Origin: Clostridia bacterium
Lineage (GTDB): Bacteria > Bacillota > Clostridia > Christensenellales > Borkfalkiaceae
Direction of reading: 5' to 3'
NCBI GenBank assembly: GCA_017504795.1
Contig: JAFVQM010000011.1
Coordinates: 22,842 to 86,841 of the forward strand
DNA length: 64,000 nt
The notes beneath the pieces are model-generated. The model was not told the origin of the DNA and searched no databases. It worked only from the letters and a program-made list of their open reading frames with translations. Below, piece after piece: positions 1 to 64,000 of this stretch; positions within the stretch are counted from its first letter, which is position 1; each line of letters opens with the position of its first letter. The position numbers were made by a program, and so were the translations under genes.

Positions 1-309
1 TTCTACCCTACACGCGTTTTCTTCGGCAACTAATTTATCCGCGCCGAGTTTTACAAAAACTTCGGTAATAACTTCGTGCCTTTCGTGAATTTCACGCGCC
101 TTATTGCTACCTTCACTTGTCAAGTTGATTTCGCCGTTTTTGGCTATCGTTATATAGCCGTTATTTTGAAGTAGATTTACCGCCCTTGAAACGCTTGGGC
201 GAGAGTAATTAAGTTCAGTAGCGATATCAATTGAACGTACTATTGAATTTTTCTTTTTAAGAAGAAGTATCGTTTCAAGATACATCTCTTGCGATTCGTG
301 ATATTTCAT
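1..309 (-). CDS. DtxR/MntR-family metal-dependent transcriptional regulator, N-terminal part (3' end beyond window edge)
   Basis: Hand translation of minus strand from ATG at 307-309: MKYHESQEMYLETILLLKKKNSIVRSIDIATELNYSRPSVSRAVNLLQNNGYITIAKNGEINLTSEG... A winged-HTH N-terminus typical of the family. Not in ORF track because there is no stop inside the window. Confidence 0.75.
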   Translation of the reverse strand, partial: MKYHESQEMYLETILLLKKKNSIVRSIDIATELNYSRPSVSRAVNLLQNNGYITIAKNGEINLTSEGSNKAREIHERHEVITEVFVKLGADKLVAEENACRVE

Positions 310-348
310 ATTTTAATTATATCACTGATTTTTTGATTTGTAAAGGGG

Positions 349-374
349 AAAAACACGCCGTAACTACGGCGTGT
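349..374 (-). terminator. intrinsic terminator after the feo operon
   Basis: Stem acacgccgta/tacggcgtgt. On the minus strand it is followed by TTTTT. Confidence 0.6.
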
Positions 375-377
375 TAA

Positions 378-521
378 CTATTTGCAATCTTTTTTGTTTT
401 TACAAGATTTAGCGTGTGGGCAACCTATACATTTACTTCCGCTTTTTTTGGCTTTTACTACGTAAAAAACCGCAAAACCTATTATTAAAACTATAATTCC
501 TATTGCAATATATTCGCCCAT
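378..521 (-). CDS. FeoB-associated Cys-rich small membrane protein (47 aa)
   Basis: Hand translation: MGEYIAIGIIVLIIGFAVFYVVKAKKSGSKCIGCPHAKSCKNKKDCK. One TM helix plus a CxxC...C...C tail, immediately 3' of feoB. Confidence 0.7.
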   Translation of the reverse strand: MGEYIAIGIIVLIIGFAVFYVVKAKKSGSKCIGCPHAKSCKNKKDCK

Positions 522-532
522 ATAAATTCCTT

Positions 533-2533
533 TTACGCATTAAGTGCGTATTCTTTTTTAAGTTCTTTATTTTTTTTCATAATTAGCAAGGTTATAACGC
601 AAGCAATTATCGCTACGATAAGCCAACCCAACCAAACCATCCACGAAGCGCCGAAGTTTGCGCCTGCAAAAAGCGTACCGAAGAAATATACTAAAAACGA
701 TACCGTAAAGCCCACTGCAAACTGTAAGCCGATACCTGCAAAAAGCCATTTTTTGCTCTTTATTTCAGAGTTCATAGCACCGATTGCTGCAAAGCAAGGG
801 GGCGTGAATAAGTTGAACATTAAGTATGCAAGCGCGGCAACCTTTGTGATGGCAAAAATTGCGGCAACTTCACTTGCACCACTTTCTAAAATAAGTTCGT
901 CAACGTTGATAAAGTTAGTAACGCCGTAGCATACTGCAAGCGTGCCTACAACGTTTTCCTTTGCGATAAATCCGGTAACCGCAGCGGCTGCAAGTTGCCA
1001 AGCAACTACGCCAACGACGGGGGCTATAACGTAGGCAAACGGGGTTGCTATATCGTGAAGAATTGATTCGTTTGCATCAACTACGTTAAACGACCAGTCA
1101 AACGTTTGCATAACGTGAACGACAAAGTTACAAATAAGTATAATCGTTCCCGCCTTAACTATGTATGCCCAACCGCGAGAAATCATTGATTTGCAAGCGG
1201 AAAGTAAACTTGGAACTTTATATTCGGGAAGTTCGATAATAAAGAAAGATTTTCTTACCTTATGCCCCGTTAAAAGGTTGATAAGGAGCGCGCAACCTAA
1301 AATGATTAAGATGCCAACGAAGTACATAATTGCGCCTACCCAAGGCGAATCACCGAAGAATACGCCTGCAAAAAGCGCGATAACTGGGAGTTTTGCACCA
1401 CAAGGCATAAACGGTGTAAGCATAGCCGTTGCCCTGCGTTCTCTTTCGTTTTTAATGGTTCTACAAGCCATAACGCCGGGGATAGAACAACCCGTGCCGA
1501 TAACGAAAGGTATAATCGATTTGCCCGATAAACCTACTTTTTTGAATATGGGGTCTAAAACTACCGACGCGCGCGCCATATACCCACAGTCTTCAAGTAA
1601 TGCTATTAAAAAGTACATTACCATAACTAGCGGTAAAAAGCCTATAACGGCAATTACGCCACCGAGTACACCGTCAACGAGTATTGACGCCCAAATTCCA
1701 AGTTCGCCCGATTCGTTTGCGAGCGCGTCTGCAACCAAGCCCTGCCCCGCTTCTAACCAACCTACGAAGGTATCTGCAATCCACGGACCTAACCACGCTT
1801 GCGAAATGCCGAAAACTAAAAACATAACTACCGCAAATATAGGAAGACCAAACCAACGATTAGTTAAAACTTCGTCGATTTTATCTTGGAAGTTACTATC
1901 TTTTGTGAATACTTTGCGCTCTTCTACTTCGCTTACTATTTTGTTTACGAACTCAAAGCGCTTTCTGTCAGCCGTTTCTACGATAGATTTATCACTTAAA
2001 TCGATTTCGCCTTGACTGTACGGCGCTTTTTGAGTTTGACCTTTAACTTTAACAACTTGGTTTATTAACTCTTTTAAGCCCTTTGAAGACGTTGAAACGG
2101 TTTCAACTACGGGGCACCCAAGTTTTTGAGATAACAACTTAACGTCAATTTCAGTTTCCTTTTTCAAATTAACGTCAACCTTGTTAAGGGCTACTACTAA
2201 GGGAATACCTAGTTCTAAAAGTTGAGTTGTGAAAAATAAACTCCTTGATAAATTAGTCGCGTCTACTATATTTATAATAGCGTCTGGGTTTTCGTTTTTT
2301 ACGTATGAACTAGTTATGCTTTCTTCAGACGTGAACGGACTCATAGAATATGCGCCGGGTAAATCTACTGCAATAAAGTCTTCACCGCTTGATATAAAAC
2401 TCTTTTTAATTTGGTGCTCTTTTTTGTCAACCGTAACACCTGCCCAGTTGCCCACCTTTTCATTTCTACCCGTCAAGGCGTTGAACATAGTGGTTTTACC
2501 GCTGTTTGGGTTGCCTGTTAGTGCAATTCTCAT
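533..2533 (-). CDS. feoB: ferrous iron transporter FeoB
   Basis: ORF 533..2575. G-domain motif GNPNSGKTT and a multi-TM C-terminal region. Start moved to the internal Met (MRIALTGNPN), which is preceded by AAGGATGG. Confidence 0.9.
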   Translation of the reverse strand: MRIALTGNPNSGKTTMFNALTGRNEKVGNWAGVTVDKKEHQIKKSFISSGEDFIAVDLPGAYSMSPFTSEESITSSYVKNENPDAIINIVDATNLSRSLFFTTQLLELGIPLVVALNKVDVNLKKETEIDVKLLSQKLGCPVVETVSTSSKGLKELINQVVKVKGQTQKAPYSQGEIDLSDKSIVETADRKRFEFVNKIVSEVEERKVFTKDSNFQDKIDEVLTNRWFGLPIFAVVMFLVFGISQAWLGPWIADTFVGWLEAGQGLVADALANESGELGIWASILVDGVLGGVIAVIGFLPLVMVMYFLIALLEDCGYMARASVVLDPIFKKVGLSGKSIIPFVIGTGCSIPGVMACRTIKNERERRATAMLTPFMPCGAKLPVIALFAGVFFGDSPWVGAIMYFVGILIILGCALLINLLTGHKVRKSFFIIELPEYKVPSLLSACKSMISRGWAYIVKAGTIILICNFVVHVMQTFDWSFNVVDANESILHDIATPFAYVIAPVVGVVAWQLAAAAVTGFIAKENVVGTLAVCYGVTNFINVDELILESGASEVAAIFAITKVAALAYLMFNLFTPPCFAAIGAMNSEIKSKKWLFAGIGLQFAVGFTVSFLVYFFGTLFAGANFGASWMVWLGWLIVAIIACVITLLIMKKNKELKKEYALNA

Positions 2534-2634
2534 TAAAATACCATCCTTATAAAACTTGTTAGCAACCGCTAACACTGTTGCAAAAAATAAACGTTAGTTT
2601 AGGCTAACTTTTATTCAAAAAAATAATCTATCGA

Positions 2635-2853
2635 TTATTCTTTTACGATAATTGCTTTTGCAAGTTGAACGTCAATATTATACCTTGCATCTTTAATCGC
2701 AACGACTAGACCGCTCTTTCGTTTAGAAATTACCGTTATAGGCTCGCCCGAATAACAACCCAAGGAAAATAAAAAAGAATTCAACTCTTCGTCATCGGTT
2801 TTAATTTCTTTAACGATGTATTCTTCGCCGATATTTGCCAAAGATAAGTCCAT
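2635..2853 (-). CDS. feoA: FeoA family iron transport protein
   Basis: ORF 2635..2883. Small SH3-like FeoA sequence upstream of feoB. The second ATG (MDLSLANIG...) has an AAGGAG RBS. Confidence 0.8.
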   Translation of the reverse strand: MDLSLANIGEEYIVKEIKTDDEELNSFLFSLGCYSGEPITVISKRKSGLVVAIKDARYNIDVQLAKAIIVKE

Positions 2854-2898
2854 TTTAGTCTCCTTAAAAAGTTTGTTAGCCATTGCTAATTCGCGATT

Positions 2899-2927
2899 AT
2901 TATATAATATTGATACGCGCTTGTCAA
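2899..2927 (-). promoter_or_regulatory. sigma-A-type promoter of feoAB (TTGACA-17-TATAAT)
   Basis: Minus strand reads tTTGACAagcgcgtatcaatattaTATAATaatcgc. Both hexamers are perfect with a 17-nt spacer. TGTCA/TGACA inverted half-sites overlap the -35. Confidence 0.6.
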
Positions 2928-2954
2928 ACGTTTTATGACAAATTTTTTGATTTT

Positions 2955-2993
2955 TTTTAAGAAAAAAACTCCCGCTTTAATCAAACGAGAGTT
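2955..2993 (-). terminator. intrinsic terminator (copy a of a duplicated 32-nt hairpin)
   Basis: Minus strand: AACTCTCG-tttgattaaag-CGGGAGTT then TTTTTTT. The stem has a G-U pair on the minus strand but a C-A mismatch on the plus strand. Confidence 0.7.
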
Positions 2994-3020
2994 AAATTTT
3001 GTATGGTTGTTTTTTAATTT

Positions 3021-3108
3021 ATAAAGCCTATTGCAACTTAATTAAGACACTAGAAACAAGCAAGACAAGGCTCGCCTAGACGAGTGGTTGCAATAGACCT
3101 TTTTGGTG
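3021..3108. repeat. modular repeat family, partial unit (no 3' terminal repeat)
   Basis: aaagcctat..ttaagacactag..caagacAAGGCTCG-[ctcg cctaga cgag hairpin]-..GACCTTTTTGGTg. Shares boxes with the units at 8693 and 24481. Confidence 0.7.
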
Positions 3109-3136
3109 TTATTATAACGAGAGTTTATTTTTATAT

Positions 3137-3209
3137 GTATTTTAAGACGCCAGTTTGGGTATTAGGCTAGGCTCACTTTGGCGATAGGCTGAGTTAGACC
3201 TTTTTGGTC
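3137..3209. repeat. modular repeat family, degenerate unit
   Basis: Starts gtATTTTAAGACGCC (same motif as the 3' end of copy 52899-53025). Contains AGGCT boxes and ends GACCTTTTTGGTC. Confidence 0.55.
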
Positions 3210-3213
3210 AATG

Positions 3214-3244
3214 AAAAAACTCCCGCTTTAATCAAACGAGAGTT
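3214..3244 (-). terminator. intrinsic terminator (copy b, 32/32 identical to 2962-2993)
   Basis: aaaaaactcccgctttaatcaaacgagagtta. The minus strand gives the stem plus T6. Confidence 0.7.
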
Positions 3245-3257
3245 AGTTTTAACCTGT

Positions 3258-3387
3258 ATTTTAAGGGCTTAGTTACAAGTTAGGCGAGGCGTTTGGGTTT
3301 TTGCGGAAGGGAGCGACCTTTTTGGTCGTAGGAATTTCGCAAAAACACAAAGAACAAAGCATAACGCCGTAAATAAGACCTTAAAAT
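3258..3387. repeat. modular repeat family, complete 130-nt copy with 19-bp terminal inverted repeats
   Basis: 5' ATTTTAAGGGCTTAGTTAC (3258-3276) versus the reverse complement of 3369-3387, ATTTTAAGGTCTTATTTAC (17/19). Internal helix 3295-3305/3338-3348 encloses hairpin cgaccTTTTTggtcg (3314-3328). Overlaps the stop codon at 3381-3383. Confidence 0.8.
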
Positions 3388-4643
3388 TTAATTTTTCGGC
3401 ACTCTATGTAATAACGCTTGTCGTACGCGTGACCTATTGAGAAGGTTTTTCTGGGGAGTGCACCGTCAAATATAACCGTTTTGAAAAGTTGAGATTTTTC
3501 CATACCGCTGAAAATAAAGCCGATAGCACCTTCTTTACTTGCAAGCGCTTTAACGGAATCTACGCCGTGGATATAGTCAACTTCGCCACCGTGTTTTTTG
3601 ATGTAACCGTCAATAAAGTCTTGCAAAGTACCAACGGTAAGTTGTTTTTCGGGGCTATTTACTACTACGGTTTGAGAAGTTTCGCCTACTATACACTCGA
3701 TAGTTTGCGCCGTTTCACTACCCTTTACGCTGTTAGCGTAGGCTTTAAGTTCTTCAATAACGTTGCTAGGCGAAACGCCAAACATAACGCGATAGATAGG
3801 CTCGAATTCGAGCGCGTCGTCGTGAAGGTTGGTAATTTCCACGAGAGCGTATCTCGACGGATGATTTTTAGCAACTTCTTCGCCTAACTTTTCTTTAATT
3901 TCAAGGTAAGAAGTTCTTGCCGTTGCAAGCGAGTGATTACCGTCACCCACCGCGAATAAGAGTTTTGACGGAGCGTTTTTACCGTATAATCTCTCGGCGT
4001 TTTCGTCGCTAATTATATCGCTAAGGGCGGAAGTAATTTTATCAAACCTGTCCTTTATAAGATAGCCTTTTACGCTACCGCCACCCTGCATCAAGGTAAA
4101 GTCGTAAATCTTTTCAAGGCTTTCTTTTTTATCGGCGATAGGCTCGATAACGGTCTTTTTATCGTCGTCAATAAGCACCATTATATGCGGTGATTCGATA
4201 GACGCGTCACGCCTAACTTTAACTCTTGGCGGAATTCTTTCAAGCACCGTGCCTTCGGTTGCACGGATAAGCGAAGTTGAACCCTTTGAAAAGTCGTAAT
4301 CTTCAAGGTCAACCATAGCGATAAGACCGCGCTTAACCCTACCGTCACGCTGTAATCTTTCGGTATATATCATAGAGTTTTTGTACGTTTTGAGAACGCT
4401 TTTTTCATACTCTAACATTTTTTGGTTTACTTTGGGGATAATGGTATCGGAACTAGATAAGTAAACTTCGGGAATAATAATTGATAAAGTAGAAGGGCTA
4501 TCCCCTACTATCTTTTTAGTTTCTTCCCAGTATTCTGGTTCGCTAGTATACTGGTCACACGCGATAACTGCCCATTTTTGCCCGTCAACAACGCTAAAAT
4601 CGGGCAACATAATATCTGCGGGGTAACAAGGTATTTTATTCAT
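3381..4643 (-). CDS. DUF1015 family protein
   Basis: ORF 3381..4673. GDGNHS motif and overall layout resemble DUF1015. Start set at MNKIP, which is preceded by AAGGAG. Confidence 0.6.
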   Translation of the reverse strand: MNKIPCYPADIMLPDFSVVDGQKWAVIACDQYTSEPEYWEETKKIVGDSPSTLSIIIPEVYLSSSDTIIPKVNQKMLEYEKSVLKTYKNSMIYTERLQRDGRVKRGLIAMVDLEDYDFSKGSTSLIRATEGTVLERIPPRVKVRRDASIESPHIMVLIDDDKKTVIEPIADKKESLEKIYDFTLMQGGGSVKGYLIKDRFDKITSALSDIISDENAERLYGKNAPSKLLFAVGDGNHSLATARTSYLEIKEKLGEEVAKNHPSRYALVEITNLHDDALEFEPIYRVMFGVSPSNVIEELKAYANSVKGSETAQTIECIVGETSQTVVVNSPEKQLTVGTLQDFIDGYIKKHGGEVDYIHGVDSVKALASKEGAIGFIFSGMEKSQLFKTVIFDGALPRKTFSIGHAYDKRYYIECRKIKF

Positions 4644-4695
4644 AGTAACTCCTTTTTTATTGCAATTACCCACTCAAAAGAGTGGGTAAAAACTA

Positions 4696-5967
4696 TTATT
4701 CTTCTTCGATTATTTCTTCAAGTTTAGTAACTTTAATTTCAACTACTTTTTTCATCGTGGTTTTAGTTACTTCAACTTTTAAGTTTTTGTAGTTAAATTT
4801 TCTACCCGTAGTAGGAAGTTCGCCAAGTTTTTCGGTTATCCAACCACTAACGGTGTTAGCGTCAAACTCTTCTTCGTCGTCGTAAAGTTCAAACTTGTCG
4901 AAAAATACGGTAAGTTCAGCCGAACAATTAACTAAATATTGATTATTTCCTAATTCTTTGATAGGCTCGGTATCTTCGTCGTACTCGTCGTAAATTTCGC
5001 CTACGAGTTCTTCGATAATATCTTCAACGGTAACGATACCCAAAGTTCCACCGTACTCGTCAAGAACTACCGCCATATGTACTTTTTTGGCTTGTAATTT
5101 TTTAAGTAGAACGGATATTTTAGTGTGTTCAACTACGAAAACTACCTTTTGCATAAGATCTTTAAGGTTGAAATCTTGCTTGAAATAGTTGCGGTAAAAA
5201 TCTTTTTCGTGAACAAAGCCTACGATAGAATCGATAGTGTCTTTATACACGGGGATACGCGAATATCTCTCACTGTCAAACACTTTTTTAACTTCTTGCT
5301 TGGTCGCGTCGGACGGAACGGCAATAACGTTGATACGTGGAACTAAAATGTCTTTTACTTCCAAATCGTCAAACTCGATTGCCGAGCGTATAAGGTCGGA
5401 CTCTTCTTCTTTAAGCGTACCGTCTTCTTGCGCTTCGTTAACGATGGTTATAAGTTCTTCATCAGTAATCGTTTCTTTGCGGTCAAGCCTAAATATTACG
5501 TTTAATAATTTTTTGAACAACCCAAGAAGATAGTTAAGCGGGAAAAATAGATAATAAAACATCATTATTATCGGGTAAAATGCAAGCGCTAACTTTTCAG
5601 GGTATGCTTTCGCTACGTTTTTAGGTGAAATTTCACCAAATAAAAGTACCACGATAGTAATTACCGCCGTAGACACGAAAGACGGGTCTAAAAAAGAACC
5701 TTCTTTCATAATTAACGTAAAGAATAACAACGTAAGCGACGACGCGGTAAGGTTTACTATGTTGTTACCTATAAGTATCGTCGACAAAAGTTGGTCGTAT
5801 CTTTCGTAGAGTGCTAAAACTTTTTTGTATCTCGTATCTTTTTGAGAGAGACTTTTAAGTTTTATGGTGTTAAGGCTTGTGTAAGCCGTTTCCGTCGCAG
5901 AGAAAAATCCAGACAGAATTACTAGAACGATAATTGCTATTAGCAGGGGTATAGAGCCGTCAGGCAT
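4696..5967 (-). CDS. hemolysin-family / CNNM (DUF21-CBS-CorC_HlyC) membrane protein
   Basis: 423 aa. N-terminal TM DUF21 region, CBS pair and a C-terminal CorC/HlyC-like domain. Confidence 0.8.
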   Translation of the reverse strand: MPDGSIPLLIAIIVLVILSGFFSATETAYTSLNTIKLKSLSQKDTRYKKVLALYERYDQLLSTILIGNNIVNLTASSLTLLFFTLIMKEGSFLDPSFVSTAVITIVVLLFGEISPKNVAKAYPEKLALAFYPIIMMFYYLFFPLNYLLGLFKKLLNVIFRLDRKETITDEELITIVNEAQEDGTLKEEESDLIRSAIEFDDLEVKDILVPRINVIAVPSDATKQEVKKVFDSERYSRIPVYKDTIDSIVGFVHEKDFYRNYFKQDFNLKDLMQKVVFVVEHTKISVLLKKLQAKKVHMAVVLDEYGGTLGIVTVEDIIEELVGEIYDEYDEDTEPIKELGNNQYLVNCSAELTVFFDKFELYDDEEEFDANTVSGWITEKLGELPTTGRKFNYKNLKVEVTKTTMKKVVEIKVTKLEEIIEEE

Positions 5968-6011
5968 TAGAAAAAATTTACTCCTTTTAATTCCGGTTAT
6001 ATTCTGAAAAA

Positions 6012-6854
6012 TCAGTATCGGAATTCAATTTTTTTATATTCAGCGTACTCGTCGTACGCCTTTTTCCTAAAATAATAATTTCCTTGTTTGATAAGCGATA
6101 AGCCTTTTTCTTGAACGTAAGAAATTATCGTGCTTTCGCTCACGCCGTTTGCAGTTAACACGGCGGTTAACTTTTCTAGGCAGTACTTTTCAAGGTCAAG
6201 TGGGTTTGCGTTAGACTTATTAACTTCTGCTTTTAAGCCGTTTATAAAGGTATTATATTCTTTATCTGAACGGAACTTTCCCTTAAAGTCCAAAGCGTAC
6301 TCGTCAAACGTTTCTTTAATTATCTTTTTCATTTGGTTAGGGTTAAAACCAAACGGGCGCTTAATGTCACTAAACTTACCTTTTTTGATGACTGCATAGT
6401 ATCCGTTTTCGTCTTTGAACAAGGCGTTATACGGGTTTGTGAAGAACGCCTTAATCTCGTCAGTTTCTTCGCCGACGTATTCGATAAGGTCGTTAGTTAA
6501 CGAAGTTAAAATCTCTAAAAGGTCACCACCGCTAGACAAAGCGGACTCAACGGTTTTAATAAAACCGCTTTCACCAGACGTTAACTTGTTAAAACAAAAA
6601 AACTTTTTGAAAATAAATAAAACGAAGTCCTTCGCCCTACCGTCTTCAAGCGGTTTTTTATCCCACTCGCTATCGAGAGTTATCTCGCTTAAATAGTTGA
6701 CGGGGGTGAGTTTAACTTCTTCGGTTAGAAAAGACGCGTCATCCGAAAAGCCGTGCTTTATCTCACGCACGGGCACGGCAAGCCTTTCGGCTTCCCTTTT
6801 TTCCTTTAATAAAATCTCTTCGATTTCTTTGTACATCTTTTCAATACAGTTCAT
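6012..6854 (-). CDS. hypothetical protein (280 aa)
   Basis: Long ORF in operon-like spacing. No domain recognised by eye. Confidence 0.5.
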   Translation of the reverse strand: MNCIEKMYKEIEEILLKEKREAERLAVPVREIKHGFSDDASFLTEEVKLTPVNYLSEITLDSEWDKKPLEDGRAKDFVLFIFKKFFCFNKLTSGESGFIKTVESALSSGGDLLEILTSLTNDLIEYVGEETDEIKAFFTNPYNALFKDENGYYAVIKKGKFSDIKRPFGFNPNQMKKIIKETFDEYALDFKGKFRSDKEYNTFINGLKAEVNKSNANPLDLEKYCLEKLTAVLTANGVSESTIISYVQEKGLSLIKQGNYYFRKKAYDEYAEYKKIEFRY

Positions 6855-6940
6855 TTTTCACCGTCACTTAGCGTGTATTATAACACACATTTAATTTTTT
6901 TTCAACGGTTTTAAGTATTATTTATATATTATTAACTAAT

Positions 6941-6977
6941 AAAAGCCCCTAAGCGCTACTCACTCGGGGCTTTTTTA
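6941..6977. terminator. bidirectional intrinsic terminator
   Basis: aaaagcccc-(16 nt)-ggggctttttt. Confidence 0.55.
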
Positions 6978-6998
6978 TATGATGTTTATTGATATTAT

Positions 6999-7511
6999 TT
7001 ACAAAGTTACGGTAAAATCTTCAACTTCAAGCCTTGATAGATGCATATTACTAGGAACTGCACTATCACTCTTATATCCTACTAAAAGTATGCCGTAAGG
7101 GATATAGTTTTTAGGGATATTAAATACTTCGTACACTTTATCGTTCGTGTAGCGACCTATCCAGCAAGTAGAAAGCCCAAGGTCGCCTGCTTTTAGCATC
7201 ATATAGGTTTGAATAATAGTTGCGTCAACTTCTAAAAAGTTTCTGCCGTTTGACTTTAATATGCAAGCCTTTTCGCTATCGCCACAAATAAGCATAGCAA
7301 CGGGTGCTCCGAAGCGGTTTGGCGTTACCAAATCAACCTTTTCAAGTGCTTCTTTGGTTTTTGCAACGTATATTTTTTGGGGTTGGCTATTCTTTGCCGT
7401 GGGCGCAAGCCTAACCGCATCTAAAATCGCTTGAATTTTTTCTTCTTCTACGGGAATATCTTTGTATTCGCGAACTGAAAATCTTTCACTTAAAACTTTG
7501 TCAAATTCCAT
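6999..7511 (-). CDS. nitroreductase family protein
   Basis: 170 aa. RFSVREY...APTAKNSQP pattern typical of the NADH/FMN nitroreductase fold. Confidence 0.75.
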   Translation of the reverse strand: MEFDKVLSERFSVREYKDIPVEEEKIQAILDAVRLAPTAKNSQPQKIYVAKTKEALEKVDLVTPNRFGAPVAMLICGDSEKACILKSNGRNFLEVDATIIQTYMMLKAGDLGLSTCWIGRYTNDKVYEVFNIPKNYIPYGILLVGYKSDSAVPSNMHLSRLEVEDFTVTL

Positions 7512-7559
7512 AACGAACTCCTTTTAGAATAGTTTATCATAAATTTAACTTATTTTCAA

Positions 7560-7784
7560 CTATTTTATTATACCAAAGGACTTTATTGCCACGGCTTTTG
7601 CGCTAACGGTTACTTCGTAACAGTCGCTTTTAGGCTCTACTTTTATAGTTACAGCACCATCTAAATTAAAGTATTCTAGTAGCGTTTTTTTTAGGTCGTA
7701 ACAAATCATTTCGGACGTGTCGCTACTTAAAAGTAGCCTGTCGTTTTTAATTATTTCTTGTAAGCGATTTTTGTTTGCTATCAT
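7560..7784 (-). CDS. minE: cell division topological specificity factor MinE (N-terminally short)
   Basis: 74 aa. NKNRLQEIIKNDR resembles the MinE AKERLQ..HDR segment. Overlaps the minD stop (ATGA). Confidence 0.7.
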   Translation of the reverse strand: MIANKNRLQEIIKNDRLLLSSDTSEMICYDLKKTLLEYFNLDGAVTIKVEPKSDCYEVTVSAKAVAIKSFGIIK

Positions 7785-8563
7785 AACCTACGCTTTAACT
7801 CCTTTCTAATACTACCCCAAAAACCCGTGTATTTTTTAAGATAATCGTACGGGCGAGAATTCTTTCCCATAATTTTTAACGTAACGCTTTTTATAGCCTT
7901 ACCGCTATCGCCTAAAAAACTGCCGAAAGTTATTGAAGATAACGCGTCGTCATCAGGGATAACGCCTAGAACTTCTACTTTTAAGGTGTTTTCAATGTCC
8001 GTTTCAGATAAACTTTTTCCGCTTAAAACTAAATCTCCGCGTATGCGGTTTACTATAACTTCTATCCCCGATAACGCATAACTTTTTAGTATAGAAATAA
8101 CCTTATCGGCATCTCGAACGCTAGTTATCGTTGGCGTTACCACGACTATTGCCCTATCCGCGCATGACACCGCGCGATGAAAGCCCAAATCAATGCCTGC
8201 TGGGCAATCTATAAATACGTAGTCAAATAGCCCTTCGATAGAATTTATCGCGCTCTTTATCCCCTGCCCGCTAATTTCGGGGGAAGTTAAAGTGTGTGCC
8301 GAAGGCAAAACGAATAAATTTTTATTAAGCGGACTTTCAACTAGCGCTTGCTTTGCTCTACATTTACCCGACACAACGTCGGATAAATCAAATACCGATT
8401 TATTTTCAACGCCGGTTAAAACGTCTAAATTATTAAGCCCAAGGTCTCCGTCTACCACGGCAACACGCTTACCGCTTTCGGCAAGTTTAAGCCCTATGTT
8501 TGCAGTTAAAGTGGTTTTACCTACTCCGCCTTTACCAGACGTTACAACGTACTTTATAGCCAT
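7781..8563 (-). CDS. minD: septum site-determining ATPase MinD
   Basis: Deviant Walker A SGKGGVGKTT. ORF track starts at TTG 8569, and ATG at 8563 was chosen. Confidence 0.9.
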   Translation of the reverse strand: MAIKYVVTSGKGGVGKTTLTANIGLKLAESGKRVAVVDGDLGLNNLDVLTGVENKSVFDLSDVVSGKCRAKQALVESPLNKNLFVLPSAHTLTSPEISGQGIKSAINSIEGLFDYVFIDCPAGIDLGFHRAVSCADRAIVVVTPTITSVRDADKVISILKSYALSGIEVIVNRIRGDLVLSGKSLSETDIENTLKVEVLGVIPDDDALSSITFGSFLGDSGKAIKSVTLKIMGKNSRPYDYLKKYTGFWGSIRKELKRRL

Positions 8564-8593
8564 AAACAAATTGTAAAATACTAGACGTGATAA

Positions 8594-8621
8594 ATTATAG
8601 AAATTATTGTTAAAATTTGAA
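8594..8621 (-). promoter_or_regulatory. candidate promoter of minDE (TTCAAA-16-TATAAT)
   Basis: Minus strand: TTCAAAttttaacaataatttcTATAAT, about 30 nt upstream of the minD start. Confidence 0.4.
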
Positions 8622-8632
8622 TTTTTTTGTAT

Positions 8633-8663
8633 AAAAAAACTCTCGTTTATTAAGCGAGAGTTT
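8633..8663 (-). terminator. intrinsic terminator (AAACTCTCG...CGAGAGTTT stem)
   Basis: Minus strand: aaactctcg-cttaataaa-cgagagttt followed by TTTTTTT. Confidence 0.7.
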
Positions 8664-8692
8664 ATTTGTTAAATTTGCCTATTATAACTTAC

Positions 8693-8820
8693 ATTTAAGG
8701 GCTTAGTTACAAGCAAGACAAGGCTCGCCTAGACGGGTGGTTAAATAGACCTTGTTGGTCATTGCAGACACACGACGACGGCAGAAACGAAGTACTCGCG
8801 CCGTAAATAAGACCTTAAAT
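8693..8820. repeat. modular repeat family, complete 128-nt copy with terminal inverted repeats
   Basis: 5' ATTTAAGGGCTTAGTTAC (8693-8710) versus the reverse complement of 8803-8820, ATTTAAGGTCTTATTTAC. AAGGCTCG plus ctcg-cctaga-cggg hairpin, then GACCTTGTTGGTC. Overlaps the stop codon at 8815-8817. Confidence 0.8.
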
Positions 8821-10176
8821 AATTTCTGGAAGTGATGCAGCGGCTATCGACTGCCCTACGCGCTTATTAGACTCGTCAGGCATAGAAAGGCTAATAGACG
8901 AATATTTTGGGAATTCTTCGTCTAATACTTTTCTTGCGTTATCTAAAATGATATCGCCACCTTTACCAGACGTTACGCGCCCTAAAAGTAGCGCGTGCTT
9001 GATATCGTAAAATTCGCTGTAATATGCGAGCGTGTAACCAAGATAAATACCTATGCACTCGTAGATTTTTTTAGCCATTTCATCGCCGTCAGCCATAAGT
9101 TTTTGAATAACTTTCAACTTTTCAGCAGGAGATAAACCGTCTTCAAACTTAAAGCCTGCGTTTTCGGCAAGTTTAATAACGCTGTCTTGCGAGAAGTATT
9201 TTACACCGCAACCGTAGTCGCCCGACCACTCGTCAACCATAGCGTCTTTATTATAATCAACGGGTGCAAAAGCGAGTTCGTTAAGCCAACCTTCTAAACA
9301 GCCTTCGCGGTTGATGTAGCCTACCGCTTCGCTAGTGCCCATAGCGATACCGAGTACTGCGGTATCTTCAAGGTCGATAGCGCCTGCGAGCGCTGTAACG
9401 TCACCGTCGTTAGCAACTTCGATAGGTGCGCCTATTTCTTTTGCGATATCTAAATACATCGTTTTAACGTGCTTTTCAAAATCTTCTTCGGGAACTTTTA
9501 TAAAAAGCGACGCTACCATTATTTTATTGTCAACGTAAACGCCGGCAGAAGATACACCGATAGCGTCAACCCTTGGCATTTTGCTTGCTGCGGTCTTCAT
9601 AGACTCCATAATGCCGTTATACTGATAGTGCCAGTCAGAATTGAGTTTGGGGTGCCAAACTACTTCTTCACTGTAAACTACTTTACCGTCGATAACGGCG
9701 GAAACCTTTCTATCTGAACCGCCCGCGTCAAAACCGATACGGCACCCGTCTAAATGACCGCCAACTTTAAGCGAGCAACTCTTTTTTTCAGGGAACTCTT
9801 CATAAGAAACTTTAACTACTTCGAACGGTCTTTCATATACGCCCGACATAAACTTTTCGTCAAATGCGCGTTCGCCCGTTTTTGAGTATGCCGATTTAAT
9901 TCTATTATAGATATAATCGTCACCAGCGATATAAATTTTATAACCGCCCGCTACCCACAAAATAGTTTTGATAATTCTTTCGGCTACGCCGTAGTTTTCT
10001 TCTTTTTTATTTTCGTCTGCAAAAATTTGAAGGTCGTAACAAAAGTTATAACCTTTATTTCTTTCAACGCAAATTTTTAATAACTTGCTTTCTTCTTTTT
10101 CAACGGCTTTTCTAAAATCGTTGAGTTTAACGATCATAGGATAGTAATTTTTATCGTAGATAGGTGTGAATTTCAT
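8815..10176 (-). CDS. ROK-like / ASKHA-superfamily sugar kinase family protein
   Basis: GFDAGGSD and ANDGDVTALAGA motifs. Start moved to MKFTPIY, which is preceded by GGAG. Confidence 0.55.
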   Translation of the reverse strand: MKFTPIYDKNYYPMIVKLNDFRKAVEKEESKLLKICVERNKGYNFCYDLQIFADENKKEENYGVAERIIKTILWVAGGYKIYIAGDDYIYNRIKSAYSKTGERAFDEKFMSGVYERPFEVVKVSYEEFPEKKSCSLKVGGHLDGCRIGFDAGGSDRKVSAVIDGKVVYSEEVVWHPKLNSDWHYQYNGIMESMKTAASKMPRVDAIGVSSAGVYVDNKIMVASLFIKVPEEDFEKHVKTMYLDIAKEIGAPIEVANDGDVTALAGAIDLEDTAVLGIAMGTSEAVGYINREGCLEGWLNELAFAPVDYNKDAMVDEWSGDYGCGVKYFSQDSVIKLAENAGFKFEDGLSPAEKLKVIQKLMADGDEMAKKIYECIGIYLGYTLAYYSEFYDIKHALLLGRVTSGKGGDIILDNARKVLDEEFPKYSSISLSMPDESNKRVGQSIAAASLPEII

Positions 10177-10249
10177 AAGTGTCTCCATAAAACAAAATTA
10201 TTCGCTTATATATTAGCATAATCTTTTACAAAATAAAAGGCTTTTCACG

Positions 10250-10278
10250 AAAAAAAAGCGGATTTTTTCCGCTTTTTT
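10250..10278 (-). terminator. intrinsic terminator after the ABC operon
   Basis: aaaaaaaagcgga-ttttt-tccgctttttt. Confidence 0.7.
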
Positions 10279-11127
10279 CTAAAGAACTTTTGATAAAAAG
10301 TCTTTTAGTCTTTCGTTTTGGGGGTTAGTGAAAAATTCGCTAGGCGCGTTTTCTTCAACGATTTTACCACCGTCAATAAAAATAACGCGATTTGCTACTT
10401 CTCTTGCAAAACCCATTTCGTGAGTAACGATAACCATCGTCATACCGTCATTTGCTAAGCGCTTCATAAGTTCTAAAACTTCGCCTACCATTTCAGGATC
10501 TAACGCCGACGTAGGCTCGTCAAATAGAATAACCTTTGGATCCATAGCGAGCGCTCTAACTATTGCTATACGCTGTTTTTGACCGCCCGATAAGGTTGAC
10601 GGATACGCCTTAGCGTACTCTTCAAGTTGAATTTGTTTAAGGAGTTCTATCGCCTTTAACTCCGCCTTTTCCTTAATGATCTTTATATCGTCACCAAGTT
10701 CAAGGTAGGCGGTTTTTTGTTTAGAAAATAAGTTCTTAAACCAAATTTTTAGGTTTTGCCTTTGAATTTTTTTGCGCTTATTTTTAGCGACTATAACGGG
10801 CGCTAAGGTGATGTTATCTAAAACGTTTAGGTTGTTAAACAGGTTGAATTGCTGGAAAACCATACCTATTTTTTGGCGGTGAACGTTGATGTCAACCTTC
10901 ATATCGGCAAGGTTTTCACCGTCAAACCAAATAGCGCCAGAAGTTGCGTCTTCCATACAGTTTATGCACCTTAAAAAGGTAGATTTACCGCAACCCGAAG
11001 GGCCTATTATCGCAATTTTATCGCCGTTAAAAATATCAAGGTCTATCCCCTTTAATACTTCTTTTTCGCCAAAGTTTTTGGTTAAGCCCTTTATCGATAT
11101 CACGGTTTCTTTATTTACTTCTTTCAC
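10279..11127 (-). CDS. polar amino-acid ABC transporter ATP-binding protein (with ~40-aa insertion)
   Basis: Walker [10 protein letters not shown], signature LSGGQKQR and Walker [15 protein letters not shown] start. Extra basic segment [15 protein letters not shown]...KEK lies between the Q-loop and the signature. Confidence 0.85.
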
Positions 11128-11809
11128 TTCGTTTTAACCTCCTTTCCATAAGTCTTATAAGGAAGGTTATCAATAAAACGATAACGAGATAAACTAGCGC
11201 GAGCGTAAGGTAGGGAATAATGTATTCGTAGTTAGCGTCACCTATCGCTCTAAACGCCTTAGTAACGTCGGTTACTGCGATAAAACTTACTATCGAAGTT
11301 TCTTTAATTAAAACTATAAACTCGTTGCCGAGAGTGGGAAGTATGTTTTTTATCGACTGCGGAATTACTATTTTGAGCATTGCCGTCCAAAAGGATAAGC
11401 CTACCGCTCTACCCGCTTCTAACTGCCCAGCGTCAACCGACTGAATGCCCGAACGCATAATTTCAGAAACGTACGCGCCCGAGTTAAGCCCGAAAATTAT
11501 AATTGCTACGTACACCCCGTCAAGCATAATGTTTAGCGCGGGCATAAGTACGAAGTAACCTATAAGTAGTTGAACAACCATAGGCGTACCACGGAAAAAA
11601 GCGACGTAAACGTCGCACACTTTTTCGAGTATTTTAGGTAGAATTTTGTACTTTGGCATAACTTTAACCACAGCGATAATCGTACCTATTAAAATACCAA
11701 TTATAAGTCCTAAAACGGCAATCTCAACGGTCGTTAAAAGACCGTTGAGAACCGTTTTGTATCCGTTATACGTTATGAACTGTTTGTAAAAAACGTTCCA
11801 CGCTTTCAT
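11111..11809 (-). CDS. amino-acid ABC transporter permease (His/Glu/Gln/Arg/opine family)
   Basis: 232 aa. EAA-loop-like EAGRAVGLS and multiple TM helices. Confidence 0.85.
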
Positions 11810-12699
11810 TACTTGTTTTTAAGAATATCTTCAATTTGCGCCTTAGTGGTGCAGTTATCGAATTCGGTGTTATCTTTCTTAACGATAAGAACTTGATATG
11901 CGCCTTCAAAGTATACGTCAGAGAAGTTTACCGATTGCTTACGAGTTTCAGTTACCGATAAGCCTGCCATAGCAATATCTACGCCGTTTTTACCAACCGA
12001 AGTTACAACCGCGTCAAAATCCATATCTTCAATAACGAGTTCTAAACCAAGGAAAGTAGCGATAAATTGAGCAACTTCCATATCGATACCAGCAAACTTA
12101 TTGCCTTTTTTGTATTCAAACGGTGCAAACGCCGCGTTGGTTGCAACTACTAATTGACCGTTAGGATTAGAAGTATCTTTTTGAGCGCTTTCAACGCCTG
12201 CAATAAGTTCGTCACCACCGATAACGTTACCGTCTTCATCATACTGTAAGTTATCGTATTTTGCCATAATAGCATCAAGAAGGCTAGGACCGCCTAAGAT
12301 AGGTGCTTTTAACGCTGCGATAGCATTGTTTACTTGTTGTAAAAGCGTAGTTTGCGTTTTATCAACACCGTATGCGTATTGCTCGGTAGTTAAAGCGATA
12401 TCAATCATTTTAATTTCGCTATTTTGAGCAACGAGTTGTTTAGCGGGTTCGTTATCAATAATAACGTAGTCGATTTGACCGTTGAGCATTGCTTGAACTG
12501 CAAGACCGCCGTTGTTGAACGCTTTGCACTCAATGTTCTCAAAGCCCGGAAGCATCATATCAGCGTTACCGTTAACGTAAAGTTCACCGGTAGTACCTTG
12601 TTGAACACCTATTTTGCATTTAGGACCACATGCGGTAAACGCGAAAAGACAAACCGATGCTAAAATACCTGCAAAAATTGCTTTAATAAATTTTTTCAT
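11809..12699 (-). CDS. amino-acid-binding lipoprotein, SBP_bac_3-like with circularly permuted halves
   Basis: Lipobox AFTAC. Residues ~25-150 align to the C-terminal half of GlnH-type binding proteins. Residues ~180-296 (LVVATNAAFAPFEY...DMDFDAVV...GLSVTETRK) align to the N-terminal half. Confidence 0.8.
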   Translation of the reverse strand: MKKFIKAIFAGILASVCLFAFTACGPKCKIGVQQGTTGELYVNGNADMMLPGFENIECKAFNNGGLAVQAMLNGQIDYVIIDNEPAKQLVAQNSEIKMIDIALTTEQYAYGVDKTQTTLLQQVNNAIAALKAPILGGPSLLDAIMAKYDNLQYDEDGNVIGGDELIAGVESAQKDTSNPNGQLVVATNAAFAPFEYKKGNKFAGIDMEVAQFIATFLGLELVIEDMDFDAVVTSVGKNGVDIAMAGLSVTETRKQSVNFSDVYFEGAYQVLIVKKDNTEFDNCTTKAQIEDILKNK

Positions 12700-12837
12700 A
12701 AGTTTTCTCCTTTATATAAAGATTTTATAATTCGATTTTACAACCATATTTTTATAAAGTCAAGCAAATTGTATAAAAATAAATTTTATTCATTTTTGCT
12801 TGCATAAATTTATAATTTTGCAAATAATATACAAATT

Positions 12838-14010
12838 TTATACAAAATTTCTATCTATCGTTATTACGGTATCGAAAGACGGGTAACTCGATTTTACTAA
12901 GTCGTCAAGTTTTTGTTTTAGTTCTTTTTCAGTTAAATTCGACGAGTATGGTAAAACGCAGTCAAAAATCACTATATTTCTAATTTTGCCTTCTACGATT
13001 CTAACGTCGTGAACGGAAAGGGTTTCGTCAACAGACTTCACGTTGTCGTGCAAAAATTTTCGCATTTCAACGGCTAAGGGGTTGGTGGTTGAAACGGGGT
13101 CGAAGTGGATAACTATATCAAGCCCGTCTTCTTCTAAAAAGAGTTTTTCTATTTTGTCGATTTGTTCGTGGCTTTCTAAAACGTCCGCCTCTGCGGGCAT
13201 TTCTAGGTGAACGCTTGCAAAACATCTACCAACGCCGTAGTCGTGCACGATAAGGTCGTGAATACCTAAAACCCCGTCATAACTTAAAAGTTTGTTTTTT
13301 ATATATTCTACCTTTTCTTTTTCGGGCGGTTTGCCGAGTAGACTTGAAAGCGTTTCTCTTATAAGCCCTACACCGCTAAATAAAATAAACACTGCAACGG
13401 CAACCGTCATATACCCGTCAAGCGAAAGGTTTGTAAAGTGGGTAATTATTAAAGATACGAGTACCACCGACGTTGCTATCGCATCGTTAAACGAGTCTTT
13501 CTCGGTGGCGCGCAAGGTGTCCGAATTTATAAGTTTTGCACCGCTTTTATTAAATAATGATAAAAATATCTTTATTATAATTGATATTATAAGTATAACT
13601 ACGGTTACGGTAGAAAACTCAATAGCCGTTGGGGTTATAATTTTTTCAACACCGCTTTTTAATAGTTCAAACCCGATAAGAAGTATTATTATGCAAACGA
13701 TAAACGTTGCTAAGTATTCGTATCTGCCGTGCCCGTAGGGGTGCTCTTTATCCGCAGGGCGAATAGAAAGACGAAAACCTATAAAACTTATGACGTTGCT
13801 AGACGCATCGGTTAAATTATTGAGCGCGTCCGCCATAACGGCAACCGAGCCAGACAATAACCCCGCTAAAAGTTTTATAGAAAATAGTAATACGTTTGCT
13901 AAAATTCCTATAACGCTAGCAACTTTTCCGTACGCCGAGCGAACTTTGGGGTTGGAAACGTCATCTGCGTTTTTTATAAAAAGTTTGAAAATTTTAATCA
14001 TTTTTTTCAC
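12838..14010 (-). CDS. cation diffusion facilitator family transporter
   Basis: 390 aa. Six TM helices plus a cytoplasmic CDF C-terminal domain. HxxxD-like metal-site motifs. Confidence 0.8.
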   Translation of the reverse strand: MKKMIKIFKLFIKNADDVSNPKVRSAYGKVASVIGILANVLLFSIKLLAGLLSGSVAVMADALNNLTDASSNVISFIGFRLSIRPADKEHPYGHGRYEYLATFIVCIIILLIGFELLKSGVEKIITPTAIEFSTVTVVILIISIIIKIFLSLFNKSGAKLINSDTLRATEKDSFNDAIATSVVLVSLIITHFTNLSLDGYMTVAVAVFILFSGVGLIRETLSSLLGKPPEKEKVEYIKNKLLSYDGVLGIHDLIVHDYGVGRCFASVHLEMPAEADVLESHEQIDKIEKLFLEEDGLDIVIHFDPVSTTNPLAVEMRKFLHDNVKSVDETLSVHDVRIVEGKIRNIVIFDCVLPYSSNLTEKELKQKLDDLVKSSYPSFDTVITIDRNFV

Positions 14011-15055
14011 CTGAAAGTTCTACGTACGCCTTGGCGTTAAGCGAAAGGTCGGAAAAATTGCGGTTTAGATATTGAAGGTAACCTTCCGCACCTATCATAC
14101 AAGCGTTGTCCGTACATAATTTTTTTTCGGGTAGCACGAGTTTTATGCCACGCTTTTTACACTCTTTTTCAAGTTCTTGCCTTAAATAGCCGTTAGCGGC
14201 AACGCCACCGCCAACCGACAAAACGCCGTAGCCCCTTTCCTTAACCGCTTTGATAGACTTTTTAACGAGTTCGCCTACCGCCGAAGTTTGAAAGGAACGC
14301 GCCACGTCTGCAACGCTATAACTTTCGCCCTTTTGCTCTTTATTATGAACGTAGTTTATCACCGCAGTTTTAAGCCCGCTATACGAAAAGTCGTAACCCT
14401 TTTTGCCTTTTAACATCACGGGGAGTTCCACGGTGTTTTCACCGTTTTTAGCAACCCTTTCAATATTCGGGCCACCTGGGTATTCAAGCCCTAAAACCCT
14501 TGCAACTTTATCAAAGGCTTCGCCTACCGCATCGTCAAGCGTTCCACCCAAAACGTCGTAGGTGTAGTAGTCCTTAACGTCGATAACGGCGGTGTGCCCA
14601 CCGCTTGCAAGTAACGCGATAAACGGGGGTTTTAAGTCTTTATCGGCAAGATAGCCCGCCGAAACGTGCCCCCTTATATGGCTAACGGGAACTAGCGGAA
14701 TACCTAGCGAAAAGGCAAGTGCTTTTGCGTACGAAACGCCAACGAGTAGCGCGCCTATTAAACCTGAGCCGTAGGTTACGGCAACCGCATCTAACTCGCT
14801 AAGGGTAACGCCCGCGTCTTTCACTGCCGTTTCAACCGCTTGTGATATTGCGGTTGTGTGCGCGCGCGACGCAATTTCCGGCACTACGCCCCCAAACTTT
14901 ATATGCTCGGTCATAGAACTTATTATTGACGACGACAATATCTCTCTCCCGCCCTTTATAACTGATGCGGCGGTTTCGTCACAACTAGATTCTATTGCAA
15001 GTATCAATGCGCCCTCTTTTAAGGGCACGTTTTTAATTTTTTCAAAATAACTCAT
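13994..15055 (-). CDS. tsaD: tRNA N6-adenosine threonylcarbamoyltransferase TsaD
   Basis: ILAIESSCDETAASV and GGVAAN motifs. Confidence 0.9.
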   Translation of the reverse strand: MSYFEKIKNVPLKEGALILAIESSCDETAASVIKGGREILSSSIISSMTEHIKFGGVVPEIASRAHTTAISQAVETAVKDAGVTLSELDAVAVTYGSGLIGALLVGVSYAKALAFSLGIPLVPVSHIRGHVSAGYLADKDLKPPFIALLASGGHTAVIDVKDYYTYDVLGGTLDDAVGEAFDKVARVLGLEYPGGPNIERVAKNGENTVELPVMLKGKKGYDFSYSGLKTAVINYVHNKEQKGESYSVADVARSFQTSAVGELVKKSIKAVKERGYGVLSVGGGVAANGYLRQELEKECKKRGIKLVLPEKKLCTDNACMIGAEGYLQYLNRNFSDLSLNAKAYVELSGEKND

Positions 15056-16152
15056 TACGATTTTTTAAGATAATCTACTATAAATAAATCAATATCCCCG
15101 TCCATAACCGCGGAAACGTTACTGTTTTCAGCGCCCGTTCTATGGTCTTTAACGAGAGTGTACGGGCAGAATACGTACGAGCGAATTTGACTGCCCCACT
15201 CAATCTTTTTAATGTCGCCTTTAATCTCTTGCGCCTCAGCCATTTTTTCTGCTTCGCGCTTTTCAACGAGTTTACTCATAAGCATTTTCATTGCTTGCTC
15301 GCGGTTTTGTATTTGAGAACGCTCGTTTTGACAAGCGACGATAATGCCCGTAGGTAAGTGGGTTATTCTTATTGCCGACTCCGTTTTATTTACGTGTTGA
15401 CCACCCGCGCCCGACGAACGATAGGTATCTACCTTTATTTCTTCTGGGCGAATTTCTATCTCGCCTGCATCTTCAATTTCAGGCATAACTTCAACTGATG
15501 AAAATGACGTTTGCCTTCTAGCATTAGCGTCAAACGGGGAAATTCTAACTAAGCGGTGAACGCCCTTTTCGGCTTTGAGATAGCCGTAGGCGTTAACGCC
15601 TTCCACCTTAAACGAAACGCTTTTAATACCCGCCGAATCGCCTTCAAGCCTATCAAGTTCAGTTATTTTATAACCGTGCTTTTCCGAATACATCATATAC
15701 ATACGGTAAAGCATTTCAGTCCAGTCGCACGCTTCCGTTCCGCCTGCGCCGGCGTGTAAGGTCATAATTGCGCTAGACGAATCGTATTTACCGCGAAGAA
15801 GTGCTTGTAAGCGAATTTTTTCAATGTCTTCTTCGGCTTCTTTAAGTTCGAGTTCAACTTCCGCCATAAAACTATCGTCGTTTTCTTCTTCGGATAGAAT
15901 TATCATTTCTTCGGCGTCTGCAATCGCCTTTTCCGCCCTATCGAATACTTCTATTTTGTTTCTTATTGCCTGAGCCTTTTTAGAATACTCAGCCGACTTT
16001 TTAAGGTCGGTGTAAACTTCTTCTTTTTCAAGTTCCTTTTCAATGTCGCTTAAATCTTTTCTTGCGGTTGAAATATCTAACGAATAGCCCGCTTCTTTAA
16101 GCGTTTCTTTAAGGCTTGCAATTTTTTGCCAGTATAAATCAGTTCTAATCAT
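15055..16152 (-). CDS. prfB: peptide chain release factor 2 (single uninterrupted frame)
   Basis: SPF (RISPFD) and GGQ (SGAGGQHVNKTESA) motifs. 365 aa from its own ATG. Confidence 0.9.
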   Translation of the reverse strand: MIRTDLYWQKIASLKETLKEAGYSLDISTARKDLSDIEKELEKEEVYTDLKKSAEYSKKAQAIRNKIEVFDRAEKAIADAEEMIILSEEENDDSFMAEVELELKEAEEDIEKIRLQALLRGKYDSSSAIMTLHAGAGGTEACDWTEMLYRMYMMYSEKHGYKITELDRLEGDSAGIKSVSFKVEGVNAYGYLKAEKGVHRLVRISPFDANARRQTSFSSVEVMPEIEDAGEIEIRPEEIKVDTYRSSGAGGQHVNKTESAIRITHLPTGIIVACQNERSQIQNREQAMKMLMSKLVEKREAEKMAEAQEIKGDIKKIEWGSQIRSYVFCPYTLVKDHRTGAENSNVSAVMDGDIDLFIVDYLKKS

Positions 16153-16166
16153 AAAAATCCTAATAT

Positions 16167-16982
16167 TTAAGTAAAATCTTCTCCCGCCAAAACCTTATCG
16201 ATTATAAATTTTAGCGGAAATTTATCAACGTGCGGTGCAATAAATTTTGCCGTTTGCTTTAATCTTTTCGTTGCGTTTTCAACGGCTATACCAAACCCGA
16301 ATTCAAGTAAAGTTAAGTCGTTAGTGCTATCGCCTACCGTTATAACGCTATCGCTAGGAACACCGAAATACTCGGCAACGCGCTTACTTGCTACGTACTT
16401 TGTAAAGTTGGTTGAAACGAACTCCATAAGCCTAACGCCACCGCTGTTTGCAATAACTTTTCCACTATATTTTTCGTTTATAAAACTCTCTATCTCGCTA
16501 ACGTCTTCATCGGGCGTTTTGGTTATAACTAGTTTTTGGTAAATATAATCGCTATCTTCGACGAACTTTTTAAGGTTAGAAACCTTGGTTGACTTTACTA
16601 AACTTTTATAAAAGTCAACGTAACTGTCAACCCCATCGTGACCTTCGTAATATATCTCGTCGTCAAAAAACGCAACTATTCCCTTATTAAACGAACGCAA
16701 GTCGTCAATGAGTGAAAGCGCCGTTTCTTTATCGATACCGCCCTTTAATATCGGCGTATTATCTACCGTTACTTTCGAGCCTTGATAGGATATAACCGCG
16801 TCAGCAACGATATCGTTTTCTTCCATAACTTTTATTATAGAAGACTCCGCTCTCCCCGTGCAAAACACAAACTTTCCACCGCGGTTTTGATAGTTTTTTA
16901 TAGCGTTTACTACGTCAAGTGGTACTTTGTTTCCGATTGCGGTAGTCCCGTCGTAATCGGATATTATCATTTTGTATTTCAT
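16167..16982 (-). CDS. Cof-type HAD-IIB family hydrolase
   Basis: DYDGT nucleophile motif, C-terminal GDSTND. Confidence 0.8.
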   Translation of the reverse strand: MKYKMIISDYDGTTAIGNKVPLDVVNAIKNYQNRGGKFVFCTGRAESSIIKVMEENDIVADAVISYQGSKVTVDNTPILKGGIDKETALSLIDDLRSFNKGIVAFFDDEIYYEGHDGVDSYVDFYKSLVKSTKVSNLKKFVEDSDYIYQKLVITKTPDEDVSEIESFINEKYSGKVIANSGGVRLMEFVSTNFTKYVASKRVAEYFGVPSDSVITVGDSTNDLTLLEFGFGIAVENATKRLKQTAKFIAPHVDKFPLKFIIDKVLAGEDFT

Positions 16983-16985
16983 ATT

Positions 16986-19676
16986 TTAATTTTGACCGCA
17001 ACAGTTTTTGTACTTTTTACCGCTACCGCAGGGGCAAGGGTCGTTTCTTCCTATCTTTTTACCTTTTACGATAGTGCCCGTCGGCTTATTTTCTGAACTT
17101 CCGCCACCTTGTTGAAGTTCCTTTTTCTCCGCCTGCTTGGTAGGAGTTTTTCTAACTTCCGATTTAAGAAGGATGGTAACGGTGTCAACCTGAATACTTT
17201 CAATCATAGCCTCGAACATATCAAGACCTTCGCGCTTGTAAGCGTTTATCGGGTTTTCGTGAGCGTAACCGCGAAGTGATATACCGCGCTTTAAGGTATC
17301 CATCGCGTCGATATGGTCAATCCACTTAGTGTCAACGTTTTTAAGTAGAACTACCCTTTCAACTTCGTTGAAATCTATGCCCATTTCTTTGTATCTTGCG
17401 ATTTTTTCTTCGTAGGTTTCAATTACCTTTTTGATTACCCTTTGTAAAATTTCAGAATAATCCCACTTTTCAAGCCTACTTTCGGTAAGGTAATCGGTGC
17501 CGTCTGGAAGAACTCTTTCTTCGAGCGCTTTATTGAGTTTTTCTCTATCCCACTTAGACGGCTCTTGCCCGATATTAACCGTTCTATTTATAATGTCAGA
17601 TACGATATCGGGGATAAGTTTTAATATCTTTTCGTGAGTGTTTTCTCCGCGAAGAACGGTGTTCCTTTCTTCGTAGATAACTTTACGCTGGGTATTCATA
17701 ACGTCGTCGTACTCGATAATTTGACGGCGAATACCAAAGTTTTTGCCTTCTATCATACGTTGAGCGTTTTCAATTTGGCGAGCGAGCATTTTAGCCTGCA
17801 TAGGCGTATCTTCGTCAACCTTGAACGCGTTGTAGATAGACATAAGCCTATCACCGCCGAAACGCTTTGCTAAATCGTCTTCAAGCGAGATATAAAATAA
17901 CGAAGATCCCGGGTCTCCTTGACGACCTGCACGACCTCTTAACTGATTGTCGATACGGCGTGATTCGTGCCTTTCAGTACCTATAATTCTCAAACCGCCA
18001 AGAGCGGAAACTTCTTTCTTTTCAGCCTCGGTTTGCAAGGTGTGTTTTTCTAGAATTTTACGGTATTCTTCTCTAACTTGTAAAACTTCGTCGGAAACGT
18101 TTTGAACGTAAGACGTAGCAAGGTCGATAACTTGCGGGTCTATCCCTTTATTTATAAGGTCTTGCTTTGCAAGGTATTCGGGGTTACCGCCAAGTAAAAT
18201 ATCCGTACCACGACCTGCCATGTTGGTTGCAATAGTTACCGCGCCCTTTTTACCTGCTTGCGCGATAATTTGCGCTTCTTTTTGGTGGTTTTTAGCGTTA
18301 AGTATGTTGTGTTTTACCCTATTTTTGATAAGGTGCTTAGAAATTTCTTCCGACTTTTCTACCGTAACCGTACCAACGAGCACGGGTTGACCTTTTTCGT
18401 GAGTTTCGATAATATCGCGGATAAGCGCGCGCATTTTACCCTTTTCGGTAGAATAAATAACGTCGGGCTCGTCTTTACGGATAAGCGGACGGTTGGTGGG
18501 AATTTCCAAAACGTCAAGCCCGTAAATCGTTCTAAATTCGTCTTCTTCGGTTTTGGCAGTACCCGTCATACCCGATAACTTTTTGTAAAGCCTAAAATAG
18601 TTTTGGAAAGTTATCGTTGCGTGAGTTTTGTTTTCGTTTCTAACGGGAACGTTTTCCTTTGCTTCTATTGCTTGGTGTAGCCCGTCGGAATACCTTCTAC
18701 CTATCATTAAACGGCCGGTAAACTCGTCAACTATCAAAATTTCACCGCCTTCAACGACATAGTTATTGTCCCTTTTGAAGATGTGATGAGCCTTTAAGGC
18801 TTGTTGTATGTGGTGAGATAAATCGGCGTTTTCAATGTCGGCAAAGTTTTCTATTTGGAAAAATCTCTCCGCTTTCATAGCGCCAGACTCAGTAAGTTGA
18901 ACGGACTTATCTTTAATGTCAACGGTAAAGTCTTCGTCCATAACAAGCGTTTTTACAAAGCGGTTTGCCTTGATATAGAGTTCAGAAGACTTTCCGCCCC
19001 TACCCGAAATGATAAGGGGGGTACGCGCCTCGTCGATTAAAATGGAGTCAACTTCGTCGACGATAGCAAACTCTAAACCCCTTTGAACCATATCGCTAAG
19101 GTTTACTTTCAGGTTATCTCTTAAATAGTCGAAACCAAACTCGTTGTTAGTGCCGTAGGTTATATCGCAAGCGTAGGCCTCGCGTTTTTGCTCGTCCGAA
19201 AGGTCGTGAACGTTCACGCCTACGGTTAAACCTAAGTACTTGTAAACTTTACCCATCCACTCCGCGTCACGCGAGGCAAGGTAATCGTTCACGGTAACTA
19301 CGTGTACGCCCTTTCCCGTAAGCGCGTTAAGATAAGCAGGTAGCGTTGCCATAAGCGTTTTACCTTCACCCGTTTTAAGTTCGGCTACTCTGCCTTCGTG
19401 AACGCATATACCGCCCATAAGTTGAACTTTATAGTGGCGCATATTAAGAACGCGGTAACTCGCTTCTCTTACCGTTGCAAAAGCGTCCGGCAAAATTTTA
19501 TCGAGCGACTCACCGTTTTTCAACCTTTCTTTCAAAATGCCCGTTTGTGCTTTGAGTTCTTCTTCACTCATAGCCTCGTATTTAGGAGAAAGGCTTAGTA
19601 TCTTGTCGGCAATTTTGCCGATATTTTTAAGCCCTACTCGGGTATCGTGGTTTAAGATGTATCTAATAAGTCCCAT
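16986..19676 (-). CDS. secA: preprotein translocase ATPase SecA
   Basis: 896 aa. DEAD-like motor motifs and a C-terminal zinc tail CPCGSGKKYKNCCG. Confidence 0.95.
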   Translation of the reverse strand: MGLIRYILNHDTRVGLKNIGKIADKILSLSPKYEAMSEEELKAQTGILKERLKNGESLDKILPDAFATVREASYRVLNMRHYKVQLMGGICVHEGRVAELKTGEGKTLMATLPAYLNALTGKGVHVVTVNDYLASRDAEWMGKVYKYLGLTVGVNVHDLSDEQKREAYACDITYGTNNEFGFDYLRDNLKVNLSDMVQRGLEFAIVDEVDSILIDEARTPLIISGRGGKSSELYIKANRFVKTLVMDEDFTVDIKDKSVQLTESGAMKAERFFQIENFADIENADLSHHIQQALKAHHIFKRDNNYVVEGGEILIVDEFTGRLMIGRRYSDGLHQAIEAKENVPVRNENKTHATITFQNYFRLYKKLSGMTGTAKTEEDEFRTIYGLDVLEIPTNRPLIRKDEPDVIYSTEKGKMRALIRDIIETHEKGQPVLVGTVTVEKSEEISKHLIKNRVKHNILNAKNHQKEAQIIAQAGKKGAVTIATNMAGRGTDILLGGNPEYLAKQDLINKGIDPQVIDLATSYVQNVSDEVLQVREEYRKILEKHTLQTEAEKKEVSALGGLRIIGTERHESRRIDNQLRGRAGRQGDPGSSLFYISLEDDLAKRFGGDRLMSIYNAFKVDEDTPMQAKMLARQIENAQRMIEGKNFGIRRQIIEYDDVMNTQRKVIYEERNTVLRGENTHEKILKLIPDIVSDIINRTVNIGQEPSKWDREKLNKALEERVLPDGTDYLTESRLEKWDYSEILQRVIKKVIETYEEKIARYKEMGIDFNEVERVVLLKNVDTKWIDHIDAMDTLKRGISLRGYAHENPINAYKREGLDMFEAMIESIQVDTVTILLKSEVRKTPTKQAEKKELQQGGGSSENKPTGTIVKGKKIGRNDPCPCGSGKKYKNCCGQN

Positions 19677-19756
19677 ACAAAATCTCCGTGTATATATATA
19701 ATCTAACTTATTTTACTATATTTTAGCCGTTAAGTAAACAATTTAACTCAAAAAAA

Positions 19757-19790
19757 ATAAACCGCTTTTGCAAAAAAAACGGTTTTTTTA
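19757..19790 (-). terminator. intrinsic terminator downstream of secA region
   Basis: aaaccg-(loop)-cggttttttt with a flanking A-run. Confidence 0.5.
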
Positions 19791-19810
19791 TAATTTTTAG
19801 GGGTTTTAAC

Positions 19811-20533
19811 TCAAATTTCTTCACCCTTATATCTTGAAACGCTTGCTACCGTTAAAACGGTAACTTTCTTAGCGCCAGCCTTTTTAAGAAGTTTTGAAAG
19901 GGTTTCCGCGGTAGCGCCGGTCGTTAAAACGTCGTCTACAAGAAGTACTTTTTTATCCTTTACAACGCCTTTATCCACCTTGAACGAAGAACTTAAATTT
20001 TTAAGCCTTTCATTAAGCGATAAAGTTGCTTGGCGCTCGGTGAGTTTAATCTTTTTAATACAATTACATACGCTAACACCTAATTTTAGCGATAGTTTGT
20101 TTGCTAGAATTTCGGCTTGGTTGTAACCGCGTTCTTTTTGCCTTTCTTCGTGCATAGGTACGAAAGTTATAATATCAAAATCTAAATTTTTTGCTTTGCA
20201 AAGCAAGTAGAGTTCTTCGGTAAAGTAAGTAGCAAGGTATCTTTTGTTTTTATACTTAAAATTTTGAATTAAATCGCTTATGGGCGGTTGATAATCAAAC
20301 ACGCTTAGCGCCCTATCAAAGAAAACGTTCTTTTCTATACACGAATCGCAAAAGTTTATAGGATACGGTGTAACTCTTCCACAGTGCGAGCAACTGTTTT
20401 CGCCTATATATTTAATCTTTTCTTGGCAACGGCTACAAAAATAACCGCTAAAAATCTCGTCGCCACAGGCGTTACACGTCCACCTGTCGTAAAAGAGTGC
20501 CCTATCTAATAATTTTTTCAAAAAATTACTCAT
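19811..20533 (-). CDS. comFC: ComF family protein (phosphoribosyltransferase domain, N-terminal Cys clusters)
   Basis: CxxC x4 N-terminus and PRTase motif VLLVDDVLTTGAT. Confidence 0.8.
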   Translation of the reverse strand: MSNFLKKLLDRALFYDRWTCNACGDEIFSGYFCSRCQEKIKYIGENSCSHCGRVTPYPINFCDSCIEKNVFFDRALSVFDYQPPISDLIQNFKYKNKRYLATYFTEELYLLCKAKNLDFDIITFVPMHEERQKERGYNQAEILANKLSLKLGVSVCNCIKKIKLTERQATLSLNERLKNLSSSFKVDKGVVKDKKVLLVDDVLTTGATAETLSKLLKKAGAKKVTVLTVASVSRYKGEEI

Positions 20534-20840
20534 AACCTACTACTTGCATATACGGATAAACATAGTTTATCTTGTTTATTCTAAAAAGTTCGTCCACGGT
20601 TAAATTTAGCCGTTTAGCAACCAACTCTGGCGTATCGCCTACGGCTACCACGTATACTTTTTTATACCTTTTTATGTAAAGCCTATCGCCAACTTCTATA
20701 TCGCTAGATAAAAAATTATCTTTTACGATTAAATCTTTCGGCGAAGAAAACCTAATTGCTAAACTATCTAGCGTGTCACCTTGTTGAACGGTGTATATGC
20801 CTTCACTTTCATTATCGAGAACAAGCGTTAATTTTTTCAT
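20526..20840 (-). CDS. LysM domain-containing protein
   Basis: YTVQQGDTLDSLAIRF and a second LysM-like segment VAVGDTPELVAKRL. Confidence 0.65.
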   Translation of the reverse strand: MKKLTLVLDNESEGIYTVQQGDTLDSLAIRFSSPKDLIVKDNFLSSDIEVGDRLYIKRYKKVYVVAVGDTPELVAKRLNLTVDELFRINKINYVYPYMQVVGYE

Positions 20841-20941
20841 AGTTTAATAGTATTCTTTTGACACCTTATCTATTCTATTTACGAAAAACCTTTAATAAAA
20901 TACTTTTGTGAGGTGATACTATCAAAAAACTTGTTAAAACG

Positions 20942-22405
20942 ATGATGACGGTAACGGTCTTTTCAACCGCTGAAAGACTACTCGGTTTTATCTATCGTAT
21001 ATTTTTATCTAGAAATTTAGGCTCGGAAGGTATGGGGCTTTACTCGGTTGCGCTATCGGTAGTTGGGCTTATTATGACGCTAACTTCGTCAGGAATTCCT
21101 ATAACCGTATCTAGAATTATGACAAAACACTCGGCTGAAAACCGCGAAAGTTTATCTTTTGGAACGGTTACCGCGGGTATAATTTTAAGTTTAGTTTTAT
21201 CAATTCCCGTAGTTTTATTATTCTACTTCTTCCCGTCTATATTTAGTTTCATTTTTGCAGACGATAGATGCTACGTTATATTAAAAATTATACTGCCAGG
21301 CGTTATAATTACTTCCGTTTACTCGGTAATACGCGGGTATTTTTGGGGTAAGAAATTCTTTCTAACGTACTCTCTTATAGAGTTTTTAGAAGAACTTATT
21401 ATGCTTGTTGCAGGCGTTTTGCTTATATCTTCGGCATCGAGTGGAATTAGCGGTATCGAAGGCGCGGGTTACGCCGTTACTATATCGTATATTTTCTCGT
21501 TTATAACGGCTGTAATTTTATATTTTATTCGCGGTGGAAAAATCAAAAGCCCAAAAGGGGAACTAAAACCCCTTATATCGTCCGCAGCGCCTATTACCGC
21601 TATGCGAACGGCTACTTCAATGATAAACACGCTAATTGCAATAATATTACCGCTAAGGCTTGTGCTTGGCGGTATGAGTCAAAGTTTAGCGCTATCTAGT
21701 TACGGCGAACTGTCGGGTATGAGTATTCCGCTTATCTATATCCCGTCAACGCTCATCGGTTCTATCGCGCTAGTACTAGTTCCCGAACTATCTGATAACT
21801 ACTATCGCCACAGCACGATAACGTTAAAAAACAATATGGAAAAGGGGGTAAAATCGTCAGTATTTATATCTTCGCTTATTATCCCCGTGTTTTTATGCGT
21901 TGGAAAGGAAGTCGGCGTTATGGTTTACGATAACCTAAACGCAGGAATATACGTTCAAAGGGCGTGTATTATTATGCTACCTATGAGTATAACGATGATT
22001 TCAACAAGTATGCTAAACAGCCTTAATTTAGAGAAAAAAACGCTACTATATTACTCGATAGGCGCGGTATTTTTAATACTTTGTATATACTTTTTGCCAA
22101 AGTATATAGGCGTTTACTCGCTAATAGTAGGGCTTTTTATAAGTTACGTTATAACCGCAACTTGCAACCTAATTTTAATTAAAAAAACTTGCAAGCGCCC
22201 ACCTAACTACTCACTTTTTATAATAGCAAGCGTATTCTTTATAGTTCCGTCGGCATTGTTTGGGCATTTGTTAAAGGGAATACTTATAAACTACTTGCCC
22301 GTAAATTTATCGGTTATAATCTGCGCTTTCTCGGTTGTAATATTTATCTATCTACTCTTCAAAGTGTTTAACCTTTTCAGTTTGAAAGAAGTGTTTGAAA
22401 AGTAG
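20942..22405 (+). CDS. MOP-superfamily polysaccharide/peptidoglycan-precursor flippase (SpoVB/MurJ-like)
   Basis: 487 aa, ~14 TM helices. N-terminal ...ERLLGFIYRIFLSRNLGSEGMGLY resembles SpoVB. Confidence 0.65.
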   Translation: MMTVTVFSTAERLLGFIYRIFLSRNLGSEGMGLYSVALSVVGLIMTLTSSGIPITVSRIMTKHSAENRESLSFGTVTAGIILSLVLSIPVVLLFYFFPSIFSFIFADDRCYVILKIILPGVIITSVYSVIRGYFWGKKFFLTYSLIEFLEELIMLVAGVLLISSASSGISGIEGAGYAVTISYIFSFITAVILYFIRGGKIKSPKGELKPLISSAAPITAMRTATSMINTLIAIILPLRLVLGGMSQSLALSSYGELSGMSIPLIYIPSTLIGSIALVLVPELSDNYYRHSTITLKNNMEKGVKSSVFISSLIIPVFLCVGKEVGVMVYDNLNAGIYVQRACIIMLPMSITMISTSMLNSLNLEKKTLLYYSIGAVFLILCIYFLPKYIGVYSLIVGLFISYVITATCNLILIKKTCKRPPNYSLFIIASVFFIVPSALFGHLLKGILINYLPVNLSVIICAFSVVIFIYLLFKVFNLFSLKEVFEK

Positions 22406-22406
22406 T

Positions 22407-23054
22407 TTAATCTTTGAAAAACGGTAGTCGAACGACAATGGGAACTATTATAAATAAAAGGGCGTAATTTACTATGCAGTTAAAAATTTGCCCCTTGAAA
22501 ATTAGGCGGTATAAAACGTAGCCTAAAAAGGAAACGTCACCCCCGAAAAGTTCCTTAACGTAGTTGATAACGGCGGTTGAAAAACCCATTTTATAGTTGT
22601 AAAAATAAAAGCCGGTTGAGTTTATTAAAACCGTTCCAAATATAAAAGAAGATATGCATATTAGCAGTAATTTTACGGCTAACCCACCTTTGAATTTGAA
22701 GTTTATAAAGTAAAATATAACGCCTGATAGTAGCGCTGTAACGCCCGAAGTCAAGCCAACCCAAGGCATATAGGTATACCCCCACGAGTTTATAATAAAC
22801 CCGATAGCGTCACCTATCACGCACGCGCAAAAACCACTGCCACCGCCTATGAGTATCCCTGATAACATAGATAGTAGCAAGGTTATTGAAAACTGCACGT
22901 CTGAAAACTTAATTTCAAGTAGCGTATTGCAAACGATAAGTACTGCCGTTATAACCGCGATATACGCTATTTTTTTCGTGGTGGTTTTGCCTTGTATAAT
23001 AGGCGAAAACACAAACTTTTCCCACAATTTTTTACCGCTATTATTTTTTTGCAT
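22407..23054 (-). CDS. folT: ECF transporter S component, folate family (FolT-like)
   Basis: 215-aa multi-TM protein directly downstream of a THF riboswitch. Confidence 0.7.
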   Translation of the reverse strand: MQKNNSGKKLWEKFVFSPIIQGKTTTKKIAYIAVITAVLIVCNTLLEIKFSDVQFSITLLLSMLSGILIGGGSGFCACVIGDAIGFIINSWGYTYMPWVGLTSGVTALLSGVIFYFINFKFKGGLAVKLLLICISSFIFGTVLINSTGFYFYNYKMGFSTAVINYVKELFGGDVSFLGYVLYRLIFKGQIFNCIVNYALLFIIVPIVVRLPFFKD

Positions 23055-23102
23055 ATAAAAAAACCCCTTTTAAGAGGTCCACTAGAAAAAGCCTTTCGGC
23101 AT

Positions 23103-23206
23103 ATTAAAGCGGACGCGCCCTCCCACCGCAACGGCTACCGCCGTTTTCGTTTAAGGACGACATCCCATTCCTTAACACTTAACGCAATCGGGCTACTCTT
23201 TAATTT
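23103..23206 (-). promoter_or_regulatory. THF (tetrahydrofolate) riboswitch aptamer
   Basis: Minus strand: UUAAAGAGUAGcccgauuGCGUUAAGUGUuaaggAAUGGGAUGUCGUCcuuaaACGAA...GCGCGUCCGCUUUAA. Matches conserved blocks of the E. siraeum THF riboswitch as recalled, with compensatory stem changes. Confidence 0.85.
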
Positions 23207-23216
23207 TGATGAAATA

Positions 23217-23245
23217 ATTGTATCATAAATCTAGCGTTTTATCAA
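23217..23245 (-). promoter_or_regulatory. promoter of THF riboswitch-folT (TTGATA-17-TACAAT)
   Basis: Minus strand: TTGATAaaacgctagatttatgaTACAAT, ~10 nt upstream of the aptamer P1. Confidence 0.6.
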
Positions 23246-23287
23246 GCGTTTGAGTATAATTAGCAAATTTTTATAAATAATAACGGT

Positions 23288-23971
23288 ATGGCTATTATAT
23301 TTTTAAGGTCGGCTATCATCTATATTGCCCTGCTTTTTATTATGCGCCTTATGGGCAAACGGCAAATAGGCGAAATGCAACCTTTTGAATTTACCGTAAC
23401 GCTACTTATTGCGGAACTTGCGTGTATCCCGATGAGCGATTTTTCTATACCACTTCTTTACGGAATTTCAGCGATAGTTGCAGTTTTCGTTCTTCATCAG
23501 TTTATGGCGCTACTTGATAAATCTAATAAGGTTTTTAAGTTCTTGTTTAGCGGAAAGCCTTCCGTCGTGATAAACAAAAACGGCGTAGATTTTTCCGAAC
23601 TTAAAAAGAACAATTTAGACGTTTCAGACCTTATCGAGAGTATGCGCATTTTAGGATACTTTTCACTCGACGCGGTTAGTTACGCAATCTACGAGGCAAA
23701 CGGAACGCTATCGGCACTTGAAAACGAAAATATTGAAACTTCTAGCGATTTGCCTTTGCTTATAGTAAAAGGCGGTAAAACAGACAAGAAAAACCTTGAA
23801 AAGATAGGCTACACAGAAGATAAACTCAATAAGTTTTTATTAAAACAAGGCATTAAAAAGATAAAGAACGTAGGCGTTTTTACCGTTGACGGTGGCGGTA
23901 GATTTTATCTACAACAGTTTAACAAAAAGTACCAAACGGGAAATTTGAAGATAAACAAGGAGAATATATGA
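23288..23971 (+). CDS. DUF421 (YetF-like) membrane protein
   Basis: MRLMGKRQIGEMQPFEFTVTLLIAELA is typical of DUF421. Confidence 0.75.
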   Translation: MAIIFLRSAIIYIALLFIMRLMGKRQIGEMQPFEFTVTLLIAELACIPMSDFSIPLLYGISAIVAVFVLHQFMALLDKSNKVFKFLFSGKPSVVINKNGVDFSELKKNNLDVSDLIESMRILGYFSLDAVSYAIYEANGTLSALENENIETSSDLPLLIVKGGKTDKKNLEKIGYTEDKLNKFLLKQGIKKIKNVGVFTVDGGGRFYLQQFNKKYQTGNLKINKENI

Positions 23972-24345
23972 TAAAAGCGTTAATATCTGCAATTTTAAGC
24001 CTGCTAGTTGTCGTGGGCGCAAGTTTGTTCGAGCAAAACTATCTTAAAAACTCTTTTGGCGAGTTCGAGCGCGCGGTTAGTGTAACTTATGAAAAAACTC
24101 AAAATCACACCGCCGTTAAAGAAGACGTTTTATCCGTTCAAGACCTTTGGGTTGAAAAGAAAAAAACTCTTCATATATTTATTCCGCACAACGATATAAA
24201 AGAAGTTGATTTATGGGTGTCAGAAGCCGTAACGCTAGTTGAAAACGAAAAGTGGGAAGATGCGCTTTCTAAACTCGAAGTAGTTCTTGAAATGGTAGAA
24301 CAAATACCTAAAACCTACTCACTCAGAATTGAAAACATACTATAA
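23968..24345 (+). CDS. small membrane-anchored protein, DUF4363-like
   Basis: 125 aa, overlaps the DUF421 stop. This pairing is common in Clostridia (from memory). Confidence 0.5.
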   Translation: MIKALISAILSLLVVVGASLFEQNYLKNSFGEFERAVSVTYEKTQNHTAVKEDVLSVQDLWVEKKKTLHIFIPHNDIKEVDLWVSEAVTLVENEKWEDALSKLEVVLEMVEQIPKTYSLRIENIL

Positions 24346-24369
24346 AAACCGCCCTATCAGCGGTTTTTT
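24344..24369. terminator. bidirectional intrinsic terminator
   Basis: aaaaaccgc-cctatca-gcggtttttt. Confidence 0.75.
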
Positions 24370-24423
24370 ATATTTATTGCTTATATTTGCATTTATTTAT
24401 TATTAACTTTACACCTATACGTT

Positions 24424-24453
24424 CTTATAGTCATTTTGACTATAAGGTTTTTT
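24424..24453 (+). terminator. plus-strand-only hairpin + T-run immediately upstream of the repeat array
   Basis: cttatagtc-atttt-gactataag followed by gtttttt. There is no T-run on the minus strand. Confidence 0.5.
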
Positions 24454-24480
24454 ATGTTTACCTTTACTTTTATTTTATAA

Positions 24481-25055
24481 TTTGCCTATTTTAACTTGTA
24501 TTTAAGGGCTTAGTTACAAGTATATCAAGGCTCGACACAAAGCGTGGTTGACACTAACCTTTTTGGTTATCGAAGTTCTACCTAATAAAGCCTATACTAA
24601 CCGATATTTTAAGACCTTAGAAGCAAGCAGAACAAGGCTCGCGAAGTTTACGGGGTGAGATAAACCTTTTTGGTTACCGAAGTTTACTTAATAAAGCCTA
24701 TACTAAGCGATATTTTAAGGGCTTAGTTACGAGTATATCAAGGCTCGACACAAAGTGTGGTTGACACTAACCTTTTTGGTTATCGAAGTTCTACCTAATA
24801 AAGCCTATACTAAGCGATATTTTAAGACCTTAGAAGCAAGCAGAACAAGGCTCGCAAAGTTTACGGGGTGAGATAAACCTTTTTGGTTATTGAAGTTTAC
24901 TTAACAAAGCCTATACTAAGCGATATTTTAAGGGCTTAGTTGCAAGTATATCAAGGCTCGCAAGGGCTTGCGGACAACACTAACCTTGTCGGTTGTGGTG
25001 GTCGTAAGACCGAAGCAGTTAACGAAGATATACGCCGTAAATAAGACCTTAAAAT
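24481..25055. repeat. tandem array of 5 units of the modular repeat family (A1-B1-A2-B2-A3 + 3' terminal repeat)
   Basis: Unit starts at 24481, 24587, 24693, 24800 and 24906 (106-107 nt). The A/B dimer period is 213 nt. A1 vs A2 is 98/100 identical and B1 vs B2 is 96/100. The last unit ends with gtaaataagaccttaaaat (25037-25055), overlapping the sigE stop at 25049-25051. Confidence 0.9.
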
Positions 25056-25747
25056 TTGAAGTCCTTTTTCAACCGCTCTACTATCTTTTTCTCTAACCTA
25101 GATATGTAAGACTGCGAAATGCCAAGAAGGTCTGCAACTTCTTTTTGGGTAAGTTCGTCTTCACCGCCTAAGCCAAATCTAAGATGCATAATTTGGCGCT
25201 CTCTAAAATTAAGTCTTTCTAAGGCTCTGCGTAGAATTTTACGCTCTTCGTTTTCTTCTTGGTGCTTGTAAACGATTTCAGGGTCCGTACCCAAAACGTC
25301 ACTAAGAAGAAGTTCGTTGCCTTCGTAGTCTACGTTTAAGGGTTCGTCTAAGGATATTTCACCCTTTATTTTAGAAACCTTTCTTAGATGCATTAAAATT
25401 TCGTTTTCGATACAGCGTGACGCGTACGTTGCGAGTTTAATTTTTTTGTCCATATTAAAGGTGTTAACCGCCTTTATAAGCCCTACGCTACCTACGGAAA
25501 TCAAATCGTCAAGGTCGACGCCGGTGTTATCAAACTTTCTTGCAATATACACGACTAGGCGTAAATTATGCTCGATTAAATCTTTTTTAACGCTACTATC
25601 ACCGCTTTCTAAAAGTTTTAACTTTTCGGTTTCTTCTTCGGTAGAATACGCCATTGGAAGAGTTTCGCTACCGCTTAAATAGTAAAGCGAGTTTTGTGTT
25701 TTGAAAACGGTTTTTATTAAATTTTTAAGTTTTTCTATAAAGTTCAT
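25049..25747 (-). CDS. sigE: sporulation sigma factor SigE (pro-sigma-E)
   Basis: Close match to recalled B. subtilis SigE blocks: [47 protein letters not shown] and [12 protein letters not shown]. Follows spoIIGA. Confidence 0.9.
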
Positions 25748-25757
25748 ATTCTCACCT

Positions 25758-26570
25758 TTACACGAGCGACGGATGAAGTAACAACTCGTACGAATTACTG
25801 TTAAACCCGAACGGGCTAACGCCTATAAGTACGTTATTAAATATATTCACTTTTATCCCGTTATATATCAAAAGCCTATCAATAACGTAAAGTTCCATTT
25901 GCGAAGTTCCGCTTACCGTGTCGAAATTGATTTTTGAAATGCTTTTTTTAACGTTACTACCTTTAAGTTTTTCAAACAGCGAGTTAGAACACACTATAAT
26001 CGGCAACCCCGATTTTGTATCGTATAGCCCGTTTCCGCTATCTATAAAGCCTTTTACTATAAACTTTTTTTTATCGATAATTATAGCGCAAGTTCTTAAA
26101 AACGGGCGTAAGTTTCGCTCTTTTAATAGTTTGGTAACGGCAAGCACTACCCCTTTACTTGCAAGGTATACAAGTAGCGCGGTTACCCCTATTGGAACTA
26201 CGCTATCGTAACCAGATATAAAGTAGTTTTCATAGTCAATCATAGCAAGGTTAAATAGCGCGATTATGAACCCACCGCATAAAAAGGTAAAAAAAGTAAA
26301 TAAAAATACCGCAAAAAAGTATTTTTTTATGGATATATACTTTCCACCAACTAAGGTTATTAAAAAGGCAAGCGTTATCTTTATTATTAAAAGAAAGGTG
26401 TTATCTAGGCTAAATAGCGGTAAAATAACTGCAATAACCGTTCCTAGTAAAGATGCAAGTATTAACCTTAAAAAATTGGTTTTTACAAGCGCGCACCTAG
26501 TTGCCGTTTTTATAAGCAGATAGTTTATTATAAGGTTATCTAAAATAGCGTATTCGATATACACGGTCAT
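25758..26570 (-). CDS. spoIIGA: sigma-E processing peptidase SpoIIGA
   Basis: 270 aa. N-terminal TM helices plus a C-terminal GFIDSGN aspartic-protease motif, immediately upstream of sigE. Confidence 0.85.
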
Positions 26571-26597
26571 AGTGGCATTTTACTATTTTTAGGCAAT

Positions 26598-26635
26598 AAA
26601 AAAAGAGTAGTTTTTGTAAAAACTTACTCTTTTTT
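26598..26635 (-). terminator. intrinsic terminator
   Basis: aaagagta-gtttttgtaaaaact-tactcttt long hairpin flanked by A/T runs. Confidence 0.6.
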
Positions 26636-26643
26636 GACGTATT

Positions 26644-27354
26644 TTATTCTTCTATTTTGAAAGTAGTTTTCTCGTCACCAACGTTTTTCATATCTTCTGG
26701 CATAAACTTATTATCGTGCGAGTCGGCGTACTTATCTTTCCCTGCGGGAACGCCACCGTTTGAGCAGTGCTGTGCCGTAACCGTGCCGAGATTTCCTTTC
26801 ATATCGACTACAACTATTTCTCTTACCTTACAGTTGCTAGAAAAACTAAACCTTAACTGACCGTAAAAGCCGTAATCGTTAATCTTTAACCCGTCTTTTT
26901 TATCCGTTTTGTAAACTCTAAACCACCCGTCGTCACTATTTTCCTTGATTTTCGATTTAGAATACGTTATTTCGGATAGGTATTTAGACTTACCTTCCCA
27001 ACCGGTTGATAGATATATTTTTAATTCGTTATCGTAAACGTCGGATAAATTTATCCAAATTTCTTTAACGTTTTCGCTGTTTGTAGTGCCGATTTTAGTA
27101 TTTATGCAAGAATAGTGTTTTTCGCCCGTTTCTATGCTTTTTTGGATTTGAACTTGATAGTAACTGTTTGGCGTATCTTCCCCGTCGAACGAGCCGAATA
27201 TCGTAGACAATGCAAACCTATGATAAACTTTGGGGTTTGCAGGGGCAAAAGTATCAAGAACGAAAAGGCTTGCCACTAAAAATACCACTATCGCCATTAC
27301 CATAGCAAATACTTTTAGATTAAATTTTTTGGCTTTTTTAACTTGTTTTTTCAT
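26644..27354 (-). CDS. hypothetical membrane-anchored/exported protein (236 aa)
   Basis: ORF 26644..27453 trimmed to MKKQVKKAKKFNLKVFAMVMAIVVFLV (signal/anchor). Starts 1 nt after the nrdR stop. Confidence 0.55.
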   Translation of the reverse strand: MKKQVKKAKKFNLKVFAMVMAIVVFLVASLFVLDTFAPANPKVYHRFALSTIFGSFDGEDTPNSYYQVQIQKSIETGEKHYSCINTKIGTTNSENVKEIWINLSDVYDNELKIYLSTGWEGKSKYLSEITYSKSKIKENSDDGWFRVYKTDKKDGLKINDYGFYGQLRFSFSSNCKVREIVVVDMKGNLGTVTAQHCSNGGVPAGKDKYADSHDNKFMPEDMKNVGDEKTTFKIEE

Positions 27355-27355
27355 A

Positions 27356-27808
27356 TTAACCCTTTGAAAGTTTTTCAAGTTCGCGCATAAAGGTAGAAAT
27401 ATCTTTGAAAGAACGGTAAACGGATGCAAATCTAACGTATGCAACTTCGTCAATCTCTTTAAGACCGTTCATAACCATTTCGCCTATTTCTTTTGAAGTA
27501 ATTTCTTGGTCGAGCGAATTGTAAACTTGTTTTTGAATATCTTCAACTAAATTGTCAATTTTGAACATGGGAACGGGGCGCTTTTCACACGCTTTTATTA
27601 TACCGCTTTTGATTTTGCCCGCGTCAAACATCTCACGCGTACCGCCGTTTTTAATAACTAGAACGGGCGTGGTTTCGACCGTTTCGTAAGTGGTAAAACG
27701 CCTACCGCAACCTATACACTCACGCCTACGGCGTATCATAGTATTTTCGTCAGTTGACCTTGAATCTATAACTTTACTTTCAATGCAACCGCAGTACATA
27801 CACTTCAT
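27356..27808 (-). CDS. nrdR: transcriptional repressor NrdR
   Basis: MKCMYCG...zinc ribbon plus ATP-cone. Start set at MKC, which is preceded by GGGAGAG. Confidence 0.9.
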
Positions 27809-27891
27809 AAAGATACTCTCCCTATATAGTCCTACTATATATTGTAACACTTTTTAATAATTTTGCAAGTATTTATATTAAATTTAGGCTT

Positions 27892-29757
27892 TTATCGTTT
27901 GTTTTTACCGCCGTTTTTAGTGGAAGATAAACTTTTTCTATAAACTTCCGTTCCCCTTATGTATTTAACCTGCCTATTTTCTTTGCCTTTTGCCTGATTT
28001 TTCTTATCTTTTTTAGGCTTTTCAAGTGAAGTTAAGGCATAGGCTTTGATAACCGCGTCTTTATTCTTTGGAAGACGGTATTGAAGTAGTGCGCGTTGCA
28101 TACTCTTTTCTTCCTTGGTTTTAGGAACGAAAACGGGTTTGAGCGTGTCTGGGTCTAAACCCGTATAATACATACACGTTGAACGAGTTGACGGCGTGGG
28201 ATAAAAGTCTTGCACCTGCTCGGGCATATAGTTTATGCTTTTTAGATAATTTGTAAGTTCAACCGCGTCCGATAGTCTACAACCTGGGTGCGACGATATT
28301 AAATACGGAACTAGAAACTGTTTTTTACCCAACTTTTCATTGAGTTTTTTATACCTTTCGGCAAACTTTTTGTACACGCTAAACGGGGGCTTGTTCATAA
28401 CCTTCAAAACCCCGTCAGCCATATGTTCGGGCGCAACTTTAAGTTGCCCTGATATATGATGCTTTACGATTTCTTCAAGTACGGTTTGGTCGGTATCGTA
28501 TAACAAATAGTCATAACGCAAGCCACTACGTATAAATACTTTTTTAACCCCGTCTATCTCGCGCGCTTTTCTAAGTAGGTTTATAAACCCAGAGTGGTCT
28601 ACTTTTAAGTTTTTACAAGGGACGTTGCCTATGCAGTATTTATCCTTGCAAACGCCTAGGCATTTTTGCTTGTCACACGCGGGCTCTCTAAAATTTGCAG
28701 ACGGGCCTGATAAATCGTGAATATATCCCTTAAAGTCTTTATCTTTTACGAGAAGTCTTATCTCGTCTAAAATACTTTCGTCACTTCGCTTTTGTATTCT
28801 TCTGCCTTGGTGGTAGTTTATAGAACAAAACGAACAACTGCCGTAGCAACCCCTATGGCTAACTACTGAAAACTTAACTTCTTCAAGCGACTTGATACCC
28901 CCTTCGCTCTCGTACATAGGGTGGTAATTTCGCTCGTAAGGTAGGGCGTAAACAAAATCCATTTCGCTCTCGGTTAGTGGATACTGCGGTAGGTTTTGAA
29001 CTACTATTTCACCACCTAATTGCTCTTGATAGATAACGCTTGCGGATATTGCATCAACGTTCCTGCTTTGTTCCTTAAAGGCTTTGGCGTATTCTAGTTT
29101 ATCACTTAAAACCGCGCTATAAGGCGGTAATTTAATATATCCTTTGTCAAGTAATGCGTTTTCTATTGACTTGTCTACCTTGATAACCGTTCCCCTAATA
29201 TTTTGCATTTTATCTATGGGAACGCCTTTTTTAAGTAGCGCGCAAATATCTAAAAACGGCTTTTCGCCCGCACCGTAAATTAAAAGGTCAGCCTTACTAT
29301 CTGTTAAAATTGATGGCATAACCCTATCGTCCCAGTAATCGTAGTGGGCAAAACGGCGAAGTGACGCTTCTACCCCACCTATAATTACGAAACTATCGGG
29401 AAACAGTCTTTTAAGCGTTTTGCTATACACCGTAACTTGCCTGTCGGGGCGCTTACCTTGTTTAGATTTTGGGGAATATACGTCCGTATCTCTTTTTCTT
29501 TTTGCAACGGTGTAGTTGTTTACCATACTGTCAACCACGCCACCTGAGACAAGGTATGAAATTTTAGGTTTTGGCAAAGCGAAATAGTCCGCATCCGATA
29601 TAGGCTGTGGAATAATGCCTATTGAAAAGCCTTGGCTTTCAATAAGCCTAGATATTACGGCGTGCCCGTAAGTTGGGTGGTCGACGTACGCGTCCGACGC
29701 GATAAGTACGAAATCGAGTTCGCCTTTTACTTCGCTTTTTTTAACGGGTAAAAACAT
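27892..29757 (-). CDS. YgiQ family radical SAM protein
   Basis: 621 aa. CYGSCSFC (Cx3Cx2C), YgiQ-type N-terminus and a basic C-terminal tail. Confidence 0.85.
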   Translation of the reverse strand: MFLPVKKSEVKGELDFVLIASDAYVDHPTYGHAVISRLIESQGFSIGIIPQPISDADYFALPKPKISYLVSGGVVDSMVNNYTVAKRKRDTDVYSPKSKQGKRPDRQVTVYSKTLKRLFPDSFVIIGGVEASLRRFAHYDYWDDRVMPSILTDSKADLLIYGAGEKPFLDICALLKKGVPIDKMQNIRGTVIKVDKSIENALLDKGYIKLPPYSAVLSDKLEYAKAFKEQSRNVDAISASVIYQEQLGGEIVVQNLPQYPLTESEMDFVYALPYERNYHPMYESEGGIKSLEEVKFSVVSHRGCYGSCSFCSINYHQGRRIQKRSDESILDEIRLLVKDKDFKGYIHDLSGPSANFREPACDKQKCLGVCKDKYCIGNVPCKNLKVDHSGFINLLRKAREIDGVKKVFIRSGLRYDYLLYDTDQTVLEEIVKHHISGQLKVAPEHMADGVLKVMNKPPFSVYKKFAERYKKLNEKLGKKQFLVPYLISSHPGCRLSDAVELTNYLKSINYMPEQVQDFYPTPSTRSTCMYYTGLDPDTLKPVFVPKTKEEKSMQRALLQYRLPKNKDAVIKAYALTSLEKPKKDKKNQAKGKENRQVKYIRGTEVYRKSLSSTKNGGKNKR

Positions 29758-29795
29758 AATGCAAAATTTTAACCTTTTATACTCATACTTTTTAT

Positions 29796-30092
29796 ATGAT
29801 AGTTTTAATTAGAATTCTTATAGCGGTTTATCTTATCGCTATAAACTTTTACGCTTTTATGCTAGTTCGAGCACAAAAGATACAGCGCATTGAAGACGGC
29901 GAAAGTAAAGTTAAAGACGGAAAGTTATTCCTAACCGGCGCAATAGGTGGCGCGCTTGGAATATTTATATCCACCTTTATTTTATCTTATAGAAAAGATA
30001 GCCTACTTTTAATGGTGGTAATGCCACTACTTTTTGCAGTTACCGCTTACTTTTTAATTCTTGGGTTTATGACCGACTTTAACTTTTTTTAA
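29796..30092 (+). CDS. small membrane protein, DUF1294-like
   Basis: 98 aa, 3 TM segments. Weak resemblance to DUF1294. Confidence 0.4.
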   Translation: MIVLIRILIAVYLIAINFYAFMLVRAQKIQRIEDGESKVKDGKLFLTGAIGGALGIFISTFILSYRKDSLLLMVVMPLLFAVTAYFLILGFMTDFNFF

Positions 30093-31908
30093 CGCTTCCG
30101 TTACTAACTAAAAAGTCCTTTATCTTTTTGGCGAGTTTTTCGCCGATACCATCAACTTTTGCAAGTTCTTCAACGCTAGCCGATATCAGCGTAGAAATGT
30201 CGCCAAACTTATCAATTAAGGCGTTTCGTTTAACCTTTCCTATCCCACCTATCTCGCTAATAAGTGATTTAAGCGTTCTTTTAGTTCTTAAATTACGGTT
30301 AAACGTTATTGCAAATCTATGCGCTTCGTCGCGTAGGCGAATTAGCATTTTTAATGCTTGGTCGCTTTTATCTAGTTTTATAGAATTACTGCTATAAAGC
30401 GTAAAAATTTCTTCTTCGCGCTCGGCAAGTGAAATAAGGTCAATGCCATCAATATTCATCTCGTCAAACACTTCTTTTACCGAAGATAATTGCCCCTTGC
30501 CACCGTCAATCACGATAAGGTCGGGCTTTTCAAACTTATCTTCGTCGTGAGTTCCAAGTTTACTAAGTCTTCTTTTCAAAACTTCTTGTAAAGACGCAAA
30601 ATCGTCGTTCCCTGCAACCGTTTTTATCTTGAAACGGCGGTAATTTTGCTTGTCGGGTTCGCCGTTTGTGAACACCACCATAGCCCCAACCTTATCAACA
30701 CCTGAAATGTGCGATATGTCAAAGCACTCCATACGGCGTGGGGTTTTTGAAAGCGATAGAAGTTTTTTAAGGCGTGAAAGCGCTAGGTCTTTAAGTTCGT
30801 GCTTTTTAACTATTTTATCTATATAGGTGTATAAATAATCGCTAGCGTTTTTCTCAGCCATTGATAAAAGTTCTTTCTTTACGCCCTTTTCGGGAACTAA
30901 AACGGCAGTTTTTTTGCTAGATAACTCGCGAATTTTTTCTATAATTAACTCGTCCACTTCCTGCGGAACGTATATCTCGCTGGGAATTTCGCGCTTTTCA
31001 TCGTAAAACCTAAGCAAAAACTCGGATAAAATCTCTTGGTCGTTTCCTGAAAAAGTTTCCGCCGAATAGTTTTTAACGCCCATTGATTTGCCGTTTCTAA
31101 CGAACAGTACGCTAATTGCCGAGAAAAGCCCGTCACTTTTAACGAAAATAAAGTCGGCTGAAACGTCACGGTTGAGCGCGGTAATTTTTCTTTCTTTTAT
31201 CTCTTGAAGTCGGCTAAGTTGCTCCTTAACGGCAAGTGCCCTTTCAAACTCTTCGTGCTCGGCAAAATTGAGCATTTTATTTTTTAGTAAATTTTCAACT
31301 TCTAAGTCGTTGCCCGATAAAAAGTCAACGGCGCTTTTTACTTCTTTAAGATATTCTTCTTTCGTGCATTTCCCCGAGCACGGCGCTAAACATAGGCCTA
31401 AATGGTAATTTAAGCACTCGCGTTTGTTTCCGCCTTTTAATATCTTGGTGCAAGGCCTAATCTTATAAGCAGTGTTTATTATATCTAAAACGTCGCTTAC
31501 CGATATTTTAAGCATATACGGGCCAAAGTATCTCGCCCCGTCTTTTTTTATTCTTCTAACAACGGTAAAGCGTGGAAATTCTTCTTTTAAGTCAACTCTA
31601 ATATAGGGGTAACTCTTATCGTCTTTAAGGAGTATATTGTACTTTGGCTTGTACTTTTTGATAAGGTTGTTTTCTAATGACAGCGCGTCCCTTTCCGTAT
31701 GGGTTAAAACGTAATAAAAATCGGCTACGTTTTGCACCATAACGGCAACCTTATTAGTCTTTAATCCGTTTCTAAAATACTGAGTTACGCGGTTTTTTAG
31801 GTTCTTTGCCTTGCCAACGTATATAACCGTGCCTTCTTCGTCAAGCATAACGTAAACGCCAGGGCTTTTTGGAAGTAATTTTACTTTACTTTCTAATACT
31901 TCTTTCAT
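30079..31908 (-). CDS. uvrC: excinuclease ABC subunit UvrC
   Basis: GIY-YIG N-terminus (GVYVMLDEEGTVIYVGKAKNLKNR) and a C-terminal (HhH)2. Confidence 0.95.
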   Translation of the reverse strand: MKEVLESKVKLLPKSPGVYVMLDEEGTVIYVGKAKNLKNRVTQYFRNGLKTNKVAVMVQNVADFYYVLTHTERDALSLENNLIKKYKPKYNILLKDDKSYPYIRVDLKEEFPRFTVVRRIKKDGARYFGPYMLKISVSDVLDIINTAYKIRPCTKILKGGNKRECLNYHLGLCLAPCSGKCTKEEYLKEVKSAVDFLSGNDLEVENLLKNKMLNFAEHEEFERALAVKEQLSRLQEIKERKITALNRDVSADFIFVKSDGLFSAISVLFVRNGKSMGVKNYSAETFSGNDQEILSEFLLRFYDEKREIPSEIYVPQEVDELIIEKIRELSSKKTAVLVPEKGVKKELLSMAEKNASDYLYTYIDKIVKKHELKDLALSRLKKLLSLSKTPRRMECFDISHISGVDKVGAMVVFTNGEPDKQNYRRFKIKTVAGNDDFASLQEVLKRRLSKLGTHDEDKFEKPDLIVIDGGKGQLSSVKEVFDEMNIDGIDLISLAEREEEIFTLYSSNSIKLDKSDQALKMLIRLRDEAHRFAITFNRNLRTKRTLKSLISEIGGIGKVKRNALIDKFGDISTLISASVEELAKVDGIGEKLAKKIKDFLVSNGSVKKS

Positions 31909-33217
31909 AGTTTAACCTATCGAGCAAAACTTCCCTTTCGTTAGGAATTTTATCAAAAGTAACGTCGAGTAATATTTTATTTAGAACTTCGCTAATTTCT
32001 TCCCCCTTAAAGCCGAAAGACTTCACGTCGTTCCCGTTGATTTTTAGGTGTTTAAGTTTGTAACACTCACCGTTATTTTCAATTTCGTCAACCTTTTTAG
32101 AAAAGTCGTTTATAAGTTCTACGCGTATCTCCGCATACGGTGAAGCGTGGGAGAGCGCGTCGCCAAGTTTTACGTCAACCAACCTTTTAATAAGCCCGTA
32201 GCCGAACGATTTAAGTAGCCTTTTAATCTCCCCGCGAGAAATTTCGGTTTTACAGTCGTGTAGCATAATTAGAGCCGAACAATTACTGATTAAAAAATTG
32301 TCCGCCTTAAAGCGTTTTAGTATTTTAACCGCCCTATCGGTGCTTTTTTTCTGGTGACCGTAGAAATGCCCAGCCCCATCTTTCCCCACCGTGTAGCACG
32401 ACGGTTTTTCTATATCGTGAAAAAGTAACGCCCACCTTACTACCCTATCTTTTTTAGATAGTGCTACGCTTTTAACGGTGTGGATATACACGTCGTACGC
32501 GTGGTAAATTGAGTTTTGAAAAAACCCGTCACACGGTTTCAGTTCGGGTATTACTTCAAAAATAATTTCTTTATAAAGGGTTAACACTCTTTCAACCCCG
32601 TCTCCAAGGAGCATTTTAGATAGTTCTTCAAAAACTCGCTCAACGGAAACCGATTTTAGTAGCGATTTGTTTTCTATCATAGCCTTTGCGGTGCTAGGCT
32701 CAATCTCAAAGTCTAACACGGAAGCAAACCGCATTGCGCGAAGAATTCTAAGCGCGTCTTCTTGAAACCTTAAAGTCGGGTTTCCCACCGCGCGAATTAT
32801 TTTGTTTTTAAGGTCGGCTCGTCCACCGTAAAGGTCAACTAAACTTTCCCCGTCGTAAGCCATGGCGTTAACGGTAAAGTCACGGCGAAGTAAGTCTTCA
32901 CTTAGATTTTTAACGAACTTAACGCTATCTGGGTGACGATTGTCTTGATATCCACCGTCCACTCTATAAGTTGTAACTTCGACGCACTCGCCACCTATAT
33001 TTACAGTCACCGTGCCGTGCTTTAAGCCGGTTAAATACACCTTATAATCTTTGAAAACTTCTTGAACTTCTTCGGGCGTGGCGCTAGTAGTAACGTCAAC
33101 GTCTAACACGGGAATACCCAGCAAACTATTGCGCACGAAACCACCCACGGCGTAACCTTCGTACCCGTGGTCTTTTAATTTGTCTATTATAGTTTTTGCG
33201 CCGATAGTTAGTTCCAT
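31886..33217 (-). CDS. cca: CCA tRNA nucleotidyltransferase
   Basis: GGFVRNSLLG...DVDV pol-beta motif and an HD-like C-terminal region. Confidence 0.85.
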   Translation of the reverse strand: MELTIGAKTIIDKLKDHGYEGYAVGGFVRNSLLGIPVLDVDVTTSATPEEVQEVFKDYKVYLTGLKHGTVTVNIGGECVEVTTYRVDGGYQDNRHPDSVKFVKNLSEDLLRRDFTVNAMAYDGESLVDLYGGRADLKNKIIRAVGNPTLRFQEDALRILRAMRFASVLDFEIEPSTAKAMIENKSLLKSVSVERVFEELSKMLLGDGVERVLTLYKEIIFEVIPELKPCDGFFQNSIYHAYDVYIHTVKSVALSKKDRVVRWALLFHDIEKPSCYTVGKDGAGHFYGHQKKSTDRAVKILKRFKADNFLISNCSALIMLHDCKTEISRGEIKRLLKSFGYGLIKRLVDVKLGDALSHASPYAEIRVELINDFSKKVDEIENNGECYKLKHLKINGNDVKSFGFKGEEISEVLNKILLDVTFDKIPNEREVLLDRLNYERSIRK

Positions 33218-34158
33218 TATAAATTCTTTGCAATCTCCGCTATTTTTCTAAATCTGTGGTTTAAGCAACTTTTAGTTAAGCCAGACATTTTTGACATTTC
33301 GTCCAGCGTACTGTCTTTATTTTCAAGGCGAAGTAACGCCGTTTCTTTTAACGGGGGAGAAAGTTTGTCAAGCCCAACCGTTTCGATAATTAAATTTATA
33401 TCCTTTACCTGCTTTATGGACGCTTCAATTTGCTTATTTATATTGCCCATATCGCAGTTACGCTTTCTATTAGTGTCGTTGTTCATAACTTTTTTAATAA
33501 TGATTTCTTTAAGTTCAAAACAACTCTTTTTTGCGCCTAGGTAGAATAAAATATCGCTAATTTCGTCACCGTTTTTGAAATAAATTACGAAACTTTCCTT
33601 TCTTTCGATAAGTTTTGGGAAAAACCCTACGCTAGATAGTAGTTCCGCCACGCAAGACGCCGTTTGATACTTAGAAAAAACGAACTCCAAGTGATAACTA
33701 GTTGAAGATTTAACCCCGTCACTAGGAACGGTTACCGAACCGCTACCCATAAACGCGCCTATTAAATACGAACGCTTACAACACTCGTTTTCGATAAGGT
33801 ACTTGTCTACCCCTAAATTTATTTGAGCACCGCCTACGCCTTCTTCGATAATGCCGAGTTCTTGTAGTATTTGCTCGCTTTTATCGTTAACTAGCGATAA
33901 ACTGTATTTAGGTTTACCTTTAAGTTTATCTTTTAATTCGTTAAAGGTGGGGCTTGCACCGTAAATCGAACTTAGTATTTTGGAAAAATAATCTATCGCT
34001 TTTTGATTTTCACTAATAATTTCAAAACCTATGCGCCCACGTTTTATAAGTAGCGTTCCCGCACCTCTAATGAACGCCGAAAGAGCCGATACTTGACAGC
34101 ACGGCTGGGAAATCTTTTTTGATATTATTTCTTCTTTTGCTTTTTCGGTAAAGGTCAT
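33217..34158 (-). CDS. whiA: DNA-binding protein WhiA
   Basis: 313 aa. LAGLIDADG-like core plus a C-terminal HTH. N-terminal ...CCQVSALSAFIR. Confidence 0.85.
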   Translation of the reverse strand: MTFTEKAKEEIISKKISQPCCQVSALSAFIRGAGTLLIKRGRIGFEIISENQKAIDYFSKILSSIYGASPTFNELKDKLKGKPKYSLSLVNDKSEQILQELGIIEEGVGGAQINLGVDKYLIENECCKRSYLIGAFMGSGSVTVPSDGVKSSTSYHLEFVFSKYQTASCVAELLSSVGFFPKLIERKESFVIYFKNGDEISDILFYLGAKKSCFELKEIIIKKVMNNDTNRKRNCDMGNINKQIEASIKQVKDINLIIETVGLDKLSPPLKETALLRLENKDSTLDEMSKMSGLTKSCLNHRFRKIAEIAKNL

Positions 34159-34931
34159 AAGTTTTTCTTCTTGTACTCGGTAAACCTAAAATAATTAGGC
34201 AACTTCCCGTCGATATTAACTATTCTATCCTTTGGAATATTTACTCTATCTATTAGGCTTTCAGCCTCGGCTATCACGCCTACGCTACTTGGAACGTGCG
34301 CGTCGCTATCAACTACGAATTTAACGTTCGTTTTTATAACTTCTTCCCACTCGCTATCTTGAAGATGAGTTTTTCTAGCGTCAATTTCAAAATAGGTGCC
34401 GTAGTCTTCACAACACCTAGCAACGTCGTACGCGTTTATGAAACAGCAGTACCCCGGGTGCGCTAAAATATCTATGGGGTTTGATTTTATAGCGTTTATA
34501 TACGCTTTGGTGTTTCTGTCAACTAGGCTTTTTGGCGGAGTTGAAAAATGCTTGTAAAACCAGTTTTTATATAGCAAATGATACCACTCGCTAAGCGCGT
34601 CGTACTTTATATATTTGTGAACGCCCGCTAAGTATATATCCATATACTCGTAGTCTAAAACGTTCATATCCGTTTTACCGCTAACGCCGAGTATATTAGA
34701 TTCCACGCCGAGTAACACTTTTACCCCCGTTTTTTCACTTGCTTTATCGCAAAGTTCTTTCATAAAAGGAACTTTTTTATGCCTTATACCGTATGCGCGA
34801 TGCCCATAGCCGTGGTCGGTTATAGCAAGAACTTTAAGCCCGCGTGCTTTCGCCTCGATAGCGTTATCTAAAATACTGCCCTTACCGTGGCTAAAAGTTG
34901 TATGAGTGTGATAATCGGCTGATAAAATCAT
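34155..34931 (-). CDS. PHP domain-containing phosphoesterase
   Basis: YHTHTTFSHG...AITDHG motifs. Confidence 0.7.
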   Translation of the reverse strand: MILSADYHTHTTFSHGKGSILDNAIEAKARGLKVLAITDHGYGHRAYGIRHKKVPFMKELCDKASEKTGVKVLLGVESNILGVSGKTDMNVLDYEYMDIYLAGVHKYIKYDALSEWYHLLYKNWFYKHFSTPPKSLVDRNTKAYINAIKSNPIDILAHPGYCCFINAYDVARCCEDYGTYFEIDARKTHLQDSEWEEVIKTNVKFVVDSDAHVPSSVGVIAEAESLIDRVNIPKDRIVNIDGKLPNYFRFTEYKKKNL

Positions 34932-35813
34932 CTAAAATTCTCCAAGGTATACTATCTCTTCAACAAGAGTAATACCACGTTTTTCGTAAACTTTTTCTTT
35001 AACTTTTTCAATAACTTTGTAAATATCTTGCGAACACGCGCGACTGCTTGCGATAATAAAGTTGGCGTGTTCTTGCGAAACTTTTGCCCCGCCTACCGAC
35101 AAGCCTTTTAGACCGCACTCGTCAATAATTTTACCTGCGTAAAACCCGTCGTTTCTAAATACTGAACCGCAACTTTTACCCCTTGGGTTTTTGCGAAAAG
35201 ATTTATACGCAGATAACTTTTCTTCAATGACGTCAGGCTCGGAAGGTTTTAGCGAAAAGCAAACCTTTATAGCCGTTTCTTTTTCGGTTAAGAATTTACT
35301 TGAACGGTATGAAAAATCGCAACCGCCCTTGCTTACTATTCCGTTTTCGGTTATAACGTAACAAACCACGTCGCCAACCGACTTTCCGTAACAACCTGCG
35401 TTCATACACACCGCTCCACCCACGGTTGACGGAATGCCCACGGCAAATTCAAGCCCACCTAACGAGTTTAGCGACATATCTTCAATTACCGTTTGCATTT
35501 TAACACCGCACTCGGCAATATATAAATTCCCTTTAATTTCTCTTTTAGTTAAATTTTTAGTATGTATAACCGCACCGCGAAACCCGTTATCGCTAACTAA
35601 AACGTTGTTGCCACCGCCTAGAATAAAATACGGGCAAACGCCTTTGACTGCGTTTATTGATTTAACTAGTTCTTCTGCCGTTTTAGGAACGATTAGTAAA
35701 TCGGCGTTGCCACCCGTTTTATACCGCGATAAAACGCCTACGTTTTGGTCCTTATAAACGGCTATGCCTTCAAGTTTTTCTATGATGAAAGCGTAACAAT
35801 TATTGTCTTTCAT
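34932..35813 (-). CDS. murB: UDP-N-acetylenolpyruvoylglucosamine reductase MurB
   Basis: FAD-binding GGGNNVL and a C-terminal MurB domain. Confidence 0.9.
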   Translation of the reverse strand: MKDNNCYAFIIEKLEGIAVYKDQNVGVLSRYKTGGNADLLIVPKTAEELVKSINAVKGVCPYFILGGGNNVLVSDNGFRGAVIHTKNLTKREIKGNLYIAECGVKMQTVIEDMSLNSLGGLEFAVGIPSTVGGAVCMNAGCYGKSVGDVVCYVITENGIVSKGGCDFSYRSSKFLTEKETAIKVCFSLKPSEPDVIEEKLSAYKSFRKNPRGKSCGSVFRNDGFYAGKIIDECGLKGLSVGGAKVSQEHANFIIASSRACSQDIYKVIEKVKEKVYEKRGITLVEEIVYLGEF

Positions 35814-35850
35814 CTTCTACCTCCTTTATTTTACTACATTTCTTGCTTTT

Positions 35851-36831
35851 TTACAACTGTTTCGTAAAGTTTATAATTTCATTATAATCTCCGCCCGTAT
35901 TTATTAAATTTAAGGCTTTATCGCAAGCAATTTTCATGTTCTCTTTTGCCGAAAAAGGCGAAAACGTATACTTTATATTCGCGTTTTCAAGTTGAGAAAG
36001 ATGCTTGTTATCGGGAAACTGCCCGCTCAAATTCACAGGTAGCATTTTAAGATTTTTTATCGTACTTTGAACTTTTTCGCTAAGTAGATACTCAATGAAC
36101 TTATTAGCGTAATATTCGTTATCGATATTCGCGCTAGTTAGCGATATATACTGGAATAAATCGCTGTAACCGTCTATCACTTTTGCGCTAAACTCGTCAC
36201 CCCGAGATATTAGCCTTTCAATATCGCGTTGCGTTCCTATCATAGTGGCGTTTTTTTGAGTTAGAAAATACGAATACGCGTCAAGCGGTGGCTTTATAGT
36301 AACTGACGATATCTCCTCTCCTGAAAATAGCGTTGCTATCTCGGGGGTAACGCCTTCTTGTTTTGAAATTATTATATCTTTCGAGCCTTCTCCCTTTTTT
36401 ATAACGAAGTAACCGCCCCTTAAATAACTTACGGCGTACCTTTTATTACCTACCGTTCCGCCGTCACGCCCTGAGAAACTAATTTCTTTTGCGTAGTTTT
36501 GCAAGTTGAGTAGCGCTCCGCCAAAAGATATAAGGTCGGGGCGCTTTCCCTTTTCTAAAAGAGCGTTCACACCTTCTACCGTATAACTAGAAACTAATAG
36601 GTAAACCCCTTTGTTTTGCTTTGAAAACTTAACCCCAACTTCGCGTAAAAAGGTGTATCTACTTCCCTTTCCCCCTTCGAACCCGTCGACGTGCCACACG
36701 GTTAAAATAACCGTTTTGTCTTGGCTTTTAACTTGGTTTGAAGTTATTAAAAAAGGTGAAATTATAACGATTATTAAACATAGTACGCCAGCAATTATGC
36801 TGACGAAATTTTTCATTTTTATAACTTTCAT
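35851..36831 (-). CDS. hypothetical membrane-anchored protein, solute-binding-protein-like
   Basis: N-terminal TM anchor. Weak resemblance to an extracellular solute-binding fold. Confidence 0.4.
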   Translation of the reverse strand: MKVIKMKNFVSIIAGVLCLIIVIISPFLITSNQVKSQDKTVILTVWHVDGFEGGKGSRYTFLREVGVKFSKQNKGVYLLVSSYTVEGVNALLEKGKRPDLISFGGALLNLQNYAKEISFSGRDGGTVGNKRYAVSYLRGGYFVIKKGEGSKDIIISKQEGVTPEIATLFSGEEISSVTIKPPLDAYSYFLTQKNATMIGTQRDIERLISRGDEFSAKVIDGYSDLFQYISLTSANIDNEYYANKFIEYLLSEKVQSTIKNLKMLPVNLSGQFPDNKHLSQLENANIKYTFSPFSAKENMKIACDKALNLINTGGDYNEIINFTKQL

Positions 36832-36858
36832 ACTTGTAATAAAATATGCTAGTACCCT

Positions 36859-37629
36859 TTAAGGTATGTTTTTAATTTTGAGTTTTTCTTGCACGAGTTT
36901 AATGTTTTTTATAGCGTATTCGTAACCGAGTTCGTAAAGGTAATCGAATTTTTTAATAGACAGCATTGAATACCCCGATAAATCGGGCTCGAAAACACAG
37001 TCGGCTAAAACCTTTTCGCTACTCCTACACCCCACCTTAACCCCGTGATAGGGGTAAACTTTGTCAAGTATTTTTACACCGCTTATATTGCTTTTTTGGC
37101 TTGCGCCTAAATCTATTGCAAGAACCTTTTTAATTCCAAGTTTTTTAAGTGGCGCTACGGGAACTAAGTTGGTGTAACCGCCGTCGATATATCTTTTTCC
37201 TTTTATCGTTACGTAGCGATACGCCGGAACGATTGTTGACGACGCCGATAGCGCCCTACACAAATTACCGCTAGTTAAACTCTCGTAATCACCGCTATCT
37301 AGGTTGGTTGCAACGGCGGTAAACGGCATTTTAAGGTCGCTAAACGTTTTTTCGCCTAACACTTTTTCTATTAGTTTTTCTAAGGAAATCCCCTTCATTT
37401 TAGCCCTTAAATAAAAAGAAGGCTTAAACGCCCCTAACTCGCTAATTAGTTCGCGCATATCCCTGCTTGAATACCCAAGCGCGTAGCAAGCCCCAACTAT
37501 ACTACCTATACTAGTTCCTGCAACCGCATTAAATTTTATTCCGTAACGCTCGAAAGCAGATATAGCCCCAACGTGGAATAACCCCTTTGCTCCGCCACCG
37601 CCAAGCGATAGCCCTAAAACGCTTTTCAT
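36859..37629 (-). CDS. patatin-like phospholipase family protein
   Basis: GGGGAKG oxyanion motif and GTSIGS nucleophile. Start uncertain (ATG at 37629, 37635 or 37656). Confidence 0.75.
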   Translation of the reverse strand: MKSVLGLSLGGGGAKGLFHVGAISAFERYGIKFNAVAGTSIGSIVGACYALGYSSRDMRELISELGAFKPSFYLRAKMKGISLEKLIEKVLGEKTFSDLKMPFTAVATNLDSGDYESLTSGNLCRALSASSTIVPAYRYVTIKGKRYIDGGYTNLVPVAPLKKLGIKKVLAIDLGASQKSNISGVKILDKVYPYHGVKVGCRSSEKVLADCVFEPDLSGYSMLSIKKFDYLYELGYEYAIKNIKLVQEKLKIKNIP

Positions 37630-37656
37630 AAGCATATTATTGCCGTTTTTTTGCAT

Positions 37657-37683
37657 AAAAAAACTCTCGCCTAGCGAGAGTTT
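37657..37683 (-). terminator. intrinsic terminator (AAACTCTCG...CGAGAGTTT stem) abutting the first in-frame ATG of the patatin ORF
   Basis: Minus strand: aaactctcg-ctagg-cgagagttt, then TTTTTTT, then ATG. Confidence 0.65.
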
Positions 37684-37688
37684 AATTT

Positions 37689-38381
37689 TTATTCGAAAAA
37701 TATTTGAGCGTTGTTTATAAACAAGTTGTCCGCAACTATTTTGCCAAACTTTTTGCATACTACCTTGTACGCATCGTTTAACGAGCATTCGCGCGATTTG
37801 TGAATATCGGTTGCAACGAAATGAACTAGCCCACTTTTTATCGCCGCAAATACGCGTTTTTGAAACTTTTTGCCGTGCTCACCTACTACGCTTGACGCGT
37901 TTATCTGCAAAAGCGCGCCCATGTGGTGAAGTTCAATTAAAGTATCCGCATCAAGATAGCGGTATCTTTCAATATGCGCTATCACGGGAACGTAGCCCAT
38001 TTGCGATATATTGTAAGCGTAATCTAAAATGTCAGAATAATTAAAGTAGTCGAACTCTAAAAGGATAAAATTTGTATCGTTTATGGTTAAAACTTCTTTA
38101 TTTTTAAGTAACGTGTATATTTTTTCGTCACAAAACACTTCTTGACCAAGGTATAGTTGAACGTTTAACCCATGGCTTTTTACTTCCGCACAAAACGTAT
38201 CGAACTTATCTTTGAGCTCCGATTTCGTAGTTTTATATACGCCGTGTTTATAATGCGGTGTTAAAATGATTTTTGAAACGCCTTCAAGTTCTAATTTTTT
38301 AATAAGGTCAATAGAACCGTCAAGCGAGTCACTACCATCGTCCACAAACGGCAAGAGATGAGAGTGAACGTCAATAAGCAT
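37689..38381 (-). CDS. tyrosine-protein phosphatase, CpsB/YwqE (PHP) family
   Basis: MLIDVHSHLLPFVDDG start. Confidence 0.85.
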   Translation of the reverse strand: MLIDVHSHLLPFVDDGSDSLDGSIDLIKKLELEGVSKIILTPHYKHGVYKTTKSELKDKFDTFCAEVKSHGLNVQLYLGQEVFCDEKIYTLLKNKEVLTINDTNFILLEFDYFNYSDILDYAYNISQMGYVPVIAHIERYRYLDADTLIELHHMGALLQINASSVVGEHGKKFQKRVFAAIKSGLVHFVATDIHKSRECSLNDAYKVVCKKFGKIVADNLFINNAQIFFE

Positions 38382-38384
38382 ACG

Positions 38385-39128
38385 TTACTTCTCCTGAGTG
38401 TAGTGATTTTTTAAGTTGCGATAATAGTTGGTGTTGTAGTAACCGCCGTATCTAAGCGAGAACTTGCCTTGGTTTCTATACGTCATAACAGTACCTAAGA
38501 TGTTCGGGTTACACATTTTAAGAAGTTCGTACGCTTCTTTGAGTTGAGCGCGCGAAGTAGTGCCTGCACACGCTACGAATATTACCATATCGCTGAGTTT
38601 TGAAAAGTGAATATAGTCGGAAACAAGAAGAACTGGCGGGCAGTCAAACAGCACCATATCGTACTCTTTTTTAAGGTCTTCTATCATCTGCTTAAACTTG
38701 TCAGACGTGAATATGATAGACGCGTTATGCGCCGCTTTACCGCGGTTAACAACGTCAACCCCGTAACTCGTCTTTTTAATAAGTGCGTTTTGGTCGCACT
38801 CGCCAAGCATATATTCCGTTATTCCCGAAAGGTTAGGAACTTCGAAAATTCTGTGAACCTTAGGTCTTCTAAAATCAAGGTCGACTATAACTACCTTTTT
38901 ACCGCTCTTTGCAAGCGCAACGGCGGTGTTAGATATAACCGTTGATTTACCTTCGCCAGATACTGCCGATTCTATTTGGAACACTTTATTTTTGCCGTTG
39001 TCTGACGAGTAAATAATATTGTCTTTAAGCCTATAATAACTTTCGCTTAAACCGAACTTTTTGCCTACTACGATTTTGGGTACAATATTTTCAAAAGAGT
39101 TGTCAACCGACTTTTTCTTAAACAACAT
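38385..39128 (-). CDS. CpsD/CapB-family bacterial tyrosine kinase
   Basis: Walker A SGEGKST and DLDFRRP. C-terminal Tyr-rich tail YGGYYNTNYYRNLKNHY. Confidence 0.85.
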   Translation of the reverse strand: MLFKKKSVDNSFENIVPKIVVGKKFGLSESYYRLKDNIIYSSDNGKNKVFQIESAVSGEGKSTVISNTAVALAKSGKKVVIVDLDFRRPKVHRIFEVPNLSGITEYMLGECDQNALIKKTSYGVDVVNRGKAAHNASIIFTSDKFKQMIEDLKKEYDMVLFDCPPVLLVSDYIHFSKLSDMVIFVACAGTTSRAQLKEAYELLKMCNPNILGTVMTYRNQGKFSLRYGGYYNTNYYRNLKNHYTQEK

Positions 39129-39129
39129 A

Positions 39130-39897
39130 TCACTTACCCTCCTTTACGTTAGTAGTAGAAGATTTTTGCGGAGTTTCGCTATTTGAAATGTCAACCGTGG
39201 CAATGATTTGGTTACCCGTAATCGCCTCGATTTGCTCTTTGCTTTTAATAGTGTCGTCAAATGCGTTTTTAACTAGAACGAACACAACCGAAAGCGCTAA
39301 GCCGATAACGAAAGCAATTGCTATAACGCCTGCTTTACCGGTTGATGCGGAAACGTCTTTCGCTTGGGCGGGCGAGAAGATAAATATCTTTTCAGCGTGC
39401 CAAGGATAAACTTCGGGGTTTGCGTTGATGTGATCAATCGCGTCTTCAACGAATTTGTTAAGGGTTTCGGCTACCTGCTGTTTGGTTAACAACACGTCAC
39501 CACCCTTTTGACTGTAAGTGTAAGTTACGGTGAAGAAAGGCTGTTCTTCTTCGGGAACGACCGTTAAACCGCCTTTGAGTTCCGTTCCGCAAGCGTTGAG
39601 CACGCTGTTACTCATAATGATAGCGCTACACTTGTCTGCAAGTAACGCAGCGTATTGGAAGCGAGTGTGTTCAAGAACGGATTCTTCCTCGTCAGTCGTG
39701 GGGTTTTTATAGGTTTCAACGTATATCATAGCGTTGAGTTTAGCGGTATACGTCGTCTTCTTGAATAAGAAAGCGTACACGCCACCTATTAAGGTGCAAA
39801 TAAGCGTTATTACGATAATCCAAATTATCCCGCCTCTTAAAATACCTAAAATGTCGGCAAAAGAGAGTGATTTTTCCTTTTCGTTAACTACTTCCAT
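39130..39897 (-). CDS. Wzz/CpsC chain-length determinant (kinase modulator)
   Basis: Two TM helices flanking an extracellular domain, upstream of the BY-kinase. Confidence 0.7.
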   Translation of the reverse strand: MEVVNEKEKSLSFADILGILRGGIIWIIVITLICTLIGGVYAFLFKKTTYTAKLNAMIYVETYKNPTTDEEESVLEHTRFQYAALLADKCSAIIMSNSVLNACGTELKGGLTVVPEEEQPFFTVTYTYSQKGGDVLLTKQQVAETLNKFVEDAIDHINANPEVYPWHAEKIFIFSPAQAKDVSASTGKAGVIAIAFVIGLALSVVFVLVKNAFDDTIKSKEQIEAITGNQIIATVDISNSETPQKSSTTNVKEGK

Positions 39898-39977
39898 AAT
39901 TCTCCTATATTGTCGTAAAAATTTACAACCGTATATATTATATACCGTATTATGACATAAGTCAAGGGCAAAAAAGT

Positions 39978-41288
39978 TTACTTTTTACCCTTTTCCGCGC
40001 GAACTTGGGATATTTGCTTTTCGTATCCGTTTTTAGAAGGCTTATAAAAGACCTTTCCTTCAAGTTTTTTGGGAAGATAAGTTTGCTCAACGTATCCGCC
40101 GTAATCGTGCGGATATTTATATTCGGCACTTTTTTTCTTGCCTTCTTCACTCAAATACGAAGGATTGATAAGATAGGGGGGAATATCGTCGTCACGCACG
40201 GTTTCGGCAGCGTCTCCCGCCGAGTACATAGCCGTTATTACCGAGTTTGATTTATGCGCCTCACACACGTAAATTATAGCCTCGGATAGCGGAATTAAAC
40301 CTTCGGGCGCACCTATATTCATAAGCGCGGTCATAGCGCTAGTCGCTATAACTAGGGCGTTAGGGTCTGCAAGCCCAACGTCTTCTGCCGAGTGAACTAC
40401 TAACCGCCTTGCTATAATCATAGGATCGCATCCGCCTTTAATTAGGCGTTGGCTGTAATATAAAGCCGCGTCACTATCGCTACCCCGCAAACTCTTACAA
40501 AAGGCGCTAAGCAAGTGATAATAACCGTTTTCGTCAATAGATAACGCCTTTTTTTGAATTGACTGCTCAGCGTCTTTCAAGGTTACTACCACCACCCCGT
40601 CTTCGTTGACGGGCGTTGTCAAAACGGCAAGTTCAATGGCGTTGTAAGCCGTTCTTAAATCGCCGGCAGAAGTTATCGCTATATGGTCGTATGCGCTTTC
40701 GTCAATTTGAAGTTTCATCTTACCGAAACCACGCTTTTCGTCGGCTACCGCTTTTTTGAGCGCGTTTTTAATAATTTCGGTTGATAAACTTTTGAACTCG
40801 AACACCCTACACCTTGAAATTATTGCAGGCGTCATAGCCGAATAGGGGTTTTCAGTAGTTGAACCTATAAAGATAATCGTGCCCTTTTCAATAGCGGGAA
40901 GTAAACTATCTTGTTGCGACTTGTTAAAGCGGTGGCACTCGTCTAAAAGTAAATACGTTCTTTTGCCGTATAATTTTAGGTCGTCTTCCGCCTTTTCTAT
41001 GGCGCGCTTAACGTCCGCCACACCACTAGTTACCGCGTTTAACTTAACGAAGTTTCCTGCCGTTGAGTTTGCAATAATGTTTGCAAGCGTGGTTTTACCC
41101 GTACCCGGTGGGCCGTAGAATATGCAACTGCCGAGTTTATCCGATATTATCGCCCTTTTAAGTAAACTTCCGTCGGACGCGATTTCCGCCTGCCCCAAAA
41201 ATTCTTTCAGGGTAATCGGGCGCATCCTTTCGGCAAGGGGCGTTTTAGAATTATCATTTTTTTCAATGGTATCAAATAGCGTATACAT
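39978..41288 (-). CDS. rarA: replication-associated recombination protein A
   Basis: LAERMRPITLKEFLGQ, GPPGTGKTT, and MgsA C-terminal domain. Confidence 0.9.
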   Translation of the reverse strand: MYTLFDTIEKNDNSKTPLAERMRPITLKEFLGQAEIASDGSLLKRAIISDKLGSCIFYGPPGTGKTTLANIIANSTAGNFVKLNAVTSGVADVKRAIEKAEDDLKLYGKRTYLLLDECHRFNKSQQDSLLPAIEKGTIIFIGSTTENPYSAMTPAIISRCRVFEFKSLSTEIIKNALKKAVADEKRGFGKMKLQIDESAYDHIAITSAGDLRTAYNAIELAVLTTPVNEDGVVVVTLKDAEQSIQKKALSIDENGYYHLLSAFCKSLRGSDSDAALYYSQRLIKGGCDPMIIARRLVVHSAEDVGLADPNALVIATSAMTALMNIGAPEGLIPLSEAIIYVCEAHKSNSVITAMYSAGDAAETVRDDDIPPYLINPSYLSEEGKKKSAEYKYPHDYGGYVEQTYLPKKLEGKVFYKPSKNGYEKQISQVRAEKGKK

Positions 41289-41317
41289 AAATTTTCACTT
41301 TCTTAATATATTTTAGT

Positions 41318-42313
41318 ATGAAAAAAATTCGTAGCCTTAGCGGTGCTAAGGTAGTTAAATTCATCTTAATTTTATCTATAATTTTTTTAATCGTTGCCCT
41401 TGCAATTTACCCCGAAAAGTATTCAAAATCGACCTATAAGGGGGTTTTACTGTGGGCGGTTTCGGTAATGCCGTCACTACTGCCGTACTTTTTTTTAACG
41501 GCAATTCTTACCAAAACCAACTGCTTAACGAGTGTGTTTTGTAAATTTTCTAAAATAACTGAAAAACTGTTTAGGCTTGGCGGTATATCTTGTTACGCCT
41601 TTTTTATGAGCGTTTTATCAGGATATCCCGTAGGCAGTAAACTCACGGTAGACCTTTATCAAAACGACCTTATTGGAAAGGGCGAGGCAAGTAGGTTGAG
41701 TTTACTTTGCTCAACGTCAGGCCCGCTGTTTATTATAGGCGCGGTTGGCGTTTCAATGCTAAACAGCAAAGTGGCTGGGTTTATTATCTATGTTGCCCAC
41801 GTTCTGTCCGCCGTTGTTACCGCGCTAATTTTTAGAAATTTTTACGAACCGCCTATAAAAAGTAACCGTTTACTAAAAAGCGATAAATCTGACAACCTTT
41901 TATACGACGCGGTATACTCGTCAGTCATATCGGTACTAGTAGTTGGCGGTTTCGTTGCCGTGTTTTACGTAATATCCGAAATTTTATTAGACTTTAATAT
42001 TTTATATCCTATAAACTTTTTAATCGACTTAATTCTTAAACCGCTATCTAACGGCGGTGAAAGTTTAGGCGTTACTCTTGGGCTTATAGAGTTTACAAAG
42101 GGCGCTAAAATGCTATCGTCGTTAACGCTTACACCCTTAACCGTATCGCTTATCTCGTTTATAATAACTTTCGGCGGAGTATCGGTGATAATGCAGTCAC
42201 TCGCGTTTTTGAAAAAAGCCTGCGTTAAAACTTCGTTTTTCGTGCTAGGAAAACTCGTGCAAGGAATAGTTTCTTTTATACTTTGCTTTGCTTTTTGCCT
42301 TGTTTTTTTATAA
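41318..42313 (+). CDS. ylbJ: nucleoside-recognition-domain membrane protein, YlbJ-like (sporulation)
   Basis: 331 aa, multi-TM. Convergent with coaD-rsmD as in the B. subtilis ylbH-ylbI-ylbJ arrangement. Confidence 0.55.
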   Translation: MKKIRSLSGAKVVKFILILSIIFLIVALAIYPEKYSKSTYKGVLLWAVSVMPSLLPYFFLTAILTKTNCLTSVFCKFSKITEKLFRLGGISCYAFFMSVLSGYPVGSKLTVDLYQNDLIGKGEASRLSLLCSTSGPLFIIGAVGVSMLNSKVAGFIIYVAHVLSAVVTALIFRNFYEPPIKSNRLLKSDKSDNLLYDAVYSSVISVLVVGGFVAVFYVISEILLDFNILYPINFLIDLILKPLSNGGESLGVTLGLIEFTKGAKMLSSLTLTPLTVSLISFIITFGGVSVIMQSLAFLKKACVKTSFFVLGKLVQGIVSFILCFAFCLVFL

Positions 42314-42767
42314 TTTCTATCACGCTAGGAGATAGATGCATTTCGTCAAAATTACCGCTATTTATATCCTTTTTAACGGCGGTGGAAGAAACGTCTTTTA
42401 GTTCTTTTGAGCACGGAATATATAAAGTTACTATATCTTTATACAACTTTTCATTATAATAGTGCATTTCGTTTTCGTACTCGTAATCGGTGGCGTTGCG
42501 AACGCCTCTAACGTTGTAGGTTGCACCTATTTTTTTCATAAGGTCAACGAGTAAACCTTCGTGATAGCAAACTTTAACGTTTTTATAGTTACTGCAAACC
42601 GACTTTAACATTTCAAGCCTTGTTTCCACCGAAAACAAGGTTTTTTTGTCGGGGTTTATACAAATTGCAACGGTCAACTCGTCAAAGAGTGAACTCGCCT
42701 TTTTTATAACCGATTCGTGCCCTTTGGTAACGGGGTCGAAAGTGCCTGCAAAAACAGCGCTTTTCAT
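42276..42767 (-). CDS. coaD: phosphopantetheine adenylyltransferase
   Basis: AVFAGTFDPVTKGH motif. Confidence 0.9.
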   Translation of the reverse strand: MKSAVFAGTFDPVTKGHESVIKKASSLFDELTVAICINPDKKTLFSVETRLEMLKSVCSNYKNVKVCYHEGLLVDLMKKIGATYNVRGVRNATDYEYENEMHYYNEKLYKDIVTLYIPCSKELKDVSSTAVKKDINSGNFDEMHLSPSVIEIIKKQGKKQSKV

Positions 42768-43303
42768 AATTCCTCCCTGCGGTAAAAGTCAAATACCGCT
42801 ATGCCGTACTTTCTAGTATCGAAAATTTCATAGCCGTCAACCACAGTTTGAGAAGTTGACGACGCTCTTTCATAAATAAAAAGCCCACCGTCTTTTAAGA
42901 TATTTTTATCTTTTATAACCTTTAAGATACCGCTAATTTCGTTAAACTTATACGGCGGGTCGAAAAATATGATATCGAACTGCTTGTCCGCCCTTTTTAG
43001 ATAGTTTTCAGCGCTGGATAAAATAAACTCTTTATCAAGCCCGATAGAGCGTGCGTTTTCTTTTGAAAGAGCTAAACTTTTTGGGCTAACGTCAACGAAA
43101 GTAACCGAACTTGCTCCGCGGGAGTAACTTTCTAACCCAACGCTACCCGTTCCGGCGCAAAGGTCTAAAAAATCACAGCCTAAAACCCTACCGCTTAAAA
43201 TGTTGAAAAGCGATTCCTTTGCTCTGTCTGACGTGGGGCGTATATCCTGCCCGTCAAACGATTTGAGTTTTTTGCCTTTGTTTTTTCCGCCTATTATTCT
43301 CAC
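42764..43303 (-). CDS. rsmD: 16S rRNA (guanine966-N2)-methyltransferase RsmD
   Basis: RPTSDRAKESLFNIL and DPPY motifs. Confidence 0.9.
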   Translation of the reverse strand: MRIIGGKNKGKKLKSFDGQDIRPTSDRAKESLFNILSGRVLGCDFLDLCAGTGSVGLESYSRGASSVTFVDVSPKSLALSKENARSIGLDKEFILSSAENYLKRADKQFDIIFFDPPYKFNEISGILKVIKDKNILKDGGLFIYERASSTSQTVVDGYEIFDTRKYGIAVFDFYRREEL

Positions 43304-43305
43304 TG

Positions 43306-44346
43306 TTACTCCAAGTACGACAACTCCGCGCGCTTAGTTACCGAAGTTAAAATTTCGTACGGTATAGTTTTTAGTTTTTTAGATATTTCAAGCGCATCCG
43401 TCATTACGGGAACGTAATCACTATCAAATTTTCCGCTCACGCCCGATATATCCATACACAACGGCGAAACTTCGCCTAAACTTCTAAAAAACCCGTCCGC
43501 ATAGCCCATACGAACGAGCGTAACGGCGCTTTCCGTATGCCTTTTATCCCCGTATAAAAACCTTTGGTTTTTAAGAGTTTTTTCGCCTAGGTTTTTGGCG
43601 TAAACAGTCATAACTTTTTTAAGGTTTATTTTATCCGTTTTATAAGGTGTGTAGCCGTAAAGCATAATGCCTATTCTCACCATAGAAAATAGATATTTTT
43701 CGCCAAGTAGCGCGCCAGCGCTTGAAGATAGGTGCAAACACGCCTTATCGTTATAGTTTTTAACGCTATCACTCAGCCGTAAAAAATTTTGGTACTGACT
43801 AGATAGGTATCTTTTATTATTCACCGCGCCAAGATGCGATAGCGCACCCGTTATAGTTACGCCCGTATCTTTTACCGCGCCTATTATCTCGTTTACTTCA
43901 AACGCGCAAGACGCACCCAGCCTATTCATACCCGTGTTTAGTTTTATATGAACGTTTGCTGATATGCCAAGTTTATCACACGCCTTTATAACTCTTAAAA
44001 CTTCCGCCTTACTGCTAACCGTTAGCGTTATTCCCCTTTGAACTAGCCGTTCAACTGAAAAAGCAGGCGTTAACAAAATAATTTCTTTATCTATCCCTGA
44101 AACTCTAAGCGAAAAAGCCTCATCTTCTAACGAAACGCAATAACTATCAACTAACGGATATAAACTTGACGAAACGCCAACGAGCCCGTGCCCGTAAGCG
44201 TTGCCTTTAACCACGGCTGACAGTTTTACGTTGTTTCCTATAAGCCGTTTAACGGCTAGCGCGTTTTCTTTAAGGTTTTTAACGTTAATTTCGGCTTTAA
44301 GTAGGCAAGACAATATCGTTTCCCCCAGTCGTTTAATAGTATGCAA
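43306..44346 (-). CDS. alr: alanine racemase
   Basis: VVKGNAYGHG PLP-lysine motif. TTG start per the ORF track. Confidence 0.8.
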   Translation of the reverse strand: MHTIKRLGETILSCLLKAEINVKNLKENALAVKRLIGNNVKLSAVVKGNAYGHGLVGVSSSLYPLVDSYCVSLEDEAFSLRVSGIDKEIILLTPAFSVERLVQRGITLTVSSKAEVLRVIKACDKLGISANVHIKLNTGMNRLGASCAFEVNEIIGAVKDTGVTITGALSHLGAVNNKRYLSSQYQNFLRLSDSVKNYNDKACLHLSSSAGALLGEKYLFSMVRIGIMLYGYTPYKTDKINLKKVMTVYAKNLGEKTLKNQRFLYGDKRHTESAVTLVRMGYADGFFRSLGEVSPLCMDISGVSGKFDSDYVPVMTDALEISKKLKTIPYEILTSVTKRAELSYLE

Positions 44347-44358
44347 AGGGATATTTTA

Positions 44359-44388
44359 TTGTCAAACCTAAGCGGTTTTGCGTATAAT
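44359..44388 (+). promoter_or_regulatory. candidate promoter TTGTCA-18-TATAAT
   Basis: ttgtcaaacctaagcggttttgcgtataat, ~29 nt upstream of the small ORF at 44417. Confidence 0.35.
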
Positions 44389-44416
44389 TTAGTAATGTGA
44401 GTGCAATAATTTAGTT

Positions 44417-44521
44417 ATGGAATTTTTTATCGGTTTAGTTATAGGAATTATACTTGGCGCTAACGTTAGCCTACTAATTTCAGCGGTTATTTCAGTAAAT
44501 AAAGATAAAAAGGTTAAATGA
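44417..44521 (+). CDS. candidate 34-aa hydrophobic peptide
   Basis: Hand translation: MEFFIGLVIGIILGANVSLLISAVISVNKDKKVK. One TM helix plus a basic tail. No clear SD. Its 3' end overlaps the convergent ABC exporter stop. Confidence 0.3.
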   Translation: MEFFIGLVIGIILGANVSLLISAVISVNKDKKVK

Positions 44522-46133
44522 TTTTACCCTTTTCAAGTTCAATAACCTTATCTACGTAATTAGATATAATCGGCTTATGTGAAATTATTATAAGCGTTAC
44601 GCCTTTAAGATTTGATAGCGATTTTATAAATTCGAGTTCAGAAGCCGAGTCAAGTGCCGAAGTAGGCTCGTCCATAATAATAACGGGCGAGTTTTTATAA
44701 ATTGCCCTTGCAATTGCCACGCGTTGCTCTTGACCTTCTGAAAGTGCCGAGCCCTCGCCTAAATAGTAATTTTCGCCATACTTTTTAACAACTTCGCTAA
44801 GCCCAGACAACGTTATAGCGTTATCAAAGGCTTGCTTTTCGTAGGCTTTGCTATACGTTACGTTTTCTTTAATCGTGCCTGAAAAAATCATATTGCCTTG
44901 TGGCACGAAGGAAATTAAATCTTTTACGGTTGACGGGTTATAATCTTTGCCGTTTGAGAAAATCGTAATCTTACCGCTATCTATCGGGTAAAGCCCTGAA
45001 AGAAGTTTCACAAGCGTAGTTTTACCCTCGCCCGACGCGCCCTTTATTAAAACCTTTTCGCCACGGTTAATTTCAAAACTAGCGCCGTCTAGCACGTTGC
45101 CGTTGCCGTATGAAAAACAAACGCCGTCAAACACGATTTTATCAAACTCGCTAATAGAAACCTTTCTCTCTTCTTTTTTTCCTTCAATTGCAAATAGCCT
45201 TTCGCCTGCAACTATCATTTCAGCGTATGCGGTAAAGAACCCGCTAATTCCAGACACTGGCGCTTTTATTTGCAACACTAATTGAAGTAGCGCGGTTATA
45301 ACGCCAAAGTCAACACCATTTACGCCGTAATATATAGAGTACGCACCAAATATTGCCGCGGTTACGTAAAAGGACGTAAACAAAAAGTTAATAAGCGAAC
45401 TTACGCTTGATAAAAAGTAGCGTTCGTTTCGCCTAGCGAATTTATAGTTTGAAAACTTTTCGTTAAAGTTTTTCAAAGTATAGTCTTCGGCGTTAAATGT
45501 TTTAACGGCTAATAGGTTATTAGAAACTTCCGACAAATACGAATTTTGTTCGGAATTTTTTTGCCTTGATTTTTTGTGGAGTTTATAGGTTATTTTTCTT
45601 ATAAAGAACGAACACGCAACAATTACTACCGCCACCGCTAAAATTATAAGAGTAAAGGTGGGTTGTAAGATAAATAGCGCAATTACCGTGCCAACTAATC
45701 TTACCGCAGTTGAAACGATATTCGGTATTAAGTTTATTCTTACACCGACAACGGTAGATAAATCGCCTTCAAACCTAGTAATTAAATCGCCACCAGAGAT
45801 TTTAGAAGAGTTTTTATAACTGCTACCAAGATAGTTTTTAGCAATTTTATTTTTCAAGTCACACTCTGCTTGGGTTACGATATTATCGCCAAGTAGTTTT
45901 ACTAAAACGCCGAGCACGAAAGACGCTACTACTACCCCAACTAGCGTTATAGCGGAATAAAGAATTTCCGTTTTGTTTGCGCCGTATTCTACCGAGTTTA
46001 TAAGGTTTTTAACGGCAAGCGCAAAAACGACGGAAAGCGCCGACTGAACCGCCCCCGCCACCACGAAGGTTATATACTTTACGTTGCCAAGAGGCAACGC
46101 TTTTTTAATTTTAACTAAAACGTTATTTTTCAT
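44514..46133 (-). CDS. ABC exporter, fused permease/ATP-binding protein
   Basis: 539 aa. Six-TM domain plus NBD ([28 protein letters not shown]). Confidence 0.85.
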   Translation of the reverse strand: MKNNVLVKIKKALPLGNVKYITFVVAGAVQSALSVVFALAVKNLINSVEYGANKTEILYSAITLVGVVVASFVLGVLVKLLGDNIVTQAECDLKNKIAKNYLGSSYKNSSKISGGDLITRFEGDLSTVVGVRINLIPNIVSTAVRLVGTVIALFILQPTFTLIILAVAVVIVACSFFIRKITYKLHKKSRQKNSEQNSYLSEVSNNLLAVKTFNAEDYTLKNFNEKFSNYKFARRNERYFLSSVSSLINFLFTSFYVTAAIFGAYSIYYGVNGVDFGVITALLQLVLQIKAPVSGISGFFTAYAEMIVAGERLFAIEGKKEERKVSISEFDKIVFDGVCFSYGNGNVLDGASFEINRGEKVLIKGASGEGKTTLVKLLSGLYPIDSGKITIFSNGKDYNPSTVKDLISFVPQGNMIFSGTIKENVTYSKAYEKQAFDNAITLSGLSEVVKKYGENYYLGEGSALSEGQEQRVAIARAIYKNSPVIIMDEPTSALDSASELEFIKSLSNLKGVTLIIISHKPIISNYVDKVIELEKGKII

Positions 46134-46244
46134 ACTAATTTATATTATATACTAACGTAATGGTAAAGTCAATTGCAAACTTTTTATAAAAAAGGCTTTA
46201 TTTGTGCTTTCAAGTATGGTAAAATGTAAAAAGCGGAGGTTTTT

Positions 46245-46934
46245 ATGGCTTACAATATTTCAACTATGCATATTTGGAGATTTTTTAACGGCGAGTGCGA
46301 ATGCCCTATGTGCAAACTTAAAAAAAAGACTGAGTGCGACATAGCCGAAAGTTATCTATCCGAAGCCGTTATGGAAGACGCCGAGCGTGAAAAGGTTAAT
46401 AAATACGGTTTTTGTAGAGACCATTACGACCTTTTGTATTCGGGTAAAAACAAACTTGGGCTTGCGCTACAAGCGTCAACTAGGCTTTGGAAACTCGATA
46501 TGAAAATAAAGCCCGTTGACGTAAAGCAAGCGGTTAAAACGGCAAAAAAACTTAGAGAAGAAATATCCGATTGTATTATTTGCCGTAAAATCGAGTTTAA
46601 TATGGGGCGTTATTTTGAAACGGTTGCAAGGCTTTATGGTGACGATGCTAGATTTAGAGAGCAATTTAAGTCAGTTAAAGGGTTTTGCTATCCCGACTAT
46701 ATAAGGTTAGTTGAAAACGCGCCTAAGGCAAAGAGTTATGCAAAAGAGTTTTTACAAGTTTTATACGAAAAGCAAAAAAGTAGCGCCGAAGAAGTTCAAA
46801 AAAACCTAAAAGATTTTACTATGGCATTTGACTATCGCTCGTCGTCACTACCGCCAAAAAGCGCGTCTTTATCACTAGTTCAAGCACGCGTTAAATTCTA
46901 CGGCGAAAAGCCGTCACTCCCTGAAAGAAAATAA
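46245..46934 (+). CDS. hypothetical Cys-rich protein (229 aa)
   Basis: CECPMC...C and CIIC clusters. No family recognised with certainty. Confidence 0.5.
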   Translation: MAYNISTMHIWRFFNGECECPMCKLKKKTECDIAESYLSEAVMEDAEREKVNKYGFCRDHYDLLYSGKNKLGLALQASTRLWKLDMKIKPVDVKQAVKTAKKLREEISDCIICRKIEFNMGRYFETVARLYGDDARFREQFKSVKGFCYPDYIRLVENAPKAKSYAKEFLQVLYEKQKSSAEEVQKNLKDFTMAFDYRSSSLPPKSASLSLVQARVKFYGEKPSLPERK

Positions 46935-46963
46935 TAAAAAAGCGACTTATAAGTCGCTTTTTT
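46928..46963. repeat. 36-nt direct repeat 1 containing a bidirectional terminator
   Basis: aaaataataaaaaagcgacttataagtcgctttttt, identical to 48930-48965. Also encodes the last codons (QKSDL*) of the LysR gene. Confidence 0.85.
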
Positions 46964-47792
46964 GATTTCTTAAAAATTCTATAAAGTTTTTAGTTTCGCC
47001 CGTACAAGTGGCTGGGTTATAGTAGCAGTAAACAACGTATTTTTCATTAAAATCAACAACGTCAAGATACTTTATATGTGGATAGTCTCTATCGTGATTT
47101 TCTCTTCCAAGCCCTATGCCTACGCCCGCTTTTACAAACCTTTCATAACAGTCGTTATCGTTGGCGTTTATCACAACGTTAGGATAAAACCCCGCGCTTT
47201 CACACGCCCTAACTAACGATTTATGCATATTGCTGTTTTCGCCCCACGATATAAACTTCTCGCCTTCTAAGTCTTTTAGTTTTAATTTTTTTGAAGTATA
47301 TATACTTTGAGATACTTTCATTTTAATATTCATACTAAGAAGTTCAAAACCACCGTATCCTACGTATTTATCCCCCTTTTCGTCAATCACGATATCGTAC
47401 TTTTGATAATCGCTTTCTAAAAAGTCAAACACAGTCTTAAAAACGATATTAGGATATTTTTGACTGTACTTTATAATATAGTCGGTAACGTTGCTTCTAA
47501 CTGCTTTTACAAGCATTTTAATCTCGCGAACGGCGTTACTTTTAGATATGTCGTAAACCGCAGAATCAATTTCAAAAAACGCCGAAGTAACCGCATTTTT
47601 AAGCCTTTCACCATTTTTGTTAATGGTGATTTTATTTGCCGTTCTATCAAATAGTTTAACCCCTAGTTCGCTTTCAAGCCTTTTAATTGATGCGGAAACC
47701 GAAGTAGTAGGCACGCCGTACTTTTCAGCGGTTTTCGTAAAACTTTGATTTTTTGAAGTTTCTAAAAAATATCTTAATTGAAGTAGTTCCAT
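46947..47792 (-). CDS. LysR family transcriptional regulator
   Basis: MELLQLRYFLE...FTKTAEKYGVPTTSVSASIKRLE HTH. Confidence 0.85.
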   Translation of the reverse strand: MELLQLRYFLETSKNQSFTKTAEKYGVPTTSVSASIKRLESELGVKLFDRTANKITINKNGERLKNAVTSAFFEIDSAVYDISKSNAVREIKMLVKAVRSNVTDYIIKYSQKYPNIVFKTVFDFLESDYQKYDIVIDEKGDKYVGYGGFELLSMNIKMKVSQSIYTSKKLKLKDLEGEKFISWGENSNMHKSLVRACESAGFYPNVVINANDNDCYERFVKAGVGIGLGRENHDRDYPHIKYLDVVDFNEKYVVYCYYNPATCTGETKNFIEFLRNQKSDL

Positions 47793-47902
47793 ACACACAT
47801 TTTACCATAACTTTTAAGATGTAGCAAGTATAATTTATCTTATTATTTACAATATAGTAACCGCTTGGTAAAATATTAGTAATTTAATTTAAGGAGATTG
47901 TT

Positions 47903-48925
47903 ATGAAAGCAGATTTGATATTTTTGAATAATAAGGCGATGGACGAACTTGGCGTTTCCGATATGAAAGCCGTTATGAACGACGTTGAAAGGGTTTACGT
48001 TCTCAACCGCTTGGGTGACGTTATAGCGCCAGGTAAATGCGTTATGCGTTGGGGCAAAACGCCGGAAGATGAAAACGTGTACGGTAGAATTAACGCTATG
48101 CCAGGCTATATCGGTGGCGAATACGATATGGCTGGTATTAAGTGGATAGGTAGCGGACCGCAAAACTATAAAAAAGGATTACCGCGCGCAAGCGTTACCA
48201 TGATATTAAACGACCCTGACACAAAACTTCCACTTTGCGTTGCAGACGGCACGAAAGTTTCCACTATGAGAACGGGGGCATCAGGTGGCGTTGCCGTTAA
48301 ACTTCTTGCAAAATCTAACGCCGAAGTTATGACTATTTGCGGTGCGGGTGCGCAAGCGCCTACTCAACTTGAAGCGTCGCTTATCGCAAGGCCTTCAATT
48401 AAAAAACTTTACGTTTACGATATAGTGCTTGCTAATGCTGAAAGGTTTGCAAATTCAACGCGTGAAAAATATCCTAATTTAGAAGTAATTCCTACCCTTG
48501 ATATTGAAAAGGCTTCGCGCGATAGTGATATTATTGACTGCGTAACTTTGGCAAGCGAACCGTTTATTAAAGGCGAGTGGCTAAAAAAAGGTGCGCTAGT
48601 TATGAATATGGCAGATTTAGAAGTTGATTACGAGTGCGTTCGCCGTGCAAGTAAAATAGTTGTTGACTACTGGGAAAACATTAAACACCGTATGATTTCA
48701 ACCGTAGCGTATATGTGGCGTGACGGACTAATTAAAGATAGCGATATCCACGCCGAACTTGGCGAGATATTAAACGGAACGAAATCCCCGCGTGAAAACG
48801 ACGACGAAATTATTTACTTCAACGCCGTTGGAGCAGGAATACTTGATATTGCAGTAACTGCAAGATGCTATAAACAAGCATTAAAAACGGGCAAAGGCAT
48901 TAAACTTCCGTTCTGGGAAGAATAA
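47903..48925 (+). CDS. ornithine cyclodeaminase / mu-crystallin family protein
   Basis: 340 aa. Rossmann motif ICGAGAQA. Divergent from the LysR gene. Confidence 0.7.
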   Translation: MKADLIFLNNKAMDELGVSDMKAVMNDVERVYVLNRLGDVIAPGKCVMRWGKTPEDENVYGRINAMPGYIGGEYDMAGIKWIGSGPQNYKKGLPRASVTMILNDPDTKLPLCVADGTKVSTMRTGASGGVAVKLLAKSNAEVMTICGAGAQAPTQLEASLIARPSIKKLYVYDIVLANAERFANSTREKYPNLEVIPTLDIEKASRDSDIIDCVTLASEPFIKGEWLKKGALVMNMADLEVDYECVRRASKIVVDYWENIKHRMISTVAYMWRDGLIKDSDIHAELGEILNGTKSPRENDDEIIYFNAVGAGILDIAVTARCYKQALKTGKGIKLPFWEE

Positions 48926-48929
48926 TCGT

Positions 48930-48965
48930 AAAATAATAAAAAAGCGACTTATAAGTCGCTTTTTT
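48930..48965. repeat. 36-nt direct repeat 2 containing a bidirectional terminator
   Basis: Identical to 46928-46963. Confidence 0.85.
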
Positions 48966-48967
48966 TA

Positions 48968-49588
48968 TTATTCATCTTCTTCGGCAGAATTATAAAAATC
49001 GTCGTTTAATATTTGTAAAACTTCTTCGATTTTCGTAAGTAATTTATCCTTGCCATATCCCGTTTCTGCCGAAGTTGCAATAACTTTATCCATACCGATA
49101 GCAAGGTAATTACCTATTGATTTTACCCTTTCGTAAATTCTAGTTTTGCCTATTTTATCGGCTTTGGTGGCAACCACGGTAAAAGGTAGCGCGTAACTGT
49201 GAAGGTAGTTTATCATAGACAAATCGTCTTTCGTGGGGTCGTGGCGAATATCAACTAGCATAATAACGTGGTTAAGCGCCTTGTCTGACGCAAAGTACTC
49301 TTCCATTAGTTTTGCCCATTTTTTCTTTTCGCTATCCGATACTTTTGCAAACCCGTACCCTGGAAGGTCGGCTAGAATAAACTCGCCAAAGTCAAAGTAG
49401 TTTATAAGCCTAGTTCTACCTGGGGTAACCGAAGTTCTTGCAAGCCCTTTTTTGTTTGCAAGCGCGTTTATTAGCGAACTTTTGCCAACGTTAGACTTTC
49501 CGCACACGGCAATAATAGGTCTATCGGATACCAAAAAGTTTTTACTGTCGGCAACCGAAGTTATGAATTTTGCATTTTTAATAATCAT
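48968..49588 (-). CDS. engB: ribosome biogenesis GTPase YsxC/EngB
   Basis: GKSNVGKSSLIN G1 motif and DLPGYG. Confidence 0.9.
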   Translation of the reverse strand: MIIKNAKFITSVADSKNFLVSDRPIIAVCGKSNVGKSSLINALANKKGLARTSVTPGRTRLINYFDFGEFILADLPGYGFAKVSDSEKKKWAKLMEEYFASDKALNHVIMLVDIRHDPTKDDLSMINYLHSYALPFTVVATKADKIGKTRIYERVKSIGNYLAIGMDKVIATSAETGYGKDKLLTKIEEVLQILNDDFYNSAEEDE

Positions 49589-51927
49589 TAGAGTTCAAAC
49601 ACCTTATTGTAAACTTCATTGTAACTCTCTACGGGGTAGAAAGTAATTTTATCCTTGATTTCCTTAGGAATTTCTTCTAAATCTTTATAGTTGCTAGCAG
49701 GTATAATTATTTCGCGGATACCAAGCCTAAACGCCGCAAGCGACTTTTCTTTAAGCCCGCCTATTTTAAGTACGTTACCGCGAAGAGTTATCTCACCCGT
49801 CATACCAACGCTACGCTTAACTTTTTTATTAGTGAGCGCCGAAAGTAGCGCCGTAGTTAGCGTTATGCCTGCGCTAGGCCCGTCTTTCGGGGTAGCGCCT
49901 TCGGGCACGTGAACGTGTATATCCGTCTTTTCAAGCGCTTCACTGTCGATACCGAACTTTTCCGCGTTAGAACGTAAATACGATAGCGCGGTTTTAGCGC
50001 TTTCTTGCATAACGTCACCAAGTTTACCGGTTAAAAGTAAATTGCCTTTGCCTTTCATAAGCGCAACTTCTATGGTTAAGGTAGTACCGCCAAGCGCAGT
50101 CCACGCAAGCCCCGTTGCCGAACCTACACCGCTTTCTTCAAGTTTTTCTTCGCTTTCATACTTCTTAGCGCCAAGGTAGTTTTTAACGTTATCTTTTGTG
50201 ATAATTTGCTTTTTATACTTGCTGTTTTCGGCAACTTTTACCGCAACTTTTCTACAAATTGCGCCCACTTGCTGTTCGAGTTTTCTAACACCTGCTTCGC
50301 CCGTATAACCCGTAATTATCTCGCGCAAGCCGTCTTCCGTAAAGCGAATATTTTTATCCGATAATCCGTTAAGTGCGCTTTGCTTGGGGGCAAGATATTT
50401 AAGCCCGATTTGAATTTTTTCTTCTTCGGTGTAGCCCGATAAATTTATAACTTCCATACGGTCAAGTAAGGGGGCTGGGATAGTATCTAAACTATTTGCC
50501 GTAGTTATAAACATAATTTTTTGTAAGTTGTAAGGAATTTCTAGGTATCTATCGCGGAAAGTATCGTTTTGCTCGGGGTCTAAAACTTCAAGTAACGCGC
50601 TTGCGGGATCTCCGCGAAGGTCGGTTGAGAGTTTATCGATTTCGTCAAGCAAGAAAACGGGGTTTATAACGCCGGCTTCTTTCATGCCGTAGATAATTCT
50701 ACCGGGCATTGCGCCTATATAAGTCTTTCTGTGTCCACGAATTTCAGCCTCGTCTTTCACACCGCCAAGGCTCATTCTAACTAGTTTTCTATTAAGCGCC
50801 CTAGCAACCGATTTAGCAACCGAAGTTTTACCAACCCCCGGCGGACCAACAAGGCAAAGTATTGGACCTTTTAACGATTTTGTAAGTTTAAGAACCGCTA
50901 AATACTCGGTAATTCTCTCTTTAACTTTATCTAAGCCGAAATGATCTTCTTCTAAAACTTTTTTACAGTCTTTAAGGTCTTCGGTGTCAACGCTTTCGTT
51001 CGTAAACGGTAGGTCTATAATCCAATCGATATACGAGCGCAAAACGGTGTAATCGGGAGACGACGGCGCCATTTTACTCATTTTAGAAAGTTCTTGTAAA
51101 ACCTTTTCTTCACTTTCTTTGGGCATATTTTTGGCTTTAATTTTCTCGGTTAACTCGTCAAGTTCTTTAACGTCGTCACCTAATTCTTCGTGGATTGCCT
51201 TGATTTGCTCGCGAAGATAAAATTCTTTTTGGTTTTTTTCAACGCTTTCTTTTACGCGCGCCGAGATAACCTTGTCTGCCTTTACGATTTCTGCTTCGTA
51301 AGATAATAAGTCGTAAAAAAGTGAGATTTGCGCGCTAACGCTATCGAGTTCTAAAAGGCGCTGTTTGTCCTTTTCCTTAAACGGTAGGTTAAAAGACGCG
51401 GAATTTATAAATTCCGTAACGTTTTCTATCGCGCTAATTTTAAGCGCGTTTTCTTTATTGAATTTTTGAAGGGTTGACGAAGTTTCCCTAAACAACTCTT
51501 TCGACCTTCTAAAATACGCTTCCGTTTCGGGCGAAAAATCGTTTATTTCTTCTATCTTTTCAACGTTAAAGGTTAAAAAATCGCCGTTGTCACTACCGCT
51601 TATAACCCTTGCGCGATAAAGTGATTCTACCGTAAGCCTAAAATTTTCGGTAGCAATTTTCGCTAAATTTCCAACCTTACACACAACGCCTACGCTATAT
51701 AAGTCGCTAACTTTGGGGCTATCCACCCTAACGTCTTTTTGCGTTACTAAAAAGATAGTTCTATCCCCTTTGATAGACGCGTTCACCGCAGAAAGTGACT
51801 TTACTCTGCCAACGTCTATCGTGGTGTAAACGCCGGGGAATATTACCTTGCCCCTAACGGCTACGGTAGGTATTCCAAAATGGCTTAATACTTCGCTATT
51901 TTCTTGTTTATTAGTTATTTGTTCCAT
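49588..51927 (-). CDS. lon: ATP-dependent protease Lon (LonA)
   Basis: GPPGVGKTS and the catalytic PKDGPSAG segment. 779 aa. Confidence 0.95.
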   Translation of the reverse strand: MEQITNKQENSEVLSHFGIPTVAVRGKVIFPGVYTTIDVGRVKSLSAVNASIKGDRTIFLVTQKDVRVDSPKVSDLYSVGVVCKVGNLAKIATENFRLTVESLYRARVISGSDNGDFLTFNVEKIEEINDFSPETEAYFRRSKELFRETSSTLQKFNKENALKISAIENVTEFINSASFNLPFKEKDKQRLLELDSVSAQISLFYDLLSYEAEIVKADKVISARVKESVEKNQKEFYLREQIKAIHEELGDDVKELDELTEKIKAKNMPKESEEKVLQELSKMSKMAPSSPDYTVLRSYIDWIIDLPFTNESVDTEDLKDCKKVLEEDHFGLDKVKERITEYLAVLKLTKSLKGPILCLVGPPGVGKTSVAKSVARALNRKLVRMSLGGVKDEAEIRGHRKTYIGAMPGRIIYGMKEAGVINPVFLLDEIDKLSTDLRGDPASALLEVLDPEQNDTFRDRYLEIPYNLQKIMFITTANSLDTIPAPLLDRMEVINLSGYTEEEKIQIGLKYLAPKQSALNGLSDKNIRFTEDGLREIITGYTGEAGVRKLEQQVGAICRKVAVKVAENSKYKKQIITKDNVKNYLGAKKYESEEKLEESGVGSATGLAWTALGGTTLTIEVALMKGKGNLLLTGKLGDVMQESAKTALSYLRSNAEKFGIDSEALEKTDIHVHVPEGATPKDGPSAGITLTTALLSALTNKKVKRSVGMTGEITLRGNVLKIGGLKEKSLAAFRLGIREIIIPASNYKDLEEIPKEIKDKITFYPVESYNEVYNKVFEL

Positions 51928-52017
51928 AGTTTAGTTATTATATACTATTTAGTATATTTTTGCAAGTATTTTGTGAAATTACTATTAAACGCCAAAATTT
52001 TATGCTAAAATGTAGAT

Positions 52018-52827
52018 ATGAACAAATATTTTAACGAGCATACGACGGTGCTTGTAACGGGCGCATCGTCAGGTATAGGCAAAGAAATTACTAAAATTTT
52101 AATAAATAGTTACGGCGCAAAAATAGTTGGCGTTGGTAGAAATAAAGAAAAACTTCAAGCGCTAAAAAGTGAGTTTGGCGACAAATTTATCCCCTATCAA
52201 GCGGACGTTTCTATAAAAGAAGAGTGGCTAAAAATAAAAGAGTTTTTACAAGTTGAAAATATAGAAGTTAGCGGAGTTATTAACTCGGCAGGGGTTTTAC
52301 CTAAATTTTCTAAATTTAACGAAAGCGTTTACGAACAGGCTGAAAAGGTTTTATCTACTAACTTTTTGTCTATCGTAAACTCGTCGGGAATTTTTATGCC
52401 GTTACTTGTAAGAAAAGAAAACCCAATTATTATAAACGTACTAAGTTCGTCTGCCCTATGCCCGTTTAGTGGTGTATCAATGTACTCGGCGTCAAAGTCC
52501 GCAGGCGTTAGGTTTTCAGAGTGTTTAAGTTTTGAAAATAAAAAGATAAAAGTAGTAACCGTTATGCCAGGCTTTACAAAAACTAACGTTATGCGTAGCC
52601 AAAACGCAAGCGAAAAGGAACTATCCGTTATCGATAAAATTTCCGCCCCAGCAGACAAGGTTGCCAAAAAGATTATAAAGCGTGCAAGTAAAGGTAAAAC
52701 TAGAATTATTATCGGGTTTGACGCGCACCTTATGAACTTTCTCTACAAGTTCTTCCCACGCACCGCTCCCCGCCTTATAGGTTGGTTTTTACGAAAAACA
52801 AAACTAAAACTCTTTGAAGAAATTTAA
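52018..52827 (+). CDS. SDR family oxidoreductase
   Basis: TGASSGIG cofactor motif and YSASK catalytic motif. Confidence 0.85.
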   Translation: MNKYFNEHTTVLVTGASSGIGKEITKILINSYGAKIVGVGRNKEKLQALKSEFGDKFIPYQADVSIKEEWLKIKEFLQVENIEVSGVINSAGVLPKFSKFNESVYEQAEKVLSTNFLSIVNSSGIFMPLLVRKENPIIINVLSSSALCPFSGVSMYSASKSAGVRFSECLSFENKKIKVVTVMPGFTKTNVMRSQNASEKELSVIDKISAPADKVAKKIIKRASKGKTRIIIGFDAHLMNFLYKFFPRTAPRLIGWFLRKTKLKLFEEI

Positions 52828-52830
52828 TAT

Positions 52831-52861
52831 AAAAACTCTCACTTTCCGTGAGAGTTTTTTT
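52831..52861. terminator. bidirectional intrinsic terminator (AAACTCTC...GAGAGTTT stem)
   Basis: aaaaactctcac-tttcc-gtgagagttttttt. Confidence 0.75.
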
Positions 52862-52898
52862 AATTTATTGAATTTATATTAGCCTTTTTTATGTGACC

Positions 52899-53025
52899 TT
52901 TTAAGGCATATTAAACGAGTTAGACGAGGCGTTTGCGATTTTTTGGAAGGGAGCGACCTTGTTGGTCGCAGGAATTTCAAAAAACGCAAAGAACAATGTA
53001 TAACGAAGTTTAAGACGCCTTAAAA
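52899..53025. repeat. modular repeat family, complete 127-nt copy with variant terminal inverted repeats
   Basis: 5' TTTTAAGGCATATTAAAC (52899-52916) versus the reverse complement of 53008-53025, TTTTAAGGCGTCTTAAAC (16/18). The body is homologous to 3258-3387, with helix 52935-52945/52978-52987 around gcgaccTTGTTggtcgc. Encodes the last 5 codons and the stop of clpX. Confidence 0.8.
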
Positions 53026-54245
53026 ATAACTTCGGGTTTCTTATTACCTTTTATAACTTCTTCGTCTATTATAACTTTTTCGGCGTTTTCGCTTGGGATA
53101 TCGTACATACAGTCAAGCATAACGTTTTCAAAAATAGTGCGTAAGCCACGAGCACCAGTTTTTAATTCAATTGCCTTTTTAGCAATTTCGTAAACGGCAC
53201 CGTCGGTAACTTCTAGGTCGCACTCGTCCATACCGATAAGTTTTTTATACTGTTTTACAAGTGCGTTTTTAGGCTCAGTCATAATCTTTACGAGCGCAGT
53301 TTCGTCAAGCGGATCTAAACAAACGGTTATTGGCACTCTTCCAACAAATTCGGGAATTAAGCCGTATTTGGTTAAATCGCCGGGCTGAACGTCGTTAAGT
53401 ACGGCAGTATTACCGCCATTTTTACCGTTAACGTTACCGCCAAAACCTAGACTAGACGCGTCCTTTCTCTTTTCAATAATCTTGTCAAGCCCAACGAACG
53501 CGCCACCGCAAATAAATAAAATGTTGGTGGTATCTATTTGAATAAGTTCTTGTTGGGGGTGCTTTCTTCCGCCTTGCGGTGGAACGGACGCTACCGTTGA
53601 CTCAATAATTTTAAGTAGCGCTTGTTGAACGCCTTCACCAGAAACGTCACGCGTGATGGATACGTTTTCGCTTTTTCGTGCAATTTTGTCAATCTCGTCG
53701 ATATACACGATACCGCGTTCTGCACGAGCCACGTCGTAATCGGCGTTTTTGATAAGTTTAAGTAGAATATTTTCTACGTCTTCCCCGACGTAGCCTGCCT
53801 CGGTGAGCGTTGTCGCGTCAGCCACGGCAAAGGGAACGTTTAATATCTTAGCAAGCGTTCTTGCAAGCAAGGTTTTACCCGAACCCGTAGGGCCTAAAAG
53901 CAAAATGTTAGACTTTTCTATCTCGGTAACGTCGTCACTTTCGCCTTTGAGTTTGGCGTTTATTCTTTTATAGTGGTTGTAAACCGCAACCGATAAAACC
54001 TTTTTGGCCTTATCTTGACCAACGATATAGTTATCGAGTTCTTCTTTTATTTGCTTGGGTTTTTTAAGTTCTACTTCTTCTACTTCAACTAAATTTTCTT
54101 CTTCTAAAATGCTGTTGCAAATTTCCAAACACTCGTCACAAATATAAAGTCCGTTAGGACCTGCAACAAGTTTATTTGCAAGTTCTTTGGGTTTACCGCA
54201 GAAGGCGCAATATAGTCCGTTATTTAAGTTTTCGTTGTTAGCCAT
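53010..54245 (-). CDS. clpX: ATP-dependent Clp protease ATP-binding subunit ClpX
   Basis: N-terminal zinc finger CAFCGK...[12 protein letters not shown], and an IGF-type loop region. Confidence 0.95.
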
Positions 54246-54261
54246 AACTCTCCTTTATATA

Positions 54262-54356
54262 GTGATATTTTTACCTTTGGTAAAAGTAATATTTCGGCTA
54301 CGCCGAATTGTTATTTTGCCGTACGGCAAAGTTATATTTTTTGTCTACGACAAAAA
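54262..54356. repeat. four tandem hairpin units (21-26 nt) in the clpP-clpX spacer
   Basis: ttttacc-ttt-ggtaaaa; ttcggc-tac-gccgaa; tttgcc-gtac-ggcaaa; tttttgtc-tac-gacaaaaa. Each unit starts GT(N)AT(A)TTT. Confidence 0.8.
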
Positions 54357-54365
54357 GTTGTGGAT

Positions 54366-54947
54366 TTATCTTTGATAGAAAATCTTATCAATCAAGCCAT
54401 ATTCAAGCGCATCTTCGGCGGACAAATAGTTATCTCTATCGGTATCCTTTTCAACTTGTTCAACGGGTTTACCAGTGTTTTTAGATAAAATGCCGTTGAG
54501 TTTTTCTTTAATTTTTAGGATATGGTCGGCTTGAATTTTAATATCGCTTGCCTGACCTTGCGCACCGCCTAAGGGTTGATGTATCATAATTTCGCTATTA
54601 GGAAGGGCAAATCTTTTACCCTTTGTTCCACTTGAAAGCAAGAACGCGCCCATTGATGCAGCCATGCCGATACAAATCGTAGAAACGTCACATTTTACGT
54701 AATTCATAGTATCGTAGATAGCAAGACCTGCGGTTACCGAACCGCCGGGGCTATTTATATAGATAGAAATATCTTTATCAGGGTCTTTCCCTTCAAGGTA
54801 GATAAGTTGGGCAACTACCGTGTTGGCGGTAGCATCGTCAATCTCCCCTGAAAGCATAATAATTCTATCTTCAAGTAAGCGAGAATATATATCGTACGAG
54901 CGTTCACCTTTGTTGGTTTGCTCTACAACCATAGGTATAAGTGCCAT
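54366..54947 (-). CDS. clpP: ATP-dependent Clp protease proteolytic subunit ClpP
   Basis: 193 aa. GMAASMG active-site Ser region and IMIHQP. Confidence 0.95.
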
Positions 54948-54972
54948 TTGTTACCCCTTTATAAAAAGTAAA

Positions 54973-56259
54973 TTAGTCAATTTTGTTGTTTGCCGTTAAG
55001 AAAGCGAAAAGTTTTTCGATAGTAGCGTTGTTTTCAAAGTACGAAATTTGACGTTCGTTCATTGATTTTTTGTACTCGTCGAACTCTTTTCCCATAGCGG
55101 TTGCTTGTTCTTTAATCTTTTCGTCGATTTCTTCTTCGGTCGCTTTGATGCCTTCAACGGTTAAAATCTTGTCGATAACGAGTTGAGTTTTAACTTGTTT
55201 TTCAGCCTGAGCACGGAAAGAATTTCTATAATCTTCACGAGTTTGGTTGGTGTATTTAAGATAATCGTCAAGCCTTAAACCTTGATACATCATGCGGTAT
55301 TCCATATCTTGAACGTTATTGTCAATTTGCCTTTCAATAAGCACTGCGGGAATATCAACTTTTGACGATTCGGTAATCTTTTCAATAAGTTTATCTTCGG
55401 TTTCAGCCTTAGCGCGCTTGTCGTTCGCTTCTTTGAGTTTTTTCTTGGTTGCTTTCTTGAAAGCGTCAACCGATTCTTCGCCTGCGGCTTCTTTAATAAA
55501 CTCGTCGTTAACTTCGGGGTAGTCTTTTACCTTGATTTCGTGTAGTTTAACGGCAAAGATAGCGTCTTTTCCCTTTAATTCTTCTGCGCCGTAATCTTCG
55601 GGGAATTTAACTTGAATATCCTTTTCGTCACCGATGTTCATACCGATAACCCCGTCTTCAAAACCGGGGATAAACGTGTTAGAACCAAGTTCTAAGTTTT
55701 GCTTTTCAGCCGTGCCGCCATCGAACTTAACCCCGTCAATACTACCAGAGTAGTCAATCACGGTGATATCGCCTTTTTGAGCGGGGCGATTATCAACTGA
55801 AACTTCTCTTGCGTTTCTTTTAACTAAGCGGTCAAGTTCCGCGTCCACGTCCTTTTTAGTTACATTATACTCAACTTTGTCAATGGTTATACCTTTATAT
55901 TCGCCGAGAGTTACTTCGGGCTTAACGGGAATTACCGCTACCATAGTGATACCCTTATCGTCAAGTTTTTCGATTTCGATTTCAGGTCTATCAATAGGTT
56001 CGATATCTTTTTCTTTATCTAAAACTTCAAAGTAGTATTCCGAGAAAGAAGTGTTTATTGCTTCTTCGTAGAATACGCCTTTACCGTACATTTGTTCAAT
56101 AACGTTTTTGGGCGCTTTACCTTTTCTAAAACCGGGGATATTGAATTTACCCTTAGTTTTAGCGTACGCTTTAAGTTGCGCGTCGTTCCATTCTTGGGTG
56201 TTTAAGGTAATTGCTACCTTTACGATGCTTTTTTCAGCAGGTTTAACAGTATATTTCAT
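54973..56259 (-). CDS. tig: trigger factor
   Basis: GFRKGKAP ribosome-binding motif and a central FKBP PPIase domain. Confidence 0.95.
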   Translation of the reverse strand: MKYTVKPAEKSIVKVAITLNTQEWNDAQLKAYAKTKGKFNIPGFRKGKAPKNVIEQMYGKGVFYEEAINTSFSEYYFEVLDKEKDIEPIDRPEIEIEKLDDKGITMVAVIPVKPEVTLGEYKGITIDKVEYNVTKKDVDAELDRLVKRNAREVSVDNRPAQKGDITVIDYSGSIDGVKFDGGTAEKQNLELGSNTFIPGFEDGVIGMNIGDEKDIQVKFPEDYGAEELKGKDAIFAVKLHEIKVKDYPEVNDEFIKEAAGEESVDAFKKATKKKLKEANDKRAKAETEDKLIEKITESSKVDIPAVLIERQIDNNVQDMEYRMMYQGLRLDDYLKYTNQTREDYRNSFRAQAEKQVKTQLVIDKILTVEGIKATEEEIDEKIKEQATAMGKEFDEYKKSMNERQISYFENNATIEKLFAFLTANNKID

Positions 56260-56383
56260 AAAATTCTCCTTAGAATATAATTAACTTTATATATTTTAAC
56301 AAAGTTAATCGTTCTTGTAAAGTTTTTAAGACTAATTTCAAGTTTTAATTTACAAAATCTTAATAAGAATATATAATATATTT

Positions 56384-58066
56384 ATGCCACAAGACTTATT
56401 TACCATAAAGCGCACGGCGGATTTTTTGTCTAAAACCGTAGTCGGCGCTAAAATAAATAAAATATTTCAACCGTCTAGTGACGAGATAAACTTGCTTTTA
56501 TATAACAAGCAAGCGTTTAGGCTGGTCGTTTCTACAAACGCTAAGTTTGCGCGCGTTTCGATATCTAGCGTTGAAAAGCCAAACCCAGAGGTTGCGTATA
56601 ACTTTTGTATGCTACTTAGAAAGCATCTAACGGGTGCGGAAATTACTTCGCTTGATATATGTAACGACGATAGAATTATAAAGATTTCAATCGTTAACAA
56701 AAACGAACTTCAAGACAAGGAAAGTTACGCCCTTTACGCCGAAATTATGGGCAAGTACTCTAACTTGTTTTTAACTAAAAACGGCGTTATTTTAGGCGCG
56801 ATAAAACAGCATCTTGACGGGCTTGACGGCAAGCGCATTACCTTGACGGGCGCTAAGTACCTACCGCCTATAAAACAAGATAAAATTTCGGCGTTTTCAA
56901 GCGGAGCAAAAGCGGTTTTTGATAACTTTGTCGGCGGTGCGCTAGACCTATATATTTTGAAAAGTTTTAATGATTTTTCGCCCGTTACCGCGCGTGAAAT
57001 TGCATACCGTATTGAAAATTTAGGCGCATACGACGGGGATAAAGCGTATTTAGTATTTTTAGATTTTATAAACCAAAAAACTACTCCCACCGTGATTGAC
57101 GACGGGATAAAGTTAGACTTTTACCCCTTTAACTATCTTTCCGTTTTAGGAAAGCGTTCTACCTATCTAGATATGCCTTCCGCCATAGAAAGCGTGTTTT
57201 CTAGCGCGGAAAATCAAAACTTATTAAACAAACTTAAAAGCGGTACAATAAGCGCCGTTTTATCCCACGAAAAAAGGCTGTCAAAAAGAATTTGTAACCT
57301 TGAAGAGCGCATTTTAGAAAGCAATGATTATAAAGAGTATAAAATGCTTGGCGAACTTATAACTTCGCAAATGTACCTTATAAAAAAGGGGCAAGAAAGG
57401 GTAAAACTTTCTAACTATTTTGACGGTGGCGAGATAGACGTTTTGCTTGACTCTACCCTTACCCCGCAACAAAACGCGCAACGATATTATAAACTTTACC
57501 GCAAGAAAAAGGCTACGGCCACGATGTCAACCGAGCAAATTAAAAGCGCAAAAGAAGAACTAAATTACGTTTTGTCTATAAAGTTTTATCTAAGCCAAGC
57601 CGAAAATAAGCAAGATATTGAAGATATAAAGCGCGAACTTATAGATTTCGGAATTATTAAAGAACGTCAAAACAAAAAAGGCAAAGTTAAAAAACCAACG
57701 TTTTCGTTTAGAAGGTACGAGTATCTTGGATACACTGCAATGCTTGGTAAAAACAACTTGCAAAATGACAAACTTTTATCGCTTGCCGACAAAACTGATA
57801 TTTGGCTACACGTTAAAAACTACCACTCGTCACACCTTATAATATCCACGCAAGGTAAAGACGTGCCTATTAAAGTTATTCAAACTTTTGCGGAAATTTG
57901 CGCTTATTACTCGCAAGGAAAAGACAGTGACAAAATAGAAGTTGACTACACTAAGCGCCGTTACGTTAAAAAACTTGGCGGTAAAAATTTAGGCGGAGTA
58001 ACTTACGAAAATTATTCTAGTATTATAGTTACACCAAACCCGCACGTAGAACTTGAAATTAAATAA
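56384..58066 (+). CDS. rqcH: NFACT-family ribosome quality control protein (RqcH / FbpA-like)
   Basis: 560 aa. NFACT-N start and a C-terminal DUF814-like segment (HVKNYHSSHLII). Confidence 0.8.
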   Translation: MPQDLFTIKRTADFLSKTVVGAKINKIFQPSSDEINLLLYNKQAFRLVVSTNAKFARVSISSVEKPNPEVAYNFCMLLRKHLTGAEITSLDICNDDRIIKISIVNKNELQDKESYALYAEIMGKYSNLFLTKNGVILGAIKQHLDGLDGKRITLTGAKYLPPIKQDKISAFSSGAKAVFDNFVGGALDLYILKSFNDFSPVTAREIAYRIENLGAYDGDKAYLVFLDFINQKTTPTVIDDGIKLDFYPFNYLSVLGKRSTYLDMPSAIESVFSSAENQNLLNKLKSGTISAVLSHEKRLSKRICNLEERILESNDYKEYKMLGELITSQMYLIKKGQERVKLSNYFDGGEIDVLLDSTLTPQQNAQRYYKLYRKKKATATMSTEQIKSAKEELNYVLSIKFYLSQAENKQDIEDIKRELIDFGIIKERQNKKGKVKKPTFSFRRYEYLGYTAMLGKNNLQNDKLLSLADKTDIWLHVKNYHSSHLIISTQGKDVPIKVIQTFAEICAYYSQGKDSDKIEVDYTKRRYVKKLGGKNLGGVTYENYSSIIVTPNPHVELEIK

Positions 58067-58091
58067 AAAAACGCCCTATCGGGCGTTTTTT
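58065..58091. terminator. bidirectional intrinsic terminator
   Basis: aaaaaaacgccc-tatc-gggcgtttttt. Confidence 0.75.
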
Positions 58092-58095
58092 AATA

Positions 58096-58905
58096 CTAAG
58101 GTACAATAACTTCAACCCCGTTTAACGGGTATAGATAACTATCCTTTTCAAAGTTAAATTTTAGTTTATAAGCAGTTAGTTTTTGGCGCTTTATATTGAG
58201 CGCTTTGTTTATTTTAACATCTCCGTACTTCCCGTCTCCCACGATAAAGTGACCAACGTGGGCAAGGTGGGCGCGAATTTGGTGTGTTTTACCCGTTATT
58301 AGTTTTACAGATAAAAGGCTGGTATTTTCTCTCTCTTCAACCACTTCGTACTCGGTTATAATTTTTTGCGAGCCTTTAACTAAATTGTCGTAAATTTTAA
58401 CCTGCGAGTTTTTTTCATCTTTATATAAATAAGCAGTAAGCCTTGCTTTTTTTACGGCTAACTTACCGTAAACTTCCGCTAAATAAAACTTGTCAATCGT
58501 GCGGTGTTTGAAAGCCGATAAAAGTTCTTCATACGCTTTATTATCGCTTGCAAAAACTAATAAGCCAGACGTGTTTCTATCAAGCCTGTGGCATAGTTTT
58601 ATATCCCCAAAAGTTTTTTTAAGTAGCGCCTCGAAATCCTCGCTAGTTATCGTTGGGGGTTTATTAAACACCAAAACGCCACACTCGTTAAACACGGGCG
58701 CATACGCCTTTTCTTCTCCGTTATAATAAACTTCTACGTTATCGCCTATCTCAACCGTAACGTCTTTCGAAACGCGTTTTGAGTTAACTTTAACGTCTTT
58801 ATTCCTTATTAGTTTCATAACGGTAGAATACGTTATATTCGCCCCGTATTCGCTTAGTATTAACTTAGAAAGTTTTTGGTTTTTTAAGCACTTAAAATCT
58901 CTCAT
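58096..58905 (-). CDS. RluA-family pseudouridine synthase with S4-like N-terminus
   Basis: HRLDRNTSGLLVFA catalytic motif. Confidence 0.8.
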   Translation of the reverse strand: MRDFKCLKNQKLSKLILSEYGANITYSTVMKLIRNKDVKVNSKRVSKDVTVEIGDNVEVYYNGEEKAYAPVFNECGVLVFNKPPTITSEDFEALLKKTFGDIKLCHRLDRNTSGLLVFASDNKAYEELLSAFKHRTIDKFYLAEVYGKLAVKKARLTAYLYKDEKNSQVKIYDNLVKGSQKIITEYEVVEERENTSLLSVKLITGKTHQIRAHLAHVGHFIVGDGKYGDVKINKALNIKRQKLTAYKLKFNFEKDSYLYPLNGVEVIVP

Positions 58906-58913
58906 ACCTTTTC

Positions 58914-58941
58914 AAAAAAAGCACGGCTAGCGCCGTGCTTT
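58914..58941 (-). terminator. intrinsic terminator
   Basis: aaaaaaagcacggc-tagc-gccgtgcttt. Confidence 0.65.
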
Positions 58942-58944
58942 ATA

Positions 58945-60363
58945 TTATTTGTCTTCTTCTACTTTTTCGGTTTTTGCTTTATCTTTGGGTTTAATTACGA
59001 GTAAAAGTATAATCGCGATAAGGCATAGTCCCGATACGCAAAGGAATATAAACGGAACGTAGTTAACGCTAATCCAGTCGTTAAAGCCGGTTTTATAATC
59101 AACCGTTTCATACTTTTGTGTAACTTTAATTTCTTTGGTTTCAGCGGTTTTAGTCTTACCGTCGTTATCGATAGCGGTAACTATGAGTTTGTAATAACCT
59201 TGTTTTGACGGAGTGAAAGTTTTTTCGCTTTCGTCAAACTCTTCGGTCGCGTCAACCCAATCGCTAGTAGCCGTTTCCTTATATTTAAGCGCGTAGGAAG
59301 TTGAAACTTCGTTTCCGGAAACTTTTACGCTGTTTATTTCATATTCAAGACCGATATAGCCGTTTTCTTGGTAAGAAGACGTAATTTTAACGTTAGGGCC
59401 TGCGTTTACGATAGTGAACTCAAAAATAGGAACGACAAGGTCGCATTTAACGATATCCGTTTCTTCATTATCGGGAACGTATTCGTTCTTCAAGTCTTCG
59501 TCAGTGAAATACTTAGTACCGCTAGCGTATAAAGGCGCATTGTCACTCGCTCTTTTAATGGTATAGAAACCGTCGTAATACTCTTTGAGTTTGCTTACTG
59601 CAATGTTGAACGACCTACCGTCAATCTCGTCGATAGAAAGTAAAACGTAAAATCTATAAGTACCAACTTTCGTAATAGTGAACGATAAGTTAGACGTACC
59701 GCTTGCGCTAGTCGAGTTGTAACTTGAACTACCCGGAACGGAATAGTTAACCGTTCTTCTATATTGAGTATACGAGAACGAACCTAAATCAAGCAAGTTT
59801 TCAACCGAAGGAACGGTATAAGTATCGTCAACGAAAATACTTTCTTTTACCGTTGCGGTAGCGTCCACGTAAGACGCGTCTTGCGCTTGGGTTTTATACT
59901 CGTTGAGTTTAGCAAGGTCACTAGCACTGCCCGAAACGTATTTGTACTTGGGCGCTTGAAGACTATTTACGTCACTATGAACGGTAACTGCCTTTATAAA
60001 CTCTTTTGCGGTTTCGCCTGCTTCAACGATAGTTTTAACCTTGAAGGTGTAACTGCCTGCTTTGGTTATTCTTGCAGATACTTTACCTTCTGTGTACGAC
60101 GATAAGATAATAACGTTGTTAGCGTCTTTTTTGGTTGCGCCGTTATTGAAAACTTCAACGTCACTAGCCCCGTCGTTCACGGTGATAACTACTTTTTGAT
60201 TTGCCTCTCTAACCTCGTCACTTACCGTGAAGGAAAATTCTACGCCTGGATACGCGTTAATCGCAGTATCCGCACTTGCGTTTGAGTAAGTTAACGATAC
60301 GGGTAATGCAAGTACCGCGCATAAGAGAAGAACTACTAATTTGCTGATAAATTTTTTAGCCAT
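58945..60363 (-). CDS. hypothetical secreted protein with C-terminal TM anchor (472 aa)
   Basis: Signal peptide MAKKFISKLVVLLLCAVLALPVSLTYSNASA. Beta-rich, Ig-like repeats by composition. C-terminal TM helix plus a KPKDKAKTEK tail. Confidence 0.55.
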   Translation of the reverse strand: MAKKFISKLVVLLLCAVLALPVSLTYSNASADTAINAYPGVEFSFTVSDEVREANQKVVITVNDGASDVEVFNNGATKKDANNVIILSSYTEGKVSARITKAGSYTFKVKTIVEAGETAKEFIKAVTVHSDVNSLQAPKYKYVSGSASDLAKLNEYKTQAQDASYVDATATVKESIFVDDTYTVPSVENLLDLGSFSYTQYRRTVNYSVPGSSSYNSTSASGTSNLSFTITKVGTYRFYVLLSIDEIDGRSFNIAVSKLKEYYDGFYTIKRASDNAPLYASGTKYFTDEDLKNEYVPDNEETDIVKCDLVVPIFEFTIVNAGPNVKITSSYQENGYIGLEYEINSVKVSGNEVSTSYALKYKETATSDWVDATEEFDESEKTFTPSKQGYYKLIVTAIDNDGKTKTAETKEIKVTQKYETVDYKTGFNDWISVNYVPFIFLCVSGLCLIAIILLLVIKPKDKAKTEKVEEDK

Positions 60364-60548
60364 CTTTACTCCAAAAGTTTTAAGGCGTTAATTTTATTAA
60401 CGCACAAAATCTCATACTTAATTTATTTTAACCTTAATATTTAATTTTGTCAATAACAAACTCGCGTTTTATCAAAAATATATACTAAAAACTGCCGTTT
60501 GTAACTAAAATTTTCAAATTTTCATACGATAGATGGGCGGTTTTACTA

Positions 60549-61073
60549 ATGAACTACGTATTTTTGGTATTGACGGCGCTTTCCGTCAGCGCCGATTCTT
60601 TCTTTGGCGGACTTGCGCTTTTAATCGACGAAAAGCAAAAAATTAAAAGCGTTTTAGCGGTTTTTATATCCGTTTTAATACTTTGTGTTTTAGGCTCTAC
60701 CCTAGGTAAGATTTTCGGCGATTTCTTGAAAAATTATGCCGAGTTATTAGGCGGAATTATCTTGATTTTGGTGGGAATTAGCGGGCTAGTTAAAAAACCA
60801 AATAATAAAATTTATAAAAAGGATAAATCGTCTATTAAAAAATCTTTACTCGTAGGGATTTCTGTGGGGCTTGACGGAGCAGTTGGCTCTTTCACGCTAA
60901 CAGCAAGCGGTTTTAACGGACTTTTCGTGGCACTTTTTATAACTTTTATCCACGTTATACTTTTAGTTTTAGCACTGTTTCTTAGCAAAAAACTACCAAG
61001 TAAACTTCAAAACGAAAGCAAAATTCCATCTTTTATACTCGTTTTTTTAGGGCTTTATAAACTTCTTTTCTAA
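60549..61073 (+). CDS. MntP/YtaF-family (DUF204) membrane protein
   Basis: 174 aa. LSVSADSFFGG and a second half-repeat GISVGLDGAVGSF. Confidence 0.55.
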   Translation: MNYVFLVLTALSVSADSFFGGLALLIDEKQKIKSVLAVFISVLILCVLGSTLGKIFGDFLKNYAELLGGIILILVGISGLVKKPNNKIYKKDKSSIKKSLLVGISVGLDGAVGSFTLTASGFNGLFVALFITFIHVILLVLALFLSKKLPSKLQNESKIPSFILVFLGLYKLLF

Positions 61074-61086
61074 TCGAAAAAGCACG

Positions 61087-61117
61087 GATAATTCCGTGCT
61101 TTTTTTTAATAAGTCAT
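61087..61117. terminator. bidirectional intrinsic terminator
   Basis: aaaaagcacgga-taat-tccgtgcttttttt. Confidence 0.75.
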
Positions 61118-61807
61118 TTTAAGTGCTTGCGACGTATCGAACAACTTCCATGGGGCAAGTTCTTTCGGGGGTTCTGCCTTAAAGCAAAGCCTTTCTTTGG
61201 TTACGGGGTGGGTAAACGAAAGTGACGACGCCCATAACGCCAAATGCCCCTTAACCGCGTTTTCACCGCCGTAGCGCATATCTCCGTAAACGGGATAGCC
61301 TAGGTTAGACGTTTGCACCCTTATTTGGTGGCTTCTACCCGTGTGAAGTTTGATTTTTACAAAGGAAAGCCCACTTTTTTCTTCAATAACTTTGTAGTGA
61401 AGTTCGGCTTTTTTAGCACCTTCTACCGTTTGACCGCAAACGTAAACGGTGTTAGTGATTGCGTTCTTTTTAAGATAGTTGGTTAAAGTTTGCTCTTTAA
61501 CGTTTAGCGTGCCAACGAGTACGGCGTAATAAATTTTTTCAAAATCGCCCGTCTTCATTTGCTCGGAAAGTCTACCCGCCGCCTTAGACGTTTTTGCAAA
61601 CACCATAACGCCACCGGTTGGTCTATCAAGCCTATGAACTAGCCCAAGGTAAACGTTGCCTGGCTTGTTATCCCTTTCCTTTATCATATTTTTAAGGGAA
61701 GAAAGCAAAGATAAGTCTTTACTTTCGTCATCACAAGATGGCATGTTTTGGGGTTTTAACGCCACTATTATATGATTGTCTTCAAATAATATAATGTTTT
61801 CTTCCAT
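61106..61807 (-). CDS. RluA-family pseudouridine synthase
   Basis: HRLDRPTGGVMVFAKT motif. Confidence 0.85.
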   Translation of the reverse strand: MEENIILFEDNHIIVALKPQNMPSCDDESKDLSLLSSLKNMIKERDNKPGNVYLGLVHRLDRPTGGVMVFAKTSKAAGRLSEQMKTGDFEKIYYAVLVGTLNVKEQTLTNYLKKNAITNTVYVCGQTVEGAKKAELHYKVIEEKSGLSFVKIKLHTGRSHQIRVQTSNLGYPVYGDMRYGGENAVKGHLALWASSLSFTHPVTKERLCFKAEPPKELAPWKLFDTSQALKMTY

Positions 61808-61809
61808 AA

Positions 61810-62673
61810 CTAATTATCTACCTGCCACAACCCCGAACAACCGCAGGGAAGTGCTATTTTTTCACGAGTGGGAAGCCCTACTTCGTACGCTTCTACCTTA
61901 TATCCTTGTTGGGGTAAAAGCAAAGTTAAAATGTTTTTAAGAACTTGCGGTTGCAAGCCCGTAGTGTAACTGTTTATTAAAAAGAACAACGGGTTATCCG
62001 TTAAAACTTGGGTGCAAATTTTAACAAGGTTATATAATTCGTTTTCTATCTTCCAAGTTTCTCCGCCGGGGCCTCTACCAAAACTAGGTGGGTCCATAAT
62101 AATAGCGTCGTACTTTCTGCCACGCCTAATTTCGCGCTGAACGAACTTCAAGCAGTCGTCAATGATAAACCTAACCTTTCCTTCGCCAACGCCTGAAAGC
62201 CTGCAATTTTCGCCGGCTCTTTCAACCATACCCTTAGCCGCGTCAACGTGGCAAACGCTTGCGCCCGCTTTAAGGCAAGCAACGGTAGCGCCACCAGTGT
62301 AAGCAAATAGGTTAAGTACACTTATAGGGCGGTTAGCGCCCTTAATTAGCGCCATCATCTTTTCCCAGTTGCCCGCTTGTTCAGGGAATAAACCCGTGTG
62401 CTTAAAGCCCATAGGTTTTATTAAAAACTTCAAATCGCCGTAAGATATAGTCCACTTTTCGGGCATAGCACGGTAAGTTTCCCACCTACCGCCACCCGTT
62501 TCACTGCGGATATATTTGGCGTTTAAGTTTTTGTAGTTATCCATATCAAAGTCGGTCTTCCAAATTACTTGCGGGTCGGGGCGAAGTAACGAAACGTTAC
62601 CCCACCTTTCGAGTTTATACCCGTCACCCGTGGCAATAATTTCATAGTCCAACCATTTATCAGCAAGAACCAT
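61810..62673 (-). CDS. class I SAM-dependent RNA methyltransferase (RlmI/RlmK-like)
   Basis: LNLFAYTGG and IIMDPPSFG motifs. Confidence 0.7.
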   Translation of the reverse strand: MVLADKWLDYEIIATGDGYKLERWGNVSLLRPDPQVIWKTDFDMDNYKNLNAKYIRSETGGGRWETYRAMPEKWTISYGDLKFLIKPMGFKHTGLFPEQAGNWEKMMALIKGANRPISVLNLFAYTGGATVACLKAGASVCHVDAAKGMVERAGENCRLSGVGEGKVRFIIDDCLKFVQREIRRGRKYDAIIMDPPSFGRGPGGETWKIENELYNLVKICTQVLTDNPLFFLINSYTTGLQPQVLKNILTLLLPQQGYKVEAYEVGLPTREKIALPCGCSGLWQVDN

Positions 62674-64000
62674 TAAGCCTTTTCAACTCCGATAATTACT
62701 TTGCTACCTGCGATATCCCAGTCTTTAACGTAGCCTTTAACGGTATCGGTTAGGGTAACGCCTACCGCTAATACACCGCTTGCAATATCGCTTGAATTTT
62801 GTTGTATAACGGAAAGCGCGTCACCACTAGCGCTAACGTAAACGTTAATTCTATCGGTAACTTCAAAACCTGCTTCCTTTCTCATAGTTTGAATTTTGGA
62901 AACGATTTCTCTTTCAATACCTTCAAATAAAAGTTCTTTGGTAATAGTCGTATCTAAAACTACCGTTACGCCGTTTTCACTAGCCGAAACGTAGCCTTCT
63001 TTACTTTCAGACGAGATAAGCAAATCGTCCGCCGTAAAGTCAATTTGAGCGCCACCGAGTTCAACCGAGTACACGTTACCCGATTTTACCGTTTCAACTA
63101 CAACGCTCGCGTCACACGTTTCAAGGAAGTTTCTTATAAGACCGAGTTTTGCACCGTATTTAGGTCCAAGCGTTTTAAGTTGCGGTTTTAATTTATATGA
63201 AATAAACCCCTTAGCATCAGTTAAAATCTCGATATCTTTAACGTTGAGTTCGTCTTTTGCAATAGTTAAAAGTTCGCTAGTTAAAGCGCCAGCCTTTTCA
63301 GTAGCAACGAAGAGTTTAGAAAGCGGTTGACGGTTTTTGATATTAGACGAGTTTCTCGTTGCTCTACCTAAAACTACTATATCAAGAACGACTTTCATAC
63401 CTTCTTCAAGGTCTTTATCTACCATATTTTCGTTGTACTCTGGGAATGAGCAAAGGTGAACGGAAATAGGCGCGTCTTTATAAAATTGAGGAACTAAGTT
63501 TTGATAAATGCTTTCAGTCATAAACGGAACGTACGGCGCTGAAAGTTTGCAAAGCGTGGTAAGAACGGTGTATAAAGTGGTGTACGCGGCGATTTTATCG
63601 TCAGTCCACTCGCTACCCCAATATCTTTCTCTGCCACGGCGGATATACCAGTTCGAAAGTTCGTCGGCATACTCTTGAAGTAATCTTGAAGTTTCGAAAA
63701 TTTGGTATTTTTCAAGCCCTTCGTCAACCGTTTTAATAAGCGTGTTGAGTTTTGAAAGTATCCACTTATCCATTACGGAAAGTTTAATCTTATTAACGTC
63801 GTAAAGCGACGGGTCAAACTTGTCGATATCGGCGTAAAGTACGAAGAAAGCGTAAGCGTTCCATAAAGTGCCCATAAACTTTCTTTGTGCTTCGGATACG
63901 GCTTCTGGGTAGAACCTTGACGGAAGCCACGGCGCACTACCCGTATAGAAATACCATCTAACCGCGTCCGCCCCTTGTTTGTCAAGCACCGTCCACGGGT
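62673..64000 (-). CDS. ileS: isoleucine--tRNA ligase, C-terminal part (5' end beyond window)
   Basis: The reading frame stays open upstream of the GTG at 63989 (..PWTVLDKQGADAVRWYF..). Anticodon-binding and C-terminal domains of type-2 IleS. Confidence 0.85.
   Translation of the reverse strand, partial: PWTVLDKQGADAVRWYFYTGSAPWLPSRFYPEAVSEAQRKFMGTLWNAYAFFVLYADIDKFDPSLYDVNKIKLSVMDKWILSKLNTLIKTVDEGLEKYQIFETSRLLQEYADELSNWYIRRGRERYWGSEWTDDKIAAYTTLYTVLTTLCKLSAPYVPFMTESIYQNLVPQFYKDAPISVHLCSFPEYNENMVDKDLEEGMKVVLDIVVLGRATRNSSNIKNRQPLSKLFVATEKAGALTSELLTIAKDELNVKDIEILTDAKGFISYKLKPQLKTLGPKYGAKLGLIRNFLETCDASVVVETVKSGNVYSVELGGAQIDFTADDLLISSESKEGYVSASENGVTVVLDTTITKELLFEGIEREIVSKIQTMRKEAGFEVTDRINVYVSASGDALSVIQQNSSDIASGVLAVGVTLTDTVKGYVKDWDIAGSKVIIGVEKA

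Follow-up and report, generated by a model that had tools for sequence, protein, structure and literature searches.

The 130-nt segment at positions 3258-3387 raises the question of what kind of element it is: a mobile piece of DNA, a structured RNA maintained by its host, or the product of local duplication. The window in which it lies, by which is meant the whole stretch of DNA analysed (64,000 nucleotides of a contig from a Clostridia bacterium), has a G+C content of 39% with a GC skew that is negative throughout, and its genes include sigE, spoIIGA, clpX, clpP, minD and feoB, which together identify its source as a sporulating member of the Clostridia. From the letters alone, a first-pass annotation had interpreted the segment as a modular, multi-copy element resembling MITEs or pneumococcal BOX elements, an interpretation which the present analysis supports, with the corrections given below.

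Copies of the element in the window

The mini-hairpin ACCTTKTYGGT has 10 exact matches in the window, on the + strand only, and it is common to all units as had been claimed (10/10). These 10 units lie at four loci and have the same + strand throughout, in agreement with the single orientation reported for them. A profile of the unit (nhmmer) run over the window found those 10 units and no others, recovering also the two partial units that had been proposed at 3021-3108 and 3137-3209. With its filters off, a covariance model found four complete copies in the window (3259-3387, 8693-8821, 24926-25055 and 52899-53026) plus truncated units, and no further copy. The complete copies, which are 128-131 nt in length (n = 4), score 92-121 bits in the forward direction as against 17-23 bits in reverse, so that the orientation of the element is well defined despite its palindromic sequence.

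The 19-nt termini of the type copy, 3258-3276 (+) and 3369-3387 (-), were confirmed both in their positions and in their match (17/19 identical). The terminus pattern is matched 7 times in the window against 0.09 expected, and the further copies for which the same termini had been described (at 8693, 24925-25055 and 52899) are complete units by the covariance model. The AAGGCTCG box, previously attributed to most units, is present in 7/10 of those in the window. The earlier count of at least 10 units also holds; the estimate of about 1.4 kb, or over 2% of the window, was too high, as the summed length of the units is ~1.2-1.3 kb (1.9-2%). The units and the genes that they adjoin are as follows.

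3097, 3198, 3316, 8749, 24557 (+): starts of ACCTTKTYGGT, exact pattern scan
24664, 24770, 24877, 24983, 52956 (+): remaining starts of ACCTTKTYGGT, exact pattern scan
3021-3108 (+): truncated unit with left arm and apex; nhmmer 3019-3107
3026-3037 (+): linker module GCCTATTGCAAC ahead of truncated unit 3021-3108; module pattern
3137-3209 (+): truncated unit, left arm and apical hairpin present, right arm lacking; nhmmer 3114-3220, partial covariance match 3169-3240
3258-3387 (+): complete hairpin unit, type copy, subtype I; covariance model 116.6 bits
3381..4673 (-): DUF1015 gene (Pfam); stop TAA 3381-3383 within the right arm of the type copy, offset 0
8677-8688 (+): linker module of the subtype II unit 8692-8821; module pattern
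8692-8821 (+): complete hairpin unit, subtype II; covariance model 111.4 bits
8815..10188 (-): gene; stop TAA 8815-8817 within the right arm of unit 8692-8821, offset 0
24484-24924 (+): array of four truncated units; repeat analysis, nhmmer and covariance model
24499-24580, 24606-24685, 24712-24793, 24819-24898 (+): truncated units of the array, two subtypes alternating
24925-25055 (+): complete closing unit of the array; covariance model 121.2 bits
25049..25747 (-): sigE (NCBIfam); stop TAA 25049-25051 within the right arm of unit 24925-25055, offset 0
52898-53026 (+): complete unit, subtype I, with co-diverged arms; covariance model 91.7 bits
53010..54245 (-): clpX; the frame enters the right arm by 3 codons, stop TAA 53010-53012

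Truncated units keep the left arm and the apex and have lost the right arm. In the array 24484-24924 each of them consists of the linker module, the left arm, the apex and ~16 nt of the right arm, and the array with its closing unit (24499-25055) repeats every 106/107 nt, with a super-period of 213 nt (97% identity). A segmental duplication of ~251 nt is also seen within 2951-3250. It comprises a terminator and a truncated unit, and the two copies of the terminator (2967-2993 and 3218-3244) do not differ from each other.

Structure and covariation of the hairpin

All four complete copies in the window fold as one long hairpin, with z-scores of -2 to -8 against shuffles. When the complete elements of related loci are included, 26/27 of those extracted are 128-131 nt long, and the RNA folding energy is lower on the + strand in 26/27 copies. 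Conservation was assessed in an alignment of 28 sequences. Its invariant positions are, from the left, the outer TTAA followed by TTAG, C, RAG and AGG of the left arm, then GACCTT-T-GGT at the apex, and then AAC, a C and ATAA...TTAA of the right arm; the remaining columns are variable, yet the arms stay complementary. RNAalifold gives a single end-to-end hairpin of 35 pairs, with changes on both sides in 23/35. Paired cells amount to 93%, against 75% in column shuffles and 27-43% when the partners are slid, and the covariation score was reached by 0/500 shuffles. Conservation is strongest at the apex and the internal loops, not at the ends, the conserved parts being the apical stem-loop GACC-TTKTY-GGTC and asymmetric internal loops with RAGGC on one arm and AG-N-AAC on the other. 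The sequences of the arms diverge between copies with their complementarity kept, as seen on comparing GGGCTTAGTTAC/GTAAATAAGACC with GACCTTAGAAGC/GCTTATAAGG.

The element begins and ends as TTAAG...CTTAA, with the consensus ends TTTTAAGNNCTTAG... and ...ATAAGNNCTTAAAA, and the base of its stem is A+T-rich. With regard to the terminal inverted repeats of the first-pass annotation, the inverted ends (17/19) are real, but they form just the base of a hairpin of 128-131 nt, which covaries over its whole length, and are not simply transposase-binding ends. The variable insert that had been described as always self-complementary is not in general a local hairpin either, as in complete units this stretch pairs across the apex (columns 49-56 with 87-94). 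Outer and inner stem modules occur in differing combinations, an example being L022 and L026, which have a common inner part and different outer stems, and the units are therefore mosaics. The linker GCCTATWNYAAC is present on the distal side of most units; this module and the strict docking at TAA stop codons described below are additions to the earlier annotation. Two candidate roles for the linker were rejected. As an alternative pairing partner of the left arm it shows no covariation with that arm, and as a sigma-70 promoter it has no convincing -35 box, the promoter-like hits being only weak.

The covarying stems, the invariant loop nucleotides and the tight length are points in favour of a functional structured RNA, either a regulatory or stabilising module of the 3' UTR or a protein-bound small RNA derived from it. 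The hairpins would then be a selected host RNA family, spread among genes by recombination, and not selfish DNA. This we consider unlikely. REPINs covary likewise without a proven RNA role (PMC3116915), and the mRNA strand is not marked out by the wobble pairs, since G-U and A-C cells number 19 versus 7 but the sites 7 versus 6, which is not decisive as to the strand that folds. It should also be mentioned that compensatory changes alone are no proof of selection, as template switching in a quasi-palindrome could give the same result.

The ends bear on another explanation, namely that of a classical MITE, which arose by internal deletion from an insertion sequence with a DDE transposase (IS630/Tc1-like or IS5-like) and is cut and pasted into TA or TTAA with duplication of the target. 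In keeping with such an origin, TTAA borders the inverted-repeat ends at either side, and TTAAA-N2-3-TTTAA forms the join where complete units adjoin one another. However, arms that vary widely while remaining complementary are odd for the site of a sequence-specific transposase, and the strongest conservation is found in the wrong place for it, at the apex and internal loops rather than the ends. A classical MITE is thus also an improbable explanation, and further evidence on it is given in the following sections.

Position at stop codons and orientation

The gene beside the right arm converges on the element in 20/23 evaluable clusters, and it is always the complete unit of a cluster which adjoins the stop codon. 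Where complete elements lie beside a long ORF, the stop is TAA in 19/19. The gene-proximal end of the element is situated on this TAA or at most 9 nt after it in all testable cases (19/19), the stop offset being 0 in 10 of them, with the TAA lying within the terminal TTTTAAG, and -5 to -9 in the other 9. Docking at offset 0 is seen in the window at the DUF1015 gene, gene 8815..10188 and sigE. As TAA accounts for 45/57 stops in the window, the choice of TAA is only mildly informative; the rule of element-to-stop distance is not a chance effect. The host stop is either kept, with the element 5-9 nt downstream, or provided by the TAA of the junction, and where the junction is in a different frame a TAA within the arm serves as the stop. 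For a classical MITE, this stop bias would be merely a preference for T-run/TA/A-run targets combined with purifying selection.

Read in the direction of the gene, the stop codon is followed by the hairpin(s), then by the linker and then by the intrinsic terminator. This fixed place of the hairpins, past the stop of the upstream gene and ahead of its terminator, is another point in favour of a functional RNA; the host genes themselves (sigE, clpX, clpP, DUF1015 and an unknown gene) are unrelated in function, which speaks against it. A recoding signal, made up of a slippery AAATTTT and the hairpin, was considered and dropped, as it has two sites only and the stop offsets vary. The locus L018 was likewise rejected as a clpX orthologue, its flanking gene being of ~630 aa with no long BLAST match.

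The element strand is the C-rich strand in 23/23 loci, a single orientation for which the palindromic target of a classical MITE does not account. Every abutted gene is a leading-strand gene, so gene and replication orientation are inseparable here. The sole independent exception is provided by L001 and L002, where the element is upstream of a minority-strand gene, away from any stop, and is still on the C-rich strand.

Empty and filled sites

Empty orthologous sites, which had been proposed as a check in the first-pass annotation, exist at clpX and clpP. The clpX site is empty in the related loci L084, L085 and L086 (ClpX 97-98% identical), which read ...ATTTTTAAAAAAGCAGTT TAA TAGGAAC followed by the terminator, or in codons ...ATT TTT AAA AAA GCA GTT TAA TAGGAAC. 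It is filled in the window, in L087 (JAZRKO01) and in L088, where ...ATTTTTAA is joined directly to GGCGTCTTAA... The codons of the filled allele are ...ATT TTT AA/G GCG TCT TAA..., running on into the hairpin (here and below, a slash marks the junction). The insertion point is three codons before the native stop, and the C-terminus of ClpX changes from KKAV in the empty allele to AS in the filled one, each directly before the stop. The gene-side TAA is pre-existing target DNA at both clpX and clpP, and at clpX so is the T run before it.

Turnover is evident at these sites. L087 and L088 have a subtype II unit exactly at the new clpX stop (TCT TAA/CCCATTATTTAC), and their older subtype I unit is cut to its last 34 nt. 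In L089, the ClpX of which is 91% identical, a tandem pair of units lies after the native stop (AGT TAA/TTTAAGCCC), which is an independent insertion at the same gene end. The clpP stop has its native, empty sequence in the window, L086 and L087, and is filled by a complete unit in L084 (AGA TAA/GCCTTTATAAAC). Gene 8815..10188 has an element only in the window and in L034 (95% identical protein), the latter with a different unit type and number, and no element was found in 48 more distant orthologue loci.

On the distal side, the stretch that leads from the hairpin to the native terminator or ribosome-binding site is not the same as in the empty alleles. A TAA duplication plus 13-nt tail was considered as the distal junction and rejected, as its 8-nt match is reached by 22-28% of shuffles and is not significant. 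The native clpX target is TTTTTAAAAAA, and the A-tracts of a stop codon plus terminator naturally yield sites of this kind, which favours a classical MITE; against it, no direct duplication is demonstrable at clpX or clpP.

The sigE site is occupied in four species, with 5, ~2.3, 1 and 2 units respectively, and its elements persist across species that are only ~75% identical in DNA. Such persistence also fits a retained function and supports the functional RNA, as does the non-coding arm at clpX, which has co-diverged with the arm that turned coding. The patchy presence of the element among close relatives, and the fact that truncated, decaying units are common, point in the other direction. 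It was also observed that five independent short-read contigs (L029-L033, metagenome contigs with identical sigE) end in or beside the sigE array, where assemblies are broken by the repeat.

These sites also bear on whether any dedicated mobility is needed. Local tandem or segmental duplication, together with gene conversion between look-alike 3' regions with similar terminators, would accommodate the 213-nt super-repeat with its 97% identity, the 251-nt duplication of terminator plus unit, the look-alike terminators found beside elements (4/5 copies, see below) and the mosaic units, whose breakpoints lie at conserved boxes. It is nevertheless very improbable as an explanation, as insertions are found in many genomes and at genes that are unrelated and separated by 5-28 kb, the same gene end (clpX) has independent insertions at two positions, and the clpX terminator is unchanged in the empty alleles and so did not travel with the element.

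Distribution among genomes and database searches

A pattern scan with one genome per species gave 27 loci. The unit profile matches 22/27 of these, from 11 species-representative MAGs which are labelled Christensenellaceae, Clostridiales or Clostridia and come from animal and human gut; further metagenome contigs also carry the element. The remaining 5/27, from unrelated phyla, have no profile or model match and are attributed to chance. The first-pass annotation had allowed for a simple local duplication confined to four loci, and the matching ends found at these 22 loci and in the metagenome contigs settle that point. Among related loci there are 36 covariance-model matches in at least 13 genomes, and distant orthologue loci have no element (covariance model on 17, unit profile on all 50). 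The MAG JAZRKO01 has ~91% DNA identity to the window and JAZUAK01 73-83%, while the metagenome contig ENA ERZ27256852 k141_19875 includes a stretch with 100% identity to the 6.7-kb sigE region of the window.

The repeat had been described as unnamed and belonging to no recognised Rfam family, and this was borne out. At gathering score, the sole Rfam match in the window is an unrelated THF riboswitch, and permissive scans (E up to 10) of two element loci gave chance-level matches well below the gathering scores. The lack of an Rfam match counts against a functional RNA. No match to the element was found in plasmids and phages (BLAST) or in viral contigs (pattern scan), and full-text literature searches gave no description of such a repeat in this bacterial group. 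The hairpin family is previously undescribed and is no local duplication. The family is new, and the kind of element is most likely a known one, a small non-autonomous mobile hairpin like REPINs, BOX elements or MITEs.

With regard to a mobilising enzyme, the earlier statement that the window has no transposase agrees with NCBIfam or Pfam scans of 17 window ORFs, in which neither a transposase nor a recombinase came up. No Y1 transposase ORF was revealed by a crude scan of 0.52 Mb of DNA for HUH/Y motifs, and tblastn of the 0.52 Mb with two IS200/IS608 TnpA query sequences gave no match. An autonomous element with the same ends, also suggested as a follow-up in the first-pass annotation, was looked for by a regex search for an ORF flanked by the inverted repeats of the element; none was found in the 0.52 Mb examined, nor was an insertion sequence with these ends, which is a further point against a classical MITE.

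Neighbouring terminators and other features

Several other hairpins and structured elements were identified in the window.

52834-52856 (-): native clpX intrinsic terminator AACTCTCAC..GTGAGAGTT, also present in empty alleles and lying outside the putative mobile unit
23105-23202 (-): THF (tetrahydrofolate) riboswitch RF01831, 67 bits
54246-54365 (-): clpP-clpX intergenic region with four tandem ~24-nt hairpins, CAACTTTTTGTCGTAGACAAAAAAT, AACTTTGCCGTACGGCAAAAT, AACAATTCGGCGTAGCCGAAAT and TTACTTTTACCAAAGGTAAAAAT
46928-46967 and 48930-48969: 40-nt terminator-like hairpin AAAAAAGCGACTTATAAGTCGCTTTTTT, two copies of 98% identity, 2 kb apart

Look-alike terminators of the form AACTCYC-loop-GRGAGTT occur at 2967-2993, 3218-3244, 8638-8662, 37662-37682 and 52834-52856 (5 matches against 0 expected). 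Four of the five adjoin hairpin elements and the copy at 37662 stands alone. The AACTCTC..GAGAGTT terminator was considered as a travelling part of the element and rejected, as it is present in the empty clpX alleles and has this lone copy at 37662. The G+C-rich stem plus T run of an intrinsic terminator is not a feature of the complete 128-131-nt hairpins; the terminator scan flags separate flanking hairpins and gives two weak matches inside the truncated unit 3021-3108.

The THF riboswitch is located upstream of gene 22407..23054, the product of which has ECF transporter S-component Pfam domains. The four clpP-clpX intergenic hairpins are conserved in L086 and L087 and absent from L089 and L084, the latter having a hairpin element at its clpP stop. 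A LysR-type regulator and an ornithine cyclodeaminase-family gene lie between the two copies of AAAAAAGCGACTTATAAGTCGCTTTTTT. Downstream of clpX, a gene with Bro-N and Fic domains is present in L084 (2939-3793), L086 (2937-3791) and L088 (1815-2669) and not in the window, and L087 (JAZRKO01) has instead a small helix-turn-helix gene and an ORF of unknown function; at this spot, therefore, relatives differ both in their genes and in their repeats.

Nature of the element and possible mode of movement

The explanation that we prefer, at a probability of roughly 0.55, is that of a small non-autonomous mobile DNA element, the replicating unit of which is a 128-131-bp imperfect palindrome that folds single-stranded into one long hairpin. 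It lands directly after TAA or a T-rich TTTAA at the extreme 3' end of a gene, upstream of the terminator, its movement presumably being catalysed in trans by an enzyme encoded away from the element. A single-strand DNA mechanism (REPIN/IS200-like) is favoured over classical cut-and-paste because of the strand and orientation rule together with the conservation of structure plus loop, and also because the gene-side junction is exact with no demonstrable direct duplication. Arrays may have grown by re-insertion at the regenerated TAA of the stop codon, by unequal recombination at the conserved boxes, or by both.

A more specific proposal, of which we are distinctly doubtful, is that of a stop-codon-homing single-strand DNA element of a new kind, which would use the lagging-strand template and be inserted directly 3' of a T-rich TAA by a putative enzyme. 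The distal TTAAAA of the element would pair with the target TTTTAA, and the target would become the base of the hairpin. This would explain the variable length of the T run on the gene side, as well as the deviations by which the distal side remains complementary, namely AATTAA/TTAATT in L006 and ATAA/TTAT at clpP in L084. Homing of this kind would also explain the single orientation and the absence of a clean direct duplication.

Whatever its mode of movement, an element between the stop codon and the terminator would, from its position, be transcribed with the upstream gene as part of its 3' UTR, unless termination occurs earlier, and the hairpin would begin inside the footprint of the terminating ribosome. 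By analogy, a REP-like action of the 3'-UTR hairpin as a stabiliser or processing site is plausible and probably applies here. A further possibility is that the hairpin may have been co-opted to sense or modulate terminating ribosomes.

The family adds an undescribed and abundant repeat to what is known of a poorly characterised group, the uncultured gut Clostridia (Christensenellaceae-like MAGs), in which core genes, among them clpX and sigE, have their C-termini and stop codons rewritten by small, apparently mobile hairpins. It explains breaks in short-read assemblies at element loci, and its variable unit number offers potential markers for strain typing. The strict docking and single orientation provide a system for testing single-strand, replication-coupled insertion by REPIN-like elements outside the Proteobacteria, and also the effect of a hairpin starting at the stop codon on mRNA stability or translation termination.

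Comparison with known systems

The attC sites of integrons have RYYYAAC...GTTRRRY ends, cassette ORFs and a nearby integrase. The present element differs in its TTAAG...CTTAA ends, and its neighbours are housekeeping genes in conserved synteny.

IS200/IS605 elements and the miniature PATEs have a strand specificity tied to replication, insert just 3' of a short specific sequence without duplication and are recognised as folded single-stranded DNA. The exact junction of the element on the TAA side and its orientation rule are compatible with this, gene and replication direction being confounded. However, these elements possess a distinct subterminal hairpin at each end, whereas the present one is a single end-to-end palindrome, and no TnpA was detected in the 0.52 Mb.

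MITEs which duplicate TA, such as RUP and Correia/NEMIS (relatives of IS630-type elements), are 100-160 bp in length with terminal inverted repeats, are often found in 3' UTRs, where they are co-transcribed, form long hairpins and can alter gene ends. The element is likewise short (<300 bp) and multi-copy with terminal inverted repeats. As regards target duplication, its gene-side junction is exact at TAA/TTAA and the candidate TAA duplication is not significant. It differs from RUP and Correia/NEMIS in having ends which vary and yet covary, in its one orientation and in that no direct duplication was demonstrated.

Pneumococcal BOX elements have the architecture boxA-(boxB)n-boxC, in which the internal module is repeated and one closing module pairs with the first. 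Their copy number varies between strains and their predicted folds are stable; to our knowledge, they have no transposase of their own. In architecture, which alone was compared, the arrays of truncated units closed by one complete unit follow the same A-(B)n-C plan, with n variable between orthologous sites, although here the iterated block consists of the left arm, apex and linker. We know of neither stop-codon docking nor a replication-locked orientation as a feature of BOX.

REPIN systems have been described from Pseudomonas, enterobacteria and similar bacteria, where they are mobilised by RAYT tyrosine (HUH/Y1) transposases; the host of the present element belongs to the Clostridia. REPINs have inverted conserved ends and form a hairpin, the spacer of which is limited both in its length and in its pairing and often shows compensatory changes (PMC3116915). 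They are also extragenic, non-autonomous, arranged in higher-order clusters, persistent at their sites and mainly vertically inherited (PMC3116915). On these descriptions the element resembles a REPIN in being a hairpin of ~100 nt with two inverted conserved ends and a length-constrained, compensating spacer, as well as in its extragenic location, clusters, long persistence at sites and non-autonomous nature (PMC3116915). As defined in PMC3733652, the tag at the end of a REP is the tetranucleotide GTAG or CGTC. Neither of these is conserved at the ends of the element on either strand, and no RAYT was found by motif scan and tblastn of the 0.52 Mb. The element differs also in being best conserved at its apical loop instead of its ends and in its strict location at the stop codon. 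By analogy, the element appears to work most like a REPIN among known systems, with modular arrays that resemble BOX, and its unusual features are that it docks strictly at stop codons, that it remodels the C-termini of proteins and that its orientation is locked to the strand of replication, the last being confounded with gene direction.

Follow-up and report, generated by a model that had tools for sequence, protein, structure and literature searches.

The tandem array 3' of sigE in a Clostridia genome as a probable stack of copies of a dispersed hairpin repeat found at stop codons

The tandem array that lies directly 3' of sigE in the window (the whole 64-kb stretch of Clostridia DNA analysed here) is a real feature. 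It is most probably, with roughly two chances in three, a stack of five copies, one intact and four decayed, of a dispersed hairpin repeat of ~127 nt. The units of the array belong to a family whose copies lie directly after the stop codons of many unrelated genes in these gut Clostridia, and this distribution points to a new dispersed-repeat family, not to a dedicated sigE regulator or a small-RNA gene cluster. At the same odds, the array is a repeat stack of the REP/BOX/ERIC kind in the sigE 3' UTR, enlarged by a recent duplication of an AB dimer.

The array occupies positions 24501-25053 and consists of five head-to-tail units in the order A-B-A-B-full. The five units described in the first-pass annotation were all recovered by repeat searches, and the fifth turned out to be the full-length element. 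Tandem Repeats Finder reports a period of 213 over 24501-24960 (2.2 copies, 96% matches, score 864) and a period of 106 over 24501-24994 (4.6 copies, 75%), and the 213-nt dimer period noted earlier was also recovered by a second repeat search, with a dimer identity of 97%. In global alignments, the two B units are identical at 102/106 positions (96.2%), in line with the earlier estimate of 96/100, and the two A units at 103/107 (96.3%), for which 98/100 had been slightly high; A and B units share ~83%. A semi-conserved leader of ~20 nt, TTTGCCTATTTTAACTTGTA (24481-24500, plus strand), precedes the first 5' arm. It is related to the motifs GCCTATTACAACTTGTA and GCCTATACTAAGCGATA that precede 5' arms elsewhere, and its overall conservation is weak. 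All units lie on the plus strand. Unit A1 (24501-24607) has a 5' arm, a central part, the apical hairpin AACC-TTTTT-GGTT and a degenerate junction without the 3' terminal arm, and it matches positions 2-82 of the family HMM. Unit B1 (24608-24713) has the same architecture, again without the 3' arm, and belongs to another subfamily (TTTAAGACCTTAG...CGCGAAGTTTACGGGG); it matches HMM positions 2-81, and its nearest intact relative is L020:1744-1872, with a match that extends to just beyond the apex. Units A2 (24714-24820) and B2 (24821-24926) are copies of A1 and B1. The strings specific to types A and B read as they had been described, the junction motif AAAGCCTATACT is present at four junctions of the array, and the 3' terminal repeat is indeed confined to the last unit (24927-25053). 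This intact element, an imperfect palindrome of 127 nt, adopts the fold of a single long rod hairpin and matches HMM positions 1-130 (E 7e-33). Its 3' arm, ...CGCCGTAAATAAGACCTTAAA, is complementary to the 5' arm and terminates in TTA, which is the sigE stop codon on the opposite strand. Thus, sigE (25049-25747, minus strand, 232 aa, Sigma70_r2/r4), which has spoIIGA upstream (25758-26570), ends with a TAA at 25049-25051 that falls within the terminal TTTAAG of the element. A CRISPR array was dismissed from sequence, since the 106-nt units are homologous throughout and lack a repeat-spacer structure, and so was a Type III toxin-antitoxin (toxI-like) array, since no toxin ORF follows.

The element spans ~124-127 nt between outer TTAA cores, forms a single long imperfect palindrome and holds no ORF. 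Between its 5' arm, TTTAAG(GG/AC)CTTAG..., and its 3' arm lie a variable middle and the conserved apical hairpin RACC-TTKTY-GGTY; the inverted termini pair as TTTAAGRSCTTA... with ...TAAGNCCTTAAA. It is found at three further loci of the window, four in all and in a single shared orientation, at ten loci in four MAG species (Christensenellaceae/Clostridiales; at least four species) and, in one metagenome, in 44 contigs. The family HMM gave 106-119 matches in 317 kb of related DNA, 59 of them full length. A second array in the window (3040-3387, plus strand) has partial units at 3042-3107 and 3141-3219, each followed by a terminator-like hairpin, and then an intact element at 3259-3387 that overlaps the stop of a DUF1015 gene (3381-4673, minus strand). 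A single intact element at 8694-8820 (plus strand) overlaps the stop codon of a gene at 8815-10188 (minus strand), whose terminator at 8634-8668 lies beyond the element; the orthologous locus L038 shows a different arrangement. Another single intact element, more diverged, overlaps the 3' end of clpX (element 52899-53026, plus strand; clpX 53010-54245, minus strand). The host genes in the window, namely DUF1015, a protein of unknown kind, sigE and clpX, are unrelated. Rfam 15 gave no gathering-score match in the array when the whole window was searched, and with E values up to 10 over 24300-25200 the best match (E = 0.089) is to an unrelated model and lies outside the array. Searches for tRNA and tmRNA genes found none, blastn in distant mode gave no phage or plasmid match, the family pattern had 0 matches in viral contigs, and nothing specific was found in the literature on a Christensenellaceae repeat or a stop-codon-abutting Firmicute repeat. 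In being short, non-coding, multi-copy and bounded by terminal inverted repeats, the element agrees with a generic MITE or small dispersed palindromic repeat. It adds a Clostridia (Christensenellaceae-like) member to the small dispersed palindromic repeats and explains why breaks at gene ends are frequent in assemblies from these gut Clostridia.

The family follows a placement rule. At 42 intact ends, the stop of a convergent ORF (counted if at least 80 aa) is located at -17 to +45 nt, mostly within 10 nt, and the 3' arm is directed towards the gene in 42/42, with none in the opposite orientation. The terminus of the element itself supplies the TAA stop in 14 of these 42 cases, sigE among them, and TAA is the stop codon in 41/42 element-bearing genes compared with 45/57 in the background (p = 6e-4). 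The copies occupy the short spacer between the stop codon and the terminator of the gene. A terminator-like hairpin stands beyond the element at 34/51 loci, and 30 of the 34 can act in the gene direction (21 both directions, 9 gene-sense only, 4 plus only, 17 loci with none). The use of terminator orientation as proof of the transcribed strand was abandoned as weakly informative, because most flanking terminators are bidirectional. Read in the gene direction, a TTTAA or a longer T-run stands before every copy, and at least three copies directly follow a terminator T-run. The selfish repeats BOX, RUP and SPRITE have an orientation bias of about 61-63% (PMC3049150). The orientation lock of the present family is far stronger; tolerated insertion downstream of genes does not explain it, and this counts against the preferred reading.

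The hairpin is conserved across the family. The rod has 41 pairs, in which 86.8% of cells are paired compared with 26-45% when the partners are slid, and 29/41 pairs have changed on both sides in a compensatory manner. The covariation score of 0.429, compared with 0.157 in shuffles, was reached by 0/500 of them. The strand that folds better is the plus strand, antisense to the host gene, in 54/58 intact elements (mean -41.0 vs. -34.8 kcal/mol). On this strand, purine-purine mismatches outnumber pyrimidine-pyrimidine ones by 217 to 55, with 63 G.U against 42 A.C, and the purine-purine mismatches stand at fixed positions whatever the subfamily (e.g., G.A/A.G in columns 8-9/128-129, G14.A123). 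A better fold of the antisense strand is unexpected if mRNA is the only relevant molecule, and it also counts against the preferred reading. At sigE, the intact element reaches a minimum free energy of -42.7 kcal/mol on the plus strand (z -4.2) and of -35.2 kcal/mol on the minus strand (z -3.3). Neither the A nor the B units exceed shuffled sequence in folding stability (z -0.59 to +0.64; A1 -0.14 and -0.19, B1 +0.64 and -0.59 for the two strands). Pairing of the leader with the next 5' arm, which would place TTTTAAG in a loop, was tried and rejected (native -8.72 kcal/mol vs. -8.66 ± 0.18 permuted).

Decay of the distal units and turnover of copy number are observed. The gene-proximal unit is intact in every case, and extra copies lie on its far side, lack the gene-side arm and are more diverged; solo 5' arms number 59 and solo 3' arms 2, and distal 5' arms score 28.1 vs. 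32.9 bits against the family model (p = 0.004). Clustered units are all direct repeats, and intact-intact tandems elsewhere abut directly without a leader or a promoter-sized spacer. At orthologous gene ends, the copies belong to different subfamilies and share the same boundary on the gene side. As for sigE itself, its 3' end has 0 (L064), 1 (L010, L056, L065), 2 (L061/L062) or 5 units of different subfamilies. These relatives have SigE proteins 87-93% identical; free variation in unit number is among the outcomes that the first-pass annotation itself had named as counting against its proposal. L064 (SigE 87% identical) has no element at sigE or in the surrounding 5.7 kb and is the one empty sigE site, too diverged to fix the boundaries of the element. 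The suggestion that the array stands where sigG follows sigE in other spore formers proved wrong, because a convergent DUF4363 gene comes directly after sigE in L064 and L065 too, with no element in the former and one in the latter. A tempting false lead is thereby removed for annotation: the array is neither a sigE-linked riboregulator nor a replacement of sigG. Searches for a transposase, a recognizable target-site duplication and a clean empty site of recent date were negative; mobility is therefore deduced from distribution and turnover only. The element termini are palindromic (TTAA within T/A runs), and a target-site duplication would look like part of the inverted repeat. No solo long element, that is, an autonomous partner IS with the same ends, was seen at the loci examined, and exact-protein look-ups of clpX and of a 457-aa gene for strain-level empty sites returned the source contig or no match.

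In the preferred reading, one intact copy abuts sigE and supplies its TAA, and four gene-distal copies from subfamilies A and B would have lost their 3' arms. The decayed part would then have been doubled when the 213-nt AB dimer was recently duplicated, probably through slippage or unequal crossing-over. The whole stretch may be co-transcribed with spoIIGA-sigE as a 3' UTR of ~700 nt. The first terminator-like structure that a sigE transcript would meet, ~680 nt past the stop, is a G+C-rich hairpin at 24344-24371, which follows an A-run, precedes a T-run and terminates the convergent DUF4363 gene; an orthologous hairpin exists in L056 and L065. A stable hairpin, beginning at the stop codon, would be formed by the intact copy only, and by analogy with REP, ERIC, Correia and BOX it may influence how stable the upstream mRNA is or how it is processed, or act on the ribosome during termination. 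For the decayed units, the status of passengers is most likely. Elements are found at the same gene ends in several species, which suggests possible retention by selection as against repeated insertion and counts against this reading.

Several known repeats resemble the element in part. BOX of S. pneumoniae is a small non-coding composite repeat of a Firmicute, whose complementary ends form a stem when transcribed, whose internal modules vary in number between strains by unequal crossover, and which is enriched downstream of coding sequences (PMC3049150). The element shares with it the complementary ends, a variable tandem module and the position downstream of coding sequences. However, the repeated module here is the 5' arm plus apex, i.e., a truncated whole element, whereas that of BOX is a separate middle box; the repeated units here come from different subfamilies, the element abuts or supplies the stop codon, and its orientation to the gene is ~100% compared with ~61% in the description of BOX, which sets the two apart. 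Thus, of the boxA-(boxB)n-boxC organization proposed earlier, the single 3' arm holds but a distinct boxB module does not, as the units are truncated whole elements of two subfamilies. ERIC/IRU and Correia (CREE/NEMIS) act on mRNA stability via RNase E or RNase III (PMC3049150, PMC2229807). Like the element, they are dispersed imperfect palindromes of ~100-155 nt (ERIC 127 bp) that can form long RNA hairpins. They lie in transcribed intergenic regions of proteobacteria in both orientations, and in Correia an IHF site and a TA duplication accompany terminal inverted repeats of 26 bp, whereas the element is set apart by an additional asymmetric leader, by stacks of direct repeats from which only one arm is lost and by a positional rule at the stop codon. 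REP/BIME/REPIN structures are thought to be recognized as folded single-stranded DNA (PMC2817692). REP and the element are both high-copy extragenic palindromes at gene 3' ends that form higher-order clusters, but REP sequences are 20-40 nt long, carry a 5' GTAG and alternate in orientation in BIMEs. The element is a single 127-nt rod with GTAG in 0/58 and copies all direct, and no RAYT gene was seen at the loci examined; membership in REP/BIME was therefore rejected. SPRITE is another Firmicute repeat concentrated near the 3' termini of coding sequences (PMC3049150), with an 18-bp stem followed by a U-rich tract as in a terminator. The element has no U tract after its stem; it has a T-run before and an A-run after, and separate terminators follow. 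Three properties, namely the near-complete orientation lock, a hairpin that starts at and often supplies the stop codon, and the one-sided erosion of older copies, have not been reported together for REP, BOX, ERIC or Correia.

A rather improbable alternative is a new type of gene-end-specific, orientation-locked hairpin element, a folded single-strand substrate that follows the attC logic without the cores and outside integrons. An enzyme would insert it at the T-run/TAA boundary of ordinary chromosomal genes; each new copy would arrive beside the stop codon, displacing the older ones, which would erode from one side, so that the sigE array would be a stack of successive insertions. It is also conceivable, though improbable, that the elements are folded single-strand DNA substrates of a structure-specific recombinase or HUH nuclease, following the logic of attC, REP/RAYT or IS200/IS605 ends. 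Entry of new copies would take place next to the stop codon, at the T-run/TTTAA boundary, older ones would be pushed away and lose the gene-side arm, and the sigE array would record repeated hot-spot entry plus one duplication. The integron attC sites, including the 123-126-nt VCR of Vibrio superintegrons, are imperfect palindromes 3' of an ORF with fixed orientation and in tandem arrays; their structure is more conserved than their sequence, and they have conserved unpaired bases. The element is of similar length, is also an imperfect palindrome directly 3' of an ORF and is fixed in orientation at all 42 ends. Its structure is kept while subfamily sequences vary, with the purine-purine mismatches retained at the same positions, and the constant gene-side boundary at orthologous gene ends, the sequence preceding each copy and the excess of solo 5' arms with its decay gradient all suit such a mechanism. 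Against it, the attC cores RYYYAAC/GTTRRRY occur in 0/58 on either strand, the REP hallmark is equally missing, and neither an integrase nor another recombinase gene was seen at the loci examined. Instead of cassettes, the hosts are housekeeping genes at scattered chromosomal positions, and integrons are not known from this phylum. The direct orientation of all copies also differs from the alternation in BIMEs. IS200/IS605-derived elements (PATE) insert without duplication on the 3' side of a fixed tetra- or pentanucleotide, bear subterminal hairpins at both ends and are strand-biased with respect to replication. In the present family, a TTTAA or T-run precedes each copy and the four window loci are co-oriented; however, there is one long palindrome in place of two subterminal hairpins, and the loci examined showed neither a TnpA nor a TnpB gene. 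Moreover, the better-folding strand is the transcription template strand, which for genes co-oriented with replication would not be the lagging-strand template that IS200/IS605 uses. If it is the mechanism of insertion that gives rise to the three properties, an undescribed system of structure-specific recombination could be reached by way of this family.

It is less probable still that the intact hairpin is a host-selected 3'-end device, spread by gene conversion without transposition, and that the array tunes the expression of sigE or spoIIGA. Such a device could be an mRNA stabilizer, an entry site for RNase III or Rho, or a brake on the terminating ribosome. The same genes bear the element across species (sigE, L011/L014, L029/L034, L022/L037, L013/L051 and the window gene at 8694 with L038), the gene-proximal copy is always intact and shows compensatory evolution, and a ribosome terminating at the stop could reach the base of the hairpin, which is 0-10 nt away. 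The placement is comparable to that of REP elements in E. coli, which reportedly lie no more than 15 nt from stop codons (Liang, Rudd and Deutscher, 2015). On the other hand, the close relative L064 has no element at sigE or in the surrounding 5.7 kb, copy number and subfamily vary freely, no function is common to the host genes, the mRNA-sense strand has the less stable fold, and no sign of a sigE-specific role was seen. If the three properties reflect selection, the family would offer a natural collection of stop-codon-proximal hairpins in which the control of mRNA at its 3' end could be studied in an uncultured lineage.

It is very doubtful that promoters in the leader or the junctions give rise to plus-strand small RNAs that run in the direction of the sigE 3' end and are partly antisense to it. 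The better fold of the plus strand, with its excess of G.U over A.C and of purine-purine mismatches, speaks for it, and the TTGAAG-16-TATACT reported at 24890-24917 is present in unit B2 with 9/12 matches. However, 9/12 is reached at 1/4 junctions, and promoter-like matches are about twice those of shuffles (5 vs. 2.2 expected). No conserved -35/-10 was found before 52 independent first units (at most 0.6 bit per position); the upstream regions show weak T/A preferences, and the sixth position of the -10-like hexamer varies. No plus-strand terminator was found after the array or within the units, so that a plus-strand transcript would continue into sigE antisense. Together with the chance-level folding of partial units, the lack of an Rfam family, the direct abutment of intact tandems without leaders and the variable unit number, these results leave the multi-unit sRNA and the antisense transcript to sigE, both suggested in the first-pass annotation, unsupported, and a tandem sRNA gene cluster, in which each unit has a promoter, a stable fold and a terminator, was rejected. 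Of the three readings offered there, the expanded MITE comes closest, as the elements are a dispersed palindromic family with complementary termini, and the 3' UTR array is right as to position but not in the rest.

A short-read mis-join or repeat mis-count is highly improbable as the origin of the five units: the window is ENA contig k141_19875, a MEGAHIT k141 metagenome assembly with a 213-nt period longer than k, and, of the six assemblies that contain this SigE, four break within or just before the array (21-208 nt after sigE), but in the independent sample L004 the 505 nt beyond the sigE stop, which take in all of units 2 to 5 and a portion of unit 1, are identical bar one mismatch, the two dimers differ at 8 positions and could thus be ordered by the assembler, and arrays of partial and intact units are the norm for the family across many other contigs. 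The exact dimer number is a count from short-read assemblies throughout.

Beyond the gene-distal end of the array, the plus-strand hairpin with T-run noted earlier, TTATAGTCA-TTTT-TGACTATAA (24423-24453), is present, with the terminator at 24423-24447; it would insulate a plus-strand transcript of the array. The palindrome of this hairpin recurs at two other loci, in other contigs.

The tandem array lies immediately 3' of sigE (ORF 25049..25747, minus strand; spoIIGA ORF at 25758..26570). Tandem Repeats Finder reported it with a period of 213 (24501-24960, 2.2 copies, 96% matches, score 864) and of 106 (24501-24994, 4.6 copies, 75%), and a repeat search found four units spaced at 106/107/106 nt, the 213-nt dimer being 97% identical. 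Two unit types alternate on reading the sequence, type A (TTTAAGGGCTTAG...CGACACAAAGYGTGGTTGACACT) and type B (TTTAAGACCTTAG...CGCRAAGTTTACGGGGTGAGATA). The array units share the junction AAAGCCTATACT, and only the fifth, intact unit (24927-25053) ends in ...CGCCGTAAATAAGACCTTAAA; the TAA stop codon of sigE (25049-25051) is inside the terminal TTTAAG of this last unit. In global alignments, A1 and A2 are identical at 103/107 positions, B1 and B2 at 102/106, and A and B at ~83%. The array is real, and a second assembly reproduces it: contig k141_19875 from ENA (L001) is identical to the window, and L004, from an independent sample, agrees over 505 nt past the sigE stop with one mismatch. Four further contigs with identical SigE end 21-208 nt past the gene, which is expected for a repeat in short-read assemblies. 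The array, with its alternating types and junction motif, is as the first-pass annotation had described it. Also present are the promoter-like TTGAAG-16-TATACT that it had placed at one junction (24890-24917, 9/12 matches) and its plus-strand hairpin with T-run upstream of the array (24423-24447); another hairpin is found at 24344-24368.

All five units are members of a dispersed family of imperfect palindromes. Further copies in the window, all in the same orientation, are an array of two partial units and one intact unit (3040-3387) and elements at 8694-8820 and 52899-53026. An HMM built from the four intact copies of the window gave 106 matches (59 full length) in the collected related material. 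A 20-nt 5'-arm pattern matches ten loci, spread over four species-representative MAGs (labeled Christensenellaceae or Clostridiales), and a degenerate 30-nt family pattern is matched by 44 contigs of one metagenome and by no viral contig. The array matched no Rfam family, a tRNA search gave none, and a phage/plasmid similarity search with the element found none.

The intact element spans 124-127 nt between outer TTAA cores and is predicted to fold as one long rod (plus strand: -42.7 kcal/mol, z -4.2 for 24927-25055; -46.3 kcal/mol, z -7.0 for 3259-3387). Across 58 aligned element sequences (alignment A1, a name distinct from unit A1), 86.8% of alignment cells are paired in the 41-pair rod, compared with 26-45% after a shift of the 3' partners by 1-3 columns. 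Changes on both sides occur in 29 rod pairs, for example TT/AA versus AA/TT at columns 16-17/121-122. The covariation score is 0.429 versus 0.157 in shuffles; 0/500 shuffles reach 0.429, a count that is not a probability because the aligned copies are related. Given these shifted controls and the large number of double changes, the predicted hairpin is convincing. Invariant in the alignment are TTAA at each end, a TTAG within the 5' arm, C-AGG opposite AAC at an internal loop and an apical RACC/GGTY stem.

Placement was analyzed, using ORFs of at least 80 aa, in 42 cases (arrays or solitary elements) whose last unit is intact and whose flank is long enough. In these, the 3' arm faces a convergent ORF whose end is -17 to +45 nt away from it. 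The TAA within the element's TTTAAG serves as the stop codon in 14 cases, including sigE; in most others the stop is located 5-10 nt upstream, followed by a T-run leading into the element, and in three to four cases the element directly follows a terminator T-run. No ORF stop adjoins the other side of the element, where 53 nt or more separate it from the closest ORF end in the same direction. Host stops are TAA in 41/42 cases versus 45/57 window genes (p = 6e-4), and in the window the hosts are genes with no relation to one another (DUF1015, a 457-aa protein of unknown function, sigE and clpX). A terminator-like hairpin is found beyond the element at 34 of 51 loci (21 bidirectional, 9 in the gene direction only, 4 in the opposite only). 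Because the element abuts the stop codon on one side and such a hairpin usually lies beyond it, its place is the 3' UTR of the gene, between stop codon and terminator, and we infer that it is co-transcribed with the host gene.

The evidence on the strand is mixed. The host-antisense strand, which is purine-rich counter to the local skew, is predicted to fold better in 54/58 elements (mean -41.0 versus -34.8 kcal/mol), and on the common structure it has 63 G.U versus 42 A.C and 217 purine-purine versus 55 pyrimidine-pyrimidine mismatches. This asymmetry may reflect a founder effect (~8 versus 2 fixed mismatch positions) or a folded DNA intermediate. No conserved promoter was found upstream of the family elements, intact-intact tandems adjoin directly, and no terminator was found after the array in the host-antisense direction, so that an mRNA-sense transcript is the only one supported by the context. 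The same absences of promoter and terminator speak against a transcript antisense to sigE, one of the possibilities raised at first. A multi-unit small RNA, another of them, is disfavored by the absent promoter and by the A and B units alone, whose predicted folds are no more stable than those of shuffled sequence (z -0.59 to +0.64). As a separate observation, A-type 5' arms carry a good promoter-like match, TTGATA-18-TAAAAT (10/12), on the gene-sense strand (24954-24925 and 24741-24712, minus), directed away from sigE toward the convergent DUF4363 gene. Correia elements are known to generate promoters in a comparable manner.

The family often forms arrays, and these share one pattern, which the sigE array fits. 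The intact unit is the gene-proximal one, and units farther from the gene have lost their gene-side part from a variable point onward (HMM end 30-116). Over all loci there are 121 matches to the 5' arm versus 64 to the 3' arm, and solo arms number 59 and 2, respectively. Distal 5' arms score 28.1 bits against the family model versus 32.9 for proximal ones (Mann-Whitney p = 0.004). The A and B units resemble intact relatives to just past the apex and then degenerate (for example, B1 against the related locus L020), and when the region is folded as a whole, its only 3' arm is able to pair with several 5' arms. The AB dimers are 96% identical, which indicates that an AB pair was duplicated recently, after it had decayed. 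At the sigE loci of some relatives, a 7-10-nt remnant lies between the stop codon and the intact element (L010 ~300-311; L065/L066 ~3200-3210; L061/L062 ~3200-3212). It resembles the start of a further element terminus (TTTTAAGAC|TTAAGG..., TTTTAATCCG|TTTAAGG...), as though the end of an older copy had received a new one. In other species (L014 1517-1641; L011 37-150; L007 1767-1830 and 3838-3942; L012), a 47-nt hairpin, AAAAGCACCGACAGGCGTGTACTTTTGTACATAACTGTTGGTGCTTT, takes the place of the element's middle part; it is also found free-standing, as a terminator ~80 nt upstream, and these elements therefore appear chimeric.

SigE orthologs with 87-93% identity to that of the window were traced to their contigs, and the first-pass proposal to compare unit number among relatives could be followed up: none, one, two or five units come after sigE. 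L064 (GCA_054289745.1, JAZPFB010000018; 87%) has no family copy in 5.7 kb around sigE and no match to the 20-nt family pattern in its genome; a bidirectional terminator stands 12 nt past the stop, and next comes the convergent DUF4363 gene (37-nt spacer). The family thus has a patchy distribution across species that are close relatives. One intact element follows sigE in L010 (93%) and, from a different subfamily, in L056 (91%); L065 (88%) has one truncated copy, L061 and L062 (89-90%) one intact and one partial copy, L063, whose SigE protein is the same as that of L062, an element of yet another subfamily, and the window and L004 five units. All these loci have the same gene-side boundary (…AAATTTTAA). 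Likewise, between the element at 8694 and its ortholog in L038, the flanks and 5' arm are kept, the remainder is swapped for a new full element, and the gene-side boundary is unchanged. Judging from differing unit counts and subfamilies at a fixed boundary, the sigE 3' end is a hot spot that turns over rapidly. sigG is next to sigE in none of the compared genomes, whether the array is present or absent, so that the earlier remark on the array standing in its place loses its point.

The sigE array is best read as stacked copies, in the 3' UTR of sigE, of a small dispersed repeat resembling REP, BOX, ERIC and Correia elements; among the first-pass options, an expanded MITE comes closest to this. 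Pneumococcal BOX elements also have complementary ends and are enriched downstream of genes, and their internal module is tandemly repeated and varies between strains by unequal crossover (Croucher et al., PMC3049150). However, that module is a separate box, unlike in the present family, and the strand bias of the pneumococcal repeats is only ~61-63% (PMC3049150), whereas the present family is locked in orientation. The family has neither attC cores nor the REP hallmarks (GTAG, alternating orientation). Because of the orientation lock, the abutment to stop codons and the one-sided erosion, simple tolerance of insertions is insufficient as an explanation. These features leave room for a directional, structure-specific insertion mechanism, in which folded single-stranded DNA would be the substrate of a structure-specific recombinase or HUH nuclease and would enter beside the stop codon. 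The family is new and its placement rules are unusual; as a small dispersed repeat it is of a kind already known. If the stack affects sigE expression, 3'-end protection, RNase III processing and interference with terminating ribosomes would, by analogy with other systems, be candidate routes.

Several side observations were also made. A perfect palindrome with 9-bp arms, TTATAGTCA-N4-TGACTATAA, occurs near repeat elements in three unrelated contigs (window 24425-24445, L015 4558-4578, L040 3436-3456); in the window it is the plus-strand "terminator" (24423-24447) between the array and the DUF4363 gene, and it may represent an operator or a further small repeat. A near-identical terminator hairpin, AAAAACTC(T/C)CG...CGAGAGTTTTT, is found at many gene ends (window 2951-2999, 3202-3250, 8620-8668, 37660-37690 and 52832-52862; also L013, L036, L051 and L053), and its two copies within the 3040-3387 array share 86% identity across 49 nt. 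From this recurrence, the terminator stem itself acts as a repeat or moves together with the element. A THF (tetrahydrofolate) riboswitch (23105-23202, minus; 67.4 bits versus a gathering score of 36) lies upstream of an ECF-transporter S-component gene (22407..23054, minus; Pfam ECF-ribofla_trS/ECF_trnsprt in the identical contig L001), which is probably a folate transporter under riboswitch control. Finally, the ORF 26644..27453 (TTG start) overlaps the nrdR-like ORF 27356..27850 by ~100 nt (27356-27453); since it is called as 236 aa in the identical contig, its true start is probably further downstream.
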